Origin: Prasinococcaceae sp. CCMP 1430
Lineage: Eukaryota > Plantae > Prasinodermophyta
NCBI GenBank assembly: GCA_013416795.1
Contig: RQSC01000017.1
Location: 167,967-191,704 of the forward strand
Direction of reading: 5' to 3'
Length of the DNA: 23,738 nucleotides
The notes under the pieces are model-generated. The model was given only the letters and a program-made list of their open reading frames with translations, did no database searches and was not told where the DNA came from. The position numbers and the translations under genes were made by a program. Below, piece by piece: positions 1-23,738 of this stretch (position 1 is its first letter; the number at the start of each line of letters is the position of its first letter).

Positions 1-1
1 A

Positions 2-418
<417 letters not shown>

Positions 419-523
419 TCAGCGAAAGCGATCGATCGCCTTATCCGGCGGCGCGCCGCGGCGGATTGCGCCCCCACGCCCGCCGAGGCGGCCCCCGAGC
501 GCGCGCTCGAGGCGGTTGTGGCC

Positions 524-623
524 NNNNNNNNNNNNNNNNNNNNNNNNNNNNNNNNNNNNNNNNNNNNNNNNNNNNNNNNNNNNNNNNNNNNNNNNNNNNN
601 NNNNNNNNNNNNNNNNNNNNNNN
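524..623. other. Assembly gap (100 N)
   Basis: Run of N. Other gaps are at 5820-6740, 14578-14867 and 20064-20516, with a single N at 1349. All lie at or near GC-rich gene 5' ends. Confidence 1.
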
Positions 624-970
624 CGCACCGCGCCGCGCAGCGAGCTGGGCGCGCGCGCCGGCGCGCGCGCGAAGTTTGAAAAGCGTCGCGATACCAACAA
701 TGCCTTCCACTCCTGCAAATTTCTGCACAGTCCGCCGTCCCAGACGAGGATGCGAACGTACGCGCACATCAAACTCACACACGGGAGACGCATACTTCGC
801 GCGCGCTCGCGCGCCCGGCGTCCCCCCCCCCCCCCGCGTTTTTTCGCCCTCCGCCGCACTTCGCCGCGCTCTGCGCGGCGCCCGAAATATCCGGGAATAT
901 CGGACACGCGCGCGCGCGGTTCCGCGGGTTCGCGAGGCGGTCGGCGCGCGAGAGCGCGGCGTTTGGGGTG

Positions 971-978
971 TAGGGTTT
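971..978 (-). promoter_or_regulatory. Telo-box (AAACCCTA) upstream of RPL40
   Basis: TAGGGTTT on the + strand. Telo-boxes are established elements of plant ribosomal-protein promoters. A second copy is at 7964-7971. Confidence 0.45.
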
Positions 979-990
979 ACTTCGTCGGCG

Positions 991-1279
991 ACGTGCACGT
1001 GTACGTGCACATGCACACGCTGGCATGGTGTGCTCGCGCACGTCAGCACCTGTGCACGTGCTCGCCCTGCTGTGTGTCCGCGCATGCACGTGTGCGGGCG
1101 CGGCACGTTCTGGAAGCTCCCGTCGGTGGCTGGCTCGGTGCGGTGCGCCCGCCCGGCAGCACGGGGTCGCGTCTGGGAATGCGCGCCGGATCTTTTGCGC
1201 TTTTTGGCGCCTTTCGAAACGCCGTGCAAAAATCCAAACGCCCGCGCTGCCGGGGCCACGAGTTGGTTCCACGTCAGCA
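991..1279. promoter_or_regulatory. Cluster of G-box / ACGT elements in the RPL40 - TOR/COL intergenic region
   Basis: CACGTG at 996, 1055 and 1087; CACGTCAGCA at 1039 and 1270. Function is inferred only. Confidence 0.35.
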
Positions 1280-1348
1280 TCTCGTGCTGCGCGTTTCGTG
1301 GCTCGGGGGCCGCGGGCGCGCGCGCGGCGCGCTCCCGGCCGCGAGCCG

Positions 1349-2245
1349 NTGGCGGAGCTACTGCCATCGGCAGGCCTCACCACGCTTTCCGGAGAGTACT
1401 ATCCGACCGTGGCACTGAATGCGCTCATGCGCGTGCTGCGCGACCGGTCGCAGGGCCACCACCACATGATGGTCGTGCGGTCACTCATGTTCATCTTCCG
1501 TGCGCTGGGCCTGGGCTGCGTACCATATTTGCCGCGCATCATCCCAGCGCTGCTGCAGGTGCTGCGCACATGCGAGGGTGGCCTGCGCGAATTCATCCTC
1601 AATCAGCTGCCTTCGCTTGTGGCCGTCATGCGCCAGCACGCGAGGCGATACCTCGACGACCTTCTGGAAGTCGTGCACGAGTACTGGGACGGCCCCCCGG
1701 AGCTGCGCCCGCATCTGCTGCGCCTCCTGGAGGAGCTGAGCGTGGCGCTGGGCGACGAGTTCCAAGCATACTTGCACACCATCGTGCCGCAGCTGGTAGG
1801 TGCCCTCGCTGAAGCAGAGCGCAGCGGCGACTTCAGCGCGGTGCCAGCGGTGCTGCACGCCCTGGAGGCGTTCGGGCGCTCCTTGTCAGAGCACTTCCAC
1901 CTGGTCTTGCCTGCGCTCGTCCGCCTCTTCAAGAGCGGCGCCGCCGGGGCCGGCGCGCCCGTCCGCGTGCGCATCGACGCCGTGCGCTCGCTCAAGCGGC
2001 TGCTGCCGCACATGCCAGTGTCCGCCTTTGCGAGTGCGATCGCACATCCGCTGATCCGCGCGGTCGAGGAAGGGCCTGCGAGTGTGCGCGCGGCAGCGCC
2101 CGAGGCGCTCTGCGCGCTGGCTGCTGCGTTGGGCAGTGACTTTGGCATTTTCGCACCTTTGCTCCGCCGCGTGCTTGAGCGAACGGGGGTGAACCACCCG
2201 CACCTCGAAGCGGCGCTTGCCGCGGCCGTCGCGGGGCGCAACCCG
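1349..2245 (+). CDS. TOR: TOR kinase middle HEAT-repeat fragment (about 300 aa), no FAT/FRB/kinase part
   Basis: EYYPTVALNALMRVLRD..VVRSLMFIFRALGLGCVPYLPRIIP..QHARRYL..LGDEF..LEAFGRSLSEHFHLVLPALVRLFK..LCALAAALGSDFGIF matches the plant TOR segment as I recall it (DYYSTVAINSLMRILRD..MGLGCVPYLPKVLP..LGEDFTIF). It starts at the single N and runs in frame into the B-box ORF. Confidence 0.9.
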
Positions 2246-2278
2246 TGCGAAGTGCTGCCGCCGTCCTACCTGGGCAGC

Positions 2279-5075
2279 ATGACGTCCGGTGGTGGTATGG
2301 ACACAGGGGATGCGGCGGCCACCGCCAGGGCCGCGCCGGCGGCCGCGGCAGCGCCTCTGCCCATGGCCGCAACGGCTGGGGGTGGGGGCAACCGCTGCGG
2401 GGGCGTTTGCGCGGACGCGGGTGGGCCGCTGCCGACTCCGCTGGTGAGCAAGCAGGTGGCGTGCGACATGTGCCACTCGGCGCGCGCGTCCATTTTCTGC
2501 GTGGCGGACAACGCGCGGCTTTGCGGGCGGTGCGACGAGCAGGTGCACGCGGTGAACGAGCTCGCGGCGCGTCACGTGCGCTCGTGGCTGTGCGACGTGT
2601 GCTCCGACGGCCCCGCGGCGATGTGTCTGCCCGCCGAGCGCATGACGTGCTGCAATGCGTGCGAGGTTCACATCGCGGCCATGCCCACGCGGATCGCGCG
2701 GGCGCCGCTGCCGAACGGCGGCTTTGTGCCCTCCAAGCCCTTCGTGCCGCCTGGAGGCGCGCAGGAGGCTCAGGGAGCGCCCCAAGGGCAACAGCCGCCA
2801 CCACGCGCGTCGCAGGCCGGCGTGCCGCAGGCGCTGCATCAGACAAGACGAGGGGAGGATGAAAGGCGGCAAGTGGGGCAGAGGAGCGACGAGTTGCGGC
2901 AGGTGGAGGTGCAGAGGCCTATGCTCGAAGGTAAGAGCGCGGGGCCTCGCGCGGCGCGCGGGATGGATTCACGAGAGAGAGCGCGGACCCGCGACCGCGA
3001 TGACGCCCGCAACCGCTCCCTCTCGCGCCGCTTGCGCGCACGCTGACGCATGCGCTTGCTCCTCTGTAGACAACGCGCCCGAGGCCTCTGCCTCGCCGCG
3101 CTGCGAGGTCGGCGCGGCTGCCTTTGACGACAACGCCCCCACAAACTCGTTCTCGCTGGCTATCGCCGCGACCGCGCCAACACCGATCGCACGCATGGGT
3201 GGCGCGGCGACGCCAAGCACGGGGATGACTCACCTCTCTATCTCCAGCGGTGACCTCCTCTGGGACGAGGATGCCGCGATGCTTCTTGGCACAACAGCTG
3301 CAAGCTTCCCCACGAGCACAAACAACAACGCCGTGAGTTCACAAGCACCACTGGCCGCCGACTCTGCGGCCAACACCGCCAACGCAGTCGGTGCCGTCGG
3401 CACCATTTCCGAGGGCGTCCGAGATGTGCGACCACAGGGCCCACCCATTTCAGGCAAAGACCCTGACTGCGGCGGGCGCACAGGCGCGCGCAGCGGCGGG
3501 GGCTTCGTTCCCGATGGCGGTGGCGAAGGTGCAGGCCGTGGAGCCGCGGGCAGTGCAGTCGCAGTCCGGCTGGCAGACATCTCGCAGGAGGTCATGCGTG
3601 GCCTCAACGAATCTGGCCCGCGCGGCGAGCAAGCCCCCTTCGTCGGGGGGGGCATGGCGGGGATTCAGACAGATCGATGCGGTGGCTGGATGGGCGCTGC
3701 GCAGGACCAGGCACAAGGGCGGCAGCAGCAGCAGCAGCAACAACAACAACAACAGCAACATCAGTCATCGACACAGGAGCAGCACCCCCGCGTGCCGCCG
3801 CCGCAGCAGCAGCAACAGCAGCAGCCGCTGCAGCAGCTGTGGGAGATGTGGGATCAGATGGGTGCGCAGCCGACAGAAGCACCCGCCGAGTACTTTGACA
3901 TGCGCACTCTGTCACCAGCAAAGCGACAGAAGGCACGTGGGGACCACCGCGTGCAGCAGCAGCGGCAGCGCCAGCCAGCAGTGGGGGCGCAGCAAGCCCC
4001 GGGTTCAATGGGCGGGTCGTACTCGAAAGCAGACAGCCAACCGGTCGTGCACGCCGCCTCCCGTGAGCAACAACAGCCATACATGAGTCAGGATGCCCCA
4101 CGCTCGCCGGTGCATCGCGCCCATCCACTCCAGTCGACTCACGGTGACGGGCGCATGCCGCCGAAGGGAGCAGTGCCACCGGCGTCCATGGTACCAAGTG
4201 AGAGGGTCGGTGGCAAACCAGAGCAGCTGAAGCCACCACATGGTCAGCGCGGTCCTGCAGGCCGGCAGTGCAAGCCTCCAATTGGCAGTGGCGCATCGTC
4301 TGCGTCGCGCCAGTCTCTGGCTCCCAACTCTTACACGACTTCATTCGGCGTATCTCCGGGCTCCACTGTCCTCGACGCTGCACAGGCGGCGTTCGGCCCG
4401 GTCCAGCCGCTGCCAAAGCGCGACGTGCGCGGACTCAGCGGCGAGAGGAGCGACGGCAGGACGGCTGGTAGTGCGTCGGGCATGCGTGCGTCGGGCATGC
4501 ACTATCGCTTCGCGGATGCTACGGGCCGCGTGCGCAGCGTTAGTGGCGGGGGCAGCACCTTGAGCGGCTCTGCCGACAAGCGGGATGGCGCAGGCAGCAG
4601 TGGTGGCAGCGGCAGCGGCGCCGGCAGCGGTGGTGGGGAGGGCAGCGGCGGGAGCCCCGGCAGATACGACAACGCTGACGGCCTGACCGTCGCCGCCGCG
4701 GCCATCGCGAGGGCCGAGGTCGCCGCAACTATCCGTCACGATGCACTGATGCGGTACCAGGAGAAGCGCCGCAAACGCACCTTCAAAAAGATCATCCGCT
4801 ACGAGAGTAGGCAGGAGCGCGCCATTGGACGCGTGCGCATCAAAGGCCGCTTCGCGAAGATCGACAAGAACGCTTCCGCGGACGTCACTGCGAACACCAC
4901 CACCACCGCGGACACAACTACGGACACTGCCGCGCAAGAGAATCCTGCAGAGGCGAAGGCCAGTAGGCGAGTGCATGGCGCGCTCAGTTCGGATGCGCAG
5001 CTCTCCAAGGACGTGAGCATGGTGTCGGAGCCGTCTCCACACGCCGGGCCGCGCGCGAAGGCAATGGACGCGTAG
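2279..5075 (+). CDS. CONSTANS-like B-box + CCT transcription factor; exons 2279(start uncertain)-2930 and 3070-5075
   Basis: B-box1 CDMC..C..D...LC..CDEQVH..N....RH at 2462-2590, a degenerate B-box2 after it, and a CCT domain RHDALMRYQEKRRKRTFKKIIRYESRQERAIGRVRIKGRFAK at 4734-4859. Intron 2931-3069 (GTAAGA..GCTGAC..TGTAG, phase 1) joins the two frames exactly. Alternative ATGs are at 2297 and 2363; the protein is 885 aa from 2279. Confidence 0.9.
3723..3758 (+). repeat. CAG/CAA tract encoding Q12 in the COL protein
   Basis: Twelve consecutive CAG/CAA codons, with a further Q-rich run shortly downstream. Confidence 0.95.
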
Positions 5076-5140
5076 CAGGCGGCCAGGTTTGTGCGCTCAA
5101 TAGATACAGTTACAGCACATGCTACATGTACATCGCGCTC

Positions 5141-5819
5141 TCAGGACTTGGCTCGGGCGTATGGGTGCGAGCTGAAGCGCCAGCTCGCGCGCGCTCGGCC
5201 CGCTTTGCCGATTCTTTTTCGCGCGCCGCCGAGTACTGTGGCACCGCCTCCGCCGCCGCTCGGCTGGTGGTTTGCGGGCGGCGCGCCTCGCTTCACAGCT
5301 GCCCCCGCCAAGCCCATGTCGGCGCGCAGGTCCCCCGCGGAGACGCCAGCCGCTCCGCCTGGCCGTTTCCTCCCGCCGATCCCCTTTCCTCCGTGCCTGG
5401 ATGTCGACAACGAGCCACCCCAGCTCTCCCTCGCTCGCCGCACCGCAGTCCCCGTCGCAGCAGGCGGCGCCGGGGCTTCGGCCCACCGCTGGTGTGCGCT
5501 GGCCTCACCTGCTCTGCCCATTCCCGCCTTCCCCACGCTCGCACCTTCGTCCGAGATCTGCTCGTAGGCGGCCTTGGCCGCCACGAACGCATCGGCGAGC
5601 AGCTTCCCGTCGGACGCGTTTGCCGCAGCTTGCCTGTCCGGATGCAGCGCCAGGGCGAGCGCGCGGAAGCGCTCGCGGGCCAGCCGCTGCAGCGCGAGCC
5701 CGTCCTCGGCGCCGCTCGATCCCGACGGGGAGCTCGCGCTCGCTCCCTCGCCGACGCCGAGCACACCGGCTGGACCGGCGCCGCTCGTCACGGCGGCGAG
5801 CACGCGCCGCGCCTCGGCG
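5141..5819 (-). CDS. J-domain (DnaJ-type) protein, 3' part; 5' part in gap
   Basis: RERFRALALALHPDRQ...DAFVAAKAAYEQISD with the HPD motif at 5636-5644. TGA at 5141-5143 and TGTAA on the minus strand at 5110-5114. Confidence 0.75.
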
Positions 5820-6937
5820 NNNNNNNNNNNNNNNNNNNNNNNNNNNNNNNNNNNNNNNNNNNNNNNNNNNNNNNNNNNNNNNNNNNNNNNNNNNNNNNNN
5901 NNNNNNNNNNNNNNNNNNNNNNNNNNNNNNNNNNNNNNNNNNNNNNNNNNNNNNNNNNNNNNNNNNNNNNNNNNNNNNNNNNNNNNNNNNNNNNNNNNNN
6001 NNNNNNNNNNNNNNNNNNNNNNNNNNNNNNNNNNNNNNNNNNNNNNNNNNNNNNNNNNNNNNNNNNNNNNNNNNNNNNNNNNNNNNNNNNNNNNNNNNNN
6101 NNNNNNNNNNNNNNNNNNNNNNNNNNNNNNNNNNNNNNNNNNNNNNNNNNNNNNNNNNNNNNNNNNNNNNNNNNNNNNNNNNNNNNNNNNNNNNNNNNNN
6201 NNNNNNNNNNNNNNNNNNNNNNNNNNNNNNNNNNNNNNNNNNNNNNNNNNNNNNNNNNNNNNNNNNNNNNNNNNNNNNNNNNNNNNNNNNNNNNNNNNNN
6301 NNNNNNNNNNNNNNNNNNNNNNNNNNNNNNNNNNNNNNNNNNNNNNNNNNNNNNNNNNNNNNNNNNNNNNNNNNNNNNNNNNNNNNNNNNNNNNNNNNNN
6401 NNNNNNNNNNNNNNNNNNNNNNNNNNNNNNNNNNNNNNNNNNNNNNNNNNNNNNNNNNNNNNNNNNNNNNNNNNNNNNNNNNNNNNNNNNNNNNNNNNNN
6501 NNNNNNNNNNNNNNNNNNNNNNNNNNNNNNNNNNNNNNNNNNNNNNNNNNNNNNNNNNNNNNNNNNNNNNNNNNNNNNNNNNNNNNNNNNNNNNNNNNNN
6601 NNNNNNNNNNNNNNNNNNNNNNNNNNNNNNNNNNNNNNNNNNNNNNNNNNNNNNNNNNNNNNNNNNNNNNNNNNNNNNNNNNNNNNNNNNNNNNNNNNNN
6701 NNNNNNNNNNNNNNNNNNNNNNNNNNNNNNNNNNNNNNNNCCCTCCCTCCGCCCCTCTTCCGGCCCGATGCGCGCGCGCACGCGCGCAGCAGCTGCGGCC
6801 GCCGCGCGCGGCGGCCTCGGGCGCATCGCCGCCGCATTTTCACCCTAGGGTGCTCGCGCCGCGCACGGCCGCCGCGCTCCGCCGCCGCCGCATTACGTCG
6901 CGCTGACACCGCCGCCGCCTCGCCCGCGTCCGCACAG

Positions 6938-7724
6938 GTATCTCCCGTGACTCTGTCCACAAGCGCCGCCTCACCGGCGGCAAGCAGAAGAAGTGGCACA
7001 AGAAGCGGAAGTGCGTCGCGCCCGCGGCGCCGCGCTTGCGCTGCGCGCCGCGCGGTGCCCCGTCCCCCGAGCCGCCACCCCGCGGCGAGCAGCCGCCCTG
7101 CGCATGACGGCGGCGCGAGACATTCTGCGAATGCGCTCCGCGAGATGCTGACGCCGTCGCTTGCTCTTCCCAACCCCCTCCAGGTATGACCTCGGCCGCG
7201 TGTCGGTGCACTGCAAGCTGAGCTCCAACAAGACCGTGCGCCAGATCCGTGTGCGCGGCGGCAACTACAAGCTCCGCGCGCTGCGCCTGGACTCGGGTGT
7301 GTTCTCGTGGGCGTCCGAGCACTGCACCAAGAAGGTGCGCGTGCTCGACGTGATGTACAACGCCTCGAACAACGAGCTTGTGCGCACCAAGACTCTGGTC
7401 AAGAACTGCATCGTGTCCGTCGACGCGGCGCCGTTCAAGGCCTTCTACCAGCAGCACTACGGTCTGGAGCTCGGCCAGAAGGGCGTGTCCGTGGACACGC
7501 TCACCCCGAGCGACGAGGGCTCGAACCATCACAAGCGCGTCATCGCCGCCCGCAACAAGGACCGCAAGCTTGACGCCGCGCTCGAGGAGCAGTTCACCAC
7601 TGGCCGCCTGCTCGCGTGCGTGTCGTCGCGCCCCGGCCAGTCGGGCCGCTGCGACGGCTACATCCTCGAGGGCAAGGAGCTCGAGTTCTACAAGCGCGCG
7701 ATGGTCAAGAAGAAGAAGGCGTAG
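6938..7724 (+). CDS. RPS8: 40S ribosomal protein S8; exons 6938-7010 and 7184-7724, ATG-G exon presumably in gap
   Basis: Spliced translation (G)[24 protein letters not shown]|[53 protein letters not shown]. The intron has a GTGCGT donor, CAG acceptor and GCTGAC branch points (6902, 7147). Confidence 0.97.
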
Positions 7725-8599
7725 GCGCGACGCCCAATAAGTAAAACTGCGGCTGCTGGGTCATTCGATCGCACGACCGGGCGTGCGCGTCCCCTCGCCG
7801 CCCTCCTCGGCGCCGGCGGTCTGTCGCGCGCCCGCGCGTCGGGAGCGACTGCGCCGCCGTTCGGGTTCGAGGTTCATCAGGGTTCAATCCGCCCCTCCCC
7901 CGGGTGCGTTTCCGCACCGCCGTTCCGCGCGGCCGCCGCCGGCCGCCCCGCCGAGGTTTGGGTTAGGGTTTCGCCGGCGGCGGCGCCCCGCGGCCGGGCC
8001 GCCGCCGCGCGGCCCCCCTTCATCCTCGGCAGCCCGCAACGTCAAACGCCATGCAAATTTTCCCCGCGCGCCTGTGTGCTCGGCACATTCGGTTTCTGAT
8101 TTTGATTTTGTTTGTGTTTTTTTTTTTATTTTGTTTTTGATTTTGATTTCGATTTCGATTTTTTTTTTTGCTTCTGTCTGCTCGTCCCGCGGCACCCCAG
8201 GGGTGCCGGGCCCAGGTGCGCAATGGATTCCACGGTGCGGGTACGTGCATAAACATGTGCGAATCCATGACGGTATTGTTGATATTTTGATGTGTGGATT
8301 CCATTTGTTTTTGTGTTCGGCTGGTCGTGTGCGCGGATGCCGTGCGCATTGATGGGGGCGGATTCTGCGGCGGAATTCGCGGCCGACCGCGCGCGCGCGG
8401 AGCAGCAGCAGCAGCAGCGGCAGCAACGGCGCCGGCGGCGGCGCCCCACGCCCCGCGCCACACGCCTGTGTGCGCGCGCCGCGCCGAGGAGGTGTGTGTG
8501 AGGGGTGCGGGGAGGCGGAGGGATCTCCCTCGGAGGGAGGTCCCTCCGCGCGGCCCTCTCTTCCCACCCCGTTCGTGCGCGCGCGCGCGGCAGGCGCCG

Positions 8600-11571
8600 A
8601 TGGCGCGAGCGGTGGCGTGCGCGGCGCTGCCCTCCCCCGTCACCTGGGGGGGGGGGGGAGGAAGGCGCCGCCCCAGCGCGCGCGCTACTGCGGCGGCGGA
8701 CGCAGCGCCCCTCGAAGTCGGCGAGTGGAGGCACGATCGGCGCGGAGGCGCGCTGCGTGCACCGCAGGCGATGGCGCGCCGGCGCAGGCTCCCGCCGCGG
8801 CGGAGACTGGCTCGCGGACGCGGGGCGGCGGCGGCAGGCCGGACGGCCCGTTTCGCGTGGCCCTCATCTGCGGCGGGCCGAGCGAGGAGCGTGGTATCTC
8901 ACTGAACTCTGCGCGGTCCGCTCTCGATCACCTCGAGTCCGATGCCGTCGTGGTCGACACCTACTACATCGACGCGGCCATGCGCGCGTGGGCTCTCTCG
9001 CGCGCGCAGATGTACTCAAACACCCCCGAGGACTTCGACTACATCCTGTCAGGGAACGGAGCGGCAGGCGAGGGCGCTGCAGAAGGCTCGCCCGGCAGCA
9101 TGTTCGAGAGCCTGGACGCGATGGGCGCGCACATTGCGGCGACGGCAGACATCGCGTTTCCGGTGATGCATGGCAAGTTCGGCGAAGACGGCGGTGTGCA
9201 GGAGCTCCTCGAGCGTGCTGGGGCGCCCTTTGTGGGCACGGGAGCAAGCGCGGCGCGGGTGGCCTTCGACAAGTTCGAGGCTGCACGCGTCCTCAGAAGC
9301 GCGGGCTTCGCAGCGCTGCCATCTGCGCTTCTGGAAGGCCCAACTGAGCAAGACGACGAGGCTGCTGCGCGCACGTTCTTCGCCGCGCAAGGCCTCGACG
9401 ACGCGTCCGGGCGAGTTGTGGTGAAACCGTGTCGCGCTGGAAGCTCGGTCGGTGTGCGCGTGTGCCGGGGCGTGCGCGAGGCGGCCGCGCACGCTACAGG
9501 TCTGCGCGACTCCGGCGTTGACGATCGCAGCGTGCTGGAGATGTTCGCTGACGGCGGGCGGGAATTCACGGTGATTGCACTCGGAGGGTGCGGGCCCAGC
9601 GGCGGCGACGCCGTTGCCCTCCTGCCCACCGAGGTGGAGATTCTTCGCGATGGATGCTTGGACGAGGGAGCAGAATCGCCCGATGGTAGTGACGAAATGA
9701 TCTTCAATTACAGGCGCAAGTACCTCCCAACGAGCCAGGTGAGGTACCACACACCGCCGCGCTTCGCGGACCGCACGACGGCGATTGTGCGGGCCGGTGC
9801 TGCCGAGCTCTTCCGCACGCTTGGACTGCGCGACATGGCCCGTGTGGACGGTTGGGTGCTCCCGCCTTCGTTCTCAGCGGCATGTGTCCCCCCTGAGGGC
9901 GTGGGGGGGGAGGGTGATGGCGCGCCCGTGGTGGTGTTCTCAGATGTGAACCTCGTGAGTGGCATGGAGCAGACAAGCTTCCTCTTCCAGCAGGCGGCCG
10001 AGGCGGGCATGTCACATGGCGATGTGCTCAGGGCTGCGCTGCGCTCGGCGTGCGCTCGGGCTGAGCTCGCGCTGCCTGTGGCGCCCGCGCTCGATGCGCC
10101 CCCTCAGGCAGATGCCGAGCAGCAGACGGCAGCTTCATGTGCGAACGGCAGCGCCCGGAAGCAGCTGGTGTACGTGCTCTTCGGCGGTGGCACCAGCGAG
10201 CGCCAGGTGTCCCTCATGAGTGGCACAAACGCATGGCTCAAGCTTTCTTCCTTCGACGACGTCGATGCGCGCCCTTTCATGCTGGATGCGCACGACATCG
10301 CGTGCGAACAAGGAGGCGAGATCGATGCGCTGCGGCGCCGCAGCGTACTGCGTCTGCCGTACGGTACCGTGCTGCGCCACACCGTCGAGGAGGTTGCAGC
10401 TGCTGCCGACGCAGTGATGGAGCCCGAGCGCGCGGCGACGATACGTGCAGCGCGAGCGGCGGCCTCTGCGGAGCTTGCACTGCCCCCGGAGTCGCTCTCC
10501 GTGGACGCCAACGCTTCCCCGGAGCGCACGACGCTCGGAGCACTGCTCGAAGAGGCGGCCGCGATGCGCGCAGTGGTTTTCATCGCTGTGCACGGCGGGC
10601 CGGGCGAGGATGGCCGTCTGCAGCGCGCGTGCGAGGCCATGGGCGTTGCGCACACGGGACCCGGTCCGGAGGCATCGATGCTCTGCATGGACAAGGTTGC
10701 AACGGGCGAGTGCATCACGCGGGCGGCCTTGGCGGGTCGGGTGTCCACCGCGCTCAAGGCTACGCGGGCGCACGCCGACCTCGCTGGACTGAGCGTGGAG
10801 GGCGCGGAGGGATGGTGGAGCGGTCTGCGCGCTGAGCTGTGGCCGTCGGCGGGTGCTGACCAGGCCACAGCTTTATGCATCAAGCCATCGGGAGATGGGT
10901 GTTCAACGGGCGTCGCACGTCTAACTGGCGCACGCGACCTGCACGCCTTCGCGCGCCTTGCAGGCGCAGGCGCGCCGCGCATCCCGGAGAACGCGCTGCC
11001 CGGTCTTGCACCGCACGCTGCGATCGAGCTCCCGCCAGAACCGCCTGCCGCGTGGCTGTTCGAGCCCTTTGTCGAGACGGACTCGATCACGATGGTGCGT
11101 GACCCGGCGTCGGGCGACACCACCATCGAGTGGGAGGGTCACAGCAGATGGGTGGAAGTGACGGTGGGCGTCTGGGGCCAAGCGGGGAGCATGCGCGCAC
11201 TCAGCCCGAGTGTGACCGTTCGCGAGATGGGTGCGGTGCTATCGCTCGAGGAGAAGTTTCAGGGCGGCACGGGCATCAATCTCACGCCGCCGCCGCCGAG
11301 CATTGCATCGTCGCACATCATTGAGATCGCCAAGAAGAACATCGAGCTGGCTGCGTCGACGCTTGGCATCGAGGGCTTCTCGCGCCTCGATGCATTTCTG
11401 CATGTGGACACCGGCGAGGTCATGATCATCGAAGCAAACACAGTCCCGGGCATGACGCCGAGCACGGTGCTCTTCCACCAGGCACTTGCTGAGGACCCGC
11501 CCATTGACCCGCGATTCTTCTTTCGCCGCGTGGTCGAGCTCGCGGTCGAGAGGCACGAACGCTCGGCTTGA
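8600..11571 (+). CDS. ddl: Plant-type tandem-domain D-alanine-D-alanine ligase, probably plastid-targeted (start inferred across a likely frameshift)
   Basis: Two Ddl modules: ICGGPSEERGISLNSA..HGKFGEDG..VKPCRAGSSVG..YRRKY..ARVDG, and FGGGTSERQVSLMSG..HGGPGEDG..IKPSGDGCSTG..EEKF..SRLD..EANTVPGM. There is no in-frame ATG before the first motif (8851). The ATG at 8600 is one frame off, across a G13 run (8646-8658). Confidence 0.92.
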
Positions 11572-11602
11572 GCGCGTGAGCCATGGCGAGCGCGGCGGTC
11601 CA

Positions 11603-11607
11603 TGTAA
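11603..11607 (+). terminator. TGTAA polyadenylation signal after ddl (also 12929, 21612 on +; 5110 on -)
   Basis: The UGUAA signal is established for chlorophytes. Each copy lies about 25-85 nt after a stop codon on the coding strand. Confidence 0.6.
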
Positions 11608-11918
11608 AGTGACAAAACGTAATGATTGTACTTGCTCTTTCCAATATGCACGCACCAAGGGCTCTGCCGACGGCTGAGCGACGTCGTTGGCGGCTAGAGG
11701 GTGCCAGAAGGGGGCGGCTGGACTGTGGGCCTGCTCGCTGGGCTGTACGCTGAGTTGCGTCCCTGTTGCTCCCCCGGCTCGAGCGCGCTGATGGCACGCG
11801 AGGAGCGCCGTGAGCGCACGCACACCCGATTCCACAGCTGCCGCTCCCAGCGGACTCGCGAAGCACGTTCTGTATATGTATTTTTTCTGTTATACGAATA
11901 GACAAAGAGGCGCGCAGC

Positions 11919-12008
11919 TTACTTGGTGGTGGTCTTGACCACCTTGCCGAGCATGACGGCGGTGTTGCCGTCGAGGAAAGCAATGCGCGACAGGCCCTCG
12001 CAGTTCTT
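11919..12008 (-). pseudogene. EFL: 3'-terminal 90 nt of a second EFL copy (fragment or collapsed paralog)
   Basis: Encodes KNCEGLSRIAFLDGNTAVMLGKVVKTTTK*. 11974-12008 is identical to 13105-13139, and the flank resembles the main EFL 3' UTR. Confidence 0.85.
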
Positions 12009-12887
12009 TCGATAGCACGACCACCCCCCCGAACAACACCGCGGAGACCTACAAATACGGCTGCAGCGGCGGGCGAGGCCGCGGAGACACAGGCAGCGCC
12101 GGTCGTCGTGCTTCCAGGTCTGGGCAACAACGCCGCCGACTATGAGCCACTGGTGCGCGCACTGCGCGGCGGTGACAGTGAAGGCCGACGCGTGCACGTG
12201 TGCGACGTCAAGAGGTATGACTGGGCGCGCAACGCCGCGGGCCTCACGGACATCAATTACTGGCGTGGCACGCTGTCGCCGCGGCCGACGGTTGACTGGT
12301 ACCTCCGATACATTGACGAGGCGGTGGATGAAGCGTTGGGTGCTGCCGCAGGCGATGGTGACGGCAAGGTCGTGCTCCTCGCGCACTCGGCCGGCGGCTG
12401 GCTGGGCCGCGTGTGGATGGCTGCGCGGCAGGGCGGCACGGAGGAGCTCAACGCCACGCGCGTCAGCCGCTTCGTCAGCCTTGGCTCGCCGCACCGCCCG
12501 CCGCCGGCGGACGCGGCCGGAATCGTCGACCAGACGCGCGGGATCCTCACTTTCGTCGAGGACAACTATCCCGGTGCGCATCACGCAGGGGTCGAGTACG
12601 TCACCGTCGCGGGCACGTACATCCGCGGTGCCGAGCTGCCCTTGCCCGAGGGTGCGTCGCTCCTGGACAATGTGCCCTCCCTGGTCGCGGGATTTGGCTA
12701 CAAGCAGGTGTGCGGCAGCGGCACCGCTGATGGTGATGGCATCACACCGGTGCAGGCGGCGCACCTGCCCGGCGCGACGAATGTCGACATCGAGGGGTGC
12801 TACCACTCGCCGCTGGGCGCGGCGGAGGGCCGCGCGTGGTACGGAGACGAGCAGTTCCTCGAGCAGTGGGTCCACCACCTAGGATGA
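12009..12887 (+). CDS. Alpha/beta hydrolase (lipase/PGAP1-like, plant-cyanobacterial family), 5'-truncated
   Basis: PVVVLPGLGNN..WARNAAGL..YWRGTL.PRP..DWYL..AHSAGGWLGR (nucleophile elbow)..LGSPH..DQTRG..GDGITP..YHSPLG..WY. The frame is open back to the EFL fragment with no ATG. TGTAA at 12929-12933. Confidence 0.85.
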   Translation, partial: SIARPPPRTTPRRPTNTAAAAGEAAETQAAPVVVLPGLGNNAADYEPLVRALRGGDSEGRRVHVCDVKRYDWARNAAGLTDINYWRGTLSPRPTVDWYLRYIDEAVDEALGAAAGDGDGKVVLLAHSAGGWLGRVWMAARQGGTEELNATRVSRFVSLGSPHRPPPADAAGIVDQTRGILTFVEDNYPGAHHAGVEYVTVAGTYIRGAELPLPEGASLLDNVPSLVAGFGYKQVCGSGTADGDGITPVQAAHLPGATNVDIEGCYHSPLGAAEGRAWYGDEQFLEQWVHHLG

Positions 12888-13049
12888 CCTGAGGCTGAGC
12901 CCGCGACGGCGAGCGACAGTGCCGGGTCTGTAACAAAATGGTGACGTCACCACGCCGCGGCCGCGTGATGTCGCAGCGCGCGCGAATGGCCTGGCTCGTT
13001 GTCGATATGTGTATTTTTCTGTTTTACTTACGATACGAATGCACAAGCT

Positions 13050-14441
13050 AATGAACCACCACCAGAACTGGTGGAACGGCTCGTACTGCCGCCACAACGG
13101 CAGCAGGAAAGCAATGCGCGACAGGCCCTCGCAGTTCTTGAACGAGTCGACCACGAGCGGGTGCTGCGGCTCGAAGACGCACTGGGCGACCTCGTTCGAC
13201 TTGAGCGCGTGGGGCGACTCGAGCTTCTTGCCGCCGGTCTCCTTGCCGACCTTCCAGTCGATCGCGGTCATCTTGCACGCGGAGCGGCCGCAGCGCACGA
13301 AGCCGATCGGCGAGTAGCCGACCTTGAGCTCGCCCGGGACGTCGAGGGTCTGGATCTGCGCCGCGAAGTCCTTGATGTGCTTGAGGGTGTCGTCCTTCTT
13401 GTACACCATCACGTCGCCGACGCGGGGCATGTTGCCCTTGTCGAGACCCTTGATGTTCATGCCGACGTTGTCACCCGGGTTGGCCTCCTCCACGCGCTTG
13501 TGGTGCATCTCCACGGTGAACACCTTGCCGGTGCACGGGGTGCCCGCAGTGTGGGTGGGCATGAAGATGACCTCCTCACCCGGCTTGACCACGCCCTGCT
13601 CGACGCGGCCGGTGAGCACATCGCCCACGCCCTTGATCTTGTACACGCCCGAGATCGGCAGGCGCATGGGGGCCGAGGGGTTGCGCTCCGGCTTGGACGC
13701 CATCTTCTCGACGCAGTCGAGCAGGCAGTCGATGTGGAGGTCGCCCTTGGAGCAGGTGATGTCCATGCCCTTCCACCACGGCATGTTGTCCGACTTGGAG
13801 AGCAGGTTGTCGCCCATCCAGCCCGAGATGGGGAGGACCGGCACCGACTTGGCGACGAAGTCCTTCTTCCAGCCCACGCGGCCGAGCATGTTCTGCATCT
13901 CGTCGCGGATCTCCTTGTAGCGGTCCTCGGAGTACTTGCCGCCGATGGCCGCGTCCATCTTGTTGACGCCCACGATGAGCTGCTTCACGCCGAGCAGGTT
14001 GATGAGGCGGGCGTGCTGGCGGGTCTGGCCCTGCACCTCGCCGGCCTTGTGGTTGCCCTTCTGGATGGCGGTGGTGAAGTTACCGTCGGCCGGCACCATG
14101 AGGAGCGCGACGTCGGCCTGCGCGGCACCCGAGATCATGTTCTTGATGAAGTCACGATGGCCCGGCGCGTCGATGATGGTGTAGTGCCAGGTGTCGGTGA
14201 AGAACTCCTTGGTGGTGCACGAGATGGTCACACCGCGCTCGCGCTCCTCCTTCTGGCGGTCCATGTAGAACGCGAAGGCGAACGACGACTTGCCGAGGGC
14301 ATCGGCCTCGGCGCGCAGCTTCTCGATCTCACCGAGCCCCTACGGCGGCTCGAGCTTCTACTCCGCCGGCCACCACCAGCTGAACGGGGAGTCGACGTGG
14401 CCGCAGATCACGATGGAAAGATGCTCCTTGTCGCCCGACAT
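13050..14441 (-). CDS. EFL: Elongation factor-like GTPase EFL, intronless, 463 aa after correcting two complemented 55-nt blocks
   Basis: MSGDKEHLSIVICGHVDS, DAPGHRDFIKNM, the EFL-type TTAIQKGNHKAGEVQGQTRQHARLINLLG, and NKMD. Base-complementing 14333-14387 and 13050-13104 restores [19 protein letters not shown] and DGNTAVMLGKVVKTTTK*. Confidence 0.95.
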
Positions 14442-15413
14442 CTTGAGTGTGTGTGTGGATCTGCGAGGGCGGCAGGCGCGGGAGGGCGGCGGTGCGTGCG
14501 GCGTCAGCGCCTGCGCACACCGGCGGCGCGCTGCGCGTGCTGGCGGCCCGGCGCATTTCGGCATTTTGGGGGGGGGGNNNNNNNNNNNNNNNNNNNNNNN
14601 NNNNNNNNNNNNNNNNNNNNNNNNNNNNNNNNNNNNNNNNNNNNNNNNNNNNNNNNNNNNNNNNNNNNNNNNNNNNNNNNNNNNNNNNNNNNNNNNNNNN
14701 NNNNNNNNNNNNNNNNNNNNNNNNNNNNNNNNNNNNNNNNNNNNNNNNNNNNNNNNNNNNNNNNNNNNNNNNNNNNNNNNNNNNNNNNNNNNNNNNNNNN
14801 NNNNNNNNNNNNNNNNNNNNNNNNNNNNNNNNNNNNNNNNNNNNNNNNNNNNNNNNNNNNNNNNNNNCCGCGGGCGGCGTCGCCCCGCGCGCCGCCCGGC
14901 AGCGCGGCATTCATCTCCGCGCGCCGAACGCGTTAAAAAAAAAAAAAAAAAGGAGGACCAAACGAGGCGAAAAGACGGAGGGGCCGAATTCGCGGGGACA
15001 ACTCGCGCAAGAGAAATTTCACTCCTTTTTCGCAGCCACGAGTGCGTAAACTGACCGTGATTGTGCATCCACGAGGCCAGCGCCAAATCACTTTTCGGCC
15101 ACCGCAAGTTGAGAAGAAAAATCAAAATAAATTAAAAATCAAAATCGGAGGCTGGCTGGCTGGTGCAGCACAGCGCGTGCAGTCAGGGTCAGTCGATCGA
15201 TCGATGGGACGCGCGGGGGAACCGGACGTGTTTGGGGGGGGGTGCGCTGACTCGAATTGCAAACCGCGGGTGCAAACCCAGCTTTGGTGGGGAACCGACC
15301 GCAGAGAAAAAGAAGTAGGAGACAGCGGAAGCGGAATGCGAAGGGGCGTTCAGTGTGCAGTCGGTCATTTCACTCACTCAACTTCACTCGCAGTACTCAC
15401 TGCTGTTGGTGGT

Positions 15414-15458
15414 GGTTGGTTGGATGGTTGGTTGGTTGGTTGGTTGGTTGGTTGGTTG
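15414..15458. repeat. (GGTT)n microsatellite with a GGAT variant
   Basis: About 11 tandem GGTT units, directly visible. Confidence 0.95.
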
Positions 15459-15493
15459 GATGGCGATCCGATTCCCGGATCGGAATCGGGGGG

Positions 15494-15649
15494 TGCGCCG
15501 TCGGCGGCGCGGCCGCTGAGGATCTCCTACGCCTGACGGAGCTCGACTCGGAGGTGATGCAGCTGGTGTGGCTCGGCGGTGACGACCAGACGGTGTTCGT
15601 GGTCACCGACGGCGGGCGCGTGTGGCGCTCGCAGGACGGCGGCGCCAAG
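15494..15649 (+). other. Orphan coding fragment resembling a VPS10/sortilin (BNR repeat) N-terminus
   Basis: AAAEDLLRLTELDSEVMQLVWLGGDDQTVFVVTDGGRVWRSQDGGAK contains an Asp-box (SxDGG). It ends at AAG|GTGCGC, the donor type used elsewhere in this window. No ATG upstream in frame. Confidence 0.55.
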
Positions 15650-15718
15650 GTGCGCCCCGCGCGCCCGGCTGCCGCGCTGCGCGCGCTCGCGGCGGCGGTG
15701 GGCGCAGCTGCCGGCGCG

Positions 15719-17491
15719 ATGCCGCTGTCGCACGCGGCCGCGGTCGCGGCGCTGATCGGCCTGACGTGGTGGCTCATGGGGCGCCTCTTCGGCGAGGACA
15801 CGTCCGCGCCGCTCATCAGCGTGGACGCCGGCGAGCTCGAGACCGCGGACACGCTCGACTCGTGCGAGCTCTTCAGCTGGGAGGCGTGGAAGGGCGACCG
15901 CACGCAAATCCCGTGCTACGACCCGGCGACGATGCGCTCGCTGGGCGTGATGCGCGCGATGAGCCGCGAGGAGGTGGTGGCGCGCATCGGGGCCGCGCGC
16001 AAGGCGCAGGCCGAGTGGGCGACCAGCTCGTTCGCGCAGCGCCGCAAGCTGCTGCGCGTGCTGCAGCGCTTCATCGTCGCCAACCAGGAGACGATCTGCC
16101 GCGTGGCGGCGCGCGACAGCGGCAAGCCGCTTGTCGACGCCGCGTTCGGCGAGGTCATCGGCACGTGCGAGAAGATCTCCTGGCTGCTCGCCGAGGGCGA
16201 GCGCTGGCTGCGCCCCGAGCGCCGCAGCGTCGGCCGAATGGTTTTCTACAAGCGCGCGTGGGTGGAGTGGCGCCCCGTGGGCGTCATGGGCGCAATCGTG
16301 CCGTGGAACTACCCCTTCCACAACGTGTTCAACCCGCTCGTGGCCAACTTGTTCGCGGGCAACGCGCTGGTGGTCAAGGTGAGCGAGCACGGCTCGTGGA
16401 GCTCGCAGTACTACGCGCGCGTCATCGAGGCCGCGCTCGACGCCGCGGGCGCGCCGCGCGATCTCGTGCAGATCGTCACGGGCTACGGCGAAGCGGGCGA
16501 GGCCGTCGTGACCGGGGGCTGCGACAAGGTCATCTTCGTTGGCAGCACGACGGTTGGTCGCATGGTGATGAAGTCGGCGAGCGAGACGCTCACGCCCGTG
16601 GTGCTCGAGCTCGGCGGCAAAGACCCCTTCATCGTGTGCGAGGACGCCGACATGGCGCAGACCGTGCCCACGGCCCTGCGCGGCGCGTTCCAGAGCTGCG
16701 GCCAGAACTGCGCGGGCGCCGAGCGCTTCTACGTGCACGAGCGCGTGCACGACCGCTTCGTGTCGGAGGTGGCGGCGGTGGTGAAGGCGATGCGGCAGGG
16801 TGCCTTCGCGGGCAGCGGCACGGTGGACTGTGGCGCCATGTGCATGCCGCAGGCTGCTGCCAACGTGCACGCGCTCGTGCAGGACGCCATCGCCAAGGGC
16901 GCCGTGTGCCACGCGGGGGGCGAGCTCCCCGACCGCACGGGGCAGTTTTACCCGCCCACGGTGCTGAGCAACGTCGACCACAGCATGCGCATCATGAAAG
17001 AGGAGGTCTTTGGCCCCGTGCTCTCGGTGGTCAAGTTCTCCACCGACGAGGAGGCGGTGGCGCTCGCCAACGACTGCGACTTTGGGCTGGGGTCGAACGT
17101 CTTCACCGAGAGCCGCGCTCGCGGGTCGAAGATGGCCAAGCAGCTCAACGCCGGCATGTCGTCCATCAACGACTTCTGCGTGACGTACCTGTGCCAGTCG
17201 ATGCCGTTCGGCGGCGTGAAGGAGAGCGGCTTCGACCGCTTCGCGGGAATCGAGGGGCTTCGCGGCTGCTGCGAGATCAAGTCGTACGCACAGGACATCG
17301 TGCCTTTCATCAAGACAAACATCCCCCCGCCGCTGCAGTACCCGGTGAGCGACGCGTCGTTCGCCTTCGTCAACGGCATCGTCGAGCTCTTCTACGGCGA
17401 CGGCGTGCTCTGCAGGATCCGTGCGTGCGTCAAGCTTCTGCGCTGCATCGTCACCCCTTCAGCGTACGCGCCCAAGGCCAAGACCGCGTGA
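15719..17491 (+). CDS. ALDH22: Aldehyde dehydrogenase, family 22-like, with N-terminal membrane anchor; intronless
   Basis: IPCYDPATM, GAIVPWNYPFHN, FVGSTTVG, LELGGKD (catalytic Glu), SCGQNCAGAER (catalytic Cys), EEVFGP, PFGGVKESGF. The hydrophobic N-terminus and IKTNIPPPLQYP tail match plant ALDH22A1 as recalled. Confidence 0.92.
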   Translation: MPLSHAAAVAALIGLTWWLMGRLFGEDTSAPLISVDAGELETADTLDSCELFSWEAWKGDRTQIPCYDPATMRSLGVMRAMSREEVVARIGAARKAQAEWATSSFAQRRKLLRVLQRFIVANQETICRVAARDSGKPLVDAAFGEVIGTCEKISWLLAEGERWLRPERRSVGRMVFYKRAWVEWRPVGVMGAIVPWNYPFHNVFNPLVANLFAGNALVVKVSEHGSWSSQYYARVIEAALDAAGAPRDLVQIVTGYGEAGEAVVTGGCDKVIFVGSTTVGRMVMKSASETLTPVVLELGGKDPFIVCEDADMAQTVPTALRGAFQSCGQNCAGAERFYVHERVHDRFVSEVAAVVKAMRQGAFAGSGTVDCGAMCMPQAAANVHALVQDAIAKGAVCHAGGELPDRTGQFYPPTVLSNVDHSMRIMKEEVFGPVLSVVKFSTDEEAVALANDCDFGLGSNVFTESRARGSKMAKQLNAGMSSINDFCVTYLCQSMPFGGVKESGFDRFAGIEGLRGCCEIKSYAQDIVPFIKTNIPPPLQYPVSDASFAFVNGIVELFYGDGVLCRIRACVKLLRCIVTPSAYAPKAKTA

Positions 17492-17893
17492 GCGTCGTCC
17501 GCGCGCCGCGGCTGCCAGCCCGCGCCCCGTGTTCCGCCTCCGTAATGAGCACGCGTGTGCGCACACGACCGCCGCCACTCGCGTGCTGGCACCACTCCCG
17601 GCGCCGCGGCGCGCGGTGTGACTCGCGGTGCGCACCTGCGCCCGATCCAGCGGCCCCACAAAAAACGGCCGAAAGTGAAAAAGAACGGGGGACGCAGGAG
17701 GAGATGGGGAGGGTGGGCGCATGTGGGAGGGGGAAAGGCACTGCCACACGTGGCGCGAGGTGCGAGGCGAGCGGGCGTGTGGTGGTGGCGGTGGTGGCGG
17801 TGTCGCAGGAGGGCGCGAGATGGCGCGGCGACGGCCGAGGCGGCGGCGCGCCGCGCGCGCAGGCCCGCGTCAGCCACGCTCGCCGCGCTCGCA

Positions 17894-19242
17894 ATGCTCG
17901 CGGTGCTCGCAGACGGCGCGCGGATGGCGCCGGCCGGCGGGGCGCCCGCGCGGACGGTGTACTTGATGCGCCACTGCGTGCGGTCGGTCTTTCCAAACCT
18001 GCAGGGGCGTGGCGCGGCCGGCTTCGACCACTACGCGAACTATACGTCGCACGGCCCGTTGCCGGACTGGGGCACCCCGCCGTCGTACTGCACGCCGCGC
18101 GGCGTGGAGCTCATCAAGGGGGAGGGAGCGTACCTCGCCGACGAGCTCAAGCAGGCCATGGGGAAGCCGGGCGTAATCAAGGTCGGGCGCGGCGCGATGG
18201 CGGGATGCGCGAGAGCGAGCGCCCGAGCGCGCATCCTGCGCGTGCTCCGCCCGCGGGCCGAGGCTGACGCACCCCTGCGTGCCCTCCGTCCCCTCGCTTG
18301 CGCGCGCAGGTCGTCGAGGACGCGAGCGCCCACCGTGACCTCACGACCGCCGCCGCCCTTCTCGAAGGCGCAGGGCTCACGACCGCGCGCGTGGGTACCG
18401 CCAACGCCCCGCTCTTCGACCCCGCGAAGGCGGGCTTCTGCCCTTACCCGACCAGCCCCCAGTACGTGCGCGCCATCGAAGCCAACCTCGCGTCCACGCC
18501 GAAGCTCGACGACGCCGACGAGCTGCTCGCGCGCATGCAAGCGGCGCTCGGCAAGGGCGTGGCGCCGCCCATCCCCGAGATAAACAACACGATTGTGCTG
18601 GAGGGCTACTGGGAGGGCGGGATGTACATGGCCTCGGAGTGGGCTGAGGCGTTCCTGCTTCAGTACGGCTCGGGCATCGAAGTCGGCTACGGCCGCGTGT
18701 CTGTCGACGACGTGTACGACTACATGCGACTGCACACGTACTACCGCGCGGTGAACGACCGCCCGTACCTCATCGAGCAGCGCGGCCAGTCCGACCTGCT
18801 CGCGCACATGCTGTGGGACCTGCACGACAACACAAGCAAGCTGCGCCGGACGGCCGACGCGCGCTCCTCGGACGCACCCGGCGCCTCCGACGCGCTCGCA
18901 TCTGTCTACGTGGGCCACGACACCAACATAGACGGCATCAACGTGCTGCTGAATCTCACATGGGACGCGGCGCCCTACCCGCGGGACGCCACCCCGCCGG
19001 GCTCGATGCTCCGCCTGCGCGCGGACGACGGCGGCGTGACGGCAGCGTTCCTGTACGCCACCTTCGAGGAGGGCTCGGTGGGCGCGCTGACGGAGGTGCC
19101 CGCGCTCTTCGACGGCGTGAGTGACACGGTGACGCGCGCCGACTTCAACATGCGCGCAGGCTTCGCGATTGACTGGGACTGCGTGCGCGACACTCCCAAC
19201 GGCGAGGGCGCGTGGGGAGCGGGAGCCGCGGCCTTCGCTTGA
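17894..19242 (+). CDS. Histidine acid phosphatase/phytase (AppA/Agp-like); exons 17894(start uncertain)-18181 and 18310-19242
   Basis: YLMRHCVRS (RHGxRxP-type, 17969-17986), GVIK|VVEDASAHRDLTTA, YVGHDTNI (HD at 18916-18921), ATPPGSML. Intron 18182-18309 is GT..GCTGAC..GCAG, phase 0. The leader is hydrophobic. Confidence 0.82.
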
Positions 19243-19652
19243 GCGGCGCCCACACCAGCTTAATATCGATCAATAATTCTTGCGCGCGGAGAGGCACGGC
19301 GCGCGGCGCGACGCCAACTTGAAGAAGGGGACCGGCGCCGACAGACGAGTGCGCGCGGAGGGGGCTTGCGAGGACGTGCGCGATGTGATCGAATCCACGG
19401 TGGAGGGCGCATCCCGCGAGGCGCTGCCGACGGGTGTTGAGCTCGCGTTCGGGGCGGAGGTGGCGGCTCGCTGCCCGCGGTGGCGCCATGGTGGTGGCGG
19501 GCTCGTCGTGGCGCGGGGGGTGGACGCGGTGAGACACGAAATGAAAAGCAGAAATAACAACTTGCTGGCAACCGCGCAGTGTCTAGTAGGGCGTTAGGTT
19601 TTTGCACTTTGCAGCCTAGCTAGGGGCGGGGCCTGAAGGGCACGCTGCCAAT

Positions 19653-20063
19653 CTAGTAGCCAGGGGGCTTGCTGACGATGAAGGAGAGGCACTGCACCTG
19701 GCGGACCGAGTCGAAGCCGATCATGCGGATGTACGCGTTGGGGTACGCCCTCTTGCACTGCTGGATCTCGTCGAGCACCTGGCCGGGGTTGTTGCAGCCG
19801 TACATGGGCAGCTTCCACATCATCCAGTAGCGGCCGTCCTGGTAGCCCGGCTGCGCGGTCTTCACGAAGTCCTCCGAGCGATGGAGCAGCGCGCGCGGGC
19901 CCTCATCGAACTCGATGCACGGCGTCCAGCCCGACGACACGCAGTACTCGACCTGCCTGGCGATGTCCTGGTCCGACAGAGGAGGGAGGAACGAGAAGGT
20001 CTCGTAGTTCATAGTCGGGGGCCACACCTGCATGGCCTTGGGGGCCTTGGGCGCCACGCGCGC
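19653..20063 (-). CDS. RBCS: Rubisco small subunit copy 1 (5' end in gap)
   Basis: [77 protein letters not shown]. Confidence 0.97.
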
Positions 20064-20789
20064 NNNNNNNNNNNNNNNNNNNNNNNNNNNNNNNNNNNNN
20101 NNNNNNNNNNNNNNNNNNNNNNNNNNNNNNNNNNNNNNNNNNNNNNNNNNNNNNNNNNNNNNNNNNNNNNNNNNNNNNNNNNNNNNNNNNNNNNNNNNNN
20201 NNNNNNNNNNNNNNNNNNNNNNNNNNNNNNNNNNNNNNNNNNNNNNNNNNNNNNNNNNNNNNNNNNNNNNNNNNNNNNNNNNNNNNNNNNNNNNNNNNNN
20301 NNNNNNNNNNNNNNNNNNNNNNNNNNNNNNNNNNNNNNNNNNNNNNNNNNNNNNNNNNNNNNNNNNNNNNNNNNNNNNNNNNNNNNNNNNNNNNNNNNNN
20401 NNNNNNNNNNNNNNNNNNNNNNNNNNNNNNNNNNNNNNNNNNNNNNNNNNNNNNNNNNNNNNNNNNNNNNNNNNNNNNNNNNNNNNNNNNNNNNNNNNNN
20501 NNNNNNNNNNNNNNNNACGTGTGGCTGACGGCGCGCGCCGACCGCGCACGCGCACGCCAGCGCGCGCGCGAGTGCGAGCACGCGAGCGAGCGAGCAAGCG
20601 CGCAGGCGCGACGTGCGGTCCTCAGGCCGACTCGAGTCTGGCGACGCCGGGCGTGCGCATGGGTTTTGAGCTAGCGGAGGAAGGTGGGGTGGCGCCCGCG
20701 CCTCCTTGGGCCCTGCCGGGGCGCAGCAGGGCGCCGCCGCGGCCGCCAGGTGCAAACTTGACGGCGCGAAGTGGCGACGGTTTTCTCGT

Positions 20790-20850
20790 CCTTATCCATT
20801 TGCATGCGCGCGCCGGCGCCGCGGGCGGGGTGGCGCGCGCGGTCTTATCC
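20790..20850. promoter_or_regulatory. Two I-box-like motifs (GGATAAG) in the shared rbcS promoter
   Basis: CCTTATCCA at 20790-20798 and CTTATCC at 20844-20850. Confidence 0.4.
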
Positions 20851-21034
20851 GCGCTTGTCTGCGGGTCTGAATGCGCAGGCGCAATGTTAGGGCGCATGTG
20901 CGCGCGCTGCTGCTGCCGCTGCTAGCGCGCGCGCGCGCGCGGGTCTGTACGTACTACGTACGCGTGCGCGCGCCGCGTCCGGCCACACCGCGCGCGCACG
21001 ACACCCGCACATCTCCCACCGCCCTTCGCACACG

Positions 21035-21529
21035 ATGGCCTCCGCCGTCATGTCCGCCGCCGCCGTCAAGCCCGCCGCCGCCGCGGCGCGCGTGGCGCCC
21101 AAGGCCCCCAAGGCCATGCAGGTGTGGGCCCCGACTATGAACTACGAGACCTTCTCGTTCCTCCCTCCCCTGTCGGACCAGGACATCGCCAGGCAGGTCG
21201 AGTACTGCGTGTCGTCGGGCTGGACGCCGTGCATCGAGTTCGACGAGGGGCCGCGTGCGCTGCTCCACCGTTCGTCGGACTTCGTGAAGACGGCGCAGCC
21301 GGGCTACCAGGACGGCCGCTACTGGATGATGTGGAAGCTGCCCATGTACGGCTGCAACAACCCCGGCCAGGTGCTCGACGAGATCCAGCAGTGCAAGAGG
21401 GCGTACCCCAACGCGTACATCCGCATGATCGGCTTCGACTCGGTCCGCCAGGTGCAGTGCCTCTCCTTCATCGTCAGCAAGCCCGGTGGCGCGGCCGGCG
21501 GCGGCGGCGGCGGCTACGGTGGCTGGTAG
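21035..21529 (+). CDS. RBCS: Rubisco small subunit copy 2, complete, intronless, 164 aa with transit peptide
   Basis: Ala-rich transit peptide then [49 protein letters not shown] at 21612-21616. Confidence 0.98.
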
Positions 21530-21791
21530 ATCATCACAATGCGACGACCGCTTGTATCCTTAGGGTAGTGCGCACGCACACACTTGGGCTCTTGTTGGCG
21601 CATAGAGCTGCTGTAATCACCACAGCCGCATTATTATACACGACTTTTGAACGCACACAACACACTCACTCGACGCGGCGAGCGCTGCAAGGACGCTCGT
21701 GCTGCCTTTGCCGCTACCGCGCAGGTATGTTACGTGCGGGCGCGGGTCGGCACCACGCACTTGCAGGCAGCGCGCGCCGCGCGGCGCACGC

Positions 21792-23738
21792 CTAGAGGAG
21801 GCCGCCGAACTGACAGCGCATGGCGGTGGCGCGCACGAAGGAGCGCACACGTGTCAGCGAGAGATATGCCCACCCTACCGCACCCCTGCGGGGTGCCACG
21901 CGCGCTGCGCTCACGCGCACGCACGCGCGCGCCGGCAGGGCCAGGGACGCATTCTGGCAGCGGCTCACCTCGTCGAACTCCGGCAGCGGCGCGTTGGGGT
22001 CGCCCGCCTTGAGGTTGTCCATACCATCCACCACCCTCGCGCCCACGATCTTGTCGCCCGGCCGCAGGTCGCCCAGGAACTCAGCGCCCTCCACCACGTA
22101 TCCGAAGGTCGAGTAGCTGCCGTCGAGCAGGTTGAGGCCCGTGGGCGTGATCTCACTCTCCTTGAGCAGCACGAAGAACTGAGAGCTGCCGCTGTTGTTG
22201 TTGAACTGCTCGCGCGCCATCGCCACGGTGCCGAAGGCGTTGAATGGCAGCTGCGGCGTGTCAAGCGTGTAGCCGAGGTCCTCGAAGGTCGCCTCGTAGA
22301 TGGGGTCCTGTCGGTTCCGGATGCGGCGCAAAGTGCAACGGGGCGCGCAAGTCAGCCCTTGCAGCGCGCGCACGAGCACCGGCTGCGCACGCGGGCGCGG
22401 CAGCCCCCTCGCGCGCACAGCTCATGCGCGCGCGCACCTTGTCGACGGTGCGCTTGATCTCAAGCGGCACGTTGCGCAGCGCGTCCTCGCGCTCGGGGTC
22501 GAGGAAGCCGTGCGGGCCCTTGCGAGGGTCAGGATCGCCCGTCTGCACCACGAAGTCGTCGGCGCGCTGGACATCCATGCCGTCGTAGAAGCCCTTGGAC
22601 ACTAGGTCGACGAACTGCCCGCTGGTAATCGGCGCGCTGTAGCCGTCGACGTCGATCACGAACGTGACGCGGAGCGTGTCTTGGGCGTTGTAGTTGGTGC
22701 CACCCTTCTTGCCCTCGTTGCGGAGGTAGTACGAGGTCGAGACATTGCCCACGCTCGCAGAGATCACGCGGCCCTTGGTGGAGATGTCCACGTCAATCGC
22801 CACGGTCGCGCGCCCCTCAAGGCGCGGCAGAGCGGCGTACTTGTCCGGGATCGACACGGGGAAGCCATCCACCATCATGGCCTCAACAGCTCCCATCTTC
22901 CGCAGGATGTCCTTGGACGCCTCCGAGATCTGGTCCTTGGGGCCCACGCCACCTAGTCGAGCGAAGATTGAGTTAGCACGGTATGCGGGATTGTGTGTCC
23001 GTGCCGGCGAGCCGCGCGAAGGAGCAGCGCTGCGACAGGTGCGCACGCGCGTACGCACCCTTGTTGTTGTCCTTCTTCGTGGAAACGTCATCCTTCAACG
23101 CGACGAGATCGGCCGAAATGTCGTCGAGAATCGCCGCAGCGGCGGTCTTGTTGGTCGAGGTCACATCCTACGCGCCGCCGGCACGAGCGCACGCGCGTCA
23201 GCTGCTGAGCAAGCACGTAGCGCGCGCGCGCGCGCAAGGTCGACGCCCGCTCACACCCACGCGCACGGGTCTGCGCGCACCTTGAGGATTGCGTTGCGGT
23301 CCTTCTTGATGACGCCGTTGGCGCTCTCCGCCGCTTTGATGATGCTGTTGAACCCCTTCGTGCCGGGCGTCTTGAGTTTTTCTGGCACCTCCTCCAGGAT
23401 GGCCTGCACCTCGCGCGAGGGCTCGTTGGAGATGGGCAGGGCGTAGCGCAGGAGCGCCTCGGGGTCCTTCGCGAGCGCGCGAGTGCGCGTCAGGGTCCAA
23501 TCCAGGCACAGCGCGCGCGCACGCGCGCGGGGAGGGCTGGGTTTGTTCGCGCGCGAGCGTCGCGATGGCGGGAGCGGACCTTCGCGCCGGCGCCCTTGCC
23601 GCCCTCTCCCGTGATGAGACGCGCAACCTCGGGCACGGCGGGGTTGGCGGCGAGCGCGGCCGCTGCCTCCGCAGGCGGCGGAAGCGCCGCGCCGACGCTG
23701 CCGACGCCGACGGCGATGGCGGCGCCCGCCGCGACGAG
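21792..23738 (-). CDS. CYP38: Thylakoid lumen cyclophilin CYP38/TLP40; exons 23738(partial)-23580, 23466-23281, 23167-23059, 22952-22438, 22307-21969, 21809-21792
   Basis: The spliced frame is continuous: lumenal signal ..AEA, AK|DPEALLRYALPI, MVDGFP, DGYSAPITSGQFVDLV, FVVQTGDP, VPLEI, PFNAFGTVAMARE, SGSSQFF, LLDG.Y..FGYV, FDE|FGGLL*. All five introns are GT-AG with branch points and consistent phases. Confidence 0.93.

Follow-up and report, generated by a model that had tools for sequence, protein, structure and literature searches.

A TOR segment in frame with a CONSTANS-like gene in a prasinodermophyte scaffold is most probably an assembly misjoin

The window analysed here is a stretch of 23,738 bp from a contig of Prasinococcaceae sp. 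CCMP 1430. Its GC content is 68%, and it contains runs of N at 524-623, 5820-6740, 14578-14867 and 20064-20516 as well as a single N at position 1349. From 1025 to 3046 one reading frame remains open without interruption, passing from a segment of TOR through an exon that encodes a B-box. A preliminary description had reported a stop-free run from the middle HEAT region of TOR into a CONSTANS-like (COL) gene, and this run is indeed present; the 1195-aa translation given there starts from 1349, which is itself the single N. The features of the region are listed below, with the evidence for each in parentheses.

1349, no strand: single-N scaffold join, left edge of the TOR piece (listing of Ns and start of homology)
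1350-2311, plus strand: probable misplaced fragment of a TOR gene, middle HEAT region (matches to mTOR, Pfam and the TOR of a relative)
2311-2312, no strand: probable chimeric breakpoint, window ...GGGGAT/GCGGCGGCCACC... (wild contigs and PRCOL_00001215)
2312-2930, plus strand: COL exon 1; the window lacks its true 5' part (matches to B-box, PRCOL_00001215 and wild contigs)
about 2459-2587, plus strand: B-box 1 (CONSTANS B-box structures)
about 2591-2670, plus strand: degenerate B-box 2 (Cys pattern by eye)
2931-3069, plus strand: intron, GT..AG, phase 1, 139 nt (read from the sequence)
3070-5075, plus strand: COL exon 2, 667 codons, with a long Gln/Ala/Gly-rich middle (CCT and match to a wild ORF)
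4734-4859, plus strand: CCT motif (Pfam, Hd1/CO CCT)
5073-5075, plus strand: TAG stop of COL (sequence)

The genuine content of the locus is most probably an ordinary COL gene. B-box 1 has the spacing C-X2-C-X8-C-X7-C-X2-C-X4-H-X8-H of CONSTANS and its relatives (Arabidopsis CO and COL2, rice Hd1) and matches the CONSTANS/COL2 B-box structures 7vsq and 7vsp, with a best E-value of 1.8e-16 (7vsq; Arabidopsis CONSTANS); its match to Pfam zf-B_box (1.2e-4, 22.6 bits) falls just under the cutoff of 24.1 bits. Of the two B-boxes originally proposed, only this one is recognised by such comparisons. The second differs from a canonical CONSTANS-like box in being degenerate: its Cys pattern is kept, as judged by eye, but the last His is gone, and Pfam gives no hit up to an E-value of 10. 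The CCT motif, on the other hand, scores well above threshold (PF06203, E 1e-13; score 51.5 bits, cutoff 28.4) and aligns with the CCT of Hd1 and CO (E 1e-7), which in those proteins binds NF-YB/YC and DNA. Homology with CO and Hd1 predicts that the COL CCT binds DNA jointly with NF-YB/YC and that protein contacts are made by the B-box. The single clean intron that had been described ahead of the CCT can be read from the sequence, with GT at 2931, AG at 3068-3069 and a polypyrimidine tract ahead of the acceptor; an intron between B-box and CCT is a further likeness to CONSTANS-like genes. The Gln/Ala/Gly-rich middle of the protein, at about 550 aa, is very long for the family.

A word search with COL exon 1 returned P0001, a 343-aa ORF on Tara Oceans metagenome and Logan contigs. 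We fetched four of these contigs, L001 (4204 bp), L002, L003 and L004, representing three or more Tara samples; the Logan assembly of run ERR11733584, L002, is not counted to any of these samples. The protein clusters list more contigs with the same ORF calls. The two COL exons were searched one by one, no spliced joined protein being used as a query. Over window positions 2312-5819, all four contigs align without gaps at 99.1-99.6% identity (L002 only over 2312-3750, where the contig ends), and the wild ORF P0005 is 98% identical to COL exon 2. The differences are distributed as follows: exon 1 shows synonymous differences only, the CCT (4734-4859) is invariant, and the low-complexity middle carries both synonymous and nonsynonymous changes. 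Difference density is highest in the intron (5 in 139), where L001, L003 and L004 have kept the same splice sites. Downstream of COL, the minus strand at 5141-5819 encodes LALHPDR, an HPD motif like that of J-domains, in an ORF that continues into the gap (L001:3232-4203); the wild contigs supply about 300 bp of the sequence lost in the window's 921-N gap.

The COL family is defined by a B-box and a CCT within one protein. The published annotation of Prasinoderma coloniale differs in offering only a 212-aa B-box protein, PRCOL_00001215-RA (EukProt EP00793 Prasinoderma_coloniale, here P0168), which was found in the protein cluster of the B-box exon. This model ends ...PMLE-ARG-stop, an end that fits splicing from the donor 2930/GT to an acceptor at 3216-3217, with a stop directly after it. 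Taken at face value, and given that no annotated CCT-bearing protein of at least 443 aa was found, the model would make the B-box exon and the CCT exon separate genes for a B-box-only and a CCT-only protein. We regard this as unlikely, as such a division would break up the architecture that defines the family, and the wild population shows constraint on the B-box exon as well as on the CCT. A good polypyrimidine tract, moreover, precedes the acceptor at 3068-3069, and splicing there leads in phase into the 667-codon frame with the conserved CCT, whereas the acceptor at 3217 has no tract. These splice signals suggest that the 212-aa model is either a mis-annotation or a product of alternative splicing. 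With a conserved CCT exon in phase downstream of its B-box, the genuine P. coloniale COL gene seems to be under-annotated.

The sequence to the left of the COL gene is of a different nature. The piece at 1350-2311 is 962 bp long and encodes about 320 aa, or about 12% of a TOR protein, in agreement with the roughly 300 aa of middle HEAT region first described. Residues 936-1219 of human mTOR match 1352-2278 in a full-length alignment (E 8e-60), yeast TOR2 also aligns along the entire length of the piece, and the Pfam domain mTOR_dom (PF11865) is found over the same 1352-2278 interval at 8.5e-29. The best match of an exhaustive search was P0006, a 2733-aa prasinodermophyte TOR on Tara contigs of 9.5-13.9 kb with a complete domain set (mTOR_dom, FAT, FRB, kinase and FATC). 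The piece corresponds, again end to end and without gaps, to residues 1005 to about 1319-1324 of this protein, at 87% amino acid identity; against the relative's TOR contig L005 the nucleotide identity is 78.8%. These identities indicate that P0006 is the TOR of a sister species. In that sister Prasinoderma species from Tara, TOR is a single intronless ORF of 2733 codons (L005:955-9156); a variant ORF call of 2888 aa occurs on L008.

What distinguishes the window's copy from TOR and mTOR proteins is that it is a small part of the protein, edged by an N on one side and a chimeric breakpoint on the other. A tblastn search of the window with full-length P0006 gave a sole match, at 1379-2296, and none to N-HEAT, FAT, FRB, kinase or FATC, so the earlier statement that the window holds no second TOR sequence stands. 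The piece ends about 45 residues ahead of the relative's RAWESSQRSTKEDW, just before the conserved block, as had been noted. In P0006 the corresponding segment comes after a low-complexity stretch of Gly and Ala (...GGAGGAGANDGEGAAAL/AELLPS) and is followed by TDGAAAAAAAAGS, the protein reading ...TDG-AAAAAAAA-GSDGS... with an alanine run after the piece. With the sister-species TOR as intact reference, the dN/dS ratio of the fragment that the preliminary description had proposed as a check is 0.116, with dS of about 1 over 315 codons. A ratio this low makes the piece look like part of a working TOR; it appears to be under strong purifying selection and to have evolved within such a gene. All that a word search with the TOR piece returned were distant TOR fragments (identities of 46% and 40%); a near-identical wild TOR ORF of 176-560 aa was not among them. 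No match was obtained when JGI metagenome contigs were scanned with peptides of the piece, and no synteny was found between the neighbour genes on the 13.9-kb TOR contig and the window.

Other assemblies carry different sequence upstream of COL. The agreement between window and wild contigs stops sharply at 2311/2312 (a slash marks the join): the window reads ...ATGGACACAGGGGAT/GCGGCGGCCACC, while the wild contigs read ...GCGATGGTGTCC/GCGGCGGCCACC. The window has no match for the 383-403 bp that precede this point in the wild contigs, nor do these contigs have one for window positions 1350-2311; when the window was searched by sensitive BLAST with the 402 bp of wild upstream sequence, nothing came up beyond chance matches that were short and GC-rich. 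In L001 the COL frame is closed upstream by a stop at 79-81 and has its own ATG at 169 (MPRKKAP...).

The published P. coloniale model leads to the same place. PRCOL_00001215-RA begins MVSAAATARAAP, as the wild upstream sequence does, and its start MVS/AAATARAAP stands against DTGD/AAATARAAP in the window; past 2312 it is identical to the window's exon 1 at 206 of 206 residues, which agrees with P. coloniale as the source of the window. The DNA for its N-terminus, ATGGTGTCCGCGGCGGCC, is absent from the window. Near-identical wild genomes and the published P. coloniale assembly are thus two independent sources in which no TOR precedes COL. The published genome is a gap-free PacBio/NextDenovo assembly of 22 chromosomes, and the paper describing it makes no mention of TOR or CONSTANS; the N-gapped window must be a different assembly. 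The novel TOR-COL fusion protein put forward at the outset is not supported by these data, since both sources carry sequence other than TOR before 2312.

At the left edge, homology to the relative's TOR starts at 1347-1352, within 3 nt of the single N. The single N is a scaffold join, so the TOR piece begins at a contig boundary. The 324 nt immediately to the left (1025-1348) are open in frame and lack a coding signature, with a GC3 of 0.67 compared to 0.81 in the TOR piece. An exact 24-mer from this left flank (window 1209-1232) had no match in JGI metagenome contigs. The left neighbour of the presumably misassembled region is a ubiquitin-coding exon on the minus strand at 1-420 (...LRLRGG and a ribosomal-protein-like tail, read by eye), with an apparent intron acceptor directly after the two first codons.

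We conclude that the TOR-COL junction is very probably an assembly misjoin or chimera in which a piece of TOR was set before an ordinary COL gene, and we put the probability of this reading at roughly 0.92. The preliminary description had rated a misjoin as at least as likely as a fusion; the present data favor it and place its edges at N 1349 and at 2311/2312. A 962-bp piece of the alga's own TOR gene would have been placed ahead of the COL gene. In TOR, the piece would be unique sequence with a Gly/Ala-rich stretch on one side and an alanine run on the other. The scaffold join marked by the N at 1349 would form its left edge, and a chimeric join through GC-rich Ala codons (GCGGCGGCC...) present in both the TOR linker and the N-terminal region of COL its right edge. 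The assembler step responsible may have been either the formation of a chimeric contig or a wrong gap fill.

The sequence at the join is consistent with this mechanism. In the window, MDTGD/AAATARAAP lies at the expected start of the TOR alanine run, and the COL side begins GCG GCG GCC. The GC-rich words that the TOR linker of the relative shares with the N-terminal region of COL are 9-12 nt long, in a relative at 79% nucleotide identity; at the join, the true TOR of the sequenced strain would probably have more than 9 nt in common with COL. Because both sides read the shared codons as Ala, the join keeps the frame automatically, and in-frame continuity is therefore no evidence of a real fusion. 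At 68% GC, no stop appears across the join. The low-complexity Gly/Ala sequence flanking the segment in TOR, together with a join at Ala codons, thus explains both the misjoin and the kept frame. The situation resembles known chimeric contigs and wrong gap fills at low-complexity GC-rich repeats, in which a small unique segment has low-complexity flanks. As in short-read misassemblies, the join runs through a short GC-rich repeat common to both sides, the opposite edge is an N, and the scaffold has further artefacts.

One of these further artefacts can be demonstrated outright, which bears out the earlier remark that the scaffold contains other assembly errors. At 14333-14387, a block of 55 nt stands as its complement, without the reversal that should go with it. 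When this block is complemented in place, the P-loop GHVDSGKSTTTG of an EFL GTPase reappears, the minus strand then reading ...GHVDSGKSTTTGRLIFELGG..., whereas the sequence as given has two stops there. It is proven that this block is a data-processing artefact, and the scaffold accordingly holds demonstrable artefacts. For the sister block at 13050-13104, a quick test by in-place complementing gave no open minus-strand frame.

We also considered whether the sequenced clone might carry a true, strain-specific duplication or insertion of the TOR fragment before COL. Such an insertion could give rise to a fusion protein. The likelier outcome would be that the fragment lies dead in the 5' region of COL, whose translation would then begin at an internal ATG such as 2279 or 2362. 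In favor of an insertion, the fragment is undamaged, stays in frame and contains no stop, and the wild contigs, at a divergence of about 0.7-0.9% from the window, are not the same clone. We nevertheless consider an insertion of this kind very improbable. The published P. coloniale model carries the wild-type upstream sequence, and some 400 bp or more of native upstream sequence, with the native ATG in it, is absent from the window rather than shifted. Both edges of the piece fall in low-complexity sequence flanking it in TOR, of a kind at which assembly from short reads breaks, and the sequence is not continuous across both of them, the left edge being the single N at 1349. That a recent in-frame insertion of the TOR M-HEAT segment at the COL 5' end is in addition expressed as a HEAT-B-box-CCT chimera would be a slighter chance again.

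A conserved, natural TOR-HEAT/COL fusion gene, tying TOR-complex contacts to a photoperiod factor, is scarcely credible. The open reading frame alone speaks for it, and it is contradicted by L001-L004 and the published annotation, all of which lack the junction. The relative's TOR, in turn, runs on normally into FAT, FRB, kinase and FATC. Among related proteins we found no TOR-COL fusion: the word searches led to COL ORFs without TOR, and the exhaustive search led to TOR without B-box or CCT. Were such a fusion true, it would be an unprecedented physical link between TOR nutrient signalling and a photoperiod/clock factor in a deep-branching green alga.

With the junction read as a misjoin, the practical consequences concern annotation. 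Gene models derived from this scaffold would include a false 1195-aa chimera, and the true TOR locus of the assembly may be without this piece or show a gap at its position. The region upstream of COL seems to break short-read assemblies generally. The 5' ends of the wild Tara contigs L001 (1-25), L003 and L004 fall within about 20 bp of one another, at a (GC)n run about 400 bp before the breakpoint, and the left flank of the TOR piece in the window (1310-1348) is likewise rich in GC dinucleotides.
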